IMG/VR virus record: IMGVR_UViG_3300046476_000353
Span: 2,975-66,974 of that record
DNA length: 64,000 bases
Reading direction: 5' to 3' (one strand)
Origin: a virus
Shown: positions 1 through 64,000 of the stretch, piece by piece
Position numbering within the stretch: the first letter of the stretch is position 1
How the letters are laid out: each line of letters starts with the position of its first letter
The notes under the pieces: generated by a model
Seen by the model: the letters and a program-made list of their open reading frames with translations, nothing else
What the model was told of the DNA's origin: nothing
Database searches by the model: none
Position numbers and translations under genes: made by a program

Positions 1-111
1 TGCGTTCGACGATGGGGGCGAGGAGCTTCCAGGCGGTGTCGTCGTCTCCGGCGACGCCGTGGGTGAGGGCTTCGAAGATCTGGCGGCTGTCGGCCTCGGT
101 CTGCGGGGTCT

Positions 112-270
112 TCACGGCTTGGGCTCCTTGGCGGTGGCGGTGGTCCATGCGGTGGTGCGGGCGTCGTGGCTGGGGATGGCGAGTTTTCGGCCGCGGGGGC
201 TGGTGCAGCGGGTGCCGGGGCGGGCTCCGCACCAGGGGCAGCGGATGGCCCACTCGGGCGGGTTGGTCAC
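112..270 (-). CDS. Small zinc-finger protein
   Basis: Hand translation: MTNPPEWAIRCPWCGARPGTRC...H. The GTG start overlaps the upstream stop. Confidence 0.6.
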   Translation of the reverse strand: MTNPPEWAIRCPWCGARPGTRCTSPRGRKLAIPSHDARTTAWTTATAKEPKP

Positions 271-998
271 TGCGCCTCGGTCTCGCGGAGTTGGCTCTGG
301 AACTCCTCCATCTGGGTGCGTTCCTCGGGCGTGAGCTGGCCGAGGTAGGCGGCGGCGGCTTCTTTGCGGGCGGTGATCTGGTCGGTGTCTTCGCGGGGCA
401 GGTTGTGGGCGTCGCGTGCTGCGCGGCGGCGTGCGGCGTGGGCGACGGTGCGGGGGTGGCCGTTGTTGCGGCAGTGGCGTCCGAGGGGCGCCTGGCAGGC
501 GGGGCAGGCGACGGTGAGGGGGCCGACGCGTACCGGTCGGCGGGTGCTGGTGGTGTCGTCGCCGGGTACGTCGTGTCCGACGGCGCCGAGTTCGCGGATG
601 AGCCGCGGGTCGGGGGTGCCGGGGCCGAGGGCGCGGAGTCCGGTGTCGGGTCCGATACGGCCGTCGGCGAGGGCAGCGGTGCGGGCGCGGAGCCGGTTGA
701 GGTATTGCTGCGGGGTTTCGTTGGGGTCGCCGTCGTAGCGGAGGTTGGCTACGCGTTCGCGGCGGGCGCGCTTGGCGATGTCGATGAGGTCAACGGCCGT
801 GACCCGGAAGCGGTCCTGCGGCTGACGGGCCGCCATCTCCTGGTAGAAGGCGGTGAGTGCGGTCTCGGCGTCGGTGCGGGTGAGGCCGGCGGCGGAGAGG
901 TCGGCTTGCCAGGCGAGGATGTCGGCGCGTCCGACGGTGCGTTGGTCGCGGGCGGCGGCGAGGCCGAGGAGTGTTGAGGCGTCTTCGAAGGTGATCAC
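267..998 (-). CDS. Replication-associated protein (possible helicase loader/inhibitor) with C-terminal Zn finger
   Basis: Directly follows the replication initiator; N-terminal AAARDQRTVG..W motif; CPACQAPLGRHC. Confidence 0.6.
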   Translation of the reverse strand: MITFEDASTLLGLAAARDQRTVGRADILAWQADLSAAGLTRTDAETALTAFYQEMAARQPQDRFRVTAVDLIDIAKRARRERVANLRYDGDPNETPQQYLNRLRARTAALADGRIGPDTGLRALGPGTPDPRLIRELGAVGHDVPGDDTTSTRRPVRVGPLTVACPACQAPLGRHCRNNGHPRTVAHAARRRAARDAHNLPREDTDQITARKEAAAAYLGQLTPEERTQMEEFQSQLRETEAQ

Positions 999-1957
999 TG
1001 GGCCTCCTTGGCGGTTTGGGCGGCGTCGTATTCGGCTTGCATCTGGCGGCCGAGGTCGAGGGCGGCTTGGACGCGGGCGTCAGTGGTGGAGGGGCGGGGC
1101 TGGGCGAAGGGCACGACGTTGGTGCTGGGGCGGTTGGCGCGCTCGGACGCGAACTTCGCGGAGCGGCGGATCCACTTCTGCCATTCGGTCGGCCAGTTGG
1201 GGCGGCGGACGTTCTGGGCGCGGAAGTGGTCGACGAATTGGGCGGTCTCGTAGTCGAGGTCGAGGCTGGGGCCGAAGGTTCTGAGAGCCCATCCGCGCAT
1301 CGGGTCGGTGAGCTCGAAGCCGGCTGTCTCGATCGGGGAGGGCGCGTAAGCGTCAAGATCAACCGGCGTACTACCGGTACTTCCCCCACCTACATCAGCC
1401 ACGTCGTAGTTATGGGAGGGGAGGGGAGGGGAGGGGACAACCGTTGCACCCTCATGGGTGTCACGCCGTGACATGTCGTCCTGACCTGCGGCGGAGTCCC
1501 AAAACAGGGGGTCATTTCCGTCCCGATTCGGCTCCGAATCGGATCCGTTTCCGCTCCGATTCGAGTCCGATTCCGCGCCGATTCCCGCGCGGTTCCGGTT
1601 CGAGCGGGCCGTTTCCCTGCCGCGGTTCTGCCTCTTCCGGGCGGCTTCACGGGCTGCCTCGATCTGCGCGCGGGACTTGTTGTAGTCGAGGTAGTCGTGG
1701 ATGACGAAGTCCCCGTCGGCCGGCTGCTGGCACCGCGGGCAGGCGTGACCGGCGCCGTGAAGCATGCCGACGGCGATGAGCTTGCGGACGTTGGGTTCGG
1801 TGCCGTAGCTGCGGACGATGTCGCCGTCGAGGTGGCCCTCGGTGAGGTGTCGGGTCGCGTGCACGCCGAGGCGTACGAAGAGACCGACGGCGGCGTTACC
1901 CGCCTTGCGCACCTTGGGGTGCGTGTCGAACCCGTCATCGAGGGCGAACCAGGCCAT
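995..1957 (-). CDS. Phage replication initiator (RepA-like)
   Basis: N-terminus MAWFALDDGFDTHPKV..AGNAAVGL and HDYLDYN are typical of actinophage initiators; low-complexity linker; C-terminal FVDHF..W..W domain. Confidence 0.75.
   Translation of the reverse strand: MAWFALDDGFDTHPKVRKAGNAAVGLFVRLGVHATRHLTEGHLDGDIVRSYGTEPNVRKLIAVGMLHGAGHACPRCQQPADGDFVIHDYLDYNKSRAQIEAAREAARKRQNRGRETARSNRNRAGIGAESDSNRSGNGSDSEPNRDGNDPLFWDSAAGQDDMSRRDTHEGATVVPSPPLPSHNYDVADVGGGSTGSTPVDLDAYAPSPIETAGFELTDPMRGWALRTFGPSLDLDYETAQFVDHFRAQNVRRPNWPTEWQKWIRRSAKFASERANRPSTNVVPFAQPRPSTTDARVQAALDLGRQMQAEYDAAQTAKEAQ
1522..1620. repeat. Iteron-like CCGATTC/CCGTTTC repeats inside the initiator gene (putative origin)
   Basis: At least four CCGATTC copies plus variants fall within about 100 bp of the linker-coding region. 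Confidence 0.5.
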
Positions 1958-2029
1958 GAAGAGCTTCTCTCGTCCGTGCTGATCAGGGAGCGGGCGGGGC
2001 CGCCGCGGTGGGCGGCCCCGCGGGTGGGG

Positions 2030-3478
2030 CTACTTGGTGAGCGGGTACTGGTCGAGCCACTGCATGCCGGGCGCGGTCCGCAGGTTGGGTTTCAGGTGGA
2101 CGCGGCATCCGGCGTCGAGGGCCTGGACGACGATGCGGGCGACCCACTCGAAGGGCGGCGCGAACGCGGGCACGACGCCGTTGGGCTGGCGGGTCTCGGT
2201 CTGTGCGCCGATGACAACCCAGTCGAAGACGGACAGGTCGGTGAACTCCAGCGGCTCCTTGAGCGGCTCCAGAGACAGCCACTTCACGGCCACGCCGTCG
2301 ATCTTCCGGAACGCGTCCTCGGCGATCCGTACGCGCTTCTGCTCGTCCACGCTGGTGCCGACCCAGGCGCCGGGCGGCATCTCCAGGCCGACGTAGCGGG
2401 CCGGGAACTTGGTGAGGGTGATGTATTGCCACTGGGGGTTGGCGCACATGGAGGCGTGGACCTTGTGGATCCACTCGTCGGGGACCCAGCGGCCGTAGAG
2501 GTCGGCCATGGAGCAGACGAACACGCGCTGGTACGCCGGGTCGTCGCGGCGGGCGGCCGGGATAGTGGTGTTCGCGGGGGCGTCGAGTCGCTCGTGGTGG
2601 AAGAGCGGGGTGAAGCCGACCGGGTAGGCGCTGCTGTATCGCTCGCTGGTGGCGATCTCGCGGGCGTAGCAGTAGGTGCAGCCGTGGAGGCATCCGGTGA
2701 CGGGGTTCCAGGACCAGCTGGCCCAGGAGATGCCGGCGCCCTTGGTCTCGTTGAAGGTGGCCTTGGCCTGCGGCTCGGGGTACTGGACTTCGTCACCGGT
2801 GTGGGTGCGGAGGGTGAGGAAGGTGCGGGTGGACTTGGGCGCGGGTTCGGGCTTGGGCATGGCGGCGATGCGCTGCTTACGCTGCCGGTCTGCGGCGTCG
2901 AGGGCGATCTCTCCGGCGCGGACCTTGGCGGCGAGGTCGGGGGCGTCGCGTACGACGGCCTTCGCCTGCTGGACTGCACGGCCGGACGCGCCAACCGTCT
3001 TTGCGGCGCGTTCCCTGGACCGTCGATCTTCCCGAGCCATCGGCTCGACCCACTCATTTTGCGCGGGCAGATCTGCCCGCATTCCCTCGCTTGCCGGGGT
3101 GGCCTTCGGACGCTCCTCAGGCGGTCGTCCCTTCGGCTGGGCAGCGGAGTAGTACCGCTCGTACTCCAACGCCATCAAGGCTCTCTGCCCCGGGTTGAGC
3201 TGACGGCGAGCCATGTTCTTCGACACGATCAGGTCGAGGATCTTCGGCTCCGTGTAGTGCGCGCCGAGCCGCTCGTACACCGGGTCGGAGCCCGCGGCCT
3301 CACACGCCCGATACCGGTTGCGGCCGTCGATCAAGACCGTGCCGTCGTGGTTCAGGACGATCGGCTCACGGAGGCCGTTCTTCTTCACGTCCGCCACGAG
3401 CTGTGCGAAGTCGTCGCCATCGATCAGCGGGAACGCATCCGCGAACGCGTGGACTTCGAACTCCCCGAGATGTGCCAT
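2030..3478 (-). CDS. ParB-N domain fused to a DUF5131 (gp37/gp68, radical-SAM-like) domain
   Basis: N-terminal GLREPIVL..LIDGRNRYRAC (ParB-N); C-terminal ISWASWSWNPVTGCLHGCTYCYA, VFVCSMADL, WLSLEPL, DWVVIG. Confidence 0.85.
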   Translation of the reverse strand: MAHLGEFEVHAFADAFPLIDGDDFAQLVADVKKNGLREPIVLNHDGTVLIDGRNRYRACEAAGSDPVYERLGAHYTEPKILDLIVSKNMARRQLNPGQRALMALEYERYYSAAQPKGRPPEERPKATPASEGMRADLPAQNEWVEPMAREDRRSRERAAKTVGASGRAVQQAKAVVRDAPDLAAKVRAGEIALDAADRQRKQRIAAMPKPEPAPKSTRTFLTLRTHTGDEVQYPEPQAKATFNETKGAGISWASWSWNPVTGCLHGCTYCYAREIATSERYSSAYPVGFTPLFHHERLDAPANTTIPAARRDDPAYQRVFVCSMADLYGRWVPDEWIHKVHASMCANPQWQYITLTKFPARYVGLEMPPGAWVGTSVDEQKRVRIAEDAFRKIDGVAVKWLSLEPLKEPLEFTDLSVFDWVVIGAQTETRQPNGVVPAFAPPFEWVARIVVQALDAGCRVHLKPNLRTAPGMQWLDQYPLTK

Positions 3479-3741
3479 CAGTTGGCCTTTCCGTGGATCT
3501 CGCAGTGGCAGCGGTGGCACACGGCGATCAGGTTGGTCGGGATGTCGAAGGCGCCCCAGGGCGGATAGCGCAGGTGGTGGGGCTCCGTCGGCGGCCGGGC
3601 CTTGCACCGCTCGCACCGGCCGCCAGCCCGCTCGAACACCAAGCGGCGGACCGCGAGGAACCGCGGGTGTCGCAGGTACTCGGCGTACGAGCGGTACGGC
3701 TTGTCGACGCTGGGCTCCGGCGGGACGTAGTGGCGAGTCAC
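3478..3741 (-). CDS. Small HNH endonuclease
   Basis: CERC..HH....NLIAVCHRCH..IH. Confidence 0.85.
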   Translation of the reverse strand: MTRHYVPPEPSVDKPYRSYAEYLRHPRFLAVRRLVFERAGGRCERCKARPPTEPHHLRYPPWGAFDIPTNLIAVCHRCHCEIHGKAN

Positions 3742-4724
3742 GCCACGTCGTCCAGGCCGAAGAGCGTCAGGTCACCGCCGTCGTCCGGCAGGTCTCCGGA
3801 CTTCGGTGCGACCGGGCGCGGGATCATCGCGAGCCGCTGTTCGCTGTCCGCGGCCATCCACTCGTACTCCCTGCCGTGGATTTGCTTCAGCTCCGACTTC
3901 TGCAGGAACAGGCGCAGCAGGAGGTCGTCGAAGGCCCCTGGCTCGCGCCGCCACCAGGAGATGCTCACGGAGCGGTTGCAGTTCTTGGCGCTCTTCCGGG
4001 CGGCCTGGTCGGTCTTGGCGCGCCACTTGTCGGAGGTGGCTACGAGGTACGCCCACTGGGCTTCGTCGCGGTCCAGGGCGGCGAGGGACAGGTCGCGGTA
4101 GTCGGGCATGGACTCTTGCTGCTCGCGCACCGTGGCGAACCAGTTGATGCGCTCGTTGATGGTCAGTCGCTTGAGGCCGGCCGGGTTGCAGCCCATGGTC
4201 GACAGGCAGCGGGACAGCCAGGTGCGGTTGGCGATCTCGGCGGCGAAGGTGGGCCGCATCGCCCAGTCGATGATCGCGTTCGGGTCGTTGACGACGAAGA
4301 CAGCGGTGTCGCCGTTGACGTCGCTTACGTCGGCTTCGGCGCCGCTGAGGTTGTGGGCGGTCACTGCCGATCCGTTGTGGGGGTGCGTCCAGACGTCGGG
4401 GCCGGACGCGCCGTAGCCGAGGGTCGGGAGGTAGGTCCCCAGGTTCTCGACGAGGCGGTCGTACGTCGCTGCCTGGATCTCGTGGAGTCGGACCTCCACG
4501 GGGATCAGGCACTGCGATGCGTGGTAGGCGAGGATGCCGGGCGAGCACGACTTGTGCCACATCTCGCCGGGGATGATGGCGGCGTCTCCGGCGGTGAGGT
4601 CGTACCAGGTGCCGTGTTGGGCGCCGAGGTGGGCGATGGCTCCGGCTTCCTGTCCGGCGATGCTCGACAGGTACTCGTGCTTGATGGGGGTGCGCCAGCT
4701 GCGGCCGACGTTGGGCTTTGCCAT
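3738..4724 (-). CDS. TcmP-like (three-Cys-motif partner) methyltransferase-fold protein
   Basis: TPIKHEYL, WYDLTAGD, SPGI, LHEIQ and FVVNDP motifs, plus position next to DUF5131. Family assignment is inference. Confidence 0.6.
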   Translation of the reverse strand: MAKPNVGRSWRTPIKHEYLSSIAGQEAGAIAHLGAQHGTWYDLTAGDAAIIPGEMWHKSCSPGILAYHASQCLIPVEVRLHEIQAATYDRLVENLGTYLPTLGYGASGPDVWTHPHNGSAVTAHNLSGAEADVSDVNGDTAVFVVNDPNAIIDWAMRPTFAAEIANRTWLSRCLSTMGCNPAGLKRLTINERINWFATVREQQESMPDYRDLSLAALDRDEAQWAYLVATSDKWRAKTDQAARKSAKNCNRSVSISWWRREPGAFDDLLLRLFLQKSELKQIHGREYEWMAADSEQRLAMIPRPVAPKSGDLPDDGGDLTLFGLDDVA

Positions 4725-4821
4725 TGAAGTCCCGTTCGTGTGGGTGCTGGTGAGGATGAGTGCGCGTGACGGCGCGGTCGTGCATCCGCCGTTATCGGCG
4801 GGCTTCCCACGCCTCAATAAT

Positions 4822-4888
4822 GCCACATCAATGTGGCCACATGAGAGTCGCTCGATTGGAAAGATGGAGCGGGCTTCCGTGTGGCCAC
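4822..4888. promoter_or_regulatory. Palindromic operators between divergent genes
   Basis: GCCACAT-CA-ATGTGGC (4822-4837), ATGTGGCCACAT (4831-4842) and GTGGCCAC (4881-4888). Confidence 0.6.
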
Positions 4889-4910
4889 CTCGATGTGCGA
4901 ACATGTCGAC

Positions 4911-5138
4911 ATGCCCGCCACCGAGGAGACCGTCGCCGCGCTGCGCAAGGCCGTGCGCGCCAAGAAGACGGCCGAGGACCGCGCCACCGCGGCGCGCAAC
5001 GCGCTCGCCGTCGCCATGACCGACGCCATCCATGCCGGTGTGAAGCAAGGCGAGGTCGTCGCCATCACCGGGCTGACGCGCGAGCACGTTCGCCGGCTGG
5101 TCCGCGAGGTCGAGGAGCAACGCGCCTCCCAGTCCTGA
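4911..5138 (+). CDS. Small HTH repressor
   Basis: GVKQGEVVAITGLTREHVRRL helix-turn-helix; divergent from the TcmP-like gene. Confidence 0.75.
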   Translation: MPATEETVAALRKAVRAKKTAEDRATAARNALAVAMTDAIHAGVKQGEVVAITGLTREHVRRLVREVEEQRASQS

Positions 5139-5161
5139 CACCGTCCGCTCCTCTCGTCTTG

Positions 5162-5184
5162 GGCCCCGTTTCGGCGGGGCCTTT
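5162..5184. terminator. Hairpin terminator
   Basis: GGCCCCG-TTTCGG-CGGGGCC-TTT between convergent genes. Confidence 0.6.
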
Positions 5185-5285
5185 GTGCTGTGGGGGTCCG
5201 GGCCCGCCCGCATGGGGGAAGTCGGGCGGGCCCGGGTGGCGGCCGCGGAGTGGAGGCTCCGGGGAGTCGGCCGCCGGTCAGAGGG

Positions 5286-5459
5286 TCAGAACACGTCGTC
5301 CAGCGCGTCGGCCAAGGCCTCAACACCGAGCTGGCCGAACCAGACGACAGCGGCAGCCACGGCACCCGCGATCAGCCACCACGGCTCCGACGCGGTGAAG
5401 ATCGCGGTCACGGCACCGGCGATGAGACCGGCGACGACACCGGCGAGGAAGCGGGTCAC
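5286..5459 (-). CDS. Small two-helix membrane protein
   Basis: MTRFLAGVVAGLIAG...WWLIAGAVAAAVVWF; overlapping start/stop. Confidence 0.6.
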   Translation of the reverse strand: MTRFLAGVVAGLIAGAVTAIFTASEPWWLIAGAVAAAVVWFGQLGVEALADALDDVF

Positions 5460-5719
5460 TCGGGGCTCCCGGCATGCTCGGCGCAGAAGTCGTCGCCGTC
5501 GGCGGTGTGCTCCCAGCCCTTGTTGGCGACGAGGTAGGCGCGGGCGACGGCCAGCCGCTCGGTGCTGGTCATCCCCTCCCGGACCATGTAGTCGCCTGTG
5601 AACTCGGTCCCGCAGTGGTCGCAGAACACCGTGATCTGGGTGGGGTAGCGGGGGTCGTCCATGTTGCGGACGATCGCGTTGACCTCGTCGGGGGTGAGGG
5701 TGTTGGGCTGGTCGGTCAT
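5456..5719 (-). CDS. Hypothetical Zn-binding protein
   Basis: AAGGAG RBS; CDHC ... DFCAEH. Confidence 0.65.
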   Translation of the reverse strand: MTDQPNTLTPDEVNAIVRNMDDPRYPTQITVFCDHCGTEFTGDYMVREGMTSTERLAVARAYLVANKGWEHTADGDDFCAEHAGSPE

Positions 5720-5778
5720 CGTGTTCTCCTTGTGGTGGGTGGCCCCGCCGACTTCGTCCCGGCGGGGCTGTCTGCTGG

Positions 5779-5970
5779 TCAGGTGGTCTTGGCCGGGCAC
5801 TGGTCCCGGTGCTGGCCGATCGGATCCGAGCGCAGGTAGTCGGTGACGAGGGCGCGGCCCGTGACCCGGCGGTGGAACCCGCAGCGCGTGCAGAGGAGAT
5901 CGGCGACAGGTGTCTGACCGCGTTCCATCCGCCGCACCGCGAGACCACCGAGCCACGGGCCGCCGCTCAC
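5779..5970 (-). CDS. Hypothetical Zn-binding protein
   Basis: CTRC...H...C; coupled to the whiB-family stop codon. Confidence 0.55.
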   Translation of the reverse strand: MSGGPWLGGLAVRRMERGQTPVADLLCTRCGFHRRVTGRALVTDYLRSDPIGQHRDQCPAKTT

Positions 5971-6653
5971 GCCGCGACCTTCGACGTGCCGGTCCGCCTC
6001 AGCCGGTTGTCCGCATCCGTGTTCGCCTGACGACACGGACCACACGGCTCCTCGCCGCGCTTCAGATGCCGCTGGTAGCCAGGCCGCGAGCCGCACAGAT
6101 CCTGAGCGTCCCGCTCCTGCTGGTCCATCAAATGGGCTGGCAGCACGCACCCGTCCACCGGGCATGTCCGGCGGACGATCCCGACCGGCGGCCGTTTCCG
6201 GTCCACGCGGAACGCGATCTGCGTCGGCGTGTAGTAGCGCCCCTGGAACGAGACGGGCGTGGGCCCCGTCCAGCCGGCGTGCCCGTCGGGGAGAGGCCGG
6301 GAGTGCTGGTTCCACAGGGACAGGAAGGTGCGCTTCGGCTTCTTCTTCGGCGCGGGCTCAGCCTCGACTTGCTTTGCCTGCTCGGCCCGTTGCCCGGCGT
6401 CCACCTGGCGGGCAAGGTTGCGGAGTTCGCTGGGCCGGAGCCCGCCCCGGATGCCGTAGTCGAGGTCGCGGGTACGGAGTGCGTCGAGGACGCATTCGGT
6501 CTGGACCGGGCACGGCTTGCAGATCTGCTTGGCGTGGGCGATGGCGTGTTCGTTGTTGTCGGGGAACATTTCGTCGGGGTGGATGCCAGGCTCCCGGCAG
6601 GCTGCATGCTTGGCCCACTGGCCTGCAGGTTCGAGGACGGGGTAGTGGCTCAT
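5967..6653 (-). CDS. WhiB-family regulator with C-terminal extension
   Basis: W..AAC....AKQICKPCPVQTEC....GIRGG; C-terminal CPVDGCVLPAHL and CGPC motifs. Confidence 0.85.
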   Translation of the reverse strand: MSHYPVLEPAGQWAKHAACREPGIHPDEMFPDNNEHAIAHAKQICKPCPVQTECVLDALRTRDLDYGIRGGLRPSELRNLARQVDAGQRAEQAKQVEAEPAPKKKPKRTFLSLWNQHSRPLPDGHAGWTGPTPVSFQGRYYTPTQIAFRVDRKRPPVGIVRRTCPVDGCVLPAHLMDQQERDAQDLCGSRPGYQRHLKRGEEPCGPCRQANTDADNRLRRTGTSKVAA

Positions 6654-7387
6654 GCAGCCACCCCCACAGGGATGTTGTGCGCGACCCGAGCGCGCAGCAC
6701 CGTCCGGTCCGACACCCCGAGCCGACGCCCGATCTCACGGTCGTCCAGACCTCGGCCAGCCAACTCGGCCACGTCGTCGGGGTGGACGTGCCGCGGGCCG
6801 GTCACCTCGCACGGCTCCGGTTCACAGGCCGGGTCGTCGATGTCGTCCCATGCGCCGGGGCCGACCCAGTCCCGGGCCATGGCCTCGTTGCGGGCGAGTT
6901 CCGCGGTCCGGGTCGGCGGCGCCGGGGCGAGCGACAGGCGCCGATAGACGCGTGCCACCTTCTCCGCCGTCGACGTCCGGACCGTGGACCCCTTGCCGCC
7001 CGCGGTCTGGAGGAGGCTGAAGTAGGAGACGCCGACCTGCCGGGCGACGTCCGGCAGCGGGTACCCGAGGACCATCAGGGCCTGGAGACGCCGGCGGGTG
7101 CCGGTCGCGTCGGTCAGGCCGCGCGGGATGGGCGGAGCCTGGTCGAGACGCACTGCGAGGATGGCGGTCGCGGTGGCGCGGGCGACCTTGCTGTAGCGGC
7201 CGGAACGGATCACGCCGAACGTGCTGGCGTCGAGACCGGTAGCGGCAGCGATCTGCTTGTAGGTCCAGCCGCGGGCGGTGAGTCGTTCCAGGTGGGCGCG
7301 GGGCTGGGTGGCGTTGACGCGGCGCTGGATGCCGTTGATGCGGTCGTAGGCGAGGCGCCGCCGGTAGATGGTGTCAGGGCTGGTCAC
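6650..7387 (-). CDS. Multi-HTH DNA-binding protein
   Basis: Three HTH-like segments (WTYKQIAAATGL, YPLPDVARQVGV, DREIGRRLGVSDRTV). Confidence 0.7.
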   Translation of the reverse strand: MTSPDTIYRRRLAYDRINGIQRRVNATQPRAHLERLTARGWTYKQIAAATGLDASTFGVIRSGRYSKVARATATAILAVRLDQAPPIPRGLTDATGTRRRLQALMVLGYPLPDVARQVGVSYFSLLQTAGGKGSTVRTSTAEKVARVYRRLSLAPAPPTRTAELARNEAMARDWVGPGAWDDIDDPACEPEPCEVTGPRHVHPDDVAELAGRGLDDREIGRRLGVSDRTVLRARVAHNIPVGVAA

Positions 7388-7926
7388 GCGGCCACCCCCG
7401 CCGCGTTGTCGAGCGGCCACACGCGGATGACGCAGCCCGGCATCGACAGGACGTCCGCCGCGTCGGTGCCGGCGTAGAACTTGCCGAGGCGCCCGTACCC
7501 GACGACGCGGGCGTCGTCGTGCCAGACGATTCCCTTCAGCGAGTCTTCGGTGCAGCGGAGGATCTTCGACAGGTCGGGCATGCCGTGTGGGCGGGGCGGT
7601 GCTCCGTCGCGCAGGAGGTGGGCGTTCCGGCCGGTGCGGTAGTGCCCCTTGGGGCGGGCGAAGGTGAACACCATGGAGGCGATCAGCGGCCCGTCGAGGG
7701 GTGTCCAGTCGGCGAGGCCCTGCACGGCGTCAAGGGCGGCTTGCTTGACGTCCTGGCGCCAGGGCTTGACCTTCTTCGACGACTCGATCATCACGCCGTT
7801 GCCGACGTGGCGCTTCGAGCCTTGCGGGGCGGGGAGGCCGTAGACGGTGAGGGAGATGCCGGGCTGGGGGCCGGCCGCCGCGGGGGCGGCCGACGCCTCG
7901 GTGGTGTCGAAGAGGGTGGTGGTCAC
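7384..7926 (-). CDS. rusA: RusA-like Holliday junction resolvase
   Basis: PAPQGSK...PDLSKILRCTEDSL.GIVWHDD. Confidence 0.85.
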   Translation of the reverse strand: MTTTLFDTTEASAAPAAAGPQPGISLTVYGLPAPQGSKRHVGNGVMIESSKKVKPWRQDVKQAALDAVQGLADWTPLDGPLIASMVFTFARPKGHYRTGRNAHLLRDGAPPRPHGMPDLSKILRCTEDSLKGIVWHDDARVVGYGRLGKFYAGTDAADVLSMPGCVIRVWPLDNAAGVAA

Positions 7927-8177
7927 TGGGGTCCCTCCGGGGTGTCGTAGTGGTCGGCGATTGCGGTGCCGTACCGCTTCATGCGGTCGGTGAGGTCGGC
8001 GATGAACTCCCGGTCCTCGGCGGTGAACTGCTCCCCGTCGTCCGGGGTGAGTTCGGCGGGCATGGCCGTGACGCGGGTCCTGGCGGGCGGCCGGACCCAA
8101 GCCCGGTAGACGACAGCGACGACGAAGACGATCAACGCGACCGCGCACAACACGTTCGCGACATCGGTCCCGGTCAC
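7923..8177 (-). CDS. Hypothetical membrane protein
   Basis: One hydrophobic helix; overlapping start/stop. Confidence 0.55.
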   Translation of the reverse strand: MTGTDVANVLCAVALIVFVVAVVYRAWVRPPARTRVTAMPAELTPDDGEQFTAEDREFIADLTDRMKRYGTAIADHYDTPEGPQ

Positions 8178-8437
8178 CGGGCGCCCTCCCAGGTGAGGTG
8201 ACCGCACTCGCACAACCGGCCACCCAGCCGCAGAAAGTGATGCTGGCGGTCCCGGTTCTCCAGCGGGCAGAAGGCGAGGCCGACGTCCAGCACCTCCCGC
8301 GACTGCATCGGCGAACGCCCCAGCCGCCGCCGACCCGCCTCACGCGGACCGGCCGGGGCAGGCCACAGGCGGGCAACCGCGGTGAGCCCGGCGAGGCTGA
8401 GCATGAGCGCGCACGCGCCGACAGAGAGCGGGTTCAC
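8174..8437 (-). CDS. Hypothetical protein (TM helix plus Cys motif)
   Basis: Coupled ORF; CP...H...CEC. Confidence 0.55.
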   Translation of the reverse strand: MNPLSVGACALMLSLAGLTAVARLWPAPAGPREAGRRRLGRSPMQSREVLDVGLAFCPLENRDRQHHFLRLGGRLCECGHLTWEGAR

Positions 8438-8763
8438 GGCGCCACCGCCGTCCGGAGGTCCTGGAGTTCAGCGGTCATCGCCTCGTTCGCCTTCTGCAGC
8501 GTGGCGAGCTGGCCGTCCATCGAGACCAGCGCCCGCCGGGCGAGATCCAACTGGCGGCGCAGTTCCGCATCGCCCTCTGCCGGCCGGGGCTGCGCGATGG
8601 GAGCGTCGGGCTTCTCGTCACGGAGCCGGGACACCTCCTCGGCCAGCCGTGTGATCGTCGACAGGCGGCCCGTGGCGATCTTGTCCAGGTCGTCGCGTTC
8701 GTGGACGACACGCTGGTAACGGGCGTTGAGAGCCGCGTGCTTGGCAGCGGAGACGAGTCTCAT
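8434..8763 (-). CDS. Hypothetical coiled-coil protein
   Basis: MRLVSAAKHAAL...; heptad pattern; coupled ORF. Confidence 0.6.
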   Translation of the reverse strand: MRLVSAAKHAALNARYQRVVHERDDLDKIATGRLSTITRLAEEVSRLRDEKPDAPIAQPRPAEGDAELRRQLDLARRALVSMDGQLATLQKANEAMTAELQDLRTAVAP

Positions 8764-9509
8764 ACCGCACCCCCACGCGCCGCCGGGATCAACGGCCACG
8801 AGCCGTCGATCACCTTGTCCGGCGCCCCGCCCTGCTCCGCAGTGGCCTTCGTCCGGAACCACTCCTGCAACCCCGCCTGCTGCTCCGCCCGCCACGCCTT
8901 CTGCGCCGCGTACAACTGCTGCGGACCCATCGCATCGAGCTGCCCGTACTTGACGAACAGGGCCTCGGTGATGAGCAGCGCAGCCAGCGCGTCCGCCTCC
9001 GCCGTGTGCCAGTCCGTCAGCTCGACCCCGTACCGCTCGGCCGTCGGCTTCAACTTCCGCATGCCCGAACCGCGCAACCGCTGGAGGCACTGCCGGTCGA
9101 TGACGTGTGGGTCCAGCAGCGGCAGGGGGCCCGGACCGACCCGATCGGCCACCGTCGGCAGGCCGTTGCGGATCAGGTCGTAGTGGAGGATCGACCAGTC
9201 GAAGGACTGGTTGAAGGCGATGACCGGCATGCCTTGCTCGATGGCGTAGGCCAGGCAGTTGGCGACCTCATCGAGGGCGACCTTCGGGTCGAGGCCGTTG
9301 GCCTGCACCATGGCGTCGGTGATGCCGTGCACCGCGGTCGCCTCTGCCGGGATCGGGATGCCGGGGTTGATGACCCAAGAGAGGTCGCGTTCTTCCTGGC
9401 CTCCGCCACGGACGATGAACGCGGCCGTGACGATGCGGTCTTCGAGCGGGTTGGGGCCCGTGGTCTCGGTGTCCCACGCGGTCTTGCGGACCTCGGCGAA
9501 GGCGCTCAC
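8760..9509 (-). CDS. DnaQ-like 3'-5' exonuclease (DEDDh)
   Basis: WDTETTG, AFNQSFD, HTAEADA. Confidence 0.9.
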   Translation of the reverse strand: MSAFAEVRKTAWDTETTGPNPLEDRIVTAAFIVRGGGQEERDLSWVINPGIPIPAEATAVHGITDAMVQANGLDPKVALDEVANCLAYAIEQGMPVIAFNQSFDWSILHYDLIRNGLPTVADRVGPGPLPLLDPHVIDRQCLQRLRGSGMRKLKPTAERYGVELTDWHTAEADALAALLITEALFVKYGQLDAMGPQQLYAAQKAWRAEQQAGLQEWFRTKATAEQGGAPDKVIDGSWPLIPAARGGAV

Positions 9510-10297
9510 TGGTTGCCCCCAGCCGCGCGCTCCTTGCCGATACGGACGACCATCGCGCCGATCTGCTCCTCGGCGCCCACCTCGTTCGTGACGAGTGCAC
9601 CCAACTGCCGAGTAGCGCCCAGCTCGTGGTGGATCTGCCGCAGCCGCCCGGCGCTCGTCTGCGGGTGGCAGATCTCGTCGAGGTACTGCACCGCGGGCCG
9701 TACCGGGGTTTCCCCGCGCTCGACGTGCGAGGCGTCGGGGTCCTTGTCGTGCGTCGGCGTCAGACCGCCCGTCAGGAGCAGCACCCGCAGCGCCACGGAC
9801 TGCGCCTTCGCCGTGCCCTTGTCCGCGGAGTCCAGGGCCTCGCCCCGGGTCTTCAACAGGACGGGCAGCGTGTCGCCCTTCGGCCCCATGACCATCCACG
9901 AGACGGTCACGGTGCACTCGCGCATCTTGTTGCCCTTGGACGTGGTGGTGTCCCGGTGCTCCGCCTCGATGCCGACGGGAAAGATGTTGATGCCGTGCTT
10001 CAACGTGACAGGGCCGAAGGTGTTGACCACCGTGTCGACGCCGCGGAAGTTGAAGCGGGTGCCGCCGCCGTTGTACTGCTCGCCCTTGGCGATGGCGCGG
10101 ACTTCCTTGCGGACGCGGAGCCAGGCGAGGTGGACGGGCACCATCTCCGGGTCGTCTTCACCCGGCTCGTATCCGGCCATCGGGTCCGGCGCCGGGGCGT
10201 AGTCCTCAGCGGGCGGCGCCTCGTCGGCCAGCCGGTCGTGTGCTTCGGCGGTCAGGGTGCGGCCGGCGGCCGCAGCTGCGTTCTCGCGCAGTCCCAT
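9506..10297 (-). CDS. ERF-family ssDNA annealing protein
   Basis: FNFRGVDTVVN...GEALDSADKGTAKAQSVALR. Confidence 0.85.
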   Translation of the reverse strand: MGLRENAAAAAGRTLTAEAHDRLADEAPPAEDYAPAPDPMAGYEPGEDDPEMVPVHLAWLRVRKEVRAIAKGEQYNGGGTRFNFRGVDTVVNTFGPVTLKHGINIFPVGIEAEHRDTTTSKGNKMRECTVTVSWMVMGPKGDTLPVLLKTRGEALDSADKGTAKAQSVALRVLLLTGGLTPTHDKDPDASHVERGETPVRPAVQYLDEICHPQTSAGRLRQIHHELGATRQLGALVTNEVGAEEQIGAMVVRIGKERAAGGNQ

Positions 10298-10298
10298 G

Positions 10299-11441
<1,143 letters not shown>

Positions 11442-11442
<1 letters not shown>

Positions 11443-11714
11443 CAGGCGGTGCCGCCCTTCGTGCAGTAGGTGTAGAAGCGGCGGTGCGGCGCGTCGTGGA
11501 GGGTGAGGCGGCCGTCCGCGTGGAGGGCGGCGAGGTCGCGGCGCATGGTGACGCGGAGGATGTGGGTGGGCAGGTGCTTGCGGTAGAGGCGCTTGACCCG
11601 GCCGGTCGTCCACTCGCCGCCCTCGCGCCGGATGGCGTCGAGGAGGAGGGCGAGCCGGCCGGTGGGCCCGGAGGCCGGGGCGACACGCGCCCCGGCCTGC
11701 ACGGTGGTGGTCAC
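11442..11714 (-). CDS. Small winged-HTH-like protein
   Basis: LLDAIRREGGEWTT...TMRRDLAAL. Confidence 0.6.
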
Positions 11715-11989
11715 GGGCGGACCCCCTGAACTGGCGCCGTGAACCGGACTTGCAGCCGGATAGCGTCGTCGGTCATCTCCATCCGCGTCTCGAACCCGGC
11801 CGCAGGCATGTACGGGGTGCCGTAGACGGCGTCACCGATCGGATAGCCGGTGCGGATCCTGCGGGCTACGTCGCGGGCGGTCAGGCTGGACCGGTAGTCG
11901 TTGACCGTGACCCAGGTACCGGGCTGCTGGCGGGCCTCCCATGCGGACTTGGCGTGGTTGGCGCGGGGCCGACGCGCGAGGCGACTCAT
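11711..11989 (-). CDS. Hypothetical protein
   Basis: MSRLARRPRANH...; coupled ORF. Confidence 0.6.
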   Translation of the reverse strand: MSRLARRPRANHAKSAWEARQQPGTWVTVNDYRSSLTARDVARRIRTGYPIGDAVYGTPYMPAAGFETRMEMTDDAIRLQVRFTAPVQGVRP

Positions 11990-12216
11990 GCGGTCCGCCT
12001 GTCCTGCTGGCCCGGGAACGGGTGCTCGGCGCAGTGCTTGCCCGTCTTTGCGTGCGACGGGTGCCGCATCAACGCCCTCATCCGCGACGGCTGGTAGCCG
12101 TCCTCCATCGCGACCTCGTCCGCGATGTCCCACTGCTCGTGGGCCGCGCTCCGGATGCACTCCGGGAGGTGATCCGTCTCGTCGACTGCACCGCAGTCGC
12201 AGTTCGGCATCTGCAT
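11986..12216 (-). CDS. Hypothetical Cys/His protein
   Basis: MQMPNCDCG..H..C; coupled ORF. Confidence 0.5.
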   Translation of the reverse strand: MQMPNCDCGAVDETDHLPECIRSAAHEQWDIADEVAMEDGYQPSRMRALMRHPSHAKTGKHCAEHPFPGQQDRRTA

Positions 12217-12353
12217 CAGAGGTCGCCCCCGTAGTCGTTGTGGTCGTCGCCCGCGTTCCGGCAGCGGGTCGAGCAGTACGTCGTCCCGGACGGCACCGGG
12301 GTCGGGCACTCGGCACACGGCCGGGACACCGGCTGGATGCTGGGGTCAGACAC
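12216..12353 (-). CDS. Small Zn-ribbon protein
   Basis: Hand translation: CAECPTPVPSGTTYCSTRC. Confidence 0.5.
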   Translation of the reverse strand: MSDPSIQPVSRPCAECPTPVPSGTTYCSTRCRNAGDDHNDYGGDL

Positions 12354-12540
12354 GGGATGCCTCCGGCTGTGCGGTGAGGATGAGGAGGAAGGCGGCGGCG
12401 GTCAGCGGGAACTCCCGGACCACACGCGGCAGGAGGTGATCGGCGCGGGCGAGGCGCATCAGCGGCACGACGGTCACGAAGTACAGGCCGATGGCGATCG
12501 CGATGCAGGCGAGGACGTCGCCACGGGACTCATGCATCAC
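12346..12540 (-). CDS. Small membrane protein
   Basis: Hydrophobic segments; coupled ORF. Confidence 0.5.
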   Translation of the reverse strand: MMHESRGDVLACIAIAIGLYFVTVVPLMRLARADHLLPRVVREFPLTAAAFLLILTAQPEASRV

Positions 12541-13118
12541 CGGGCACCGTCCAGCGGGGGCAGGTCCCGACCCAGCCGGTACCGGTGCGCAAGCTCCCCG
12601 TCATGCGGGTCCTCAACCGCCGCACGCTGCCCCGCGAGGAGCGCCTGCATCGGCGTCACGTCGTCCTCACGCAGCGCCTGCACCGGAGCGATCGGCTGCG
12701 TGATCCCGTCCAACGGAGCAGCCAGCGGAATCCCGAAGATCTCGCGCAACTCTGACTGCGACACCGTGTCCTCGCTGACCAACCGGCCCTGCCGCCACGT
12801 CTGACCAGCGCGCAGACGCTCGGCCAAAGCCGCACGCTGCCCTTCCAGCACGGCGAGCCGGGACCGCAACGCCTTGTTCGTCGACTCCAGCCCGTCGATC
12901 CGGTCCCGGTTCACACGCAGCGCCTCGGCCGCGTCCTCCACCCACTCGTTCGTCGAGCGCCGCTCCTCACGCAGACGGACCAGCTCAGCCGCGACCTCCG
13001 GCGACATCAGCAGCCCCGCGGAGTCCAGCGCCATCGCGACACCCGCAGCCGTCTGACGACCCTGCTCCCACGCCGCCTGCACCACACCCGCAGCCGAGTT
13101 GACCGACCGGGCGTTCAT
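12537..13118 (-). CDS. Hypothetical coiled-coil phage protein
   Basis: 193-aa coupled ORF. Confidence 0.65.
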   Translation of the reverse strand: MNARSVNSAAGVVQAAWEQGRQTAAGVAMALDSAGLLMSPEVAAELVRLREERRSTNEWVEDAAEALRVNRDRIDGLESTNKALRSRLAVLEGQRAALAERLRAGQTWRQGRLVSEDTVSQSELREIFGIPLAAPLDGITQPIAPVQALREDDVTPMQALLAGQRAAVEDPHDGELAHRYRLGRDLPPLDGAR

Positions 13119-13447
13119 GCCGACACCGCCGTCTGCTCCGTCAGCGGACCGAACGCGGCCTCAACCAGCCGCAACGTCCACGGGTACGAGTCACCGACAC
13201 CCTGGTCACCGGGCTCAGCCGGCTCCGGGCACACGAGCTTCAACTCGCCCGCGCTGTCGGTCCCGTTCGGGACCCACACGTCACCGTCACGGTCGACGAA
13301 CACCGAGGCGACCGGCGCCTCGTGAAGAGGGAGAACTCTGATCTGGGATGATGCGTTCAAGGCGAACGCCTCGCTTTCTGGAATGAGTGGGGCTGACGCC
13401 GAGTCGGGGGTCGTCCGGGCCTGGCAGTCGGGACGGCCTCTCGGCAT
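13115..13447 (-). CDS. Hypothetical phage protein (start uncertain)
   Basis: VDRDGDVW...FGPL motif, recalled from Streptomyces phage proteins. Confidence 0.55.
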   Translation of the reverse strand: MPRGRPDCQARTTPDSASAPLIPESEAFALNASSQIRVLPLHEAPVASVFVDRDGDVWVPNGTDSAGELKLVCPEPAEPGDQGVGDSYPWTLRLVEAAFGPLTEQTAVSA

Positions 13448-13455
13448 GTGATGGG

Positions 13456-13644
13456 TCAGGCGGCGTCGGCCGCGGGCGCCTGTGGCTCCGCGATACGGAC
13501 CGAGGCGAACAAGGCCCGGAGGAACGCGATCTGCTCCGGGCGAAGGGGAGGAGCGGCAGCCGCGTTGCGCTTCGACTCGGCAACAGCCGCCGGGCCAAGA
13601 CGACGCTCAGCCTCCGCGCGGTTGAAGACCACGCCGGCGCTCAC
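13456..13644 (-). CDS. Hypothetical protein
   Basis: Coupled to the Cro-like gene. Confidence 0.55.
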   Translation of the reverse strand: MSAGVVFNRAEAERRLGPAAVAESKRNAAAAPPLRPEQIAFLRALFASVRIAEPQAPAADAA

Positions 13645-13940
13645 GCGGGGACCGCAGCGAGGTGGTCGTGGTCGTTCTCGGTGGGCGCCGGGTTGGCGCG
13701 GCCGCTGTGCTCCCAGACGACGAGGAGGTCGACTCCCAGCCGCTTGGCAATTGCCACTGCCTCGTCGTGGAGGGAGGTCTTGCGCCTGCCGTTGCGCAGG
13801 GCGTCGATCTTGCTGGGGTGGCAGTTGGCGGCTTCGGCGAGGTCGCGGACGCTGACTTCGCGGCCGTCGCCGGTTCGCTTCATGAGTTGGACCAGGAGGT
13901 CAGGGCTCACGAGGACCATGGGGTTCTGCTGTGGACGCAT
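13641..13940 (-). CDS. Cro-like XRE regulator
   Basis: SVRDLAEAANCHPSKIDALRNG HTH; first gene of the early operon, divergent from the repressor. Confidence 0.8.
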   Translation of the reverse strand: MRPQQNPMVLVSPDLLVQLMKRTGDGREVSVRDLAEAANCHPSKIDALRNGRRKTSLHDEAVAIAKRLGVDLLVVWEHSGRANPAPTENDHDHLAAVPA

Positions 13941-13950
13941 CTGTTCACCT

Positions 13951-14168
13951 CCGTAGACGGCTTGTGCGTTTCCGTGAACAAGACCGACAGTACACAGCCG
14001 TAGACAACTTGTCTACGGAAACGCACACGACATCAAAATTGAGTCAACGAGTCCGCTAGGGATGGCGTCCGCGAGGTGTTTGCGTAGACACTCTGTGTCG
14101 GAGCGTGAACGGTTGCGTTGGATGACCTGCTATTTAGCTCGGCGATCAAGAGCCGTACCGTAGACAAC
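13951..14168. promoter_or_regulatory. Immunity switch operators
   Basis: Perfect 21-bp palindrome CCGTAGACAA-C-TTGTCTACGG at 13998-14018; CGTAGAC half sites at about 13952, 14083 and 14159. Confidence 0.75.
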
Positions 14169-14207
14169 AGGCGTCACATCGAGGAGTGAAGAGGCAGAAT
14201 GCACGCC

Positions 14208-14624
14208 ATGGCTGAGCAGCGGACAGACTTCACCGACCTCTTGAAGAGCCGGCGTGCCGCCCTCGGGCGCAGCCTGCGTGACATGGAGGCGCGCTCCATT
14301 CACGAACCCTCCGGGACGCAGGCCAAGTTCGGCTGGCTGTCCAAGCTGGAGACCGGCAAGCCGGTGGACACGCCCAAGCCGGAGTTGTTGGAGGCCATCT
14401 CTGTTGGGTATGAGCTGCCGCTTGATGTCTTGAAGGCGGCTGCGGCGCGGCAGTTCCTCCTTTTCGACCCGGACTCGTCGGTCGTGTGGAGCGGTGACCT
14501 GACGACGCGAATCATCGTGTCGCACGCCGAGGAGATGAGTCCCGAGGACCGGCAGCAGCTCGCCGAGATCGCGGAAACCTTTGCCCGGAGGAAAGCTCAA
14601 CGTGAGGGCAAGTCGGACGATTAG
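14208..14624 (+). CDS. CI-like XRE immunity repressor
   Basis: LKSRRAALGRSLRDM...WLSKLETG..P..ELLEAI; divergent from the Cro-like gene. Confidence 0.8.
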   Translation: MAEQRTDFTDLLKSRRAALGRSLRDMEARSIHEPSGTQAKFGWLSKLETGKPVDTPKPELLEAISVGYELPLDVLKAAAARQFLLFDPDSSVVWSGDLTTRIIVSHAEEMSPEDRQQLAEIAETFARRKAQREGKSDD

Positions 14625-14774
14625 TACGACTTTCCATTACTCAGGGATTCACCCTGGTCACAGCGTGATCGGTGTGAAACAGTCGTGATCCGCCTGGGGG
14701 GCGCTTAGGGGTTACCTCGGCCGCACGTTCGAGCGCTGGAGCGATCGTGCGGTTGTGATCAGGGAGGCGACGCG

Positions 14775-15050
14775 ATGGCGGATGAGGACGCGGGTACCCC
14801 GCAGGACGGCGAAGAGTCGCAGACGTCGAGCGGGCATCGAGACAAAGACGCGCCACGGGCAGAGTTCCGGATGGAACTGCGGGACGACCTCCCCGGGGAT
14901 AGGGCGGTCATCGGAGTAGAACAGGAAGGCGAGTTCATGTGGCTCGCCTCGCGGAAACACGTGACGGAGCAGGCGGTCGACGAGTTCATGGACCAGCTCC
15001 AGCGGATCGTGCACAACGGCTGGTGGGTTCAGAACTGGCCCGGACGATAG
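14775..15050 (+). CDS. Hypothetical protein between repressor and integrase
   Basis: GGGAGG RBS; followed by a hairpin. Confidence 0.65.
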   Translation: MADEDAGTPQDGEESQTSSGHRDKDAPRAEFRMELRDDLPGDRAVIGVEQEGEFMWLASRKHVTEQAVDEFMDQLQRIVHNGWWVQNWPGR

Positions 15051-15080
15051 GCGCATTCCCCCCACGCGAGCACCGCCGAC

Positions 15081-15109
15081 AAGCCCGCAGGTCTGTGACC
15101 TGCGGGCTT
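15081..15109. terminator. Hairpin terminator
   Basis: AAGCCCGCAGGTC-TGT-GACCTGCGGGCTT, a perfect 13-bp stem. Confidence 0.7.
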
Positions 15110-15165
15110 AATGGTGTCCCTGACGCAACATGGGGGTCCCGAATAGCTGCGGAAGGCACCCTTAA
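15108..15165. other. Candidate attP
   Basis: Imperfect inverted repeat TTAAtGGTGtC...GgCACCcTTAA spanning about 58 bp directly upstream of the integrase. Confidence 0.35.
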
Positions 15166-15182
15166 AATGGGAGACTCTCGCC

Positions 15183-16823
15183 GTGACCCGCCAAGCCGAG
15201 AGCGCCATCCGTGTCGTCCGCCAAGTCGTCCGCTGCTTCATCTACGCCCGCATCAGTGAAGATCGCGAAGGCGCACACCTCGCCACCGAGCGCCAGACCG
15301 ACGACTGCACCGCACTCGCCGAGCAGCTCTCCACACCACAGGTCGAGTACCGCATCGTCGACGTCTTCGAGGACAACGACCTCTCCGCCTACACCGGCAA
15401 GCCCCGCCCCCGCTACAAAGCGATGCTCGCCGCGCTCCGCAACGACGAAGGTGACTGCGTCCTGGCCTGGCACACCGACCGTCTCCACCGCTCGCCCGTC
15501 GAGCTGGAGGAATACATCGACGTCTGCGGCCCCAAAGGCATCGACACCCGCACAGTCAAGGCCGGACAACTCGACCTGTCCACGGCCACCGGACGCATGA
15601 TCGCCCGACAACTCGGCGTCCAAGCCCGCTACGAAGTCGAGCGGATGATCGAGCGGTCGAAGCGCGCACGAGAACAGAAGGTCCAACACGGCGAATACGC
15701 CGGCGGCCCACGACCTCTCGGCTACGAGGCAGACGGCACCACCCCGCGCACCCTAGTTTGCCCGGACTGCGGGGAGACTGGGCCGGACGGATTCGCCGTG
15801 CGCCGCCAGTGCGACGGATGCGGTGCCGTCGACCGGTTCACCCGCAACCTCACCTGCCAAGGCTGCGAAGTGAAGGACACGCTGCAGGTCACTCACGTCT
15901 GCACCAGTTGCGGGGTGGAGGCCGGGTTCGAGGAGGGGTCTGAGGCCGCGGTCATTCAGGCTGCGGCCGAGGCGATCCTCGCCGGGGCGTCGCTGAACTC
16001 GCTGGCCCAGGAAATGGCCGCTGCCGGACTGGCGACCAGCCACGGCAAGGACCAGCGCGCTCCCAATCTGCGGGCCGTTCTGCTGCGCCCGCGGAATGCC
16101 GGGTTGATGAAACACAGGGGAGAGATCGTCGGCCGCGCCGACTGGATGCCACTCCTGGACGAGGCGACGTGGCGGAGTATGGCTGCAGTCCTCGAAGACC
16201 CGTCGCGGATCCCGTCGGCGACGAACGCCCGGAGGCACCTCGGCTCGAACATCTACAGGTGCGGGGTTTGCAAGGCCACGCTGAAGGCGTCGTCGAAGTC
16301 GAGCCGTCGAGGCGGTGGGACCCGGCCCGTGTACCGGTGCCGAGCCAAGGACTGCGTCACGCGGGATCTGCCTGACTTGGACGCCTACGTGATCATGCAG
16401 TTGATGGATCGGCTGACGAGGGAGGACGCCCGCGACCTGCTGAGCCCCCGCGAGGCGCCGGTCGACGTCCGCGCCCTCCAGGCAGAGATGCGGGCAGCGC
16501 GCCGACGCCTCGACGATATTGCCGCCGCGTTCGGCGCCGGCGAGATGGACCGCCAGGAGTGGCGTGCGGCGACTGGTCCGGCGCGGACCCGGTACGAAGC
16601 GGCTGAGAGCAAGATGAAGGCCGCAGTGAAGAAGAACCCAGCTGCTGACCTGATTGGTGCAGACGATCCGGTCGCGTTCTGGAACAGCTCGGAGTTCGAT
16701 CTGTCGCGGCAGCGGGCGAGCATCGACTACCTGATTGCGGTGACGGTGCACCCGGCGAGGAAGGGGCGCCTCCCGGGGGGCGGCTACTTTGATGGGTCGA
16801 CAGTGCAGGTCGATTGGAAATGA
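15183..16823 (+). CDS. int: Large serine recombinase (integrase) with an extra Cys-rich insertion
   Basis: YARIS catalytic Ser, DNDLSA..RPRY, DRLHR, recombinase domain, Zn ribbon CGVC..YRC..C, coiled coil. Confidence 0.95.
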   Translation: MTRQAESAIRVVRQVVRCFIYARISEDREGAHLATERQTDDCTALAEQLSTPQVEYRIVDVFEDNDLSAYTGKPRPRYKAMLAALRNDEGDCVLAWHTDRLHRSPVELEEYIDVCGPKGIDTRTVKAGQLDLSTATGRMIARQLGVQARYEVERMIERSKRAREQKVQHGEYAGGPRPLGYEADGTTPRTLVCPDCGETGPDGFAVRRQCDGCGAVDRFTRNLTCQGCEVKDTLQVTHVCTSCGVEAGFEEGSEAAVIQAAAEAILAGASLNSLAQEMAAAGLATSHGKDQRAPNLRAVLLRPRNAGLMKHRGEIVGRADWMPLLDEATWRSMAAVLEDPSRIPSATNARRHLGSNIYRCGVCKATLKASSKSSRRGGGTRPVYRCRAKDCVTRDLPDLDAYVIMQLMDRLTREDARDLLSPREAPVDVRALQAEMRAARRRLDDIAAAFGAGEMDRQEWRAATGPARTRYEAAESKMKAAVKKNPAADLIGADDPVAFWNSSEFDLSRQRASIDYLIAVTVHPARKGRLPGGGYFDGSTVQVDWK

Positions 16824-16824
16824 C

Positions 16825-16857
16825 CAGCGCCCCCAGCCCTGAAAGCTGGGGGCGCTG
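16825..16857 (+). terminator. Hairpin after integrase
   Basis: CAGCGCCCCCAGC-7nt-GCTGGGGGCGCTG. Confidence 0.7.
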
Positions 16858-17111
16858 CGGCCCGACCGTCGACCGCCTGGGGGGCAAGTCGAACGGTGGG
16901 CCGATCCGTGGGCCGATGTGAACGGCTGGTGAACAAAGCGTGTCGTGCGGGTAATGATGCGTTTGAGTGCAGCTCTATGCAACGTGCTGATCGTCACGCG
17001 CTTCGAACAAGCGTTTTACCTGCTCATGGGTGACGCGCCGGCTGGAACCTGATCTAGAGATTTACCACAGATGGTAAAGACATTCTCCCATGATCGTTCC
17101 AGCGTGGGTAG

Positions 17112-17345
17112 ATGCCCCTCGACCCCATGCCCGACTGGGTGCCAACCCGGCAACGGCAGATCGGGGAACGCATCCGCACCCACCGCCGCGCCGCCGGCCT
17201 CTCCCAAGGCCAGCTCGGCGAGCGCATCGGCCGCGACCACAAGACGATCCACCGGTACGAGACCGCGGCCACCCCGCCATCGCTGGTGGAACTGCTCCTC
17301 ATCGCCTACGCTCTCGACACCCCGCTCGCCGACCTCGTGCGCTGA
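17112..17345 (+). CDS. XRE HTH regulator
   Basis: IGERIRTHRRAAGLSQGQLGERIGRDHKTIHRYE; upstream palindrome TTTACCA-CAGA-TGGTAAA at 17061-17078. Confidence 0.85.
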   Translation: MPLDPMPDWVPTRQRQIGERIRTHRRAAGLSQGQLGERIGRDHKTIHRYETAATPPSLVELLLIAYALDTPLADLVR

Positions 17346-17584
17346 GCGGCCGCCCCCGCAGGGAACGACGACGGCCGCCCATCTACCCGTGCCCGGCACC
17401 GCCGCGCCGGGACCGGGAACCTACCGCCGCTGCCATGGGCGGTCATCCTGCGTCGACTGCCGCACCGTCCGCGCACACAGGTCCGCATGAAGGGAAACTC
17501 TCCCGCCCGGTCCCGACGCCTGCTCGATCTCCCACGTCTCATAGCGTTCGCCCGGCAGAATCGGCATCTCACAGCGCGCGCAGA

Positions 17585-17773
17585 TCATCGGCGTGGCTCC
17601 TTGCTAGTGGAGGGTGGGGTGGCGCGGCCTCCGTGGCAGCGGCACCCGCATTTGATCGTCATCAGTGGCGCCTCCCACGCGGGTGCACCGCGGCGCCGGA
17701 TGACGGCCGGGCCGTCGCACATGGCGTGCTCGGCGAGGCTGCACTCGGGGGTCGTCTCGACGGTCGTCACCAC
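17585..17773 (-). CDS. Small Cys/His protein
   Basis: C...H..C...CGCRCH. Confidence 0.5.
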   Translation of the reverse strand: MVTTVETTPECSLAEHAMCDGPAVIRRRGAPAWEAPLMTIKCGCRCHGGRATPPSTSKEPRR

Positions 17774-17964
17774 TGGTCGGCCAGCGGGATGAGTCGGCGC
17801 TGCTCGCGGCACGGCGCGCACGCGTACAGGGCTATGGGCGGGGCGCTGTTCCGCTCGATCGCGTCCACCAGGACCGCGGTCTCCGAAGGGCCCTTGTGCC
17901 AGTGGCACCACTGGACGGGCGCCTGCTCTGTGCGCGATGCCGAAGCGTGCGTAGGCTCTGCCAT
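17767..17964 (-). CDS. Small Zn-binding protein
   Basis: GGAG RBS; WCHWH...YACAPC. Confidence 0.65.
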   Translation of the reverse strand: MAEPTHASASRTEQAPVQWCHWHKGPSETAVLVDAIERNSAPPIALYACAPCREQRRLIPLADQW

Positions 17965-18119
17965 GTCGACTCCAACCAGTCGTCCACACCCCCGGGCCGG
18001 TGACACGGCCGCGGGGGTTTCTGATGCCTCTGACCGCCAACGCTACGCCCACTTGTCAGGGCATGTCATGTGACGTCACGTGACGAGAAGCATTGTCGTA
18101 TGCCCCCTACGGTCGATAT

Positions 18120-18365
18120 ATGACGTTGGATCTCGACGGACCTGAGCCTCTGTACGAGCAGATCGCCGCGATCCTCGCCGCCCGGATCACCGACGGGGAC
18201 TATCCGCCGAAGCGCCGCATCCCGTCCGAGGCGGGGATCGTCGAGGAGTTCGACGTGTCCCGGCCGACGGCACGCGCAGCGGTGCAGTTGCTCGTCGAGC
18301 GGGGCCTGGTCGTCACGGTGCGGGGCAAGGGCTCGTATGTGGTGGAGCCTCCGGCCGAGAGCTGA
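18120..18365 (+). CDS. GntR-family wHTH-only regulator
   Basis: PLYEQIA..RIPSE..EFDVSRPTARAA..GKGSYV. Confidence 0.9.
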   Translation: MTLDLDGPEPLYEQIAAILAARITDGDYPPKRRIPSEAGIVEEFDVSRPTARAAVQLLVERGLVVTVRGKGSYVVEPPAES

Positions 18366-18393
18366 CGTCCGCGGCCGCCCGTAGAATCAGGGC

Positions 18394-18573
18394 ATGCCCT
18401 CCGACCCCACCTGCTCTGGTTCCGTGCGGTCTGCTGCCCAGCTCAACGAGGACATACGCGCCCTCTGGCTGCGCGCCCGCGGCACCCTCACCCCAGCCGA
18501 GCGCGCCGAGTACGAGCAGCTGGTCACCGCGTGGGCGGACGCGGTCCGCACCGAGGTCGTCGAAGCCGCGTAG
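18394..18573 (+). CDS. Hypothetical 59-aa protein
   Basis: Hand translation: MPSDP..RSAAQLNEDIRALW..EYEQLVTAW. Confidence 0.6.
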   Translation: MPSDPTCSGSVRSAAQLNEDIRALWLRARGTLTPAERAEYEQLVTAWADAVRTEVVEAA

Positions 18574-18779
18574 CTACGGCTCCCCGCGTTCGGGCAGCCG
18601 CATAGCCTCCCGTGGAGAGGGACGGGAGGCGCGGCGGGCCCTGCCCCTCCCAAGACGGCAGGCCCCAGACGGTGAACCCGACCGTGGAGGGGATGGATCA
18701 CCTACGCACACCATGCACCCAAAACCAGCCACAGCAACAGATGGGTGCGGCCGAAAAATATCGTCCCTGTGACAGGCTC

Positions 18780-20144
18780 CTACGCAGTCGTCGAGTCCGT
18801 GACCAGCCCGAGCGTCGCCAACGCAGTGATCAGCGACGCGAGAGCCGCATTCCCGCCACGCGACCCGGTGACCGTCGGCCGCCCCGTCGGCGTCGCCCCA
18901 AAGAACCCAGCGGTGTTGGCCGTGCCGTCGAGGACATGCTTCGTGGCCCCGTACAGCGCGTCGACATACTCGACCTTCCCCGCCACCTGGATGTTCTGCG
19001 CATCAGCCGACAGCCGCAGATAGCTGCGCTGCGTCCCGTTGAAACCGGACCCGGACCAGTTGGAGAGGATCAGGTCCGTGCCCGTCGCCTCAAGGTCCAG
19101 GGACGATCCGTCGACGCGGAACCGGTACCCCTTGGTGAAGTCGGTGACGGTGAGGTTGCCGCCGGAGACCTGCGCGGGCCCGGCGACGTTGAGGCCGGCG
19201 AGGAACGCGGTCCCTTGCTCGATGGCCGAGACGCGGGTGAGGCAGTCCTGGACGAAGCCGTCGAGGTCGGTGACAGCACCGCCGAGGGTGGTGACGGTGC
19301 TGTTCGTCGTGCCGAGCGCTGTGAGTGTCGCGAACTTGTTGTCCGCGTAGGCCCGGTCGCCGTGCGAGTCGGTACCGCCCGCGTGGGCGCTCACCTTGCT
19401 GGCGGCGCCGCTCTGTGTCTCCAGCGCCGTGGTGTCGGCGATCCCGTGCACCGAGGTGGTGCTCGCGCTGTGTGTGCTCACCTTGCTGGTCGCATCCGAT
19501 GCCGCAGCACTGATCGCGGCAGCCTGCGCCGCATTCGCCTTCGTCGTCGCGTCAGACGCAGCCGTGCTGATCGCAGTCGACTGTGCAGCCCCCGCCTTAC
19601 TCGTCGCATCCGCGGCCGCCGTACTGATGGCCGCAGCCTGCGCCGAAGCTGCAGCGCCAGCCGCGTCGAACAGGGCAACGCTGCCGGCCGACAGGGTCGG
19701 GTCCGGGTACGTCCCAGCGAGTGCGCCGCCCGCGGGGCCAGTTGGCCCGGACGCTCCGCCATCCGCGCCCTGTGGCCCGCGGGGTCCGATGACGACGACG
19801 TAGTCGGTAGGGAGCGGCTCGACCTCCAGCACCGTCCCGAGGCTGACGTTCCCCGCAGAGGCGGGCAGGCTGATGTTGCGGGAGATCGGCGGCTGCCCGG
19901 TCAACGCCAGGTCCATCCGCCAGATGAACGGCTCGTCGAGGGCGTCGGTGGCGACGAGGGACACGTGAAGCCCGGACGCGCCGATGGTTGCGTTCTCCGG
20001 GCCGAGGTAGATGCCGCCCGGGTCGACCAGCACCGGCGGGACGGGCGTAAAGACGGCCGCGCCCTGCCGATCCGTGCCGTCCGGGGAGAGGGGCGGGAAC
20101 ACCGCGGTGAGCGTGACCGTGGCCACACCATCAGGCAGAGGCAT
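18780..20144 (-). CDS. Fibre/minor virion protein
   Basis: Beta-rich N-terminus, short collagen motif GPRGPQG, repeated AAISTAAxDATxKA, beta-rich C-terminus. Confidence 0.65.
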   Translation of the reverse strand: MPLPDGVATVTLTAVFPPLSPDGTDRQGAAVFTPVPPVLVDPGGIYLGPENATIGASGLHVSLVATDALDEPFIWRMDLALTGQPPISRNISLPASAGNVSLGTVLEVEPLPTDYVVVIGPRGPQGADGGASGPTGPAGGALAGTYPDPTLSAGSVALFDAAGAAASAQAAAISTAAADATSKAGAAQSTAISTAASDATTKANAAQAAAISAAASDATSKVSTHSASTTSVHGIADTTALETQSGAASKVSAHAGGTDSHGDRAYADNKFATLTALGTTNSTVTTLGGAVTDLDGFVQDCLTRVSAIEQGTAFLAGLNVAGPAQVSGGNLTVTDFTKGYRFRVDGSSLDLEATGTDLILSNWSGSGFNGTQRSYLRLSADAQNIQVAGKVEYVDALYGATKHVLDGTANTAGFFGATPTGRPTVTGSRGGNAALASLITALATLGLVTDSTTA

Positions 20145-20146
20145 CG

Positions 20147-20506
20147 TCAGACTCCAGTCCGGTTGTACTCGTCAACCCGCTCAGGCGGTGACGGCGGATC
20201 GATTCCATGGCCGCGCATCTGCGTCGTCAGCTCCCCGACGTACCCCGCGAACGCCCGGACCAGCGACCGCAGCGACCGGACTTCCTCCCTCGTCGCCGTC
20301 AGGTCAGCCCGCAACTCCGTCTTGATCGCCTCAAAAGCAGCCCGATCCTCAGCCCGCTGGTTCGGCTCGACCTGCACCCGCGCGGCCGCCCGCGTCGCCT
20401 CCGCCGTAGCCGCCGCCGCCCGCGTCGTCGCCCGCGCCGCGAACAATCCAGCCACCACCATGCCCACCGTGCCCAGCACGGCCACGATCCCCGCCCACAC
20501 ACTCAT
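20147..20506 (-). CDS. Lysis-cassette membrane/coiled-coil protein
   Basis: N-terminal TM helix followed by a coiled coil. Confidence 0.65.
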   Translation of the reverse strand: MSVWAGIVAVLGTVGMVVAGLFAARATTRAAAATAEATRAAARVQVEPNQRAEDRAAFEAIKTELRADLTATREEVRSLRSLVRAFAGYVGELTTQMRGHGIDPPSPPERVDEYNRTGV

Positions 20507-20949
20507 GGCGCCTTGCCTCTCCCCGCGGTTCTCGACAGGTGGGGGACCGAATGCTCAGGAACGGTGGCCGCCCACAGGATGACCCCGACATGCGAGGCCA
20601 GGTACCAGATGGCGACGAACCCGCCGCGGGGGAAGGTGCCGTCGATGACCGCCGTCAGGTAGGCGGTCGCCCAGACCGTGGGAGGGATGAGCGCGACCGC
20701 GAAGCCGACGCCGTCACGGCCCACCCGCAGGAACGCGCAGAAGACCGTGATGAGCCCGGCGAGAATCCACAGCCACGCCCAACAGCGCAGCGGCGCGTGG
20801 TCGGTGAGGAGTTCCAGGCCTTGTGGGTTCGGCTGGGGCGCGGCGATGAAGCCCACGCCCCAGCACGTCTTGCCGACGCCGAGGATCAGCAGGAACGTGC
20901 CGCGGCGGCCCAGGGCCTTATGGAACCGCCGGACCGCGCGGCACTGCAC
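20503..20949 (-). CDS. Lysis-cassette four-TM membrane protein
   Basis: Four hydrophobic helices; immediately downstream of the holin. Confidence 0.7.
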   Translation of the reverse strand: MQCRAVRRFHKALGRRGTFLLILGVGKTCWGVGFIAAPQPNPQGLELLTDHAPLRCWAWLWILAGLITVFCAFLRVGRDGVGFAVALIPPTVWATAYLTAVIDGTFPRGGFVAIWYLASHVGVILWAATVPEHSVPHLSRTAGRGKAP

Positions 20950-21258
20950 TCAGGCCGCCTTGACGAGCGAGTCCTGAGCCTTACCGGAGACGCCGACCGG
21001 CTTCCAGAAGCCGAAGTGCGCGAGGACAGCGCTGGCGAAGCTGACGAGCGCCAACACGGCGGCGGTACCGACGGAGTAGCCGGCGTCGTGCGGGCCGGCG
21101 TACTCGGTCATGAACCCGGTCGCGGTGCTGAGCGCGAGCAGAAGCACCGCCTTGATGCCAGCGTCCGTGACTCTCGTGGTGACGAGTCCGACGAGGACGG
21201 GCAGGACGACGGAGACGAGCAGGCCGAGCCAGTAGGCGGAGTCGAGGGTGACGGTCAT
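20950..21258 (-). CDS. Holin
   Basis: Three TM helices in 102 aa, directly after the endolysin. Confidence 0.75.
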   Translation of the reverse strand: MTVTLDSAYWLGLLVSVVLPVLVGLVTTRVTDAGIKAVLLLALSTATGFMTEYAGPHDAGYSVGTAAVLALVSFASAVLAHFGFWKPVGVSGKAQDSLVKAA

Positions 21259-21279
21259 GACGGGGTTCCTTCCAGAGGG

Positions 21280-22143
21280 TCAGACGTTGGGGACGTGGAG
21301 CCGGGACCAGCTGGACGGGCCCGGGATCCCGTCGGCGGCCGTGCCCGTGTAGCCGAGCTTCCGCTGCCAGGCCGCGTAGCTGCGCTCGTCGCCCGAGCCC
21401 CACACGTCGGCGTTCGCAGCCGAGGCGTAGTGGTTGCAGCCGACAGCCACCAGCCGCTTGTGCATCGCAGCAATCACCGGCGACCGGCGGCCTGTTCGGA
21501 AGAACGCGGCACCCGGGAACGGCTCGTCGACCGGCTTCTGCACCGGCTTCGGCGGGGCAAGGAACGCGGGCCAGGAACCCGGGTCGACGTGCGTGTTCTC
21601 CGGCGTCTCACCGTGCCCGTACCAGCCGCCCTCGGTCTCCCACACATGCTCACTGCGGTGCGGAGAGAAGTCCGTCGGACGACCCATCGGCCACGCCTGC
21701 GGAACACCCCACGACGTCACCCAGTCCTGCAGCGCCTGCCAGCCCTTGCAGGGCGTGTCCTCAAGCTGCGCGTACACCTTGCCGTCCGGGGCCTTGCAGT
21801 ACGGGAAGAACAGCGCCTCGATCTGCAGAACCACCTTCCCGGCCCGGTTCGTTCGGGTCCCGCCAGCGAGGTCGACGACGCTCTTGCTACGGGAGTCGGC
21901 CGGGTAGAACTGTGCGAACCGGCCGCCGAACGGATCCCAGAGGATGTGCGGGGCGACGCCAATCCCGCTGCCGGTGAAGTAGCCGAGGAGGTCGGCGAAC
22001 GGGACGAGGGCCTGCGGCTTGGCCGCGGTGGCGTTGCGATCCCACGTGATGTGAGCGATTGCCTTGGCCGGGTACTGCGTGTCGCACGGGGCGTGGTCCC
22101 CGACGTCGGACCGTATCGCCCCAGGCATCCAGAGATCGGCCAT
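21280..22143 (-). CDS. Endolysin: amidase with C-terminal peptidoglycan-binding domain
   Basis: AHIT, PHILWDP, QIE, GH...PENTHVDPG; AWQRKLG...ADGIPGPSSW. Confidence 0.85.
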   Translation of the reverse strand: MADLWMPGAIRSDVGDHAPCDTQYPAKAIAHITWDRNATAAKPQALVPFADLLGYFTGSGIGVAPHILWDPFGGRFAQFYPADSRSKSVVDLAGGTRTNRAGKVVLQIEALFFPYCKAPDGKVYAQLEDTPCKGWQALQDWVTSWGVPQAWPMGRPTDFSPHRSEHVWETEGGWYGHGETPENTHVDPGSWPAFLAPPKPVQKPVDEPFPGAAFFRTGRRSPVIAAMHKRLVAVGCNHYASAANADVWGSGDERSYAAWQRKLGYTGTAADGIPGPSSWSRLHVPNV

Positions 22144-22145
22144 GG

Positions 22146-23045
22146 TCAGGCTCCCGTCACGTGGTTGTCGTGCGCCCACGCCTGCATCAGAGCCACGACC
22201 TGAACCAGTCGAGGATCCGCAGCAGGAGTGGGCGACGGAGGAGGGGACGGCACCGGACCGGGCCGAGGGACCGGGTTGGCCTCACCGGTCAGCTCCGCGA
22301 ACTGCTCGCCGAGCGCGTAGAAGCTGGGCGCGCCGGTGAAGTAGACGCCCGCGGCTTTCATGCCGTCCGCGTCGAGGGCGACCCACGCTTCGTCGACGTA
22401 GCGCGTCCAGAACCGCCACGTCATCTTCGTCTCGGCGCCCCAGGTGACGATGCCGACGCCGTCCTCGGCGTAGGCGCCGGCGAGGACGCAGTGGCCGCCT
22501 TCGTTCTTGGCGCCGCGGACGACGTCCCAGGGCTGGCCTGCGTTGAACTGCCGCATGGCGGAGTCGGGGAACTGCAGGCCGATACTGACGCTGCCGAACA
22601 GTGCGATCGCCTGGCGGACCTCGACGAGGTTGGCAACATCGAGCGAGGCGTAAGCCACGATCTTGTGCCCGGCGATCCCGGTGGTGCGCCAGTACTTGAG
22701 GGCGTCCTGCACGTAGGTGCCCTGGTCGGTGGGGTTGTTGCCGGGCGGGCCCGCGTTGGGGTCGAAGCCGGTGACGGCGGAGTAGCCCTTGAGGATGTCC
22801 TGGTCGGTGGGCGTGACCTCGGCTCCGGTGGCGTAGTACGTCAGCTGGTTGATCGCGTGGCCGACCTCGGCCCATACGCAATCGCCCCAGTCCGCGTTGC
22901 CGTACATCGGCCAGCGGATGGCGTTGTCCTGCCAGTCCATTGAGGGCGGCGGGGAGGTGAGGCGTTCCCGGAGGACGGGCGACAACCGAAGGTGGGGGCG
23001 TGCGGGTTGGGCGGGGAGTTTCCCGAGCGGGTGGTGTGCGGTCAT
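22146..23045 (-). CDS. Papain-like cysteine peptidase at the head of the lysis cassette
   Basis: N..GDCVWA, GGHCV, IVTWG. Confidence 0.7.
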   Translation of the reverse strand: MTAHHPLGKLPAQPARPHLRLSPVLRERLTSPPPSMDWQDNAIRWPMYGNADWGDCVWAEVGHAINQLTYYATGAEVTPTDQDILKGYSAVTGFDPNAGPPGNNPTDQGTYVQDALKYWRTTGIAGHKIVAYASLDVANLVEVRQAIALFGSVSIGLQFPDSAMRQFNAGQPWDVVRGAKNEGGHCVLAGAYAEDGVGIVTWGAETKMTWRFWTRYVDEAWVALDADGMKAAGVYFTGAPSFYALGEQFAELTGEANPVPRPGPVPSPPPSPTPAADPRLVQVVALMQAWAHDNHVTGA

Positions 23046-23218
23046 GCGGGCCCTCCCACAGATAGCGTCACCTACGAATCGTAGCCTGTGGGCCCTATTC
23101 GACCTACGGATCTAAGGTACGGTTCTATCGGCCCCTTGCTCAGAGGCCGGTGGCAGGGGAGTTCCTTTGCGGGTTGACCCCTGCCACCACAACCCGCAAC
23201 CAACCCGCAGGAGTGCGC

Positions 23219-23827
23219 ATGAGCGACTTCAACCTTCGCCACCTCGTCAGGGGCGTCCTCGCGTCAAGCGAGTTGACCGACCCTCACGCGCTGGCGGACG
23301 AGATCCTCGACCGGATCGACGACGCAGACCTACGCCCCGCGCTGGGTCAGGTATTGGCGAGCATGGTCCGCGAGGAGATCCGTGAACGCCGCAACCGGCA
23401 CTCCCTCGCCTTGCCCGCACCGGCCGTTCGCAGGACGCCGCCTGTCACCTCAGCGCCCCGCCTCACGCTGCACACGCAGTCGGAGGTGATGACCGAGTCA
23501 CCCGGTCCCGTGCCGCGCCCGATGGTCAAGCCCACTCCTCGGCCCGCCCGGTCGGCGAAGGTCGCAGCGATCCGTGCCGCCGCCCCGAAGTGGCTGGAGG
23601 ACCGCTACTGCGTGGGCGGCGGGGACGACGACTGGAAGTTCCTCGGCGACTGCGGATTCACCGACTTGATGTTCGCGGCCGGGCAGCGACGGGAGCAGGC
23701 GGCCCGCACGTCGGCGGTCGCGGAGCGGCTGGAGGGTCTGGCCGAACTCGTGCGCACGCACGGCGTGAAGCGAGTGCGTGATCTGCCCGCCTCGGTTCTC
23801 GACTCTGTTGGGGGTGCGGCGGCGTGA
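23219..23827 (+). CDS. Hypothetical protein, translationally coupled to the TasA-like gene
   Basis: AGGAG RBS; its stop overlaps the next start (GTGA); C-terminal WKFLGDC..DL...GVKRVRDL domain. Confidence 0.75.
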   Translation: MSDFNLRHLVRGVLASSELTDPHALADEILDRIDDADLRPALGQVLASMVREEIRERRNRHSLALPAPAVRRTPPVTSAPRLTLHTQSEVMTESPGPVPRPMVKPTPRPARSAKVAAIRAAAPKWLEDRYCVGGGDDDWKFLGDCGFTDLMFAAGQRREQAARTSAVAERLEGLAELVRTHGVKRVRDLPASVLDSVGGAAA

Positions 23828-24870
23828 CGTACCTCGACCCCAAGACTGGCGCCAGCGGCGGCCATATGAATCGCGAGGCCCAGTGGCCTAACGCTGCTGC
23901 TGGTGCCGCAGACTTCCCCGACGGCCAGAGGATCAGCGAGACCCATCACGTTCCCGCCGTCGGGGAGCACAACCCGCCAACACCGGCCATGCCACGAACG
24001 GCCGCCAATGAAGAGCCGCCGGTGCTGGCGTCCAACCCGTGGGCCGACTCCAACGCCCCGCTCCTCGCGCTCCTCGCCGACGTCCTCGACGACCTTGAGC
24101 GCACCCGCATCGCCAACGAAAACCGACTCCGCCAACTCACCCGCACCGAGACCGACTCGGACGGTGAAGAGCGCGGGTTCGGCCTCACCCTCGACCAGCC
24201 CCAGGTAGCCGCGCTCGCGGACGTGGTGGCAGCCCTCGGCAAGCTGGAGCACCAGTCCACCCTCAACCTCCAGCGTGCAGTGCGGAAACACCCGCTCGGC
24301 CCGTGGGTGAAAGCCACCATCGGCGTCGGCGAGAAACAAGGCGCCCGACTCCTCGCCGCCATCGGTGACCCCTACTGGAACACCCTCCATAACCGGCCGC
24401 GTCTCGTCTCCGAACTGTGGGCGTACTGCGGCCTCCACGTACTCCCCGCCGCCCACAGATCGGACGAAGCCCAAGGTCGTAGCGGCAGCGGGGGCAAGCA
24501 GGGCGACCCCGGCCATAACACCGGCGCACTCCAGGCCCCCGCCGTCGGGGTCGCCCCTACCCGTGCGCGAGGTCAGCGCGCCAACTGGTCCACCACAGCC
24601 AAGACCCGCGCCTACCTCGTCGCCGAATCCTGCATCAAGCAGGCCCGGTCCCCATACCGCGCGGTCTACGACGACGGCCGCAAGAAGTACACCGAAGCCG
24701 TCCACGTCGCACCCTGCCGCCGCTGTGGCCCCTCTGGGAAACCAGCCGCCGAAGGCACCCAGCTCAGTGCCGGACACCAGCACGCCCGCGCCATGCGCCT
24801 CGTCATGAAGGCCGTCCTCAAAGACCTCTGGCTGGAGTCCAAGCGCATCCACGAGGAAGGCCAGCCATGA
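23824..24870 (+). CDS. TasA-like RNA-binding protein (IS110 C-terminal/Nop fold, no nuclease domain)
   Basis: Coiled coil DLERTRIANENRLR; IGVGEKQGARLLAAIGD; SELWAYCGL; GQRANW; YRAVYD..K.Y; HQHARAMR..KAVL.DLW. No DEDD RuvC or HNH motif. Confidence 0.8.
   Translation: MTYLDPKTGASGGHMNREAQWPNAAAGAADFPDGQRISETHHVPAVGEHNPPTPAMPRTAANEEPPVLASNPWADSNAPLLALLADVLDDLERTRIANENRLRQLTRTETDSDGEERGFGLTLDQPQVAALADVVAALGKLEHQSTLNLQRAVRKHPLGPWVKATIGVGEKQGARLLAAIGDPYWNTLHNRPRLVSELWAYCGLHVLPAAHRSDEAQGRSGSGGKQGDPGHNTGALQAPAVGVAPTRARGQRANWSTTAKTRAYLVAESCIKQARSPYRAVYDDGRKKYTEAVHVAPCRRCGPSGKPAAEGTQLSAGHQHARAMRLVMKAVLKDLWLESKRIHEEGQP
23848..24030 (+). ncRNA. Stem-loop TIGR-like guide array, units 1-3
   Basis: Three units at 62-63 nt spacing: 11-15 bp stem, CA, N9, CGnnnnCCA, N9, C, stem. 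Spacers are tatgaatcg/gtggcctaa, gaggatcag/tcacgttcc and tgccacgaa/atgaagagc. Confidence 0.85.
24443..24556 (+). ncRNA. Stem-loop TIGR-like guide array, units 4-5 (inside the Nop domain)
   Basis: Same architecture at 60 nt spacing. Spacers are cagatcgga/aggtcgtag and taacaccgg/ggcccccgc; loops are CGAAGCCCA and CGCACTCCA. Confidence 0.85.
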
Positions 24871-25010
24871 CCGACCCCACCCCCTACGACAACGGCGGCG
24901 TGCTCCGCCCCGGCCTCGTCATCACCACGCTCAAGCCCGGCGAACGCGTCCTCACGCGAGCCGACCTCCAGCGGCTGCGCTCGATGAGCGAACCGGAGGA
25001 CGAGTCGTGA
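24867..25010 (+). CDS. 47-aa protein resembling the tape-measure C-terminal motif
   Basis: Hand translation: MTDPTPYDNGGVLRPGLVITTLKPGERVLTRADLQRL...; ATGA overlap with the upstream gene. Confidence 0.6.
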   Translation: MTDPTPYDNGGVLRPGLVITTLKPGERVLTRADLQRLRSMSEPEDES

Positions 25011-25117
25011 ACGGCATCTGCGCCGGGCTGGCGTTCCTCTTCGCGTTCCTCGTGCTCGCCCCGCACGCCCCGGTCCACGCCTACGACTACCCGACCACCG
25101 CGCGGAGTTCGCGATGA
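25007..25117 (+). CDS. Small hydrophobic peptide
   Basis: Coupled at both ends (GTGA, ATGA); GGAGG RBS. Confidence 0.45.
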   Translation: MNGICAGLAFLFAFLVLAPHAPVHAYDYPTTARSSR

Positions 25118-25335
25118 CCGAGCCGACGCCGCTACCCCCGTTCTCAGGCGACGACGCACGCTGCCCGAAGTGCGGCAACGAAGGCGCCTACACCGAGTAC
25201 AAGGCCAAGGGCGAGCCGGGCCACGGCCGTATCACTTTGGGATCGGCAGGGCCGGAGCGTCTCGAACGGTGCTGCTCCCGCTGCGACTACCGCTGGGACG
25301 AAGCCCTCGCGACGCCCGCCAAGGAGTCGCCGTGA
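25114..25335 (+). CDS. Zn-ribbon protein
   Basis: CPKC ... CSRCDYRW. Confidence 0.65.
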   Translation: MTEPTPLPPFSGDDARCPKCGNEGAYTEYKAKGEPGHGRITLGSAGPERLERCCSRCDYRWDEALATPAKESP

Positions 25336-25451
25336 GCGAGCAGGACACCGGCCTCCGCTGCCCCCGCTGCGACTGCGCCGACCGCCTCCCACAGTGCGAG
25401 CACTGCAAGGCCTGCCCCCACGCGAGGCCCGCCGGCAAGGAGAAGAAGTGA
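25332..25451 (+). CDS. Small Cys-rich protein
   Basis: CPRCDC..QCEHCKACPH; AAGGAG RBS. Confidence 0.55.
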   Translation: MSEQDTGLRCPRCDCADRLPQCEHCKACPHARPAGKEKK

Positions 25452-25921
25452 GTGCGGCCGGCGCGCAGTGCCCAGTCTGCGAAGAAGACTTCACCCCTCG
25501 GCGTGGGGGGAGGGCTCAGGTCTACTGCTCGCCGCCCTGCCGCGACCGAGCTGACTATCTCCGAAATGGCACGCCGGAGAAGCGCGGCAGCCGAAACGCC
25601 TACTACGGCAAGAAGTGGCGGGACGACCCGGCCTTCCGCCAACGACGCCTGGACTCGGCGAGGTGGCGGCACCTCAGGCGGAAGTACGGCGTCACCCAGG
25701 AGCGGTACGAAGAACTTCTTACCGCCCAAGAAGGCCGATGCGCGATCTGCCGCACGGACGATCCGGACGACATCGGCCTTGAGTGGAACGTCGACCACTG
25801 CCACACGACCGGACGTGTGCGCGGGCTGCTCTGCCGCAGATGCAACGGCGGACTCGGCTGGTTCAAGGACAACCCAGAAGCGCTGCGAGCAGCAGCCGAC
25901 TACGTGGAGCGAAACCGATGA
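25448..25921 (+). CDS. Endonuclease VII-family (HNH-fold) protein
   Basis: KYGVT..Y..L..AQEGRCAIC, VDHCHTTGRVRGLLCRRCNGGLG. Confidence 0.9.
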   Translation: MSAAGAQCPVCEEDFTPRRGGRAQVYCSPPCRDRADYLRNGTPEKRGSRNAYYGKKWRDDPAFRQRRLDSARWRHLRRKYGVTQERYEELLTAQEGRCAICRTDDPDDIGLEWNVDHCHTTGRVRGLLCRRCNGGLGWFKDNPEALRAAADYVERNR

Positions 25922-26871
25922 AGACACTCGTAACGGGCGGCTCGGGCTTCATCGCCTCGTGGATCCGCAAAGAACTGATCGCGCGCGGCCACACGGTCCT
26001 CGTTATGGACCACCAGGACCGCCGACAGAACCTCGCGCCCGGGGAGGAGTTCTTTCTCGGCGACGTCCGCGACGCCACCGCCGTGACGGAGGCTGCCGCG
26101 CACTGCGAGGGAATCATCCACCTCGCGGCTGTCCTCGGCACGCAGGAGACGATCAGCAACCCGCGCCCGTCGGCGGAGACGAACATCCTCGGCAGCCTCA
26201 ACGTGTTCGAGGCGGCCACGCAGTACAACTTGCCCGTCGTCTACGCCGGGGTAGGCAACCACGCTTTTCGGCTCGTCGGCACCGGCTGCTACACCATCAC
26301 CAAGAGCGCGGCCGAAGACCTCGCCCGCATGTACAACCTCTACCGCGAGGGCGGCCGGGTCACCATCGTCCGCCCGGTCAACGCCTACGGTCCGGGGCAG
26401 TCGGTGGCGAAGCCCTACGGGACGTCGAAGGTACGAAAGATCGCGCCAGCCTTCGTGTGCCGTGCCCTCACCGGTGCGCCCATCGAGGTGTACGGGGACG
26501 GCACCCAGATCTCCGACTGCGTGTACGTCGCTGACGTCGCCCGCGCCTTCGTCACCGCACTGGAACACACCGCTGCCAACGGGCCCACCGAACGCCCCGT
26601 CGAGGTCGGGCCGCTCACCTCGGTCACCGTCAACGACATCGCCCACCTCGTCGCCGAGTACGCCGCCAAGGTCACCGGCCGGGAGCCCGTCGGGATCACT
26701 CACCTGCCGATGCGGCCCGGCGAGATCCCCAACGCTGTCGTCACCTCCGACACGTCCACGCTCCAGCAGATCGGCATGACGGCCGCCGACTTCGTGCCCC
26801 TCGACGAGGGCATTCACCACACCGTCCGCTACTACGCCGAGCAGTGGCTCCCCGGCTACCTGGCGGCCTGA
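25918..26871 (+). CDS. NAD-dependent nucleotide-sugar epimerase/dehydratase
   Basis: VTGGSGFIAS, HLAA, YTITK (YxxxK), NAYGPGQ. Confidence 0.92.
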   Translation: MKTLVTGGSGFIASWIRKELIARGHTVLVMDHQDRRQNLAPGEEFFLGDVRDATAVTEAAAHCEGIIHLAAVLGTQETISNPRPSAETNILGSLNVFEAATQYNLPVVYAGVGNHAFRLVGTGCYTITKSAAEDLARMYNLYREGGRVTIVRPVNAYGPGQSVAKPYGTSKVRKIAPAFVCRALTGAPIEVYGDGTQISDCVYVADVARAFVTALEHTAANGPTERPVEVGPLTSVTVNDIAHLVAEYAAKVTGREPVGITHLPMRPGEIPNAVVTSDTSTLQQIGMTAADFVPLDEGIHHTVRYYAEQWLPGYLAA

Positions 26872-26872
26872 C

Positions 26873-27886
26873 GTGGCGCGCATCCACTTCTGGTCGGCCG
26901 ACGTGGCAGGCTCCGCCCTCTACCGCGCCGGACTCCCCGCCATGAGCCTGCAATGGCTCGGCCACGCCGTGTCCGCGGGGATGCGGCTCCCGCACGACTG
27001 GGCCGTCCTCGACACCGTCGTCGGCTGCCGCGTCGCCAAGCCCGAGCCGACCATGATGTGGCAGCGGCTCAAGGAGATCGGGAAGCGGCTCGTCCTCGAC
27101 CTCGACGACGACTACTTCCACCTCGACCCCACCAACCCAGCCGCAGCCCGCACCTGGGACCCGGCCATGCTCCGACGGCTCGCCTCCAACATGCAGCTCG
27201 CCGACGTCGTCACCTGCTGCTCCGAACCCTTGGCCGCCGTCCTCCGCGACTACGCCGCCGACGTCCGCGTCATCCCCAACGGGCTGCCGGCCCAGTACCT
27301 GGGCAAGCCCCGCGACTACCAGGCCGAGGGCCGACCGTTGTCGGTGGGCTGGGCTGGTACGTCGTCCACGGTCGCCGACCTGCCCGAGGCGGTCCGGGCG
27401 CTGACCAGGATCTCCCGCTACCCGCGCTCTGGAGGCGTCCGGGTGTCGCTCGTCGGCATCTCGGCGGAGAACGCGATCAGCCTGGGGTTGCAGGGGCGTC
27501 AGATCGGTACGTGGGGCTGGATCGAGCGGCATGAGCACTACATGCAGGCCGTCGGCGAGTGGGACGTGTGGGTGGCGCCGTACCGGGATATCCCGTTCAA
27601 CGCCGCGAAGTATCCGACGAAGTGGCTGGAGTCGAGCATCCTCGGCATCCCGCTGATCGCGTCGGACATCGAGCCGTACCGGGCGGTGATCCGGCACGGG
27701 GAGAACGGGTTCCTCGTCCGGCGCGAGCACGAGTGGGGGAAGTACCTCAAGCAGCTGGCGGACGACCCGGAGCTTCGGCAGCGGATCGGGATGACCGCGC
27801 GCGGTGAAGCGTCCGCGTCGATCCTCCAGGCGACCAACGTGCACTGGCAGGCCGCACTCACCGCACCTTTGGCGGTGGCCGCGTGA
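26873..27886 (+). CDS. Glycosyltransferase, GT-B (GT4-like)
   Basis: DLDDDY, VIPNGLP, VGWAG, FNAAK..KWLE..GIPLIAS..HGENGFLV. Confidence 0.88.
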   Translation: MARIHFWSADVAGSALYRAGLPAMSLQWLGHAVSAGMRLPHDWAVLDTVVGCRVAKPEPTMMWQRLKEIGKRLVLDLDDDYFHLDPTNPAAARTWDPAMLRRLASNMQLADVVTCCSEPLAAVLRDYAADVRVIPNGLPAQYLGKPRDYQAEGRPLSVGWAGTSSTVADLPEAVRALTRISRYPRSGGVRVSLVGISAENAISLGLQGRQIGTWGWIERHEHYMQAVGEWDVWVAPYRDIPFNAAKYPTKWLESSILGIPLIASDIEPYRAVIRHGENGFLVRREHEWGKYLKQLADDPELRQRIGMTARGEASASILQATNVHWQAALTAPLAVAA

Positions 27887-28749
27887 ACATCCTCGTCACG
27901 GGTGCAGCTGGGTTCATCGGCGGCCACCTCGTCCAGCAGCTCGCCGCATGCGGCCACAACGTCGTCGGCGTCGACAAGCGGACCGGCTGGCCAGCCGCCG
28001 ACCTGCCCGCCCTCCAGTTCGCGGTCGAAGCCGCCAGCCCCGACGTCATCGTGCACCTCGGCGCGTCCTGCTCCACCAGCGCCAGCCTCGACGACCCGGC
28101 CGCAGACTTCCGCGACAACGCCGTCGGCACCTTCAACGTGACCGAAGCGGCCCGGCGCGCGGGCGGCATCCCCGTCGTCTTCACCTCCAGCGTCAAGGTG
28201 CACCCCGGCGCCGATGGGCTCCTCACCCCACTCGGCCTATCCAAGGCCGTCGGCGAGGGATACATCGAGCTCTACGCCGAGCTGTACGGCCTGCCCCACG
28301 TCACCCTCCGCCCCTCCACCGTCTACGGCCCCGGCCAGGACGGCACCGCCGACAGCGGCTGGGTCACCTGGTTCCTCCGCGCCGCCCGTGAAGGCCGCCC
28401 CATCACCATCCACGGCGACGGCACCCAAAGCCGAGACGTCCTCTACATCGACGACTTCACCAAGCTCCTCGTCGACATCGTCGAGAACCATGCCGCCTAC
28501 CAAGGCCGGACGTTCGAAGTCGGCGGCGGGCCCGAGAACGAGGTCAGCCTCCTCGAACTCCTCCGCTGGCTGGAGGTGTCCTACGGCGTGCCCTCCGACG
28601 TCGTCCACAGCGACCGCCTACCCGGTGACCTACAGCACGTCGTCACCGACAACACGGCGATCAGCGCCATCCGAGGATGGGCGCCGACCACCCCGTGGAA
28701 GGCCGGCGTCCTCGCCACCTACGACATGTGGACGAGGAGGCAGCAGTGA
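27883..28749 (+). CDS. Second NAD-dependent epimerase/dehydratase
   Basis: VTGAAGFIGG, TSS.KV, VYGPGQ, GDGTQSRD. The catalytic YxxxK reads LGLSK. Confidence 0.88.
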   Translation: MNILVTGAAGFIGGHLVQQLAACGHNVVGVDKRTGWPAADLPALQFAVEAASPDVIVHLGASCSTSASLDDPAADFRDNAVGTFNVTEAARRAGGIPVVFTSSVKVHPGADGLLTPLGLSKAVGEGYIELYAELYGLPHVTLRPSTVYGPGQDGTADSGWVTWFLRAAREGRPITIHGDGTQSRDVLYIDDFTKLLVDIVENHAAYQGRTFEVGGGPENEVSLLELLRWLEVSYGVPSDVVHSDRLPGDLQHVVTDNTAISAIRGWAPTTPWKAGVLATYDMWTRRQQ

Positions 28750-29504
28750 AGGTCGGCGTCATCATCCCCGCCCGCAACGCCCTGCCCTGGCTCGAAGAGA
28801 TGCTCGCCAGCATCCAGGCGCAGACCCACCCCGCGCACGCCTACATTGCCGAAGACCGCTCCACCGACGGCACCTACGAATGGCTCCGCCAACACCCCGA
28901 CCTGTACACCAAGATGACCCGCAACCGGACCCGGAAGGGCTGGCCGCTCAGCCTCAACGCCGCTGCGCGCCTGGCGCTCGACGACGGCTGCGACGCGATC
29001 TTCACCTCCAGCGCCGACGACCTCCTGCACCCCGAATGCATCGCCCGCTGCGTGGCCGTCCTCAACGCGGACGGCGGCAGGGACTTCGTCGTCCCCCATG
29101 CGCAGCAGTTCGGCGAAGCGGACACCGTCCAGGCGTCCCTCCCGGACGCGACGCTCGACGATTTCGCCCACTGGCCGCCGCTCATCGACGAGGCCCTGTT
29201 CCGGCGTGAGGTGTGGGAGACCGTCGGCGGCTACTCAGCGAAGGCCACCCCGCCCGGAACGTTCGGCACGGCGGAGGACTGGGACTTCTGGATCCGCGTC
29301 TGGAAAGCCGGCCTCACCCGATACGCCGTCATCGAGCAGCCCCTGTACCTCGTGCGCGTCCACCCCGGGCAACTGTCCGGCGGACGGGCTGAGCATCACG
29401 CAGCGACCGTGGACCTGCTGCGGAAGCTGCACCCTGACCTGCCGTGGACGGCGGAGTCACGGCAGTGGCCGCCACAACACCGGACCACTAAAAGGGAAAC
29501 GTGA
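28746..29504 (+). CDS. Glycosyltransferase family 2
   Basis: VIIPARN, EDRSTDGT, SADD, EDWDFWIR. Confidence 0.9.
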   Translation: MKVGVIIPARNALPWLEEMLASIQAQTHPAHAYIAEDRSTDGTYEWLRQHPDLYTKMTRNRTRKGWPLSLNAAARLALDDGCDAIFTSSADDLLHPECIARCVAVLNADGGRDFVVPHAQQFGEADTVQASLPDATLDDFAHWPPLIDEALFRREVWETVGGYSAKATPPGTFGTAEDWDFWIRVWKAGLTRYAVIEQPLYLVRVHPGQLSGGRAEHHAATVDLLRKLHPDLPWTAESRQWPPQHRTTKRET

Positions 29505-29557
29505 GGCAATTCGTAATTGCGCCGGATATAGGGGGTGTTGGCAAATAGAATACTCAC

Positions 29558-30079
29558 ATGAAGAAGTGCTCGCGATGCCAGATCGAGAAGCCTGTTGAAG
29601 ATTTCACGCGCGACAAGAATCGGAAGGATGAGAGGTATCCGCAATGCAAGTCCTGCGTCAACGAGTACACGAGGGCCCGACGTGAGCGACCCGAAGTGAA
29701 AGAGCACGAGCGGCAGCTGCGTCAGAGGCCAGAAGCCAAGGCTAAGCAGCACGCCTACAACGTCGCTTACGTACAGAGAATGAAGGAACAGCGTCGCGCC
29801 TCGTATCGCCGCCATCGCTACGGAGTCGACGACGCCACACTGAAAGCTCTACTCAAGGAGCAAGGAGACTCCTGCGGCAACGCTGGGTGCCTCATTCCAC
29901 TGACCCTCGCAGAAGCGCACGTCGACCACGATAAGACCTGTTGTCCCGGAAGGAGCGCTTGCGGGAAATGTATACGTGGCCTCCTGTGCCCTGGGTGCAA
30001 CGTGGGGGTCGGTTTCTTCAGGGACGACCCTAAGAAACTGCGAGGCATGGCCGAATACGTTGAAAGGAAACGAGAATGA
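29558..30079 (+). CDS. Endonuclease VII-family protein, lower GC
   Basis: KKCSRC..CKSC; VDHD..CGKCIRGLLCPGCNVGVG. Confidence 0.88.
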   Translation: MKKCSRCQIEKPVEDFTRDKNRKDERYPQCKSCVNEYTRARRERPEVKEHERQLRQRPEAKAKQHAYNVAYVQRMKEQRRASYRRHRYGVDDATLKALLKEQGDSCGNAGCLIPLTLAEAHVDHDKTCCPGRSACGKCIRGLLCPGCNVGVGFFRDDPKKLRGMAEYVERKRE

Positions 30080-30942
30080 TCGACGGCCGAAAGACCGTAG
30101 CTTGGACCCCCTACGGCCGGGTCCGGACGTACAGCATTCTGATCAAGTACCTGCAGCGGGACGTCGAACGCGGCCTCATCGACGAGGTCTGGGCCTTCAT
30201 GAACACCGACGCGGTCGGCCAGGAAGACGACGTCGCCTACGCGCACCAGCTCGCCGAGCAGCACCCGTGGTTCCACCTCAAGCACCGGCCCGAAGGCGTC
30301 GACCTCGGCAACCTCCCCAAACAGCGGTACACCGGGCTCGCCTACCGCGAGATGGTCGACCCCGACACGGTGTACATCCGCCTCGACGACGATGTGGTCT
30401 ACCTGCACGAGGACGCCATCGAGAACCTCGTCCGCGCCAGGCTCCAGATGCCCGCGCCCACGGCCGTGTTCCCGATCATCGTCAACAATGCGATCGTCTC
30501 CCACTTCCTCCAGCTCTGCGGCAAGATCCCCGCCGAGTGGGGCGAGGTCAAGCAGTACTGCATGGACCCCAACGGCTGGGCCAACGGACCCTTCGCCGTC
30601 AAGCTCCACGAGCTGCTGCTGTCACACATCGAGGCCGGCACCGTCGAGGACCTGTACCTCTACCAGGACTTCCCCATCGCCCCCGGCACCCAGTTCTCCG
30701 TGAGCTGCTTCGCCAGCCTCGGCAGCATGTACGCCGGCCTCGACGCCGGACCGGGCGTCCTCGTCCCTGACGAGGAGGAGAGCTTTCATACGATCCACCA
30801 CCCGCTTGCCACAGGGGCACCCAACATCCTCCGAGGAAATGCAGTGGTCAGCCACTGGTCGTTCTTTCCCCAACACGCGTTCCTCAACGGCAGCGACCTC
30901 CTGGACCGGTACCGGGAACTCGCAGACAAGGTGGTGGCCTGA
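30076..30942 (+). CDS. Putative GT-A glycosyltransferase
   Basis: TPYGR..Y, YIRLDDDVVY (DxD), SHWSFFPQ. Confidence 0.65.
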   Translation: MIDGRKTVAWTPYGRVRTYSILIKYLQRDVERGLIDEVWAFMNTDAVGQEDDVAYAHQLAEQHPWFHLKHRPEGVDLGNLPKQRYTGLAYREMVDPDTVYIRLDDDVVYLHEDAIENLVRARLQMPAPTAVFPIIVNNAIVSHFLQLCGKIPAEWGEVKQYCMDPNGWANGPFAVKLHELLLSHIEAGTVEDLYLYQDFPIAPGTQFSVSCFASLGSMYAGLDAGPGVLVPDEEESFHTIHHPLATGAPNILRGNAVVSHWSFFPQHAFLNGSDLLDRYRELADKVVA

Positions 30943-31160
30943 TGGCCGAGTCCCAGCAGGTCAGCGTGGAGGCAGCGTTCCCGATCTACCGGAAGCGATG
31001 CGGCGAACTCTTCGACGAGAACCTCATGCTCCGCGGCCTGATCCAGCAACTGGAGGACCAGATCACGGAGCTGGAGGCCGAGCGGCAGTCTCCCCCCGCA
31101 AGCGGGCTCCCTGCCTCTCTAGTCGGAGCGGAGGCGCCGCCGCTCGGCGATGCACGCTGA
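30942..31160 (+). CDS. Small coiled-coil protein
   Basis: Last coupled ORF of the operon. Confidence 0.6.
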   Translation: MAESQQVSVEAAFPIYRKRCGELFDENLMLRGLIQQLEDQITELEAERQSPPASGLPASLVGAEAPPLGDAR

Positions 31161-31162
31161 CG

Positions 31163-32086
31163 TCACAGGGTGCCGGGCGGGTTCACGATCGGACTGAACT
31201 GGTCCAGGCTGATCGACGTCTGCGACGCCGCCTGTCCGGTGATTCCCCAGTTCCCAGACGTCGACAGGAACGCCCGGTACGAAGCCGAGGACGGCGCGCC
31301 CGCCACGCCCCAGTCCCGCTCGTAGCTCGGCGCGTAGCCGGCGGTCCAGGAGAAGAACGTGTACGACCCGGTCCCGACGCCGGAGAAGTTGATGGTGCCC
31401 TGGAAGAACCGCAGCTTCAGTCCGCACACGGTGACGTCCTGGACCTGCGGGGTGGGGCTGCCTGATGACGCCGAGTTCTGGTAGCTGCCGTAGGAGGTGA
31501 GGTTTTTCCAGCCGGTGGCGAAGAGATTGTTGGCGACGAAGTCGTCGTCGGTGGTGAGGGTGTTGGCGGCGGAGCGGTAGAGGTTGACGTCGAGGGCTGC
31601 GTTGCCGGGCCCGATCTCGATTTTGCCGCTGGTGTAGATGCGGACCCGGTCTGAGGGGTCGCCGGTGACGAGGGCGCTGTAGGCGACGTCGGTGGATGCG
31701 GCTCCGGTGCGCTGATAGTTGGTGTTGAGGTTGAGGGCGCCGCCGCTTGAGCGGGTGAGTGTGGCCGCGCCGATCGAGAGGCTGCTGCCCGATGCGAGCG
31801 TGAGGTTGCCGCCGAATGTGCCGGAGCTGTTGGGGATCTCCACCCAGGATGCGGACGCCGGGCTGGTCCCGTTGGAGAAGTAGCTGCGGTACGAGGTGTT
31901 CGTCTCCATGATCGGCTTGCCGGAGTACGGCGACGACGGCCGAGTGCTGGACGTGCACGCCTGGAAACCGGCCGCAGCGTCGACCCGGTCCCAGTTCTGG
32001 CCGATGTCCTGGGTGTAGGAGACCAGTTCGGACCCGTCCGACTTGGACTTGTACAGGGCCAACCTGGTGGTGGACGGATCAGGCAC
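31163..32086 (-). CDS. Minor tail/fibre protein
   Basis: End of the tail operon; Ser/Thr/Gly-rich; N-terminal TTRLALYK...NWDRVD. Confidence 0.7.
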   Translation of the reverse strand: MPDPSTTRLALYKSKSDGSELVSYTQDIGQNWDRVDAAAGFQACTSSTRPSSPYSGKPIMETNTSYRSYFSNGTSPASASWVEIPNSSGTFGGNLTLASGSSLSIGAATLTRSSGGALNLNTNYQRTGAASTDVAYSALVTGDPSDRVRIYTSGKIEIGPGNAALDVNLYRSAANTLTTDDDFVANNLFATGWKNLTSYGSYQNSASSGSPTPQVQDVTVCGLKLRFFQGTINFSGVGTGSYTFFSWTAGYAPSYERDWGVAGAPSSASYRAFLSTSGNWGITGQAASQTSISLDQFSPIVNPPGTL

Positions 32087-32603
32087 GGGTGGTCTCCTTC
32101 ACTTCGGGCTGGCTGGGAGCGATAGGACGGCGTGCCCACCCCGTCGGGATAGGGCGCGGCTGGGCATGCACGGCTGCGCGGTGGCGCTTCACGTGGCGCG
32201 CTTTCGCCTCGACCTCACCGGCGTCCGCGAAGCGGGTGTAGACGTCCTTCACCGGCTGCAACGGATCCGTCCTCGACCCGCCCGTACCAACGTCGACGCC
32301 TTGGCCTTTGGCCTTGACCGCGGCGATCCGCTCCCGATGCACGGCACGAGCCTCCGCCCCCGTGACCGCGGTGTACACGGGCGCATCGTCCGTGAGGTAG
32401 GGCTCGTGCAGGACGATGTCGAGGAGGTCGTCCACAGCGGTGTGGTCGATGTCGTATTCCGCCGCCCGCCATTCCAGAGTGTCGAGCGGAAAAATGTGGA
32501 GCACCGGGTCGACGCCCTTCTCGCCGACGTCGATGGTGACCGTGACGACGGGGCCGCGCGGCGTTGTCTCGATACTCGATGCAATCACTTTTCGCTGTGT
32601 CAT
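32079..32603 (-). CDS. Tail-region hypothetical protein
   Basis: Coupled ORF; LEWRAAEY motif. Confidence 0.65.
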   Translation of the reverse strand: MTQRKVIASSIETTPRGPVVTVTIDVGEKGVDPVLHIFPLDTLEWRAAEYDIDHTAVDDLLDIVLHEPYLTDDAPVYTAVTGAEARAVHRERIAAVKAKGQGVDVGTGGSRTDPLQPVKDVYTRFADAGEVEAKARHVKRHRAAVHAQPRPIPTGWARRPIAPSQPEVKETTRA

Positions 32604-35476
32604 CAGTTGATCCTGTACGCCCACCAGGACAACTCCGCCGAGCCGCCTGTATTGCCGGAAAAGGAAGCCGTGAATCCCGTCGTGGACCTGGCGGTGATGT
32701 TCACGGCCAGGGCGTTCGACGCAGTCTTCGACGGGTCGTAGAGCGTCGCCAGGAGTTTCGGTGTGCCGGTGCTCGTGGCCCCGTAGGTGAGGATGACCCC
32801 GGACGATCCGGCCGCGCTGCCGGAGTTCATCAGCAGCGCATTCTGTGAACTGTTGTAATAGTCCATTTCGCCGATAACGCGCACGGTCCCGTCGGTGTGG
32901 TCGAAATCGATGCGAGCGTCTTCGGTGTCGCCGATCTCTGTTCCCACCTGTGTGAGCGTGGCGGTCGCGCGAAAGAAACCGCCAGTCACATCGGCACTGC
33001 TGTAGCCGAGTTCAAGATTGACGGGAGTGGCCCTGACATAGCCGCCACGTCGCGACTGGTCATCAGAGCGGACGACGGCGAATTCGGCAGTGCTCGCGCC
33101 GAGATAGGTACGGGAGATGACCTGAACGCCGGTGCCATCGTCGTAGCTGGACGAGTTGAGGCCGAGGGCGACCTCGGTGCCCAAGGAGACGGCGTTGATG
33201 TAGCCGTAGTCGCTGCCGGTGTTGGCGTACCAGCGGATCTCGGGCAGGAACGTGGCGGTTGGATTGATCTCGATGCGTTTCCCGGACGTGCCGGATTTGA
33301 GGGTGCCGATGATGGACACGGAGCCATCAGCCGCGGCGATGGCGACCGTCTGTGTGCCGGCCGCGTCCCAGCAGCCGATGCCGCCGGAGTTGAGCTCGAC
33401 GCGGGCCCCAGTGTCAGCCGTTTTGATGCGGGCGCCGACGATGAAGTCCGCGCCAATGGTGCCCGCGGTGACTTTGGAGACGGTGAGGTCGCTGATGTGG
33501 GCGTCGTCGATGAGGAGCGCGGTCGCTGTCGCCGCGTCGGACGGCCCGGACTTGTTGCCCGTTTTGTCGACCGCGACGCATCTGACGTAGCGGGCTGAGA
33601 CCTCCTCGACCTGCACGGTGAACACGACGGGGATCTGCGCCTGGATCATCCCCGCAGTCGCGAGGGCCTTCCCCTTCAGAGTGGTGGTGTCCGGGGTGAA
33701 TCCCGGCTCGTAGGAGACGTGGATCTCCAAGTGGTCGAGGTCCGACTCCAAGTTGTACGTGCCGCCGGAGCTCTTGCCCAGCGTGTGGGTGACCTGCACG
33801 GCGATGCGACTGCCAGCCACCGACGGCGCGGCTGGCGTACTGGGCGGCAGGTTGTCGGCGGATGCGACGAACGTGGTGGTCGGCGACCAAGCGCCGGTGT
33901 TGCCGGTCTTGTCCACGCCGCGGATCTGCACGTCGTAGCCGACGCCGGGCGACAGGTCTTGGAGCTGAGCCGTGGTCGAATCCCAGTTGACGACCATCGT
34001 CTGCCATTTGCCAGTCGGCGCGGCGAACGGCTGCGCCCACGTCTGCAGATCCTGCCACCGGACCTGCGACACCTGCGTCCACGTGGCTGGGTACAGCATG
34101 TCGGTGTCGATGGCGTAGCGGATCTCGTAGTGATCGCCATCCAGGACCGTGCTGCCGTCGACGTTGAGGGGGGCGTTCCAGGAGAGGACGACACGGGCCC
34201 GGGTGAAACCCCGGTTGTCGAGATACGCCGACCCCAGGAACGGGGTAACGAAGTTCGGCTGCGCGGGCGTAGACGTGTCGGCGTTGGGGCGGGAGCCGAC
34301 GGGCTCGGTGCCCGTGTTGGTGAGCTGCCGGTCGAAGTCGCCGACGGTCACCGTGTTGGTGTTATCGGTCTCCCATTCGATGTACTGGGTGAGGTCGATC
34401 CACGTGCCGTCCACGGAGCGGTAGGCGACCGTGTACGCATTGGTGACCGACCAGGAGGTTTCGGTGACCTGGAGTTTCAGCGGGTTGAGTCGCATCCCGC
34501 GGAACGTGATCTCGGTGGTCGTGTCGACGAGACCGCTGTCAGGGTCGTACACCCACACCCGGTCCCCGACCTGGAAAGTTCCGTGGACGTCGTAGTCCGC
34601 CGTCGACAGGGTCAGGGCGTTCCGGGTCGAGGTGAACTGACTGAGGGCGAGCTGCGCGCGCACGGCGGCGTTCGTGCTCGCCGTATCCGACTCGCTGACC
34701 AGCCGGGTCAGTTTGAGTGCATTGCCGTGGATGTCCTTGTAGGGCGTCACCGGTGAGATGTCTGCGGACCCGGTGGCGATGCTGGTGCCCTCGCCCTCGG
34801 CGAGAAGGACGACGCGGGTGGAGTAGTCCTCGACGTCCCGGGTGACGTCCGTGGAACCGGGGAGCGCCCGCAACGCCATGTCCTCGCCGGCGCCGGTGGC
34901 CATGATGACGCACGTCGGGTTGGTGATGAACAGGTTGGAGTCGGGACCGGCGTCCAACGTTCCGGCGCCATTGACGCGCCAGCTCACGGGCACGCTGGTG
35001 GTGGACATGGTGTCGCACACGTAGGTGATCGCGGCCCGCGGCGACTCGTATTGATGATGGCCCGTGTACTGGCCGGCTACCGAGTAGATGGTGCCCGCGG
35101 TGACCGCGCCGGACGCGGGGAGCAGCATGTTGATCGCGGTGGCGAACGACGTCGAGGCGGGTGCGACGGCGTTCTCGTAGACGTCGCCCTTGCCGTCCTC
35201 GTCGCCGAGCCAGAACGCCATTCCCACGCCACCGACCGACAAGTCGTCCTGGGGGGCGTTGGTGCGGCCGTCGTCGCCGATCGTCTTGGTGCGCAGCACG
35301 CCGACATAGCGGGCGGTCGTGAGGAGATTGTCGCCGTACTGGAGCGGGTCCAGGCGGCCGGGGACGATCGCTACGTGGCCGAAGTAATCCAAACTGTCGA
35401 GGATGTCGCGGGGGGTGGCCGGCTTGAGCTTGATACCCCACGAGCCAAGGGCTTTGAGAACCTCCTGAACCGGCAT
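32603..35476 (-). CDS. Large minor tail protein (Tal/host specificity, FN3-like domains)
   Basis: 957 aa; YDVQIRGVDKTGNTGAWS FN3 pattern; second gene after the tape measure. Confidence 0.8.
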   Translation of the reverse strand: MPVQEVLKALGSWGIKLKPATPRDILDSLDYFGHVAIVPGRLDPLQYGDNLLTTARYVGVLRTKTIGDDGRTNAPQDDLSVGGVGMAFWLGDEDGKGDVYENAVAPASTSFATAINMLLPASGAVTAGTIYSVAGQYTGHHQYESPRAAITYVCDTMSTTSVPVSWRVNGAGTLDAGPDSNLFITNPTCVIMATGAGEDMALRALPGSTDVTRDVEDYSTRVVLLAEGEGTSIATGSADISPVTPYKDIHGNALKLTRLVSESDTASTNAAVRAQLALSQFTSTRNALTLSTADYDVHGTFQVGDRVWVYDPDSGLVDTTTEITFRGMRLNPLKLQVTETSWSVTNAYTVAYRSVDGTWIDLTQYIEWETDNTNTVTVGDFDRQLTNTGTEPVGSRPNADTSTPAQPNFVTPFLGSAYLDNRGFTRARVVLSWNAPLNVDGSTVLDGDHYEIRYAIDTDMLYPATWTQVSQVRWQDLQTWAQPFAAPTGKWQTMVVNWDSTTAQLQDLSPGVGYDVQIRGVDKTGNTGAWSPTTTFVASADNLPPSTPAAPSVAGSRIAVQVTHTLGKSSGGTYNLESDLDHLEIHVSYEPGFTPDTTTLKGKALATAGMIQAQIPVVFTVQVEEVSARYVRCVAVDKTGNKSGPSDAATATALLIDDAHISDLTVSKVTAGTIGADFIVGARIKTADTGARVELNSGGIGCWDAAGTQTVAIAAADGSVSIIGTLKSGTSGKRIEINPTATFLPEIRWYANTGSDYGYINAVSLGTEVALGLNSSSYDDGTGVQVISRTYLGASTAEFAVVRSDDQSRRGGYVRATPVNLELGYSSADVTGGFFRATATLTQVGTEIGDTEDARIDFDHTDGTVRVIGEMDYYNSSQNALLMNSGSAAGSSGVILTYGATSTGTPKLLATLYDPSKTASNALAVNITARSTTGFTASFSGNTGGSAELSWWAYRIN

Positions 35477-35482
35477 CCGCGC

Positions 35483-36691
35483 CTACCTCCGAACTCCGTA
35501 GACGCTTTCTGGCATGCAGGCGACGTACTGATTCCGCAGGTCAGTGGCCGCGTCCCCGGAGACCGCGGAGCCGCCGCCTGCGGCAACGCCGATCCAGAAG
35601 TCCAGGCTGGTCGCGCTGCTCTTTGTGACGCCGCCGTTGGTGTGCGCAGTGAACGTCCGCGCGGAGCCGACCGCGAACCGGTTGCTGTCCGCGTCGTTGC
35701 CGGTGGCGGTGACGTACCCGGACGCCGCGAACGACGTGTTCGTCTCCAGCGTCGAGCGGTAGGCGGACAGGGTGGCAGAGGTGCCGGTCTGGAGGTAGCC
35801 CTCCACGAACCTGCTGCCGCGGCGGAGGGTCAGGTCAAGGGTCGCCCGGCCCGGATTCAACCCCTTGGTCAGGCGCAGGATGCACGCCTCGGGATCGTTG
35901 CGGAGCAGCGTCGCCCCGTCCCACGACGTAATCGACGATGCGGAGCCGGCCACGCTGACGTTCCAGAGCTTGGAGTGATAGGCGCCGCCGGTGTACGCCT
36001 GCACGTCGATGGTGGCGGACGCTGAGGTGGTGACGTTGACGAATCCGTTGGTCAGGGACCAGCCGGTCGCGGCGAGGGGGACGTCGGCACCGTAGACCTC
36101 CTGGCTGCCGGTCGTGGTCACCTTTACGCGGCCGACCAGGTAGGCGGTTGGTACACAGCCCCAGCGTGGCGAGGTGTTCGCGGGGACACCGCGGTAGACG
36201 GTCATGGCGCCGTCCGCGCCGGTGCGGGTCATCGTGGTCGGGTTGGTCGAGCCGGTGTAGTAGCCGTAGTGGCCGATCGGCGGGGCGTGCCAGCGCTCGC
36301 CGGGCAAGCTGAAATCGTTCAGCCGGACGGCACCCGTCAGCCTGGACTGGAGGTCGGTTTCGGCGTCAGAGCCGACCCGGTCCAGGCTGACTTTCCAGTC
36401 GGCGGTGACGGCCTCGTTCAGGTACTCCGTGTACGTCGACGAGGAGCTCTTGACCGTGTAGTAGCCGTTGCGCTCCGGCTTGTCCGTGAACGTTGCCGGG
36501 ATGACCTGGCCGGGGACCAGGGCGTTGATGCCGTCGTGCCGGGAGATGACCTGCGCCCGGGTGAGCGGCGGATACGACTCCTGCCCTTCCAGGTCGAGTC
36601 CGCGGCCGTCACCGCCGGACTCGGTCGCGACGAATGTTTCACGGAGAGGGATGCGGCCGATGTTCAGGTCGCCCCAGTTGAACAGGCCCAT
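35483..36691 (-). CDS. Minor tail protein (Dit position)
   Basis: Directly follows the tape measure gene. Confidence 0.7.
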   Translation of the reverse strand: MGLFNWGDLNIGRIPLRETFVATESGGDGRGLDLEGQESYPPLTRAQVISRHDGINALVPGQVIPATFTDKPERNGYYTVKSSSSTYTEYLNEAVTADWKVSLDRVGSDAETDLQSRLTGAVRLNDFSLPGERWHAPPIGHYGYYTGSTNPTTMTRTGADGAMTVYRGVPANTSPRWGCVPTAYLVGRVKVTTTGSQEVYGADVPLAATGWSLTNGFVNVTTSASATIDVQAYTGGAYHSKLWNVSVAGSASSITSWDGATLLRNDPEACILRLTKGLNPGRATLDLTLRRGSRFVEGYLQTGTSATLSAYRSTLETNTSFAASGYVTATGNDADSNRFAVGSARTFTAHTNGGVTKSSATSLDFWIGVAAGGGSAVSGDAATDLRNQYVACMPESVYGVRR

Positions 36692-39600
36692 CAGGCACGG
36701 CTCCTGTCGGACAGTCGGATGGCTTCCTTCATCTCCTTGACGAGTGCGTTCGCCGCGGCCCTCCGGCTAGCAGGGCTGGAGAAATCGAAAGTGCCGTTGA
36801 CGTTGATCGCCTGGATCGTGACCCCGCCCCCACCCCCGCCATTCACCAGATGCTCGAACATCGCCGTCTGCTGCGCGTCGAGGACCCGCTCCGGCCGGCC
36901 GGTCCGGTTGACCGCGAGGGTGGCACCGGGCTGGAGGAGTCCGCCCGAGTCGTAGCCGCCGGGCCGGTTCAGCGCGGTCAGGGAGCCGTACCGGTGCATG
37001 GCGTAGTTGAGGCCCGCGTAGATGTTGGGCAGGGCTGCAGTGGAGGTGCCGTACATGAACGGGCCGGTCCCGCGGAACTGGCCCGCATACGCCTTGAACG
37101 TGGGGCCGATGACCTGCATCAACCCGACGCTGGGGGTGCCGTTCTGCCAGTTGATGTCGTTGCGGTTGACGGCGGTCGGGTTGCCGCCGGACTCCTGGTT
37201 CATGCGGCGTTCGACTGTGCCCAGCCAGCCCGAGGACTGGCCCAGCAGTTGGAGTGCCTGCTGGATCTGCGGCGCCCACTGGGCTACGCCTCCGCCGGGC
37301 TTGTAGTCGACCTGTTGGGCCTTCTTGTCCTGCCCGCCGAAGTAGCTGAGGATCCCGTCCAAGGCCTTGTTCGACAAGCCCTTCATGAGGCTGCCGACAC
37401 CGCCACCGGGGATGCGGCCGATCAGCGGGCGGATCACCGAGCTGATCGCCTTCTTCGCCGCAGCCTGGAGTCCTCCGACGACGACGTCCTTGGCCCAGTC
37501 CGCGGCCGAACCGAGCGCCCCGGTCACGCTCCCGATGATCCCGCCACCACCGAACTCGGGGACGGGCTTGCGCCGGTCCTGCCGCCGCGGCTGGGTCGGG
37601 CCGTCGCCGAGGGCGGCGTCGATGGCGCGGTGCCCGCCCATCTTGGCGACCTGCTGGTTGGAGAGGATGCGTTCGCCGGGGGTGAGCATCGCGGGGACGG
37701 TGTCGCGGTTGCCGGCGCCGGGGACGATGCCGCCCTGGTTGAAGCCGAGGCTGATCTTGGGCAGGGTGAGTTTGCTGCTGATGCTTCCGGCGATGGTGTT
37801 CCACATGCGGCGGATGCCGTTGTTGTAGACGGTGTCGACGACGAACTTGATCGGCGCGCCGATCTTCGACTTCACGCCGTTCCAGATGGTGCCGAGGCTG
37901 TCCCGCAGGCTGGAGAACGCGGACTTCATGCCGTTCTTGAAGTTGTTGATCTTCGTGTTGATGGCGGAGAAGATCCCGATGATCTTGTTGTTGACGCCGT
38001 TCCACAGCGAGTTCCACGTGTTCGTGATGCTGCTCTTCAGGCTGCTGAAACTGTCACGGACCGCCCTCAACGCGCCCATGATCGACGAGTTGAGGCCACT
38101 CCAGAAGGAGTTCCATCGCGTGCGGAGCGATGTCCAGATGCTGTTCCACAGGTTCACGAGCCAGGTCTTCAGCCCGTTGAAGATCCGCTTCGTCTCCGAC
38201 CACAGGTGCGTGAACCACGTGACGATCGCCGTGACCAGGTCGGGGATGATGCTGTGCCCGACCAGCACGTCGAACAGCCACTGGAACCCTGCGACGATCG
38301 CCTTCACTCCCGCGCTCATGGCGTTCACGAAACCGGTGATCGCGCCCACGACCACGTTGATGACCGGCACAAGCAAGCCGACGGCGACAGACAAAGTGCC
38401 CGTGAGCAACTGCGCGAGCCCGACGATGAGCGGCAACAGCGGCGTGATCACCTGCATGGCCAGGTTCACCAGCGCCACCGTCAGCTGCGCGAGCGGCGGA
38501 ATCAGCGGCAGCAACGCCGGGTAGAGCTGCGCGAACAGGGGCGCGATCTGGGCAAAGAGCTGGCCGAACGTCTGCACCACGGGCACGAGTGCCGTGATCA
38601 CGGGCGCGAGGAACTGCACCAGCGCCGTAACCATGGTCTGCAGGTTGCTGGCGAACAGCTTGAGGAACGGCGCGAGCGCTGTGATCAGCACACCGATCAA
38701 GTCACCGATCGGCTGGAGCAGCGGCACCACAGCCTGGACTAGGCCGACAAGAAGACTGCCCAGGTCGCCGACGACCGGGAGCAGCGCAGTGATGATCGGC
38801 ATGAGCGCCTTACCCAGCGCCTCGGCGAGCTGCGCAAGAACAGGCCCGAACTCCGTCGCGAGCTGCGTTACGACCGGGGCCAGCGCGGCGAGCAGCGGCA
38901 ACACCGCTTGGATGACCGCGCCGAGCGTCCCGGCCACGAGCTTGGCGATCGAGTTGACCGCCGTGAAGATCGACGTCAGCGCCTTCTGCACCTCGGGCAT
39001 TGCCGTGATCTTCCGGAGCTCCTGGAAGACCGCAGCCAGGCCACCGAGAGCGTTGCCACCTCCCGCGGCAGCCGCCTTCATGACGTTGCCGAGCGTTCCG
39101 AAAATGTCGCCGATCACCTGGCCGAACTGCTTCGCGACGTTAACCGCCGTATTGATCGAGTCCTCAAGCCGGCCCGAAGCGAACGCGCTGCTCAGCTTCT
39201 TGGCGATCGTGTCGGCCATCCCGCCGGCCGCCGTGTTGATCCGCTGGAACGCGGGACTCGCCGCGATGGAGATCTGGGTGAGCCCGGTGATGAACTGGGC
39301 GGGGAACCGGGCGAGCGGCTTGAGCCCATTGTTGAGGCCGTCGAACATCTGCCGCAGCTGGCCGGTCTTGCCCAGGTTGGTGACGGCGTCGAACGCGTTC
39401 TTCGCCATCGTGTTCAGCACGCTGGCCGTTCCTGTCAGCCCGGTCTCCAGGGATGGCAGGATCGCCGTCGACATGGTCGTGAACTTCTGCCCGAGCCCCG
39501 CGAACAGCGCGTTCTGGACGTCGAGTTTCAGGCCGCGCCATGCCGCGCGCTGGGCGATGACCGCGGTGACGAAGGCCCTGGCGTTCGGTGCAAGCTTCGC

Positions 39601-41283
39601 CATCGCGTCCGCGGTTTTGGACGTGGCCACGGCCCCGGAGTTCTGCGCGTCCGCGTAGGCCTGCGCCGCCTCCTTGGCCGCCTCCTGCGCGTCCGCGATC
39701 TGCCGGGCCCCATCCGTGGCCGCCTTCGCCGCAGCAGTCTGCGCATCGGCGACGTCACGCTGGGCTTTCGCGATGCGCTGCGCACCGTCCTCCTGCGTCC
39801 GTGCAGCCTCGATCTCCGCATCCGTCAGCGACTGGGTTTTGTCGCTGACTTGCTGGTTGGCGGCCGCGATGCCCTGCTTGGCCTTCGTGACCTTGTCGGA
39901 CCCCTCGACCCCAGCGGCGTTGGCCTGGTCCGTCTGGTCTTGCAGGCGCTGCGTCTCGGTCTGCTGCTCGGCCAGAGCCTGCAGCGCTTTGTCGTACTGC
40001 AGTTGCGCCTTGTCGATCTCCTCCTGCGTCGCCGCCGCGCCCTTGGCCTTGACCTTGGCGAGTTCCTGCGTGGCGTCCTGGAGGTCGAGAACCTTCTGCC
40101 GCTGGTCGAGCTGAGCGTCCGCGAGCCGGGCGTTGAGGTCTTCCAGCTCCTGCGCCGCATCCTTACGGGCCTGCGTGAGATCGAGCTGGGCTTGCTTCGC
40201 CGCGCGCTGCGCGTCCGCCAGGTCCCGCTCCGCCGACGCGACGGACTCCGCCCCGCGTCGGTTGGCGTCCGCGACGTCAGAGACCGTGTTCTTCAGGCTC
40301 TGCTGCGCATCCTGAATGTCCCTGGCCGCCTTCACCCGGGCGGCAGCCGCGTTGACCTCGGCGTCCTTGACCGCCTGCTGGGCTTTCGCCAGCGAGCGTT
40401 GCGCAGCCTCGACCTTCTTCGTCGACGCGGCGGCGGCATTGCCGGAGGACACGGCCGGCGTGAAGGCCTGCTTGAACGCGTCCCCGATCCCGCTGGTACC
40501 GATCTTGATAGCGGCGAATGCGGCACCCAACGACAACATCGCCGGTACCGCGATGGCGGCCGCCGGACCCATCTGGATGATGGCCTGCCCCAGGGACGCA
40601 AGCATGGGAGCAGCGCCAGTGGCCACGACCTTCAAGTTCGTCAGAACCGAGAAGAGCTTCTTGAGCCCACCGCTGCCGCTCTCGCCCCCGCCGCCAAGAC
40701 TGGACAGGGAGCCGAGGACGGACCGGTCCATATCCACGCGGACGTTGATGTGGCGGTCGCGGGTGAGATCGTCCAGGCGCGCCCGTGCCGCTGCTGTGTC
40801 GGCGTCCGCATCGACACGGACCGTCCGCCGCTGTGTGAGATTCGCGAGGTCTGCGGCGGCGACGCGGGTGTCGGCGTCGGCGAGGACGTTGACCATGCGG
40901 TCGCGGGTCAGTTCGGTCAGGCGTGCGATGGCGTCGGCGTCGTCGACCTGGACGAAGAGTCGGACGGTGCGATCGGTAACGAGGGCGCCAAGCTGGGAGA
41001 GGGCGCCGCCTTCATCGAGGTCGGTGTCCACGGCGACGACGCGGCGGCGGGTGAGGTTGGCCAGCTCGTCAGCGGCAACGCGGGTGTCAGCGGTGGCGCT
41101 GATCTTGACGACACGGTCTTTGACCAGCTTGTCCAGCTTGGCAATCGCATCTTTGTCGTCGACGTCGATACCGACCTTGACGACATGATCCTTGGCCTTC
41201 AGGCGCGTCATGGCCGTGTCGTAGGCGGACTCGTCGGCCGTTACTTCTACGTAACCCTCTGCGATGCGAAAGGAGCCCGCCAC
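36691..41283 (-). CDS. Tape measure protein with lytic transglycosylase domain
   Basis: 1530 aa; Ala-rich coiled coils and Trp repeats; QESGGNP..N..SVGLMQVI. Confidence 0.93.
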   Translation of the reverse strand: MAGSFRIAEGYVEVTADESAYDTAMTRLKAKDHVVKVGIDVDDKDAIAKLDKLVKDRVVKISATADTRVAADELANLTRRRVVAVDTDLDEGGALSQLGALVTDRTVRLFVQVDDADAIARLTELTRDRMVNVLADADTRVAAADLANLTQRRTVRVDADADTAAARARLDDLTRDRHINVRVDMDRSVLGSLSSLGGGGESGSGGLKKLFSVLTNLKVVATGAAPMLASLGQAIIQMGPAAAIAVPAMLSLGAAFAAIKIGTSGIGDAFKQAFTPAVSSGNAAAASTKKVEAAQRSLAKAQQAVKDAEVNAAAARVKAARDIQDAQQSLKNTVSDVADANRRGAESVASAERDLADAQRAAKQAQLDLTQARKDAAQELEDLNARLADAQLDQRQKVLDLQDATQELAKVKAKGAAATQEEIDKAQLQYDKALQALAEQQTETQRLQDQTDQANAAGVEGSDKVTKAKQGIAAANQQVSDKTQSLTDAEIEAARTQEDGAQRIAKAQRDVADAQTAAAKAATDGARQIADAQEAAKEAAQAYADAQNSGAVATSKTADAMAKLAPNARAFVTAVIAQRAAWRGLKLDVQNALFAGLGQKFTTMSTAILPSLETGLTGTASVLNTMAKNAFDAVTNLGKTGQLRQMFDGLNNGLKPLARFPAQFITGLTQISIAASPAFQRINTAAGGMADTIAKKLSSAFASGRLEDSINTAVNVAKQFGQVIGDIFGTLGNVMKAAAAGGGNALGGLAAVFQELRKITAMPEVQKALTSIFTAVNSIAKLVAGTLGAVIQAVLPLLAALAPVVTQLATEFGPVLAQLAEALGKALMPIITALLPVVGDLGSLLVGLVQAVVPLLQPIGDLIGVLITALAPFLKLFASNLQTMVTALVQFLAPVITALVPVVQTFGQLFAQIAPLFAQLYPALLPLIPPLAQLTVALVNLAMQVITPLLPLIVGLAQLLTGTLSVAVGLLVPVINVVVGAITGFVNAMSAGVKAIVAGFQWLFDVLVGHSIIPDLVTAIVTWFTHLWSETKRIFNGLKTWLVNLWNSIWTSLRTRWNSFWSGLNSSIMGALRAVRDSFSSLKSSITNTWNSLWNGVNNKIIGIFSAINTKINNFKNGMKSAFSSLRDSLGTIWNGVKSKIGAPIKFVVDTVYNNGIRRMWNTIAGSISSKLTLPKISLGFNQGGIVPGAGNRDTVPAMLTPGERILSNQQVAKMGGHRAIDAALGDGPTQPRRQDRRKPVPEFGGGGIIGSVTGALGSAADWAKDVVVGGLQAAAKKAISSVIRPLIGRIPGGGVGSLMKGLSNKALDGILSYFGGQDKKAQQVDYKPGGGVAQWAPQIQQALQLLGQSSGWLGTVERRMNQESGGNPTAVNRNDINWQNGTPSVGLMQVIGPTFKAYAGQFRGTGPFMYGTSTAALPNIYAGLNYAMHRYGSLTALNRPGGYDSGGLLQPGATLAVNRTGRPERVLDAQQTAMFEHLVNGGGGGGVTIQAINVNGTFDFSSPASRRAAANALVKEMKEAIRLSDRSRA

Positions 41284-41286
41284 CCC

Positions 41287-41679
41287 TCACCCTCCTCCGC
41301 TCACGATCCCGGGGAACATCACCCGGAATGCCGTCAGCGAGACCTCACGGTTCTCGCCGCCGCCCTGCCGTGCCGGCGGGGCAGCCTGTGTGCGGGTTGT
41401 GGTGCTGCTCGGTCGGTCGCGCTCGTCGTCTACGCGGGCTGCCATTACGCCCTGGTAGGCGGTCAGGCGGTGGGCGAGGGCGAAGTATCGGGGGGCGGAG
41501 ACATCGGCTTGCTCAAGGTCGATGCCGTAGATGGCCAGGAAATCGGCGTCGAGATCAGCTTCGTGGTCGAGGACCCAGAGGACTTCTTCGAGTCGTTCCA
41601 CGACCGTCTCGGACAGGTCTGTCCGGCGGAACCCTTCATCCAGGACGCTGGCCCAGGCTGGGCCTACCTCGCTTTTCCC
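41287..41679 (-). CDS. Tail assembly chaperone, frameshifted extension
   Basis: The -1 frame is open from the slippery GGGAAAA (41673-41679) to 41287; DADFLAIYGIDL. Confidence 0.75.
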   Translation of the reverse strand, partial: GKSEVGPAWASVLDEGFRRTDLSETVVERLEEVLWVLDHEADLDADFLAIYGIDLEQADVSAPRYFALAHRLTAYQGVMAARVDDERDRPSSTTTRTQAAPPARQGGGENREVSLTAFRVMFPGIVSGGG

Positions 41680-42062
41680 TCCGTTTTTTCTCCCCGCCCG
41701 AGGGAGAGGTCGACGACGATCTGGATGATGCGTTTGAGCTGGTCGTCGTCCAACGCCTTGGAGTCCTCCAGCGCCTGGTAGGCGTCCTCGCCAAGGACGC
41801 GGGTGAGCAGGGTCGGTGCGGCGAACTGCTCTCCCCGCTCGCCCGCGATCCGCAGGTACTGGAGGGCGGCCCCGGTCGGGATGGACTTGGGGATCGTGTA
41901 CTCGTCGGTGCCGATGTAGAAGAGCGGGACCCGCTCCTCTACAACGTCCTCGTCGGCGTCGATCCGGATCGGTTCGAAGTCGAGCGACGCAGCCCCGGTG
42001 GCCGGCTTGGTGGCTGCGCGCTTGCGGGCGGCTGCGGTGCTCTGACGTGTGGTGGATGCCAT
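41664..42062 (-). CDS. Tail assembly chaperone
   Basis: Between tail tube and tape measure; ends ..EGKAR* across G GGA AAA. Confidence 0.8.
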   Translation of the reverse strand: MASTTRQSTAAARKRAATKPATGAASLDFEPIRIDADEDVVEERVPLFYIGTDEYTIPKSIPTGAALQYLRIAGERGEQFAAPTLLTRVLGEDAYQALEDSKALDDDQLKRIIQIVVDLSLGRGEKTEGKAR

Positions 42063-42100
42063 CGGTGGTGCTCCTCGAAGCGTGCGCGGATAGGGGGCGA

Positions 42101-42667
42101 CTAGGTGGTCTGGTCGACCACGTGGATGGGCGAGATGCTGGAGCTGACGTAGTGGCCGGAGAACTTGACGCCAAAGAGCGTCATCTTGTCCTTCGTGTAG
42201 CCCATCTCCACCGCGTCCGTGGACAGGGACTTGCGGACGATGACGCGCCTCGTGAACGCCGACGTGCCGGGCGCCCAGCCGTCGAAGAGCAGCGCCTTGT
42301 AGGTCGGCTGCGTGGCGGACGAGGCGAAGGACGGCTCGAAGCTGGCGTAGCCCGAACCCGACGCCGAGGTGCCACCGTTGAGGGCGAGCGACAGGTTCGT
42401 CAGGGTGACCTCCGCCATCGACGTCTCGACGGTGAAGTCGCGCTTCGTCAGCCGGGAGCCGACGCGGTCGACGACCTGGTCGACCTCCAGCTCCGTGTAC
42501 GACTGGTCGACGGTCAGCTTGACCCCGTCCTGAGTTCCACCGACGTCCGTCCACGTCGACGCGGCCGGGGCGCTGTTGACGGCGGTATCGGTCGGCTCGG
42601 TGGCACCGAACGCTCCGCTGTAGAGCGTCGCCGGGCCCTGTACAAGGTTGGTCGTGGTAACGCTGAT
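42101..42667 (-). CDS. Major tail tube protein, apparent ATC start
   Basis: Open frame ISVTTTNLVQGPATLY..WTDVGGTQDGV..LEVDQ; AGGAGG lies 8 nt upstream of the ATC at 42667. Confidence 0.8.
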   Translation of the reverse strand: MSVTTTNLVQGPATLYSGAFGATEPTDTAVNSAPAASTWTDVGGTQDGVKLTVDQSYTELEVDQVVDRVGSRLTKRDFTVETSMAEVTLTNLSLALNGGTSASGSGYASFEPSFASSATQPTYKALLFDGWAPGTSAFTRRVIVRKSLSTDAVEMGYTKDKMTLFGVKFSGHYVSSSISPIHVVDQTT

Positions 42668-42670
42668 GAC

Positions 42671-42850
42671 TCAGCCCTCCTTGTTCGCGGCCGGCGAGGC
42701 GGCCTTCTTGGTGGTGGCCGGAGCGGCTGCCTCGGCCTGCTCGGTGTGGTCGACGAGGACGAGTCCCTGCCGCTGGAGGTCCGTGTACTCGGCGTCTTCG
42801 ACCTCGACCACCTGGTCGGGCCGCATGGTCGTGCTGATCAGGTGGGTCAC
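42671..42850 (-). CDS. Small virion-region protein
   Basis: TTMRPDQVVEV..EYTDL..QGL; coupled ORF. Confidence 0.65.
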   Translation of the reverse strand: MTHLISTTMRPDQVVEVEDAEYTDLQRQGLVLVDHTEQAEAAAPATTKKAASPAANKEG

Positions 42851-43071
42851 CGGAACTGCTCCTTGGTCAATGGCCACGTCACGGAGGCGAGCTGGGGGTG
42901 GAAGCGGATGTCGAGGGTCTGCTCGGGCGGGATGCCGCGGGGGCAGGGGATGACGCGGACGTCGCCGGTGAACAGGAACTCCATCTCCGCGGCGTTGTCG
43001 TGGACGAGGACGCGGCCGTTCCAGGTGAGGAGGTCGCGGCTGAGGGCGCCCTGGAGGGCGTAGCGGGTCAC
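42847..43071 (-). CDS. Small virion-region protein
   Basis: LTWNGRVLVHD..EMEFL; coupled ORF. Confidence 0.6.
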   Translation of the reverse strand: MTRYALQGALSRDLLTWNGRVLVHDNAAEMEFLFTGDVRVIPCPRGIPPEQTLDIRFHPQLASVTWPLTKEQFR

Positions 43072-43529
43072 GACGGCGCCTCCACCCATGTCACGACCAG
43101 GCCGGGGATGCTGTAGCGGGCATACGAGGACGGGTCGTCGGGGATCCGCCGGTGCTCGCCGGTCGTGTACGCGGACATGACCCGGGCGGCCGGGTAGCCG
43201 GCGGGCAGGGTCACGGTCTGCGGGATGGTCCGGTGGTCGTAGCAGGCGGCCTGGATCGCCTCGGCCAGGGCGGCCGCCTTGTTCCATGGCGGCTTCTGCG
43301 AGCCCGGGTTGGTGGCCCAGCAGTCCACGCCGATGACCGGCTCCCGGAGCGGGACGTAGAGGTTGGGGGTGCCGCCTGCGGTGACGAGGGTGACGAATCC
43401 TTCATCAGCCCACGAGATAGAGCCGTCCGCAGCAGGCTTCGGAAGGGTGGTGGCGACGCGGTCGCCAACGACCGTCGTCAGCCAGGCGGTGGCGACGAGT
43501 TCGGGGGTGGCGCGCAGCAGGAGACTCAT
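43068..43529 (-). CDS. Tail terminator
   Basis: Position, size and VDCWA motif. Confidence 0.65.
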   Translation of the reverse strand: MSLLLRATPELVATAWLTTVVGDRVATTLPKPAADGSISWADEGFVTLVTAGGTPNLYVPLREPVIGVDCWATNPGSQKPPWNKAAALAEAIQAACYDHRTIPQTVTLPAGYPAARVMSAYTTGEHRRIPDDPSSYARYSIPGLVVTWVEAPS

Positions 43530-43897
43530 GGCGTCCTCCGCTGGAAAAGGCTCGGCCTCAGGTACGGCATCGGCGCGGTCCCGGGGTGGTTGACGCGCGC
43601 CACCGGGTGATCCGCGCCGGGCCAGTGCAACGCCTTCTTGTTCCGCGGCAGGATGACGTGCGGGGCCGTGCCCATCTCCACGTCGGTGGCGTAGTTACAG
43701 TCCAGCGATCCGACGCGCAGCACCTTGTCGTGGCACTCGGCGCGCAGGCTGTCGCGGAGCCGGCCGGTGCGCTTGTGGACCAGGTTCTGGGCGTCGGCGA
43801 GGATGTCGCGGCCGATGACGTTTTGCATCCAGTCGTTGACTGCCGCATCGACGTGCTCGCGTGCGCTGGGGTCGAGCCGCATGCTGGATGGCGCCAT
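43526..43897 (-). CDS. HK97 gp10-like neck protein
   Basis: RTGRLRDS, YATDVEMGT, HPGT..PYLRP. Confidence 0.8.
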   Translation of the reverse strand: MAPSSMRLDPSAREHVDAAVNDWMQNVIGRDILADAQNLVHKRTGRLRDSLRAECHDKVLRVGSLDCNYATDVEMGTAPHVILPRNKKALHWPGADHPVARVNHPGTAPMPYLRPSLFQRRTP

Positions 43898-43968
43898 GGC
43901 CGCCTCCTCTCCGAAGGTGGTCTCGTACTTGGCCTGTCCGGTCTCCCCGGGCGTGGTGGCCTGTTCGG

Positions 43969-44298
43969 TTAGGTGGTGCGCCGCAGGTCGAGCCGGATGT
44001 CCGGGGTGGCTGCGGGGTTCGCCATCGAGGAGACGGCGTCGACGCTGTAGATGGCGCCGGTCCGCTCGTCGAGCAGCCGGTCCTGGTCGGTGACGTCGGT
44101 CTGGGCCGGGACCCGGGCGACCGCGTAGCGGACGATGCGGGGGGTGGGGTCGTCGCGGGTGGTGACCCGGCGAGACTGCTCGGTCAGGCTGGCTGGGATG
44201 CCGGTGTGGACAGGGGTATCGGTGTCCTGCTCGTCGCCGTAGGCGTCGGTGGTGACGCCGCGGAGGACGGACACGAGGGTGGTGGCGATGGCCTGCAT
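43969..44298 (-). CDS. Head-to-tail stopper
   Basis: DAYGD motif, size and position. Confidence 0.7.
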   Translation of the reverse strand: MQAIATTLVSVLRGVTTDAYGDEQDTDTPVHTGIPASLTEQSRRVTTRDDPTPRIVRYAVARVPAQTDVTDQDRLLDERTGAIYSVDAVSSMANPAATPDIRLDLRRTT

Positions 44299-44744
44299 CA
44301 CGCACCCCCTGTGTACGGAGCCCACACCATGTGGTCGTCCGAGCCGTCCGTCAGGGGATCCCCGACGATCGGGCCGGCGCCCTCGATGGCGGACCGGATG
44401 TGCACCGTGCGGGACCGCATCCACGACACCCGGCGCAGGGCGCGGGCGGCCATGGGTGCGAGGACCAGGCCGTCGCCCGTCAGCGTGGAGGAGACCTGGT
44501 CTTGCTGGATCTGCGTGGCATCCAGCCGCGTCTCCAGCCCGAACTGGCCAGCCAGCCACGCGGCTTGGTAGGCGACGGCCTGGCCCAGCCAGTAGAGGTC
44601 CCGCGTCCGCATCCGCTCCGAGTCGGGGTAGATGCGGTTGCTGAAGACCTCGATGTTCTTCTGCGCCTGGACAAGCTGCTGTTCCGTCACCGTGACACCC
44701 GTGGTGTCGATGACGTCCTGCGCGCTTGCCCAGGCCGCGGCCAT
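44298..44744 (-). CDS. Head-to-tail adaptor
   Basis: WAS.QDV...AVAYQA...LAPMA.RAL. Confidence 0.7.
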   Translation of the reverse strand: MAAAWASAQDVIDTTGVTVTEQQLVQAQKNIEVFSNRIYPDSERMRTRDLYWLGQAVAYQAAWLAGQFGLETRLDATQIQQDQVSSTLTGDGLVLAPMAARALRRVSWMRSRTVHIRSAIEGAGPIVGDPLTDGSDDHMVWAPYTGGA

Positions 44745-45112
44745 CAGCCGTTGCCCTCGATCACCTTGCGGGGCGTGGTGGTGTCCTCGGAGCTGTGGTC
44801 GACGGACGCGGGCACGGTCTCCACCGAGTAGGTGAGCGTCAGCGACACCCCGTCCGGCTGGTCCTCGGCACCGTCGAAGGACACGTTGCCGCGGGGGTGG
44901 AGGCCGCGCTGGATCGCCTCGTTGACGACGCCCGCCTTGTTCGCGGTGTGCTCGTCGTCAGAGCCGCCCCACTGGCGGGCCAGGACGACGAACTTCTTGA
45001 CGAACCGCATGCCGTCGGAGCCGTCCGCGGACCGCTCGTCGACCTCAACCTCGGGCTCGCCGGCCTTCGCCGGGAACTGCCGCGCTGCCGCGGTCTTCTT
45101 CGCTGCTGCCAT
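44744..45112 (-). CDS. Hypothetical protein after capsid
   Basis: GGAGGTGA RBS; coupled to the adaptor gene. Confidence 0.65.
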   Translation of the reverse strand: MAAAKKTAAARQFPAKAGEPEVEVDERSADGSDGMRFVKKFVVLARQWGGSDDEHTANKAGVVNEAIQRGLHPRGNVSFDGAEDQPDGVSLTLTYSVETVPASVDHSSEDTTTPRKVIEGNG

Positions 45113-45177
45113 GGCTCACCTCCGACCGGTGGCCCGTACCGCCCAGCCATGGAAGCGGTACGGGGGTCACAGGGGGG

Positions 45178-46092
45178 TCAGCCGACGAGGATGCTGGCGC
45201 CGTTCGGGTGGCCGTAGGCCCAGCCACGGCGGGCACGCATCTTGAGGATCGACTCGTCCGTCAACGCGCTCAAACCGTCACGTCCGTCGATGAAGATCGA
45301 CTCCGGGCCGGAACGGACGCCGAGCAGCATCAGTTCGGGGTTGACGAACGCCATGAGGGCGCGGCCGGTCGGCGTCGACGTGGCGGTCGCGGCGAGCTTC
45401 GCGCCCAGGCTCCAGCGGATCGGCATGCTGAAGATCGTGTCGGGGGTTCCTGCGGTGCCCTCGATGAAGATCGGCCGGTGCTGGTCGTCCAGCACGCCGC
45501 GGAGACTCTTGCGGAACGCGGGGTGCGCGATGGCGACCATGCTGCCGGGGTCGAAGTAGTCGCCGGATTCGACGAGGCCGACAGCGGTGTTGAACTCGCT
45601 GTACGTCGGGGCGCCAGAAGAGGAGGCGGTGGTGATGTTCGTGCCGCCGGTGTAGCTGAGGGTGGCGTCGGTCGTGTTCAGCAGCTGGTAGAGGCTGGTG
45701 AACGGGATCGTCGTGCCGTTGCTGGCCGCGCTGACGGCGAGGGACGCGTTGTCGATCATCTTGGCGTAGGACTTGCCCCAGCCGATCATCTTCGCATCGA
45801 TCACGTTCGCGACCGAGTCGTCGATGTCCTCTTCAGCGATGCGGGCCGCCTGGCCGAACTTGACCGCGCTGAGCAGGACTTCGTCGTTCAGCGACGTGTC
45901 CTCGGCGTAGGTGCCCCCCTTCGCGACGACCGCGACCGACATGCCTGCGGTGCGGGGGACGTGCTTGGTGTCGGAGCCCATGGTGATGCGGGCTGCGAGG
46001 GACTCGACTGCGGAGATCTGGGTGATGGACTGGACTACCCGCGAGGTCTCCCACTCTTCTGGGATCCATGCTTCGAGCGTATTGCGCGCCAT
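45178..46092 (-). CDS. Major capsid protein (HK97 fold)
   Basis: 304 aa after the scaffold; WIPEE, I.EE.IDDS, D...RPIF. Confidence 0.88.
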   Translation of the reverse strand: MARNTLEAWIPEEWETSRVVQSITQISAVESLAARITMGSDTKHVPRTAGMSVAVVAKGGTYAEDTSLNDEVLLSAVKFGQAARIAEEDIDDSVANVIDAKMIGWGKSYAKMIDNASLAVSAASNGTTIPFTSLYQLLNTTDATLSYTGGTNITTASSSGAPTYSEFNTAVGLVESGDYFDPGSMVAIAHPAFRKSLRGVLDDQHRPIFIEGTAGTPDTIFSMPIRWSLGAKLAATATSTPTGRALMAFVNPELMLLGVRSGPESIFIDGRDGLSALTDESILKMRARRGWAYGHPNGASILVG

Positions 46093-46226
46093 TGTGGCCC
46101 TCCTGCGGGCGGCGTGATGGGGAAGCTGGTGGGCTCGGGCCCCATCACGGGCGCCTTCGCAAGCAAGGGTGTCAGCGCGATTCGATCACCGAATCAAAGC
46201 TCACAGGCTAAATGTACCTTCGAATG

Positions 46227-46946
46227 TCAAGCCCTACCGAGGAGGCGGGCCGCGTGCTGCTCCGCCGTCGACTTCGGCTTCTCGACCGCGGCCGTCTTCG
46301 GCGCCCCGGTCGGGCGGGCCTTCGGCTTCGGCGTCGCCTGCGGCAGCAGCTCCGGGTAGTCGGCCTTCACCCGGTCCACCTCGGCCTCGGCGCCGATGAG
46401 GTCGCCGTCGTCGTCAACGCTGATGGCATCCCAGTCGATGAGCTTCATCAGCCGGTCCGGCGCAGAGAACCCGGCCTCGGCCAGCGCTGCCCGGACGCCG
46501 GACTTCTTCATCGGCTCCCGGAACCGACGCTCCCCCTCCTCGCGGGCCTCGCGCAGGGCCTTCTCGTGGTCGGACTCGTTGGCGCGCCCCTGATCCTCCA
46601 ACTCCTTGTTGCGGAGCCGGTGCCGCTTGGCGTCCTCGTTGGCCTTCTTCAACGCGGCCTGAGTGCGCGCCCACTCGCTCTGCGACGGAGCCTTGTACTC
46701 GTCTTCCTTCTTGGCCGGGGGCTTCGGCTTCGGCTTGTCGTCCGGCTCGGGCTCCGGTTCGGCCTCCGGCTCCGGGTCGTCGGCGGGCTCGGGCTCCGGC
46801 TCGTCGTCAACGACGATGTCCGGCTCGTCGTCCTCGGCGCCTCCGGCGATCACGTGGATCGGACGGCCGTCGGCCCGGTAGCCGAGCACCGTCCCGGGCG
46901 GCCGGCTGATCGTGGTGCGGTGGCGGGTGGTGGTGTGGATGCCCAT
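46227..46946 (-). CDS. Capsid scaffolding protein
   Basis: Acidic Pro-rich region, ANEDAKRHR coiled coil, K..YPEL. Confidence 0.8.
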   Translation of the reverse strand: MGIHTTTRHRTTISRPPGTVLGYRADGRPIHVIAGGAEDDEPDIVVDDEPEPEPADDPEPEAEPEPEPDDKPKPKPPAKKEDEYKAPSQSEWARTQAALKKANEDAKRHRLRNKELEDQGRANESDHEKALREAREEGERRFREPMKKSGVRAALAEAGFSAPDRLMKLIDWDAISVDDDGDLIGAEAEVDRVKADYPELLPQATPKPKARPTGAPKTAAVEKPKSTAEQHAARLLGRA

Positions 46947-46997
46947 CTGTGTTCTCCCATCACGGGGTTGGCGGCGGCCCATCGTCGGGTGCCAGGT

Positions 46998-48014
46998 CTA
47001 TGCGGCGGCTGGGAAGCGGCCGTTTCTGAGTGCGGTGCGCGCGGTGGTCTCGACCGCGGGGAGCAGGTCGTCGACGGTGCGCAGGAGTTCACGGGCGGCC
47101 CTCAGCCGGACGGCACGGGACTCCGACGGGCGGGCCCGGCCGTAGCCGATAGCGCGCTCGGCCTCACGGCGCAGCGCCTCCGGGAACGGGATGCCGTCCG
47201 CCTTCCACGAGTCGCTCCACGGGACCACCCGGCATCGGCAGTGCGGGTGCTTCGGCGGCCCGTCGATCGCGGGCACGGTCGTGCGTCGCTGCTTCGGATC
47301 CCAGGACAGACCGCCCGGGAACGGCTCGTCGATCTTGACGACGCGGCCGGTGTACGCCAGACACACCGCGCAGGCGTCCGCCTCGGCCACCCACACCCGC
47401 AGCGGCGCCGTCGCCTGCACGACCGCGTCCAAGCCCTCATGCACGGCGATGTTGACCACCCAGGCGATGTGCGCCCGCACCGCCGGCAGCGCTGCCCTGG
47501 CTGCGCCGAGCCCGGCCAGCAGGTGCGACCAGCGCGTCACCCGGTCCGGATGCAGCAGGTGCAGTGCCCGGTCACGGCGCTCGATGACCATGTCCCGGAT
47601 CCGGTGCGCCTCGTCCCGCAACACCCGCCGCACGGCTGGCACCCGCGGGGCGCGGCGGCGCCGGCCGGACGCGGCGGTCACGAACGCGCTGCCCTGCTCG
47701 ACGCCCATCGCCAGTGCGGGGGCGAGCTGGTCGGCGAGGGCGCCGGGTGCCCGGTCGGCGACACCGCCGAGGATGCGGCGGACCGTGGACTGTGCGGCAT
47801 TGAGGATCCGGCGCAGCAGGTCGCCGGACAGGGCCTGGTGGTTGGGGCCGCCGAATGCTCGGGTCCAGGCCGTGAGCGTCGCCCGGATGAGGTCTTCGAA
47901 TGCGCGGTCCGACCGGGCGAGCGCGCGGGTGGCGGCGCTGTTCTCCAGGTCGATGACCTCGCCGGTGTGCTCGTCCTGGACCAGATGCAGCAGGCGGTCG
48001 CTGGAGTACGGCAT
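46998..48014 (-). CDS. MuF-like minor head protein
   Basis: W...ACAVC...PP.HPHCRC. Confidence 0.85.
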   Translation of the reverse strand: MPYSSDRLLHLVQDEHTGEVIDLENSAATRALARSDRAFEDLIRATLTAWTRAFGGPNHQALSGDLLRRILNAAQSTVRRILGGVADRAPGALADQLAPALAMGVEQGSAFVTAASGRRRRAPRVPAVRRVLRDEAHRIRDMVIERRDRALHLLHPDRVTRWSHLLAGLGAARAALPAVRAHIAWVVNIAVHEGLDAVVQATAPLRVWVAEADACAVCLAYTGRVVKIDEPFPGGLSWDPKQRRTTVPAIDGPPKHPHCRCRVVPWSDSWKADGIPFPEALRREAERAIGYGRARPSESRAVRLRAARELLRTVDDLLPAVETTARTALRNGRFPAAA

Positions 48015-49555
48015 CAGCGTTCCTCTTGCGCCTGCGCGAGCGCTTCGAGATCGTCGATCGTCCCGGACAGCAGCGCGGTGACCTGATCGCTGGTGATGAC
48101 GCCGAGTGTGGCCGCGCTCCCGAGTTTCTGTGCGGAGTCAGCGAGCGAGGCGAGGACGTCAACGCGGCGCTGCAACTCGGAGTCGTCGACGCCGGCGAGC
48201 CAGGCGTCGACCTGCTCGGCGCGGTAGCCGGACTCCATGAGTGCCTGCCGCCTGGGGACACCAGCGTCGATCTTGGCCTTGACTGTCTGCCAGCCCTCCG
48301 CGGTCGACACGGACCGGGCAGGTACCCAGTCGACGGTGATCACCGGGTTGGCCACGCCGAGGCGGCGCAGCGCGAACACGAATGCCTCATGCACGGTCGC
48401 GCCGTAGGAGGTCTGGCGGTTCTCGACCTTGCTGATGAACGGGCCGTCCTCCTCTTGGAAGGAGACCCCGGAGCGTTGGCGGCTGGACTGCGGGTCGAAC
48501 ATTCGCAGCGGCGTGTCGGTGATCTGGGCCATCGCCCGGATGTTGAAGTCCATCGGGGTGAGGAAGACGTTTGGTTGCGCCGCATCGAACTGCCCGACGG
48601 CTTTGAAGCCGCGGAGCAGCATCATCTCGCCGGGTCCGGCCTTCAGGCTGCTGTCCTCGCCCGAGTCCTTGGGGCCGAGGCCCTGTTCGGGGAACGGCCA
48701 GTCGTTGTCGGCGAAGTCCCCGGGTTCCAGATCGCTCGTGTCGGTGTTCGCGGTCTCGGTGAGCGCATACCGCTGCGGGAATCCCTGGTAGTCGACGGTG
48801 CCCATGTGCGTCTGTTGCAATTTATTGACGGCGTTCTGCGGGCCGTAGGCGCCGTAGTGCTCCGGCGTGCCGTATGGCCGGTCGGTGCGGAAGTGAAAGA
48901 CCGGCTGCTCGCCCCAGTCGTGCTCGATCGACCAGGACTCCGGGTCCTCGGAATCGGCCGGCCAGTGCATCCAGTCCTTGGCCTGCTCGCCGCGCGAGTT
49001 CGCTGCGGTCGTCCAGCGTTCGGTGCGGTCGTCGTAGTACAGCTCGGCCCGCTGGTACTTGCCCTCACACCATCGCTTGATCGTGAATGCCTTGCGGCGC
49101 GGATTGTCCTCGCTATAGATCACCCGCACCGTCTGCGGCGAGTTGTAGAACATTTCGACCCGCACGACCTTGCCGGCCTCGTCCTCGACGGGCAGGACCA
49201 TCAGGTAGGCGTCGCCGTACTCGCCGGCCCGGCGGAAGGTGTCGGGCATCTCCAGGTTGAGCTGGTTGTCTTGCCAGATCTGGGAGATGAGGGCGGTCAC
49301 GTCCGGGTCGGGGCTGGTGATGGCGGCGATCTTCAGCCGGTTGGTGACCGCGTTGACGGGGGTCTTGGCGAAGTTGAGGTCGAAGTCGATGCCGTGGACG
49401 GCGAGCGCGCGGCGGATGCGGGTGCTGGTGAAGACCTCGGGGACCTTGCCGTCGTAGTACATCGCGGCCTGGTCGTAGGCGGGGCGGGCCTCGGTCAGCT
49501 CTCCGATCCCGTACATGAGGTCGGCGCGCGCCATGTCTTCCAATGCGACCCCCAT
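48014..49555 (-). CDS. Portal protein (SPP1-like); start at 49555 or 49534
   Basis: YYDG, NFAKTPV, YGDAYL; follows the terminase. Confidence 0.88.
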   Translation of the reverse strand: MGVALEDMARADLMYGIGELTEARPAYDQAAMYYDGKVPEVFTSTRIRRALAVHGIDFDLNFAKTPVNAVTNRLKIAAITSPDPDVTALISQIWQDNQLNLEMPDTFRRAGEYGDAYLMVLPVEDEAGKVVRVEMFYNSPQTVRVIYSEDNPRRKAFTIKRWCEGKYQRAELYYDDRTERWTTAANSRGEQAKDWMHWPADSEDPESWSIEHDWGEQPVFHFRTDRPYGTPEHYGAYGPQNAVNKLQQTHMGTVDYQGFPQRYALTETANTDTSDLEPGDFADNDWPFPEQGLGPKDSGEDSSLKAGPGEMMLLRGFKAVGQFDAAQPNVFLTPMDFNIRAMAQITDTPLRMFDPQSSRQRSGVSFQEEDGPFISKVENRQTSYGATVHEAFVFALRRLGVANPVITVDWVPARSVSTAEGWQTVKAKIDAGVPRRQALMESGYRAEQVDAWLAGVDDSELQRRVDVLASLADSAQKLGSAATLGVITSDQVTALLSGTIDDLEALAQAQEER

Positions 49556-49639
49556 ACTCGACCTTTGAATCGAAGGATAGACGGTCACGCAAGTCGCTGT
49601 AACTATCACGCCACTATGCCTGGACGCTAGAAACGAAGG

Positions 49640-51187
49640 TCAGACGTAGCCCGCGCTCACCGCACTCGGCGGCGCCTGCTTCTTCACTGCCGGGATGAAC
49701 CGCCGCACGGCACTGCCGACGGCATCGACCATGTCGTCGTTTGGGCCCTTCGGGAACGTGCACATCTGCTGCTCCAAATCCGGCAGCTTCCGCGCATGCA
49801 GCACCCGGCCGCGCTCGTAGTGGGCCAGCACGCCCTCAGCGCGGACGAACTTGTTCTCTGACTGCGACACCGTCTTCACCTTCACCGGCATGTCGTGGAG
49901 GATCGCCTGCCAGGTGTCGCCCCCTTGGTTCACCTCGATCAGGATCAGCCCGATCCGCGGGAACTCGTCGAGCAGTGCAAGGACCCGGTCACGGAGTTCG
50001 GGGCCCGGCCGGACCTTCAGGGCCAGAGCTGCGTGCACGGTGCAACGTTGGCGCTGCGTCGACCACGCCACCACGGCCAGCCCGGTGAAGTCGCTGCTCT
50101 TCTTGGCGGTGGTCGCCGGGTCGATGCTCAGCATCATGTGCGTCACCGGGTCGGCGCCGGCCTCGTCCGGGTAGCGGAAGTCTTCCGGCGTCCACAGCGC
50201 CCCGTCCGCGGCGAGTGGATCGTTCGCCATGTTCTTCGCGTAGCTGCGGGTGTGCCGGATCTCCAGCAGGTAGCCGATCGGCCACTTCCCCGGCCACATC
50301 GACCGCTCCGTACCGTCCGCCCGCTCCACGATCGGCAGACTGTGATGCGCCCGGACGCCTTCCTCGCGGATCCACTCCTCGGCATGCACGCCCTTCGCCG
50401 CCCGGACCAGCTGGTGGATGATGCTGCCCGGCATGGTGACGGTCCCGCAGATCACCACCCGCGCGTAGATGTTCAGCGGGAGGATCGCGTCGATCAGCGT
50501 CGTCCGGCGCTTCGCGGCGAGGGCCGCAGAGTAGCTGCTCTCATCTGGCTCGATATCGTCGAGGAGCAGCAGGTCAGGGCGCTTCTCCTCGACCTTCATG
50601 CCGAGGCTGGAGCTGTCGATCCCGCGGGCCGCGAAGATCAGCCCGGACTTGGCGACGTACATGTTCTGCGTGTCGGCGACACTCGCTCCGGACGGGCGCT
50701 TGGCCGGCGCGCACAGGTCGGGGAAGTCGCGGCGCAGCAGAGGGTTGTTGTCGATCTCCCGCTTGAACGTGGCCAGATGCGTCTCCGCCTGCGTGGCGGA
50801 CGCAGCGAACGCGGCAGCGAACTGGATGTGCCCGTGCGCGGCCGCCCACATCGGCAGCAGGAGAAACCACCACGTGCTCTTGCCAGTGTTGCGAGGCGCG
50901 ATGTACGCGTCCCGCTCGGCAGCCGGTTCGGTCGGTGGGCGGACCCAGCGGCGGCCGGCGCGGCACCAGTCGAGGTGGGCGTCGCCGAACGTGATCCGGC
51001 CTTCGGTGTCTTTGAGGTGGTGGCGGAGGTAGACGAGGGCGAAGAGCAGGGGGTCGAGGCGGGTGAGGGTGCGTCGGCCTTCGGGGTCGGCGAGGAGGCG
51101 TTCGTCGAACTGGGCGAGGTAGGCGTGGAGGTTGAAGGTCTCGGCGTCGAGGCCGTCGAGGTAGCCGGTGCGGGTTGCCGTCGTCAC
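49640..51187 (-). CDS. Terminase large subunit
   Basis: APRNTGKST Walker A, LLLDDIE, IDPA..SDFTG, FP...DDMVDA. Confidence 0.93.
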   Translation of the reverse strand: MTTATRTGYLDGLDAETFNLHAYLAQFDERLLADPEGRRTLTRLDPLLFALVYLRHHLKDTEGRITFGDAHLDWCRAGRRWVRPPTEPAAERDAYIAPRNTGKSTWWFLLLPMWAAAHGHIQFAAAFAASATQAETHLATFKREIDNNPLLRRDFPDLCAPAKRPSGASVADTQNMYVAKSGLIFAARGIDSSSLGMKVEEKRPDLLLLDDIEPDESSYSAALAAKRRTTLIDAILPLNIYARVVICGTVTMPGSIIHQLVRAAKGVHAEEWIREEGVRAHHSLPIVERADGTERSMWPGKWPIGYLLEIRHTRSYAKNMANDPLAADGALWTPEDFRYPDEAGADPVTHMMLSIDPATTAKKSSDFTGLAVVAWSTQRQRCTVHAALALKVRPGPELRDRVLALLDEFPRIGLILIEVNQGGDTWQAILHDMPVKVKTVSQSENKFVRAEGVLAHYERGRVLHARKLPDLEQQMCTFPKGPNDDMVDAVGSAVRRFIPAVKKQAPPSAVSAGYV

Positions 51188-51188
51188 G

Positions 51189-51794
51189 TCAGCCGTCGCT
51201 GCTCGCGCCGTCCCGCAGTGCCTGCTCTTCCAGGCTGGTGCGGGCCTTCGCCTCGCGCAGCATCTCCTGGAGTTCGAGGTCCTGCTGGGTGACCTCGGTG
51301 ACTTGTGCGTCGACCTTGGTGGGTGCGTCGAGGCCGAGCAACTTGCGCTGCGATTCGTTGTTGCGGCGCCGCGCGTCTTCGATCTTGATGAGGCGGTCGA
51401 TGGCCTGGAGGACGGGCCCGTCATCGAGGAGCGGTTCACCGTCGACGGAGATGATCCGTCCGTTGTTGACGGTGATGTGATGTCGGGTGAGGACTTGGCG
51501 GGCGTGCTGCTCCAGGTCGTCGAGGCGCAGCAGTTCGGCTTCGAGGCGTTCGAGGTGCAGGATCCGGTAGGCGTCGACCTTGGGGTCAACGCGCCTGGCC
51601 AGCTCTTCCTTCAGCAGGTCGCGGGCTGTGGTCCACGGGATGCGGACGCCGCCGGTCGGCCCGTCGGGTGCGGCGGTGATCGCGTCGATGGCTCGGAAGG
51701 TATGGCCGGCGAGCTTGAGGTCGAAGACGATCCGGGCTTTCTCGGCCTTCTCGGCCCGGTTGGCGCCCTTGTATGGGCCGGGTCCGCCTGCCAT
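51189..51794 (-). CDS. Terminase small subunit
   Basis: HTH-like N-terminus, KLLGLDAP; precedes the large subunit. Confidence 0.75.
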   Translation of the reverse strand: MAGGPGPYKGANRAEKAEKARIVFDLKLAGHTFRAIDAITAAPDGPTGGVRIPWTTARDLLKEELARRVDPKVDAYRILHLERLEAELLRLDDLEQHARQVLTRHHITVNNGRIISVDGEPLLDDGPVLQAIDRLIKIEDARRRNNESQRKLLGLDAPTKVDAQVTEVTQQDLELQEMLREAKARTSLEEQALRDGASSDG

Positions 51795-51932
51795 GTCTGC
51801 CTCCTCGTCCTCGCACTTCACGGCCTGCGACCTTTGAATCGTAGGACACATGCGCCAATCGGTCGCGGATCATGGGCTCGATCCGGTCGGGCGGGTGCAT
51901 CATTGAAGGCATCCCGGCCAGAGGGGGCAGTC

Positions 51933-52130
51933 ATGGTCAGCGACCGAGGGGGCCGCGCAGGCTTCGTGTACCGCACGCGCTTCGCGGTGTACCGCGCACT
52001 GCGCCGACAGGGTGCCTCGAAGTCGAAGGCCGCGCAGATCTCGAACGCCGGCCGGACCTTCCCCCAGCGCAGCATGATGGCCCGGAAGGCAGCGAAGACC
52101 AGGCAGGCGCGGGGGCGCAAGAACCGCTGA
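51933..52130 (+). CDS. Small basic protein
   Basis: YRALRRQGASKSKAAQISNA; very K/R-rich. Confidence 0.6.
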   Translation: MVSDRGGRAGFVYRTRFAVYRALRRQGASKSKAAQISNAGRTFPQRSMMARKAAKTRQARGRKNR

Positions 52131-52141
52131 GGCGGCGGCGA

Positions 52142-52176
52142 GAAGCCCCGGGACTGGACGGCGGTCCCGGGGCTTC
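52142..52176. terminator. Bidirectional hairpin
   Basis: GAAGCCCCGGGAC...GTCCCGGGGCTTC between convergent genes. Confidence 0.7.
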
Positions 52177-52182
52177 GGCGCG

Positions 52183-52839
52183 TCAGGAGCAGGATTCCTC
52201 GAACTTCACCGCGTTCAACGTCACCGGCTGTCCGGTCAGCTTCGCCCCCGCCGCGGGCTTTTGGGAGCACACCTTCCAGTTCGACTCCACCAGCACGAAC
52301 CGGCTGTCCCCCGTCGCATCGTTGACGGTGATCGACGTGCCGGAGTCCAGTGCCGCACGCGCGACCTTCACTGCCTTGCCTGCGAAGTTCGGCATCGTCG
52401 ACCCTGCGGCGGCCGGCGCAGCCTGGTCTGTGGCCGGGCAGGTCTCGTCGAGTTTGACCGCGCCGAAGTCCAGCTTCGTGTCGGCCGGGACCGCCTTGCC
52501 TGCGGCGGGCTTCTGGGAGCAGACCTTCCAGTCGCGGTCGAGGATCTGCATGCGGCCGCGGCCGAGGGAGTCGTGGCTGTCGAGCCCATAGAAGCCGGCT
52601 GCCTGCGCTTTGTCCTGTGCGGACTGGAGGCCCATGCCGGCGAAGTTGGGGATCGGCTTTGTCTCGGTGTCTGCCTTCTTCGCGTCGCCGCTGTCGGCTG
52701 AGGCTGGGGCGCCGACGGCCGGGGTGGTGGCGGTGCCTGCCGTCGGGGTCTTGTCGTGGTTGGCGCCGACGGCGTTGCCGATGGCGCCGAGGATGAGTAC
52801 GCCGCCTGCGAGGCCGCCGATGAGTTTCCAGTTGGCCAT
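52183..52839 (-). CDS. Membrane-anchored protein with two PASTA-like repeats
   Basis: N-terminal TM helix; two PNFAG...WKVCSQKPAAG...AVK.EE.C repeats. Confidence 0.8.
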   Translation of the reverse strand: MANWKLIGGLAGGVLILGAIGNAVGANHDKTPTAGTATTPAVGAPASADSGDAKKADTETKPIPNFAGMGLQSAQDKAQAAGFYGLDSHDSLGRGRMQILDRDWKVCSQKPAAGKAVPADTKLDFGAVKLDETCPATDQAAPAAAGSTMPNFAGKAVKVARAALDSGTSITVNDATGDSRFVLVESNWKVCSQKPAAGAKLTGQPVTLNAVKFEESCS

Positions 52840-53001
52840 GGTTCCCCCTGGGTTGTGCGGGTTGTGGTGGTCGGTGAGAGTACGGAGGGGGATGGTGGCG
52901 CGTGGGGTGTGTGACGGGGTTGTGACACGAACGGGTGGCGGGCGCGCGACGGAGGGGCTCGACCGGGTGGCGGTCGAGCCCCTCAGCTGTACGGGATGCG
53001 G

Positions 53002-53352
53002 TCAGCGGATACGGCGGACCGGTTCGGCGGACCGACCGCTCCAACCGGTGAAGCTCGCGCTGCGGCAGCCGGCCGCGTACTCCTCCAGCTCCGGGAGCAC
53101 CTGCGCCCACAGCTGCGCGGCCCGGCCTTTACGCTCGGCGAGCTGCGCCTCACCGCCGCCCACGACGATCTCGTGGCCTTCGTTGGCCAGGGTGTAGGTC
53201 TCGTTGTACAGCTCCCCGAACGGCTGGACTCCGACGATGGAGATGTGGTGGTCGAAGCCGTCGGCACCCCCTTCGGTCTCGGGGTTGTCGGTCCAGGCAT
53301 CGCGGGCTCGGGCGATGATGCGGGCGGCGGCGGTCTCGGTCATGGCGGTCAT
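53002..53352 (-). CDS. Hypothetical protein
   Basis: ORF with plausible composition. Confidence 0.5.
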   Translation of the reverse strand: MTAMTETAAARIIARARDAWTDNPETEGGADGFDHHISIVGVQPFGELYNETYTLANEGHEIVVGGGEAQLAERKGRAAQLWAQVLPELEEYAAGCRSASFTGWSGRSAEPVRRIR

Positions 53353-53491
53353 CCTGTCGTAGTCGGGTGGACGCGGTGGGGCGAATCGGCCAAGCGGCGA
53401 GGAGCTGGACGCGGTGGGCGATAGGGCAGTCGACGGGGTACAGCACAGCCGCGGTGGCGAGGCCCGGCCCCGAAGGGCCGGGTGGGGTGGG

Positions 53492-53842
53492 TCAGCGCTC
53501 GGAGTTCAGATACTCGTCGCTGTGGCCGAACACGGTCGAGGCGCGGAAGGTCTGTTTCGCCGCACTCTCCAGGGCCTGGCTCGCGTCGAACAGAGCGTCC
53601 ATGCGTACCCGGTTCGGTGTCCCGTCGGATGCGGGGAGGAGCTCCGCCATAGGGGCCTGAAGTGCCATCCCTCCGTGTTCGGTGACGTGCTTGATCTGCG
53701 CGATGAACCCGGTCCAGTAGCCGCGGTTGTGGGTGTCCTGGTCGGCCGCCGTTTGGAGGGCGTGGACGAAGGCGTCGGCGGCGTCGGTGAGGTTCTCGAT
53801 CGCGTTGAGGGCTTCGGTTGAGACCTTCTGCTTGTCGGTCAT
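53492..53842 (-). CDS. Hypothetical protein
   Basis: AAGGAG RBS. Confidence 0.6.
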   Translation of the reverse strand: MTDKQKVSTEALNAIENLTDAADAFVHALQTAADQDTHNRGYWTGFIAQIKHVTEHGGMALQAPMAELLPASDGTPNRVRMDALFDASQALESAAKQTFRASTVFGHSDEYLNSER

Positions 53843-53902
53843 GGCGGTCTCCTTGCGGGTCTGGCTGCGGGTCTGGTTCGTCTGCTGCGCCGTGAAGTTG
53901 GT

Positions 53903-54634
53903 TCAGGCGCCGTCCTTGCGGTCTCGCTCGGCCTTCTTGCGCGCCTGGTACTCGCGGGAACTTCTCGCCGTGCACGTGCGGCAGACCCGTTGACCACGGC
54001 AATACCTGGTGTTGGCCTCGTCGTACGGGTGGCCATGCGGGCAATGGGTCCTGTCCCCAGGCAGCGGAAGGACCGCTCGCCCTTCCTGCTCCGCCCTCTC
54101 CCGTCGCTGACGCCTGTCCAGCTCGCGGTGACACTGGTAGCAGGCCCGGCCACCGCTCGGGCGCACGTAGAGCGCATCGCCCTCCAGCTCGTGACCGTTG
54201 ACGCACGTCGCCCTCTTCGCGTGCTCGGCGGCCCAGGACAAGCTGGTCAGCACGTTGTCGCGCGGGGTTACGGGCTTCAAGTGTGACGGGTTGGCGCACC
54301 GCCGGTGGAGGCACTCCTCCCCGCCCGCGCACTCCTGACGCTTGATCGCTTCGGTGTGGCAGGCATGGTCAAGGTGCATGCCGTCAGGGATCGTGCCGAC
54401 AAAGGCCAGGTACGAGAAACGGTGAGTATTCACGCCGATGCCCTGGATCTTGGTCATTCCGTACTTGGTGGGAGCGAGATACCCCGTCCAGTGCCAGCAA
54501 CCGTTGTCCGCGACTTCGAGCTTGGCCGCGAAGACCTGAAGGCGCTTTGCGGTGATCGTCCGCTGTCGGCCATTGGCGAAGGTGATCGTCGTAGGGGTCC
54601 AGCTGTCGAGCAGTTTTTGAATCGCAGGATGCAT
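53903..54634 (-). CDS. HNH endonuclease with C-terminal Zn repeats
   Basis: CWHWTG, HRFSY, LDHAC..CANPSHL..VT..DN; two C..GH...R.C..C repeats. Confidence 0.88.
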   Translation of the reverse strand: MHPAIQKLLDSWTPTTITFANGRQRTITAKRLQVFAAKLEVADNGCWHWTGYLAPTKYGMTKIQGIGVNTHRFSYLAFVGTIPDGMHLDHACHTEAIKRQECAGGEECLHRRCANPSHLKPVTPRDNVLTSLSWAAEHAKRATCVNGHELEGDALYVRPSGGRACYQCHRELDRRQRRERAEQEGRAVLPLPGDRTHCPHGHPYDEANTRYCRGQRVCRTCTARSSREYQARKKAERDRKDGA

Positions 54635-54646
54635 CTTGTTCCTTCG

Positions 54647-54994
54647 TCAGGCGGCGAGCAGTAGGCGGGCGGCGAGTTGGTGGTAGCAGCGGCTGCCCTT
54701 GAGGCCAGCCGGGCAGTTACAGCCGGTGGGTGCGGTGCGGTAGGTCTCGGTCCCGTCGGTGGAGACGGCGATGAAGACGACGCTGCGGAGGGGGACGATC
54801 GCGCCGTCTTCGATCAGCTCGCGGGCCGACTGGATCTGGTGGGCCTTGTAGTCGGTGGTGTCGACGGTCTGCGCGGCGCGGCGGACCTTGGCGGCGCAGA
54901 CCCTTCCCCGGCCGGCGGCGATCGACTTGGCGGAGGTGAGCTTGCGGCCGCAGCCGAGGCAGTGGGCCTGCTGGGTGGTGGCTGCGGCGGTCAT
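54647..54994 (-). CDS. Zn finger (DUF6011-like) plus SWIM-type protein
   Basis: CLGCGRKLT..S...G.G.VC; CNCPAG....CYH. Confidence 0.7.
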   Translation of the reverse strand: MTAAATTQQAHCLGCGRKLTSAKSIAAGRGRVCAAKVRRAAQTVDTTDYKAHQIQSARELIEDGAIVPLRSVVFIAVSTDGTETYRTAPTGCNCPAGLKGSRCYHQLAARLLLAA

Positions 54995-55035
54995 GTGGTG
55001 CTCCCTCGTTCGTGGTGATGTCTCCACTATGAGGC

Positions 55036-55087
55036 CTACGCGTAGCCCTGTCAATAGGGCTACGCGTAGCTCTTCCTGTAGGGCTAC
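55036..55087. promoter_or_regulatory. Operators and divergent promoter
   Basis: CTACGCGTAG palindrome twice plus an AGGGCTAC half site; minus-strand TTGACA (55054-55049)-17 nt-CATAGT. Confidence 0.65.
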
Positions 55088-55108
55088 CCGTCGCGCTAGA
55101 GTGAGAGC

Positions 55109-55390
55109 ATGCCCAAGGACTACGCACCCCCCCGAGACGACGCCGATACGTTCGCCCGCTACAAGACCGCCTACGAGGACGAGCGCACGCTGAAGCCCGA
55201 GATGCTGGAGTCCGCCGACCGCGCGCTGAAGGCCGGCGCCACCGTCGGCCAGCTCGCAGCCTGGACCGGGCTCACCCCCGAGGTGTTCCGCCGCCGCGCC
55301 CGCGCGCTCGGGGTGGAGCGGAAGAGGCCGCCGACCGTAGGCAAGCTCGCCCCGGAGCGCCCGGTGAGCAGCGAGGGGAACAACGCATGA
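55109..55390 (+). CDS. Small HTH repressor
   Basis: GATVGQLAAWTGLTPEVFRRRAR. Confidence 0.7.
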   Translation: MPKDYAPPRDDADTFARYKTAYEDERTLKPEMLESADRALKAGATVGQLAAWTGLTPEVFRRRARALGVERKRPPTVGKLAPERPVSSEGNNA

Positions 55391-55695
55391 GCGAGATCGT
55401 GCAGCAGCTCACCAGCCAGCAGGTCAACGATCTACGCCGCCAGTTCGATGAGCGCGCCGCCAAGGGGCTCGGCACCGTCCTGCGCGGCCTGCCTGCCCCA
55501 CCGCTGCCTCGCTGTCCCGCCTGCGCCGCTGAAGCCGAGCGCGTCGACCAGCGGGTGGAGGACCCGAAGTTCGAGTTCGGTGCCGACGAGCGGGAGGTGC
55601 GCATGCGGTGGCTGCCGTGTGGTCACCGGTTCCGCGCGGTCATCGAGCTCCTGGACGTGGGTCTGGTGCGCCCGGGTGAGGAGCCCACCACATGA
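55387..55695 (+). CDS. Hypothetical Zn-binding protein
   Basis: CPAC...PCGH; coupled ORF. Confidence 0.6.
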   Translation: MSEIVQQLTSQQVNDLRRQFDERAAKGLGTVLRGLPAPPLPRCPACAAEAERVDQRVEDPKFEFGADEREVRMRWLPCGHRFRAVIELLDVGLVRPGEEPTT

Positions 55696-55889
55696 GCGCT
55701 GACCTTGCCGAGATCCTCGCCCGCGAACTGGGTGACGCCGACGCAGCACGCGATGCCCTACGCGACCGGCTCGACCGCGCCAACCGGGCCCTGATCCAAG
55801 TCCTGTACATCGCCGAGGTGATCGACGCGAACGGCATCAAGTGGGCAGCCGACTCGGTGCGAGCGGCTGTACGTACAGCCGTCGAGTAG
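55692..55889 (+). CDS. Hypothetical protein
   Basis: Coupled ORF followed by a hairpin. Confidence 0.55.
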   Translation: MSADLAEILARELGDADAARDALRDRLDRANRALIQVLYIAEVIDANGIKWAADSVRAAVRTAVE

Positions 55890-55948
55890 CCCGCTGCGTG
55901 ACGGAGGCCCCGCCCTATCTCGGGAGCGGGGCCTTGCTGCGTCCTCGG

Positions 55949-56314
55949 TCAGGACCCGTTGCTCTCCCGCAGCGTCAGATACCCGGCCGCCACATCCTCA
56001 CAGCGCATCCTCGATCCCGCCGGGGTCGCATCCTTCAGATGCGCGAGCACCGTGTACTCGGTCTCGTCGTTCACCCCGTTCTTCTGGAGATCGTCCAACG
56101 CCGCATACGTGTACCCGGCCAGTTTCTCCGGGCTCTCTGTGCACCGGGCTGCCCACGCGTCGAGCGCTGTCTGATACTCGGCGACGCTGTGTGTACCGCC
56201 GTCGAGATCGGCGAGCTTCTGCGCCGGGCTGGACGGGGTCGGTGTCGCGCCCGAGGAGCAGCCGGCGAGCAGCAGTCCGGCGGTGAGTAGTAGTGCGGTG
56301 GTGGTGTGGCGCAT
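55949..56314 (-). CDS. Lipoprotein
   Basis: MRH..ALLLTAGLLLAGC lipobox. Confidence 0.75.
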   Translation of the reverse strand: MRHTTTALLLTAGLLLAGCSSGATPTPSSPAQKLADLDGGTHSVAEYQTALDAWAARCTESPEKLAGYTYAALDDLQKNGVNDETEYTVLAHLKDATPAGSRMRCEDVAAGYLTLRESNGS

Positions 56315-56392
56315 GGTCCCCCCAAGGCGGTGTGTGGCGGGGATGCTAGCGCCGGCCACCGACAGGGGCGCCCGGAATGCGGGGAGCAGCCA

Positions 56393-56477
56393 CCCGAACG
56401 GGGTCCCCAACCGGGTCCAACGCGGCGCCCGCGACGGGACCCTGACACGGCAACGCGGGGACCCCGAACGGGACCCC
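56393..56477. repeat. Candidate clt locus (TraB recognition repeats)
   Basis: GGGACCC at 56436, 56458 and 56470; inverted copies GGGTCCC at 56401 and GGGTCCA at 56413; directly downstream of traB. Confidence 0.45.
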
Positions 56478-56503
56478 CGCGAAATACTGCCTGGCCTGCG
56501 CTT

Positions 56504-58267
56504 TCACCCGTCCAGGGAGACAGATACCGCCTGCGTCTCCCACGCGCTCTGAGGGACCAGACGCCACGTCCCCGCGTCCGTCCGCTCCACGTCCGGCTTC
56601 AGCCCGTCGAGGGCCCTCAGCACCTGCCGCTCCTCCAGCCCGGTCGCCTGCTCCAACTCCCGGCGAGTCACGTTGCCGTACTTGGCCAGCGCGTTGCGGA
56701 CCTTCTCCTGCTGCGTACCGCCGGCCGCGGGGAGGATGAGCCGCTTCCCCACCGGGGCTTTCGCCGTCTCCCGGGCCAGGCGGGCGACCTCGCGGCGGAA
56801 GTCCTCGCCGCGCAGCCACTGCACCCGGGAGCGGAACGGCCGGGAGTGGTCGGGGGTGTTGACGAGGATCTCGCCGGGCTTGGTGAGGTCGCCGGGGTTG
56901 TAGCCGCTCGCCCTGCCGAACACGAACTGGGCGTGCATGCGGTCGTTCATGCGGGTGCTGATCCGGTTGGCGTAGTTGCCGCGCGCGTCCGTCTTCCCGC
57001 CGAACACTCCGGACGACGGTTGCTGCGTCGCGGAGATCATGTGGATGCCATACGCCCTGTTCAGCGCGAGGAACGACTCCACCTTGTCGCTGATCCGCTC
57101 GCCCTTCTTCCGCCCCTTGTCGCCTTGGCGGACCAGCTCGGCGTGCTCGTCGACGATGACGTACACCGCGGGCCGGCCGTGCCGGGCGGGGATCCACTCC
57201 TGCGCCTTGTCTGCGGCGAGGATCGCGCCGCGCTCGTCCAGCTCCTGCCGCATCCAGTCCATCAGCGCGTGCGCCTCCTCCGGGGTGGACGCCAGGTCTT
57301 GCAGGATCGGCCGCATCGGGGAGAGTTCGGGGCTGCCGGGCTTCATGTCGACCCCGTACAGGACAGTGTCCGGACGCCCGGCGAGGCGGATGGCGAGCAG
57401 CCTGACCAGCGTCGATTTCCCGAACTTGCTGGATCCGGCGATCAGGGTGTGGCTGTACGCCATCTCGATCGCGACGGGCTGTCCGAACTCATCCCGGGAC
57501 ACGACGACCGGGTCGAGGAACGTGGCGCCGCGCTCCGACTCATACGGGACCGCCGCGTCGAGGGGGTCGCCGTCGACGTAGTTCACCACCAACTGACTGG
57601 TCAGCGGCCCGTCGTCGAGGTGGAACGCCCCGTCCACCCGCATCGCCCCGGCGACCTTCGGCCAGCGGGTACGCAGGGTGGCCCGGTCGAGGGTGGCCGG
57701 GCAGTCGATGAGCGCACGCCACCCGACGTCGGTTGCCTCGATCAGGCAGCCGGCCAGCTCCGCCTTCAACGCCTCCCACACCGCGGTGCGGAGCTGCTGC
57801 TCCTCGACGGTGCGTCCGGACAGATCCGGACCCGGCTGGACAGTGTCCGGGACGGTGAGCTTGGCGAGCTGCTGCTGCCGGATCTGCTGCCCGACGAGCG
57901 CCGTCTGCAGCTTCACGGCCTCCATGTTCAGCTTCATGTCGTCGTGGCGGGTGTGGTGTCGGTACGCCCCGCGGGCGGCGCCTGCGATGAGCACAGAGAC
58001 CAGCCACGAGTAGAGCGCCTGCCCGGTGCCGAGCCCGGTGATCGTGGCCTGAGCGAACGCGGCTGCTGCTGCGCCCGCACCCCAGGAGAGGGACGGGGAC
58101 CACTTCCTGCCGAAGCTGACCAGGCTCAACTTGCCCGTGGCGACGGCGGCGATGAACTCGACGGTGACGGCGTTGCTGCCGTACCGGGCTTCGGCGATGA
58201 GGGCGGCGCCGGTGACGATGCTGGGGGCGATGAGGCTGGTGGCGAGGTCTGCGGCGGTGAGCTTCAC
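56504..58267 (-). CDS. traB: TraB-like FtsK/SpoIIIE DNA translocase
   Basis: N-terminal TM helices, HTLIAGSSKFGKS, DMKPGSPEL, IVDEHAEL, RAYGI..ATQQP, C-terminal wHTH. Confidence 0.85.
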   Translation of the reverse strand: MKLTAADLATSLIAPSIVTGAALIAEARYGSNAVTVEFIAAVATGKLSLVSFGRKWSPSLSWGAGAAAAAFAQATITGLGTGQALYSWLVSVLIAGAARGAYRHHTRHDDMKLNMEAVKLQTALVGQQIRQQQLAKLTVPDTVQPGPDLSGRTVEEQQLRTAVWEALKAELAGCLIEATDVGWRALIDCPATLDRATLRTRWPKVAGAMRVDGAFHLDDGPLTSQLVVNYVDGDPLDAAVPYESERGATFLDPVVVSRDEFGQPVAIEMAYSHTLIAGSSKFGKSTLVRLLAIRLAGRPDTVLYGVDMKPGSPELSPMRPILQDLASTPEEAHALMDWMRQELDERGAILAADKAQEWIPARHGRPAVYVIVDEHAELVRQGDKGRKKGERISDKVESFLALNRAYGIHMISATQQPSSGVFGGKTDARGNYANRISTRMNDRMHAQFVFGRASGYNPGDLTKPGEILVNTPDHSRPFRSRVQWLRGEDFRREVARLARETAKAPVGKRLILPAAGGTQQEKVRNALAKYGNVTRRELEQATGLEERQVLRALDGLKPDVERTDAGTWRLVPQSAWETQAVSVSLDG

Positions 58268-58323
58268 GGTGGCTCCGTAGACGGCTCGGCCCCCGCTGGT
58301 GGGCGGGGGCCAGGGCGGGCGGC

Positions 58324-59286
58324 TTACTTGGCCTGGCGGACTTCGCGGAGGTAGCGCTTCGCGGTGGCGGCGCTGACGTCGAGCTCCTCGGCGACCTGTC
58401 CGGAGGTGATCCCGGGGTCGGCCTTGAGGAGCTCAGCGACCTGAGCCACGGCCTTGATGCGCTGAGCCTGCTGGGCGCTGAGGTGAGCCGAGAAGCCGAA
58501 GTTCCCGACCTTGAGCGCAGCGGCTTGGACCGCCGGTTCAGGCGGGGCGACCTGCGGCGATGCGGCGCTGAGCCCACCCCCGGCGATGGAGGGATCAGCG
58601 GAACTGAGCCCCGGCTCAGAGAGGCTGATCTCAGGCTCAGCAGCATGCTCCTGCTCGACCATCGCGGGTTCCGGGCGTCGGGCCTCCAGCGCGAGCAGGA
58701 GACGGGCGGTGCGGTCGCCGGTGAGGAGCCGGTCGCGTTCCCCGAGCGCCAACGCCTGCTCGGTCCCGGCCTGCTGCTGCCGGGCGCGGAGGTACGCCTC
58801 GTACTTCGGGCCGAGCTTGATCCGGATGGTGTACATCGCGACGGCCCACATGCCCTTGGCTGCGGCGGAGACGAGGGCGCCGATGATCCCGACCGCGACG
58901 GCGTGGTTGCGGTGGCCGTCGATGATGATCGCTGCCATCGAGACGGCGAGCATCGCGACGCCGACGCCAGCCGGGATCCGGGCGCGGGCGCGGTCGTAGC
59001 GCAGGACCCATTCGGCGATGAGGCAGCCGGCCCATCCGGCGTCGAAGACCCCGGCGACGAGGTAGGCGCCCCAGGCGGGGGCGAGGAGGGTGAGCATGCT
59101 GCCGATAGCGACGGTGCCCCAGACGATGGCGCCTGCGGTCATGAGGATGGCAATGGCGAAGAGGACACGGCGGAGTGCGGCGTCGAGGTTGAACGGCAGC
59201 CGGATGTCGGGGATGTCGTAGGCGACGTCGATGCCGTGGACGGTTTCGGTGATGCGGCGGGTGGGCCGGCGGAAGGGGGCGGGCAT
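58324..59286 (-). CDS. Spd-like membrane protein with C-terminal HTH
   Basis: Four TM helices, coiled coil, ITSGQVAEELDVSAATAKRY; upstream of traB. Confidence 0.65.
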   Translation of the reverse strand: MPAPFRRPTRRITETVHGIDVAYDIPDIRLPFNLDAALRRVLFAIAILMTAGAIVWGTVAIGSMLTLLAPAWGAYLVAGVFDAGWAGCLIAEWVLRYDRARARIPAGVGVAMLAVSMAAIIIDGHRNHAVAVGIIGALVSAAAKGMWAVAMYTIRIKLGPKYEAYLRARQQQAGTEQALALGERDRLLTGDRTARLLLALEARRPEPAMVEQEHAAEPEISLSEPGLSSADPSIAGGGLSAASPQVAPPEPAVQAAALKVGNFGFSAHLSAQQAQRIKAVAQVAELLKADPGITSGQVAEELDVSAATAKRYLREVRQAK

Positions 59287-59311
59287 GACGGTGGCCTCCG
59301 GGGTGGCGGGG

Positions 59312-59557
59312 TCAGTGGCGTGCGCGGGCGTGGGGCTGGTGGGTGCGGATCTGGTGGGCGACGTACACGGCGCCGGCGAGGAGGGCGGCTGCTCCGGGGT
59401 GGGCGACCACGCCGTCGGCGATGCCCTGCACCACGGCGAGGACCAGGCCGACGGCGAGGGTGGCGAGTTGGCGGGTGGCGTGCTGGTTCATGGCGGCGAG
59501 GATGATCAGGCTGGCGATGAGCAGGTTGCGGAGCAGGTGGGTGGGGTGGCGTCGCAT
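59312..59557 (-). CDS. Small membrane protein (spread-like)
   Basis: Hydrophobic; part of the traB operon. Confidence 0.55.
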   Translation of the reverse strand: MRRHPTHLLRNLLIASLIILAAMNQHATRQLATLAVGLVLAVVQGIADGVVAHPGAAALLAGAVYVAHQIRTHQPHARARH

Positions 59558-59630
59558 CGGTGCTCCTCGGGTCGGGTGGCTGATCGGATCTCCAGGGCCC
59601 ACGTGCGGGACGTGGGCCGTGGGCTACCGG

Positions 59631-59795
59631 TCAGCGGCTGTCGGCGCTGTGGGTTCCGTTGCTGTGTGCGTGGTCGTTCCAGAAGCGGGCGGAGCGTTCT
59701 TCGCTGGCGCGTTCCGCGGCCTGGAGGTCGTCGGCGAGGTTGGCGCGGGCTTGCTCGGTGCTCTCGGGGCTGGGCATCTTGCTGAACAGGCCCAT
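59631..59795 (-). CDS. Small hypothetical protein
   Basis: MGLFSK...; AGGAG RBS. Confidence 0.5.
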   Translation of the reverse strand: MGLFSKMPSPESTEQARANLADDLQAAERASEERSARFWNDHAHSNGTHSADSR

Positions 59796-59979
59796 GGCTA
59801 CTTCTCCTCGTCGGGGTTGTCGGCGGCTTCGCAGGCGGGGCCGCAGTACGGCGCGCCGCCGGGGGCGCCGCATAGGAGGCACTCGTTCATGGCTGTCAGC
59901 TCTCGTCGTTTCGGTGGTGGTGGAAGGGGTGCCGTCTCCCCGGCCGGGGGAGGGTCGAGGGGAGGCGGCGGTCAGGGGG

Positions 59980-60147
59980 TCAGGTGAGGTCGATGCGGGT
60001 GGCCGTCTTCCGGCCGGGCAGCTTGCGGACCTCGTCCTGGATCGCGGCCTTGGCCTGGACGTCGTCGGCCTCAGTGGTGGTGCCGGTCGCGGTGGTGATC
60101 TCGCCGGTGCGGTGGTCGCGGACCGTGGCGGCGAAGAAGCGCTTCAC
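59980..60147 (-). CDS. Small hypothetical protein
   Basis: AGGAGGG RBS; MKRFFAATVRDH. Confidence 0.5.
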   Translation of the reverse strand: MKRFFAATVRDHRTGEITTATGTTTEADDVQAKAAIQDEVRKLPGRKTATRIDLT

Positions 60148-60196
60148 GGGGTGCCCTCCTGTGGGTTTTCGGTGGCGGTGTGGGTGCGGTGTCGGC

Positions 60197-60430
60197 TCAG
60201 GGGGTGGGCCCGGCGAGGTGGCGGAGCTGGGTGGCGTACTCCGAGTGGTGGGTGCCGTCGGGGGCGGGGAGGAAGGTCAGCCAGTCCTCGTCGAGGCCGA
60301 GAGCGCGGCCGTGGCCGCGGATGGTGTGGAGGTCGGCGGGCTGGTTGGGCTTCAGGTCGAGGTGGTCGGCGAGGCGGTTGAACAGGGCGTGGACGCCGGT
60401 GTGAGTGGCGGGGGTGGGCTGCTCGCTCAT
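60197..60430 (-). CDS. Hypothetical protein
   Basis: Coupled ORF. Confidence 0.5.
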   Translation of the reverse strand: MSEQPTPATHTGVHALFNRLADHLDLKPNQPADLHTIRGHGRALGLDEDWLTFLPAPDGTHHSEYATQLRHLAGPTP

Positions 60431-60705
60431 GCCTGCACCGCCGGTCGGGGCAGGGCGCGGCAGCGCTCGGCGTGGGCTTGGGCGTCGGGCTGGAGCGCGG
60501 GGACAGCGGTGGCGATCTTCTCGTCGCGCTCCTCGGCGGAGTCGGTGTAGAAGACGCGGGTCGACTTGTGCACGGTCCAGGAGCAGGTCTCGCCGCTGCA
60601 CCGGGTGCGGAGGGTGCCGGTGTCGTACCAGATGTCGACGTGGGCGCCGCCGATGGTCAGGTAGCGGGCGATGGTGTCCGGGTCCCAGGGCTGCTGCTCG
60701 CTCAT
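60427..60705 (-). CDS. Hypothetical protein
   Basis: ARYLTIGGA...C..C...AQAHAERCRALPRP. Confidence 0.6.
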   Translation of the reverse strand: MSEQQPWDPDTIARYLTIGGAHVDIWYDTGTLRTRCSGETCSWTVHKSTRVFYTDSAEERDEKIATAVPALQPDAQAHAERCRALPRPAVQA

Positions 60706-60899
60706 GCGTTCACCCCGGCGAGGTTCTGGTCGGCGAGCTTCCACAGCTCCTTGGCGCGCCGCTCGTCGCCGGCCTGCTCGGCGTCGTTGGCGGCGAGGGC
60801 GTAGAGGGCGGCGGCGTCTCGGGTGAGCTGGTCGGCCTCGGCGAGCACGTCCACGCTGGGGGTGGGCTGCCGGTGGGGCTGGCCGTTACGATCGGTCAC
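60702..60899 (-). CDS. Hypothetical protein, first gene of the traB operon
   Basis: AGGAG RBS. Confidence 0.55.
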   Translation of the reverse strand: MTDRNGQPHRQPTPSVDVLAEADQLTRDAAALYALAANDAEQAGDERRAKELWKLADQNLAGVNA

Positions 60900-61007
60900 G
60901 GTCGTTTCTCCTGGTGAGTCAGGGGATGCGGCTTGCCTCAGCGGGAGGTGCGAACTTCCGCTGGGGCTCAATGCATTGGTGGCGGAGGGCAGTGGCGCAC
61001 CATCCGT

Positions 61008-61045
61008 TGTATGGGGACCGTACAGCGTTGTATGGTCCCCATGCA
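61008..61045. promoter_or_regulatory. Twin operator between the traB operon and its HTH gene
   Basis: TGTATGG-GGA-CCGTACA and TGTATGG-TCC-CCATGCA; together they form the ATGGGGACC...GGTCCCCAT inverted repeat. Confidence 0.65.
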
Positions 61046-61090
61046 AGAGAGTCGGAGCGTGCCGCTACCCGCAGCAGGAGAGGAGCGGGC

Positions 61091-61387
61091 GTGGACGACG
61101 CGAGCAAGGAGGTACTGCGGGTGTCAGACGCCCTCAAGGCGGTCGATGAGATCGTCGACCTGGAAGAGCGCGTGCGCGCACGGAACCAGGTGCTTGCGCT
61201 CCAGGCTCAGCGGGTGAAGCGCTGGCACGCCGAGCGCCGGGATCTCGTGCTGGCGTTGCGCGAGGAGAAGCCGCCGGTCACGATCCGGGCCATCGCTGCC
61301 CGGTTGGAGATGTCGGTCGGCGTGGTGCAGGACATCATCCGAGGGCACACCGGCTCCTGGGCAAGCCGAGCGAAGGCGGAGGGGTGA
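61091..61387 (+). CDS. HTH repressor (Kor-like position)
   Basis: GAGGAG RBS; TIRAIAARLEMSVGVVQDIIRG. Confidence 0.75.
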   Translation: MDDASKEVLRVSDALKAVDEIVDLEERVRARNQVLALQAQRVKRWHAERRDLVLALREEKPPVTIRAIAARLEMSVGVVQDIIRGHTGSWASRAKAEG

Positions 61388-61857
61388 GCGGCGTGGATCT
61401 GGTGCAGTGGTACGGCGCGCAGCTTGACGAGGATGAACGGATCGCGCGTGCGGCCATCAGGGCGGTCGGCGATGTTCCTGGCGGCGTGCCGGGTGCGGCG
61501 CACTGGCGTTTCGGCAACGCCTATACCGACGAGGGCGGAACCTACTGGCAGATCACGACGATGCCCCCGGACGCCGAGGTGTTCGGCCCGGTCGAGCTGA
61601 TCGGCAGCGGGATGAGCGGTGGCGGCGCTCATGAGCCGGAGATCGCGCGGCATGCGGTCGAGCATGATCCGGCCCGGGTGCTGCGCGAGATCGAGGCTGA
61701 CCGTGAGCTGCTCCGCCAGTACACGGAGGTCGCGGCCAACGACGTGAACGACGTCGAGTACGCGCACGGGTGGGCCAACGCGCTCGGTCTCGCGGTGCGC
61801 CTGCGCGCGTCGGCGTTCAGCGACCGGCCCGGCTTCCGGGAGGAGTGGCGTCCGTGA
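61384..61857 (+). CDS. DUF6221-like protein
   Basis: LDEDER.AR...HDPARVLREIEA.R...RPGFREEWRP. Confidence 0.75.
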   Translation: MSGVDLVQWYGAQLDEDERIARAAIRAVGDVPGGVPGAAHWRFGNAYTDEGGTYWQITTMPPDAEVFGPVELIGSGMSGGGAHEPEIARHAVEHDPARVLREIEADRELLRQYTEVAANDVNDVEYAHGWANALGLAVRLRASAFSDRPGFREEWRP

Positions 61858-61946
61858 GTGATGCCGCCTGGGGCTGACACCCCACCCTTGGGCCCCTGCC
61901 GCGTGCCGTGGTGGGGGCTCTGCCGTACCCGCTTATGATCACCGGC

Positions 61947-62186
61947 GTGGACACCCCTCCTGATGATCTGATCACCCTCGAACGTGCTGCCGAGCAGGCG
62001 CGCGCCCGGATGGCTGGGCTGGCTGGCGAGGAGCGTGATGCGCAGCGGGTGGTGTGGCGGGAGGCGTCGGCGGCGGTGCAGGCTGCGATCACCGCGCACG
62101 CGACAGTGACCGGGTTGAACCGGTACGAGGTGGAGCAGGCCGTCAAGCGCGCGGCTCGGGGGACGGAGCAGGACCCGGCCGAGTAG
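61947..62186 (+). CDS. Hypothetical protein
   Basis: WREASAAVQAAITAHA...RYEVEQAVK. Confidence 0.6.
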   Translation: MDTPPDDLITLERAAEQARARMAGLAGEERDAQRVVWREASAAVQAAITAHATVTGLNRYEVEQAVKRAARGTEQDPAE

Positions 62187-62549
62187 CCGGCCCGGGGTCT
62201 GGACGCGGTGATCACCCGGGCGTAGCGTCGCGGTGCACAGCGGAGGGCGCCCTCAAGGCCCGTCGACACGTAGGGATACCGGTCGGCGGGCCGCCCGCTG
62301 TCCGGGTCTTACGGGTGGCTGCTGCCCTCGCTTCTCGGCCACTGACGTCCGCAGCGGACGCATTCGTACTGGCCGCCCTTGACGGACTTCACCCAGCCGG
62401 GTCGGCCTTTGCTGCTGCACGGGACGACGGCGGTCACGGCTGCTCCTTGATCCACGTGGCGGGTTGGAGGGTAAGTCGTCCGTCGGCGCGGTGCCACCAG
62501 TACGGGCGGCCGAACAGCCAGACGACGCGGAGGGCGTCGGGGTCCCGGA

Positions 62550-63005
62550 TCACGGCTGCTCCTTCGTCCGTCCCGGGCAGGCCCGGCAGAGCTCCAGTCC
62601 AGCAGCCGTCGACGGGCAGTCGCATTCTGTTTTGGCCAGCCCGAGTTCGAACCGCAGCCGGTTCAGTCGTTCCTGCGGCAGGCACCAGTGGCGCCCGTTC
62701 GTGACGGCCTGCTTCACCGCCGGGTCGTCGGACTGGTACGCAGCGGCGAGGAGGAGCAGCCAGCCTTTGTCGGTCCACTGGGTGCCGCCGTGGGTGCAGC
62801 CCAGTTTGGTCCGTTGGTCTCGGCTGGGTGGGCAGCCGAGCTCGACGAGGGGGTAGGAGTAGCGGCCGATCATGAGGACACAGTTGGGGTGGTCGTCGAG
62901 GCCCTTGGCGATGTCGCGTTCGGCGGCGTCGGGGGTTCGGTATTCGTCGCCGGTGGTGGTGGCGGGGTCGTGGCTGAGGCAGAGGATCCGGTAGGTGCTG
63001 CTCAC
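62550..63005 (-). CDS. Hypothetical Cys/His protein
   Basis: MSSTYRILCLSHDPA; coupled ORF. Confidence 0.6.
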   Translation of the reverse strand: MSSTYRILCLSHDPATTTGDEYRTPDAAERDIAKGLDDHPNCVLMIGRYSYPLVELGCPPSRDQRTKLGCTHGGTQWTDKGWLLLLAAAYQSDDPAVKQAVTNGRHWCLPQERLNRLRFELGLAKTECDCPSTAAGLELCRACPGRTKEQP

Positions 63006-63550
63006 TTCGGCTGCTCCTGGTCGCGACATGCGTCGTGGAGTTCGTTGTCGGCGACTCCGGCTTGTCCGGCGCGGGCACACGCGGGACACGGGACCGGCGG
63101 GGCCGCGAGCGTGGCGAGTTGCGCGGTCGCGTGCTCGTGGTCCTGCGCGGCTTGGACGGCTCGGGCGGTGGCGGCGCGTTCCAGCTCGGGGTCGACGGGG
63201 CGGACGGTGAACTGGTGCTGCTCGGGGATGCGGTGGTCGCGGGTCCCGGCGGTGAGCCACGTCGTCGGCCGGGTCGCTGTCGGTGCGGGCGTGGGCTGTT
63301 CGCCGAGGAGGTGGAGGAGGAGCCGGCCGATTTCGGCTCCGGGGCCGTCGAGGGCGTCGTTCGCGCAGGTGCGGATGCGGGCGATGACGGTTTGGAGTTC
63401 TTCGACGCGTCCGGCGTAGGAGCCGGCTGCCACGTCTGCCGACTCGGCTTCGGCCCAGCGTGCGGCGGCGGCTTGGGCGCGGTCGAGGTCGGCGTACAGC
63501 TGGTCGAGGTCGTTGTCGTTGATGGTGTCGGCGGTGTGACGGTCGGTCAT
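63002..63550 (-). CDS. Hypothetical protein
   Basis: GGAGG RBS; TADTINDNDLDQLY. Confidence 0.6.
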   Translation of the reverse strand: MTDRHTADTINDNDLDQLYADLDRAQAAAARWAEAESADVAAGSYAGRVEELQTVIARIRTCANDALDGPGAEIGRLLLHLLGEQPTPAPTATRPTTWLTAGTRDHRIPEQHQFTVRPVDPELERAATARAVQAAQDHEHATAQLATLAAPPVPCPACARAGQAGVADNELHDACRDQEQPK

Positions 63551-63627
63551 CGCTTCCTCCGGTTGCGGTGTGTGAGGGCGCGGGCGGTGTGTCGGATGGT
63601 GGTGAGGGCGGTGGTGATGAGCGGTGG

Positions 63628-63957
63628 TCAGGCTCGGTCGTCGACGATCAGCCCGTGGAGCCAGGCAGCGTCCTCGGGAGCGACGTGCTGCCCGGCGGTG
63701 GGCTGAACGACGAGGTGGGTGGGCTGGCCGTCCATGTCGCGTTCGTTGCCGACGCGGACTCCCCAGGCGCAGCGGGTTGGTGCGCCATGGCCGTCGATGC
63801 AGAGTCTGTGCGGCCCCAGGAGGGCGCGGGGCGCTGCTGTGGCCCTGAGGGCCGTTCTCCCGCTCGCGGCGGGCTCGGGTGGCATTCGGGCTCCGAGGCC
63901 GCCAGAGGCCCCGTTCTGTCCCGTCTGGCGGCACGCCATGCCCGCCGTGTCGCCCAC
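63628..63957 (-). CDS. Hypothetical protein (start uncertain)
   Basis: C-terminal PTHLVVQPTAGQHVAPEDAAWL. Confidence 0.4.
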   Translation of the reverse strand: MGDTAGMACRQTGQNGASGGLGARMPPEPAASGRTALRATAAPRALLGPHRLCIDGHGAPTRCAWGVRVGNERDMDGQPTHLVVQPTAGQHVAPEDAAWLHGLIVDDRA

Positions 63958-64000
63958 GCTCCGGTGAGGATCGCCGTGTACAGGCAGACCGTCACGACGA

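Follow-up and report, generated by a model that had tools for sequence, protein, structure and literature searches.

A Match between a Putative TIGR-TasA Guide and a Lysis-Cassette Gene in the Genome of the Same Rhizosphere Phage

In the accounts of Faure 2025 (PMC12045711) and Xu 2026 (preprint, 10.64898/2026.09.09.750476), the natural targets and the native role of TIGR-Tas systems are stated to be undetermined, and two reasons are given there: most loci are found on fragmentary metagenomic contigs, and guides of 18 nt produce many false matches in large databases. The phage locus described here raises the question of whether one of its guides has a target in the genome that carries it. The search space is in this case one complete 67-kb genome, in which a single rule-abiding match is rare enough to merit a bench test. 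The source is a single virus record of 66,974 bp with 69% G+C; the window analyzed is the 64,000-nt stretch corresponding to bases 2975–66974 of that record, and coordinates below are those of the window. In a public run search the phage record was seen solely in rhizosphere metagenome DNA runs, with no RNA run among them. A published catalogue comprises 20,096 tas loci (sources on the family used here: Faure 2025, Xu 2026, Guan 2026 and 10.64898/2026.07.30.739390), and this locus may already be included in it. In the parts of the TIGR-Tas and tigRNA literature covered by our search, we found no report of a TasA with a natural target or with a target in its own genome.

The Tas locus and its stem-loop units

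The following features were found in the rightward gene string of the locus:

23150–23827, plus strand: conserved partner gene (phrog_4604) of no assigned function, directly upstream of the array and tas
23824–24870, plus strand: tasA reading frame (phrog_4285, labelled 'transposase', E 6e-98), start GTG 23824 or ATG 23989
23849–23906, plus strand: tigRNA unit 1 (core 23862–23893), 15 closing pairs, z −3.6
23915–23966, plus strand: tigRNA unit 2, referred to as guide 2 (core 23925–23956), 11-bp closing stem, z −4.2
23976–24029, plus strand: tigRNA unit 3 (core 23987–24018), 6 contiguous closing pairs, overlapping ATG 23989
24441–24496, plus strand: tigRNA unit 4 (core 24453–24484), in the tas frame, weakest stem, z −1.3
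24498–24559, plus strand: tigRNA unit 5 (core 24513–24544), in the tas frame, 12-bp stem

A stem-loop TIGR unit has been described as a CCA box C, a 9-nt spacer and a CG or TG box D, with no more than 15 bp separating two intervals of this kind and with a stem (Faure 2025; Xu 2026), and the architecture of this array equals the published TIGRFinder definition. The pattern CCA-N9-CG-N4-CCA-N9-CG, which has a 4-nt loop, gave seven matches, all on the plus strand at 23862–24790 and none elsewhere in the window. Flanking palindromes close five of the seven, and these five are units 1–5, which occupy 23849–24559 upstream of and inside the tas gene. Unit 2 reads CCA-GAGGATCAG-CG-AGAC-CCA-TCACGTTCC-CG at 23925–23956, and none of 200 shuffles folded as stably. 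The stem of unit 4 is interrupted, with 8/9 positions paired by our reading of the fold. Judged by pattern and closing stems, the five units are taken to be a genuine stem-loop TIGR array.

The other two pattern matches were rejected as guides. The match at 24435 has no closing stem, overlaps unit 4 and has conserved HVLP codons as its first 'spacer', and the match at 24759 has no closing stem and a z of +0.5. The interval 24435–24448, a box C-N9-box D interval just before unit 4, is found with its HVLP-codon 'spacer' kept in the related loci L001, L004, L006, L192, and L207, in contrast to true spacers; it may belong to the stem, or it may be a fixed module bordering the intragenic insertion.

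By sequence and predicted fold, the adjacent protein is considered to be a Tas homologue with a Nop-type RNA-binding domain. A phmmer search against the PDB retrieved 9mty_A (TaTasR, TIGR-TasR) with E 4.9e-8 and the TasH chain 21kl_A with E 2.5e-6. An AlphaFold (AF2) model made with 23 homologues (pLDDT 82) gave Foldseek ranks 1–10 that were all TIGR-TasR and TasH, with E values of 1e-6 to 1e-5, and IS621 and Nop5 ranked next; a Pfam search of the Tas protein returned no domain. The alignment to TaTasR begins at TaTasR residue 142, past its N-terminal part. The model is almost all helix, and its DSSP string contains no beta-sheet RuvC-like or HNH-like fold. Since the model is nearly all-helical with no nuclease-like fold seen, the protein is assigned to a putative TasA type and not to TasR or TasH.

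The conserved part of Tas starts at about residue 9 of the 23989 form. If GTG 23824 is the tas start, units 1–3 would also be translated, as a non-conserved N-terminal extension. Units 4 and 5 map to Tas residues 154–190, a disordered segment that corresponds to a length-variable insertion, and several relatives are without this insertion. Five Tas residues (His239, Cys243, Cys246, His263, and His265) were invariant in 23 homologues. This segment, comprising residues 239–265 (window 24703–24786), was missing from TaTasR in a pairwise alignment, and it may be a clade-specific zinc-binding knuckle.

The stop of the partner gene overlaps GTG 23824 by 4 nt (GTGA, 23824–23827), as is the case for gp45/gp46 of the Gordonia phage LonelyBoi. 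Of the 24 IMG/VR loci, 18 have the partner gene, as do 12 of the 15 genome loci and nine of the ten cultured phages. Its protein was modelled as two helical domains with a disordered linker between them, and no PADLOC match and no Foldseek PDB match with E ≤0.001 was obtained for it (23213–23824). It may be an unrecognized TIGR-TasA accessory.

We regard 23150–24870 as a genuine stem-loop TIGR system of the putative TasA type, carried by an uncultured phage from the rhizosphere with Streptomycetaceae-like hosts; loading, dimerization, binding and repression are all taken over from published relatives. A nuclease-free Nop-domain TasA, presumably a dimer, would be loaded with hairpin guides of ~55 nt, each with two 9-nt spacers pairing with opposite DNA strands. 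The complex would bind without cutting, and such binding would result in repression of whatever the TasA complex occupies.

The guide 2 site and the published targeting rules

The site under study lies in a leftward string of lysis genes, which diverges from the rightward string containing tas; 3 kb separate site and array. The features concerned are:

20147–20506, minus strand: small membrane protein (ORF) in the leftward lysis string
20503–20949, minus strand: four-TM membrane protein gene containing the site (phrog_4026, E 2e-18; about four hydrophobic segments by hydropathy)
20881–20900, no strand assigned: candidate target of guide 2, the only match with ≤2 mismatches in the genome
20950–21258, minus strand: holin homologue (phrog_8269, E 1e-16)
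21280–22179, minus strand: endolysin homologue (phrog_17214, E 8e-74), upstream in the leftward string
22146–23045, minus strand: gene of no assigned function (phrog_19005) in the leftward lysis string

The plus strand at 20881–20900 reads GAGGATCAG-CA-GGAACGTGC. Compared to unit 2, this corresponds to spacer A (9/9), a 2-nt gap and the reverse complement of spacer B (8/9), which is the fit that had been reported in a preliminary description of this DNA and which can be read directly in the sequence. The sole mismatch is opposite base 1 of spacer B and thus at the outer edge, and the base after spacer A (C) is also matched. When the C 3′ of each spacer is included, a hand count gave 18/20 contiguous positions, in agreement with the count made earlier. 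At this candidate site, spacer A would pair with the minus (coding) strand and spacer B with the plus (template) strand. The description of the site as close to the 5′ end of a four-TM gene downstream of the holin was likewise borne out: it covers nt 50–69 of the four-TM ORF (codons 17–23, peptide GTFLLIL), and this ORF directly abuts the stop of the holin homologue. A scan of 20000–25000 with promoter and terminator consensus sequences gave 0 promoters and 0 terminators and thus offers no transcription-unit model.

The 9-mer of spacer A is present in four copies in the window (19065, 20881, and 23928 on the plus strand; 46590 on the minus strand) compared to an expectation of 0.61 by dinucleotide shuffling. 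Next to the remaining two copies outside the array, there was no match to spacer B.

For PlTasA, two 9-bp heteroduplexes on opposite strands within one continuously unwound region have been described, and at each unwinding junction lies the first guide nucleotide that is paired (Guan 2026, preprint, 10.64898/2026.08.11.744272), and cleavage by TaTasR leaves 3′ overhangs (Faure 2025). It follows from the unwinding-junction geometry and the 3′ overhangs that one strand of a target must read spacer A and then the reverse complement of spacer B (order A-rcB); this required order is our own derivation from the published geometry. TaTasR was reported to cut targets with 1- and 2-bp gaps like an ungapped target but not those with larger gaps, to tolerate edge mismatches, and to have its seed next to the fifth spacer base (Faure 2025). 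The guide 2 site shows the order A-rcB, a gap of 2 bp (0–2 bp being tolerated) and no seed mismatch. Since order, gap and edge-only mismatch all fit, 20881–20900 would count as a legal target by TaTasR rules, which were measured as cleavage by a dual-repeat TasR and not for a stem-loop TasA. The earlier concern that a 2-nt gap departs from a contiguous 18-bp target loses its force when judged by the 1–2 bp tolerance of TaTasR, the part of Faure 2025 in question being concerned with TaTasR and not with stem-loop TasA. TasA proteins have been described as RNA-guided repressors, and transcription was repressed when they were targeted within a gene (Xu 2026).

Frequency of the match in this genome and among relatives

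The complete genome of 66,974 bp was scanned on both strands with all five units, with gaps of −2 to +4 and in both orders. The guide 2 site was the sole match with ≤2 mismatches for any of the five units, and all others had ≥3, which agrees with the earlier impression by eye that units 3–5 had no comparable match. For the order rcB-A and for wrong orientations, nothing with <3 mismatches was found at gaps of −2 to +4 except for one match within the array; this combined the A half of unit 1 with the B half of unit 5 and was rejected as an artefact on GC-rich stem.

Shuffled spacers did not reach 17 of 18 positions equally often. With gaps of 0–4 and both orders, i.e., ten gap/order classes, ≤1 mismatch was obtained in 2/2000 shuffles of the unit-2 spacers and in 5/2000 when any unit was allowed. 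Decoys consisting of mispaired real spacer halves agreed with this (15/15,750 with ≤1 mismatch for the order A-rcB and gaps of 0–2; 5/4,900 in a second decoy run), as did real guides of other phages searched against this genome, none of which (0/493) gave a match with 1 mismatch and seven a match with 2. The chance of such a match for five guides in this genome is ~0.005. Since shuffles, decoys and foreign guides rarely reach ≤1 mismatch, the match exceeds the chance expectation for this one genome.

Tas homologues with a similar array were found at 24 IMG/VR loci, 15 bacterial genome loci and 55 metagenome loci and in ~90 GenBank actinophages, the latter mostly mycobacteriophages in which they are annotated as 'transposase' or 'DNA binding domain protein'. 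The closest bacterial genome loci were from two Kitasatospora (75–76%) and Streptomyces sp. NBC_01590 (74%). Of the distinct IMG/VR loci scanned, 21 of 23 have the array flanking or invading tas, and so do 14 of the 15 genome loci and all 10 cultured actinophages. Spacers in the surveyed array loci always differed, and those of the closest Tas relatives (86, 84, and 81% identity) were wholly different. Among 458 distinct units, no spacer column had any base at more than 39%, whereas box D showed 91–93% C followed by G, the CCA and the G of box D being fixed by the search pattern in this set; at least 8 contiguous closing pairs were present in 323 of these units. No unit-2-like guide was detected in any locus collected, and a search for the exact unit-2 core in IMG/VR gave 0 matches.

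In cultured relatives, tas is located in the early or immunity region: LonelyBoi has it after Cro, and in Bethlehem a superinfection immunity gene is nearby. Bethlehem gp71, SarFire gp72, LonelyBoi gp46, Spooky gp50, Omega gp21, and Rich gp50 are TasA homologues. The GenBank actinophage homologues, annotated as 'transposase', 'DNA binding domain protein' or 'hypothetical', have 2–10 flanking stem-loop units, and in LonelyBoi and Spooky the annotated CDS spans the array.

For a survey of self-matches, each guide was compared to the whole record from which it came; the set consisted of 21 IMG/VR viruses that bear Tas, together with 10 cultured actinophages. A strict pattern, which misses degenerate units, was used and several of the records are incomplete, so that this is a non-exhaustive survey. 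None of the 187 guides in these 31 other records showed a self-match with ≤1 mismatch. With ≤2 mismatches (order A-rcB, gap 0–2), two self-matches were found among 141 guides, including guide 2, compared to ~1.6 expected, and none was found among the 52 guides of the cultured phages. For all 192 guides in 32 records the decoy-based expectation was 0.105, which gives a probability of ~0.10 that one such match would be found somewhere. The family-level significance of the guide 2 match is thus weak. The earlier caution about chance stands: the figure is ~0.005 for five guides within this genome and ~0.10 across the family. As there was no recurrence in the 31 other records, self-targeting does not characterize this clade of actinophage Tas in general. 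An all-against-all comparison of 22 Tas-bearing records gave two matches compared to 1.45 expected, i.e., no excess of cross-targeting. When units 1 and 3–5 were searched against 2.75 Mb of related DNA, none had a match with ≤1 mismatch, the best being one of unit 5 with 2 mismatches.

The four-TM gene itself showed a different distribution from tas. A four-TM homologue was present in 1 of 20 Tas-bearing records checked (40% identity), the other 19 being without one, and the closest relative, L001, contains the holin (82%) and no detectable four-TM gene. In IMG/VR, 47 four-TM homologues were found at 56–76% identity, and the site represents the consensus of a conserved coding segment among them. 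An identical 20-mer was present in three other contigs and versions with 2 mismatches in three more. None of the relatives' sites matched guide 2 better than the phage's own, and the 2-nt spacing and the edge mismatch were kept in all. No Tas homologue was found in the five checked four-TM records with the site, including a 100%-complete 85-kb virus with an identical site. Array-like pairs seen in the four-TM loci L129 and L146 were overlapping matches within a gene with no stems and were judged to be due to chance. The commonness of the site can be read in two ways: a codon-biased hydrophobic string favors chance, and a gene family present in Tas-less rivals favors interference.

Readings of the match and related systems

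The reading that we prefer, at a probability of roughly 0.55, is that the guide 2 match is a coincidence between a hypervariable guide and the common, conserved TFLLIL codons of a transmembrane helix. The true targets of the array would then lie outside the sequences searched, in the host chromosome or other mobile elements. This reading is supported by the missing self-matches in the 31 other records, the family-wide chance of ~0.10 and cross-matches at the level of expectation. In addition, the closest relatives share no spacer and 19 of 20 Tas-bearing records do not contain the target gene. The A half of the spacer pair is over-frequent in the window, the site is a conserved coding consensus, and the other four guides have no match in the genome better than 3 mismatches. 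Against coincidence, the match is rare by every genome-level null, and it combines the order allowed by the geometry, a tolerated gap, a mismatch outside the published seed and a matched C after spacer A. The location would also fit, at 3 kb from the array and in genes where control of timing would make biological sense.

That the site is a functional target is given somewhat less than even odds. If so, dimeric TasA loaded with the unit-2 hairpin would be expected to unwind the 20 bp and to block RNA polymerase on its leftward course from the holin to the four-TM gene. We propose only tentatively, and with less confidence than in function as such, that guide 2 and its site are the first natural guide-target pair to be identified for a TIGR-TasA; a split-spacer guide would then place a non-cutting roadblock on a conserved 5′ segment of a membrane-protein gene of the lysis cassette, both in the phage itself and in those Tas-less relatives that share the gene. 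A non-cutting RNA-guided roadblock on lysis genes of this phage or its competitors had been put forward in the preliminary description. Of that proposal, the components were recovered (a genuine array by the above assignment, a Tas homologue with no nuclease domain detected, and a fitting order and gap). There was no sign of a conserved circuit: there were 0/187 self-matches, spacers differed, and the target gene was missing from 19 of 20 records.

Two versions of a functional site were considered. In the first, which we regard as unlikely, TasA with guide 2 bound to the phage's own 20881–20900 would regulate the phage itself by acting as a roadblock to leftward transcription. The endolysin and holin would still be transcribed, and the four-TM gene, 20147–20506 and 18780–20144 would be held back until levels of TasA or of the guide fall. 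Agreement of the site with the published target rules and its rarity by the genome-level nulls (~0.005 for five guides) argue for such regulation, as do the repression by TasA when targeted in a gene (Xu 2026) and the position of tas, which is in the early/immunity region of cultured relatives and here in a rightward string diverging from the lysis string. However, it finds no parallel among the self-matches of the 31 other records, the closest relatives have other spacers, and the closest of these bears the holin with no detectable four-TM homologue. Besides, the gap tolerance is borrowed from a dual-repeat cutting TasR, one mismatch remains where selection could have removed it, and no promoter or terminator consensus is available to anchor the model.

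The second version, which appears more doubtful still, is that guide 2 is aimed at a conserved segment of the four-TM gene in many Tas-less phages or prophages of the same hosts and would silence their lysis cassette in part; the phage's own copy would be collateral or tolerated. Suppression of competing mobile elements has been listed as a possible role (Faure 2025; Xu 2026), and the 47 four-TM homologues at 56–76% identity, the identical 20-mer in three other contigs with 2-mismatch sites in three more, and the finding of Tas in 0/5 checked records would be in line with this. But no relative's site is better than the phage's own copy, so that the phage would hit itself equally; moreover, none of the other four guides had a match with ≤1 mismatch in the 2.75 Mb of related DNA, and the 22 Tas-bearing records showed no excess of cross-targeting.

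It is highly improbable that the 'array' merely reflects coding periodicity or chance and that the match has no meaning. In favor of this reading, units 3–5 lie in an ORF (and units 1–2 as well if GTG 23824 is the start) and the pattern has extra matches without a closing stem at 24435 and 24759. Against it, the pattern is confined to the Tas locus and equals the TIGRFinder definition in architecture, the 458 units combine near-uniform spacer columns with conserved boxes and, in 323 cases, at least 8 contiguous closing pairs, and the intragenic units lie in a disordered, length-variable insertion which several relatives are without.

The closest likeness is to the stem-loop TasA systems, i.e., PlTasA (Faure 2025; Guan 2026) and MbTasA and BlTasA (Xu 2026), whose nuclease-free Nop-domain protein has a putative counterpart here. 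BlTasA, from Bifidobacterium longum, likewise has units upstream of tas and inside a disordered insertion (Xu 2026, 10.64898/2026.09.09.750476). DNA binding and transcription repression by TasA were shown in those papers and would be expected of the phage system. No natural target is reported in the sections of those papers relevant here, where such targets are said to be mostly beyond determination, whereas one guide of the phage finds a candidate target within the complete genome that encodes it. TaTasR resembles the guide 2 site in its opposite-strand adjacent pairing and its tolerance of 1–2 bp gaps and edge mismatches (Faure 2025, PMC12045711), but it is archaeal, dual-repeat and RuvC-bearing, and its rules are those of cleavage and not of stem-loop TasA binding. 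[quoted passage not shown] TIGR-Tas differs from these in an unrelated protein family, no PAM, a split two-strand guide and a total specificity of 18 nt. Box C/D snoRNPs and the IS110/IS621 bridge-RNA recombinases have in common with this Tas a Nop-type RNA-binding fold, dual guide segments and box C/D-like flanks, but this Tas has neither a methyltransferase partner nor a DEDD recombinase domain, nor does it have a target that is RNA.

Binding at the site would provide a first native target together with a biological role, either lysis control or inter-phage interference, and gapped targets would thereby be shown to be in natural use; controlling the timing of lysis, or the lysis of rivals, by RNA guides would then be a native TIGR function. 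Should there be no binding, the negative outcome for 192 guides surveyed against their own genomes still speaks against self-targeting as a general role in this clade.

Four rhizosphere runs were compared for co-variation of unit 2 and the site. In run X8, two versions of the array/tas region were found over 23909–24695, of which one was identical and the other 8% diverged (61 differences and 8 gaps in 787 nt). A contig of the lysis region from the same run (20400–21232) showed 4 differences in 833 nt. These contigs suggest a much higher rate of divergence or recombination in the array region than in the lysis cassette. In a Micropruina MAG, two contigs (L185 and L186) contained near-identical arrays with single-base substitutions within the spacers, which shows that spacers also drift by point mutation and do not change by wholesale replacement only.

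Follow-up and report, generated by a model that had tools for sequence, protein, structure and literature searches.

A phage gene at positions 23824–24870 appears to carry a guide array within its own coding sequence: its product is, by our reading, a TasA protein, and two of its five guide units (units 4 and 5) are in-frame tigRNA guides set in the wedge loop of that protein. We give this reading a probability of about 0.85. Positions refer to the window, the whole 64,000-nt stretch of DNA that was analysed, which derives from a virus record of 66,974 bp (IMGVR_UViG_3300046476_000353), that is, from a phage of about 67 kb. The phenomenon itself is already in print, as in-frame intragenic stem-loop tigRNAs, typically in disordered regions, are reported in the main text of a recent preprint (Xu et al., bioRxiv 10.64898/2026.09.09.750476); a full-text literature search combining tigRNA and intragenic found no other report. 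The phage gene is thus an independent rediscovery, in another lineage, of a phenomenon known from that preprint.

The assignment of the gene draws on both its sequence and a predicted structure. The open reading frame lies on the plus strand and encodes 348 amino acids from a putative GTG start at 23824, with other in-frame ATG codons at 23866 and 23989. Its product matches PHROG 4285, labelled 'transposase', over residues 74–346 (E 6e-98), with a query stretch some 40 residues longer than the profile stretch that it covers, while a Pfam search with the 348-residue product returned no family at E up to 1. Against the PDB, the single sequence matched TaTasR (9MTY, the TaTasR–tigRNA–DNA complex described in Faure et al. 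2025, PMC12045711) at E 1.3e-07 and TasH at E 3.9e-06, and a 38-sequence profile took these values to E 1.8e-23 and E 1e-10, respectively. Likewise, when an AlphaFold2 model of the product (mean pLDDT 76) was used in a Foldseek search, the top ten hits were TasR or TasH chains only (probability 1.00; E 7e-07 for TaTasR), followed by the IS621 recombinase and, far behind, Nop5. The model predicts a coiled-coil helix pair (residues 78–106 and 126–154, pLDDT >90) before the C-terminal domain and ends two residues past a helix at 316–346. Residues 1–69 are predicted to be disordered, and pLDDT falls below 50 solely at residues 5–53, 55–69 and 211–239, the stretches encoded by units 1–3 and by units 4–5. 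No nuclease domain was found, either by Pfam at E up to 1 or in the model, whose N-terminal 69 residues are disordered. A Tas-type fold that lacks a nuclease domain leads us to identify the product, from sequence and model, as TasA, a nuclease-less TIGR-associated Nop-domain protein. The closest relatives of the phage are Streptomyces and Kitasatospora prophages, at about 70% identity.

All five units lie on the plus strand and share one form: stem, CCA-N9-CG, N4, CCA-N9-CG, stem. Units 1–3 occupy a block at 23847–24030 that encodes part of the disordered N-terminus of the protein. Unit 1 (23847–23908, core 23862–23893) has a 15-bp stem and a fold z-score of -4.89; unit 2 (23914–23967, core 23925–23956) has an 11-bp stem with CTT at its 5′ base (z -5.26); and unit 3 (23975–24030, core 23987–24018) has a 12-position stem with one mismatch (z -2.67). 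The second block lies 412 nt from the first and holds the two wedge-loop units. Unit 4 (24443–24494, core 24453–24484) reads CCA-CAGATCGGA-CG, AAGC, CCA-AGGTCGTAG-CG and is enclosed by a stem of 10 positions (24443–24452 with 24485–24494) that includes one C·A mismatch; it is the weakest fold of the five (z -1.91), matched by 8 of 200 shuffles. Unit 5 (24501–24556, core 24513–24544) reads CCA-TAACACCGG-CG, CACT, CCA-GGCCCCCGC-CG and has a 12-bp stem (24501–24512 with 24545–24556; z -3.26). The first CCAs of units 4 and 5 are 60 nt apart. All five units conform to the TIGRFinder stem-loop rule as given in the main text of Xu et al., which calls for a box C of CCA, CGA, CTA or CAA, a 9-nt spacer and a box D of TG or CG, in two 14-nt intervals no more than 15 nt apart and flanked by a stem of at least 5 bp. 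Judged on sequence, units 4 and 5 are therefore stem-loop tigRNA units by published criteria.

Across the 64-kb window, the strict pattern CCA-N9-CG-N4-CCA-N9-CG has seven matches, every one of them on the plus strand and inside the tasA reading frame, against a shuffling expectation of 0.63 (sd 0.75; none of 100 shuffles reached seven). Five of the seven are flanked by stems of 10–15 positions, as compared with 6–8 in background hits. The remaining two were rejected as units: the match at 24435–24466 overlaps unit 4 out of register and falls within the codons for the conserved GLHV, and that at 24759–24790 lies in a conserved helix and has no closing stem (z +0.49). Relaxed motif scans gave weak, scattered matches elsewhere in the window. 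A generic repeat search at the locus found no array, the sole exact repeat being one of 13 nt (23953/24538), and TRF returned nothing; such programs miss the array because each unit has just 10 fixed nucleotides. A scan of 22900–25100 for sigma-70 promoters and terminators gave no match, and such a scan is poorly suited to a high-GC actinophage. A perfect 11-nt inverted repeat (GGTGGCAGGGG and CCCCTGCCACC, 18 nt apart) lies at 23149–23188, in the intergenic DNA where the leftward structural and lysis genes diverge from the rightward tasA operon.

The position of the second block within the protein can be specified with some precision. Units 4 and 5 are in frame and free of stop codons, flanked by WAYCGLHV on one side and APTRARGQRANW on the other, and relative to unit-free homologues the insertion spans 24448–24546 on the plus strand, or approximately residues 209–241, as placed by our protein alignment (A1) and the AlphaFold2 model. 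It adds about 33–37 residues that are predicted to be disordered (pLDDT <50 at 211–239) and that lie, in the model, past the third helix that follows the coiled coil and ahead of the fourth. In the profile alignment, WAYCGLHV is set against LWAYAGYSV of TaTasR, which ends at D214, and the alignment resumes at N215 (GKVQKRKKGVASNWK). The insertion point thus falls between D214 and N215, and the TaTasR wedge is given as G210–K230 in the main text of Xu et al., two boundary residues that were both verified in the profile alignment; this places the insert within the wedge loop. Base composition also shifts here, with GC at codon positions 1, 2 and 3 of 0.74, 0.45 and 0.85 in the tasA core and of 0.82, 0.64 and 0.79 in the insert, a flattening of the GC3 excess. 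The initial annotation had placed two guide units in frame at 24443–24556, 60 nt apart and free of stops, had counted some 40 low-complexity residues added by them, and had described the array as split into blocks about 410 nt apart; direct reading bears out the observation together with its coordinates. Some homologues have a further Cys/His-rich insertion after ESCIKQ (alignment A1, columns ~460–500 and 515–535), and most homologues also share a CxRCGPSGKPA motif, which TaTasR lacks; by sequence, this could be an element that binds zinc. Neither of these sites in alignment A1 contained guide units.

We collected 51 related loci, of which 13 came from genomes and the other 38 from IMG/VR, and the same type of unit was present at nearly all of them, placed upstream of tas, in an open N-terminal extension, in the wedge or at the 3′ end. 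Wedge units were counted at 48 distinct loci, after duplicates and one locus whose contig ends inside the loop (L051) had been dropped, under a relaxed rule that permits up to two departures in the 10 box positions and requires a stem of at least 7; wedge length was measured from the G of WAYCG to NW. Twenty-five loci have no wedge unit and a wedge of 16–25 residues, five have one unit (35, 35, 37, 55 and 62 residues), 14 have two (50–62 residues), three have three (72, 73 and 89 residues) and a single locus has four (97 residues). Loop length thus climbs with unit number in steps of about 19–21 residues. Furthermore, the codon phase is identical in the 46 wedge units, with CCA beginning at codon position 3 and placing His or Gln at every box C, and neighbouring wedge units are spaced 57, 60, 63 or 66 nt apart, while spacings such as 56, 58 and 59 nt are present in non-coding arrays (L037). 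In 15 of the 46 units, one or two of the 10 box positions differ from CCA...CG (TG being counted as a departure), and some of these units may therefore be decaying into plain linker. The amino-acid sequence of the insert is variable because the spacers differ among relatives.

These counts bear on several claims of the initial annotation. It had anticipated that homologues would show zero, one, two or more units at this site and that acquisition would be constrained to keep the frame, and a range of zero to four units in a single codon phase agrees with both. It had also named two outcomes that would speak against it, an insert of fixed length and conserved residues and stems that lack covariation, and neither is what we observe. 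Its suggestion that a dispensable loop had become an expansion site for guides is supported as regards expansion, through the variable number of units at the loop, but 'dispensable' overstates the case in view of the role of the wedge loop in TaTasR, which parts the non-complementary DNA strand from its partner (Faure et al. 2025).

Several side observations concern units outside the wedge and the annotation of these genes. In the open N-terminal extension of tas, units occur in codon phase 1 (n=48) or phase 2 (n=51) and never in phase 0 (0/99), as compared with 19/23/20 for units outside open frames. Phase 0 is the most stop-prone, with a stop in 37% of non-coding units if they are read that way, but stop-proneness by itself does not account for the complete lack of such units. 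From array to core, the tas frame is free of stops at 28 of 44 loci, the corresponding figures for the other two frames being 16 and 6. A coding sequence of 399–424 residues annotated as 'hypothetical protein' spans the N-terminal guide units in the Gordonia phages LonelyBoi, Spooky and BENtherdunthat. The Fromanvirus mycobacteriophages Pinto, Ohno789 and EnzoK have their units in a gap of about 340 nt upstream of the tas gene, which is labelled 'transposase' or 'hypothetical protein' (in other records, 'DNA binding protein'). TIGR-Tas annotation is absent from all of these GenBank phage records (L052–L057).

The pairing of the stems provides a separate line of evidence. In the 339 kb of sequence from these loci, the strict motif, gathered with no stem requirement, gave 178 unique hits on the tas sense strand and five on the antisense strand. 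Stem positions 1–9 flanking the core are paired in 87–94% of the 178 hits, against 43–70% with shuffled partners and 20–59% with slid partners. The excess of G·U over A·C in these stems (70 versus 53) is not large enough to establish the transcribed strand. CTT at position -12, the stem base, occurs in 20 of the 178 units and is the commonest trinucleotide there; in the window it is found in unit 2 only. When seven two-unit wedges are aligned, the boxes are invariant, the spacers unrelated and the flanks conserved, and the two stems are paired in 92.9% of cells, with 9 of 22 pairs changed on both sides. None of 500 shuffles reached any of five measures of this pairing, and slid controls paired at 40–63%. 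Within this alignment, then, both wedge stems covary.

Among the sequencing runs listed for this stretch, several DNA runs contain parts of it and no RNA run does. One of the DNA runs (run X8, record 20) has a 903-nt contig, a close metagenomic variant, that covers 23909–24695 and differs from the window by 61 substitutions and eight gaps of one or two bases. Among the 40 listed of the 61 substitutions, spacers and loops (88 nt) account for 20, boxes (40 nt) for none, stems for two and the remaining 569 nt for 18, of which 15 are at codon position 3. The two stem changes (23980 and 24487) each turn a mismatch into a Watson–Crick pair, the mismatch in the stem of unit 4 being one of those repaired. 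Substitutions within units are distributed 10/5/7 over the three codon positions and at least seven of the nine positions of spacer B of unit 4 differ, again among the 40 listed of 61. The gaps form compensating pairs inside spacers, so that spacer length stays at 9. Even if all 21 unlisted substitutions are placed outside the units, the overall density of substitutions there would be about 7%, versus 23% in spacers and loops. By this pattern of substitution, the flanks evolve as protein and the units as guide RNAs.

It is worth considering how spacers might change so rapidly beside a core that changes almost exclusively at third positions. The replacement of seven of nine positions in one spacer points to cassette-like replacement or recombination, and not to point mutation, with spacers exchanged as exact 9-for-9 blocks and whole units by lengths divisible by 3 in the one codon phase. 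We offer this tentatively, as a mode of turnover that is possible from the sequences at hand but that we consider somewhat less likely than not.

Other explanations of the wedge-loop units deserve to be weighed against their being working guides. One is that they are relics, former guides that are now tolerated as a disordered linker, and we consider this improbable. Neutral decay would hardly be expected to alter spacers and not boxes or to mend the mismatch of unit 4, as the variant does among the 40 listed of its 61 substitutions; units 4 and 5 also retain all 10 box positions, their 9-nt spacers and their 4-nt loops, and the stems covary. What speaks for decay is the stem mismatch and weak fold score of unit 4, the lack of an own-genome target at up to two mismatches for either unit, and the degenerate wedge units of some relatives, for example one in which box C′ reads CCG (L002).

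It is less probable still that the insert has been selected mainly as protein, as an extension of the wedge that touches long tigRNA stems, with the RNA motif a by-product of a repeated peptide. According to the main text of Xu et al., the wedge loop does contact tigRNA and clade-specific Nop insertions co-vary with tigRNA features, and the insert peptide has a loose H/Q...H/Q periodicity; that periodicity, however, is a consequence of the constant codon phase of CCA. The residues between the boxes are unrelated among relatives that are about 70–80% identical overall to the window protein, the insert has pLDDT <50, and unit substitutions are spread 10/5/7 over the codon positions, as against 15 of 18 at the third position elsewhere (40 listed of 61). 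An identical motif is moreover present in the non-coding arrays that precede tas in mycobacteriophage loci. As for the notion that the motif matches arise by chance in GC-rich, low-complexity coding sequence, we give it almost no weight: relaxed scans do yield scattered weak matches in the window, but chance would not readily place seven strict matches, where 0.63 are expected, in a single reading frame on a single strand, give them stems of 10–15 positions where the background has 6–8, or have the units recur at nearly all 51 related loci with stems that pair beyond controls and covary. We thus return to units 4 and 5 as in-frame tigRNA guides.

How such guides would work can be outlined from what has been described elsewhere. 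According to the main text of Xu et al., stem-loop arrays are transcribed and processed to single units, probably by a host RNase near CUU at the stem base, and both TasA and catalytically dead TasR repress transcription at matching DNA. As described in Faure et al. (2025), one spacer pairs with one strand of the DNA and the second with the other strand at an adjacent site, with a tolerance for gaps of 0–2 bp. By extension, a host RNase would probably cleave the sense transcript of the phage gene at the bases of the stems; each unit would be bound by a TasA dimer; the two spacers would pair with opposite strands of an 18–20 bp DNA site; and the TasA–guide complex would block transcription instead of cutting the DNA. 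Release of units 4 and 5 should destroy that copy of the tasA mRNA, and guide output and TasA translation would therefore compete. Furthermore, units are presumably gained or lost singly, in lengths divisible by 3, and the fixed codon phase would follow because every such gain or loss must keep the frame.

The targets of these guides can be addressed in part. A candidate own-genome target of unit 2 lies at 20881–20900, where 17 of 18 positions match in the A + rc(B) geometry with a 2-nt gap; a match this good was reached by only 3 of 2000 shuffled pairs of spacers, or about 0.008 when five units are allowed for. The site falls within the 5′ portion of a gene on the minus strand (20503–20949, PHROG 4026) whose neighbours are a holin gene (20950–21258) and an endolysin gene (21280–22179). 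No target in the 67-kb genome was found for units 1, 3, 4 or 5 at up to two mismatches. Self-targeting as a general rule was rejected, as five other complete phages, with 28 units between them, gave no own-genome match in that geometry at up to two mismatches, and two hits, the level of the control, in the other geometry. The match of unit 2 is suggestive only, and it is a possibility that this unit guides TasA to a gene of the phage's own lysis cassette.

The gene immediately upstream (23219–23827, plus strand, PHROG 4604, function unknown) has a stop codon that overlaps the tasA GTG. A homologue occupies the same place on the same strand at 30 of 48 distinct related loci, and others include gp45 of Gordonia phage LonelyBoi (E 5e-22) and gp71 of Mycobacterium phage Pinto (E 3e-7). 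Searches with the protein gave no Pfam family above the cut-off and no Atlas lead. Dual-repeat TasA loci have tasParB, and the upstream gene might, in a comparable way, encode a partner for TasA in actinophages.

It is informative to compare the phage gene with systems that have already been described. The nearest parallel is TasA of Bifidobacterium longum (BlTasA), whose wedge loop overlaps two tigRNA coding regions and whose intragenic units are expressed, processed and recovered by small-RNA sequencing, according to the main text of Xu et al. Compared with BlTasA as described there, the phage protein has much in common: both are nuclease-less, both belong to an actinobacterial context, and both have units upstream of and inside the coding sequence, with two units in the wedge loop, the frame kept and the intragenic units in disordered segments. 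They differ in that BlTasA has the support of small-RNA sequencing, whereas the phage units are identified here from DNA sequence, and, compared by description, in locus and host range, the phage gene being from a 67-kb phage with kin among Streptomyces and Kitasatospora prophages. A TasA from the Peromyscus leucopus gut, described in Faure et al. (2025), likewise has a stem-loop TIGR array broken into sub-arrays, although these are split by about 450 nt of intergenic DNA, whereas the 412-nt separator in the phage is the effector's own coding sequence for the coiled coil and CTD1. TaTasR (9MTY) has the Nop-domain fold and a wedge loop at the same place but differs in having a RuvC nuclease domain, a short wedge (G210–K230), dual-repeat guides of 36 nt and an array located outside the gene. 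The archaeal and eukaryotic box C/D snoRNPs (Nop5/Nop56/58) also have two guide segments between C/D boxes and are bound by a Nop-domain dimer; however, the fold match is remote (Foldseek E ≥0.26), and phage TasA has no fibrillarin or L7Ae partner and would target DNA, not RNA.

The relationship to IS110 recombinases requires more caution. IS621 has a related Nop-like/Tnp fold (Foldseek 8wt9, E 6e-04), and the GIG...ARLL...AY.G motif block of IS110/IS621 aligns with phage TasA in hhalign. In contrast, phage TasA lacks a DEDD RuvC domain, a catalytic serine loop and a bridge RNA. The initial annotation had equated the loop after this motif with the loop that carries the catalytic serine in IS110 recombinases. 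In IS621 that serine, S241, lies in the loop between Tnp helices α3 and α4 (as described in Hiraizumi et al. 2024), and hhalign pairs AYCGLHVL with QYAGTAPI, a segment that immediately precedes the serine-bearing stretch in a Streptomyces IS110 transposase, which is consistent with the proposed placement; the alignment comprises 39 columns at a probability of just 5.7%. A search of the PDB with the Tas profile reached no IS110 structure, even at E up to 10. The analogy of the two loops is thus reasonable but is not proven residue by residue. The identity of the phage protein as an IS110-family recombinase was rejected: it has no DEDD RuvC-like domain, its N-terminus is disordered and holds guide units, it has no Pfam Transposase_20 match at E up to 1, and a wedge loop with a guide insert stands at the place of the serine loop.

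Within this phage, a single stretch of DNA would serve under two constraints, as an open reading frame and as structured guide RNA, and a guide gene would sit within the gene of the very protein that uses the guide. The comparative and population data provide independent confirmation, from a different phage lineage, of the wedge-loop tigRNAs reported at one Bifidobacterium locus. The main text of Xu et al., figures and supplements aside, mentions neither codon phase nor self-targeting, and the single codon phase, the range of zero to four units across 48 loci and the spacer-specific divergence of the variant go beyond that text. Genes that match PHROG 4285 under the label 'transposase', together with many actinophage genes labelled 'hypothetical protein', would be TasA genes with embedded or adjacent guide arrays. 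If the cassette-like turnover of spacers and units is true, actinophage tasA would offer a natural system in which to see how TIGR arrays acquire spacers.
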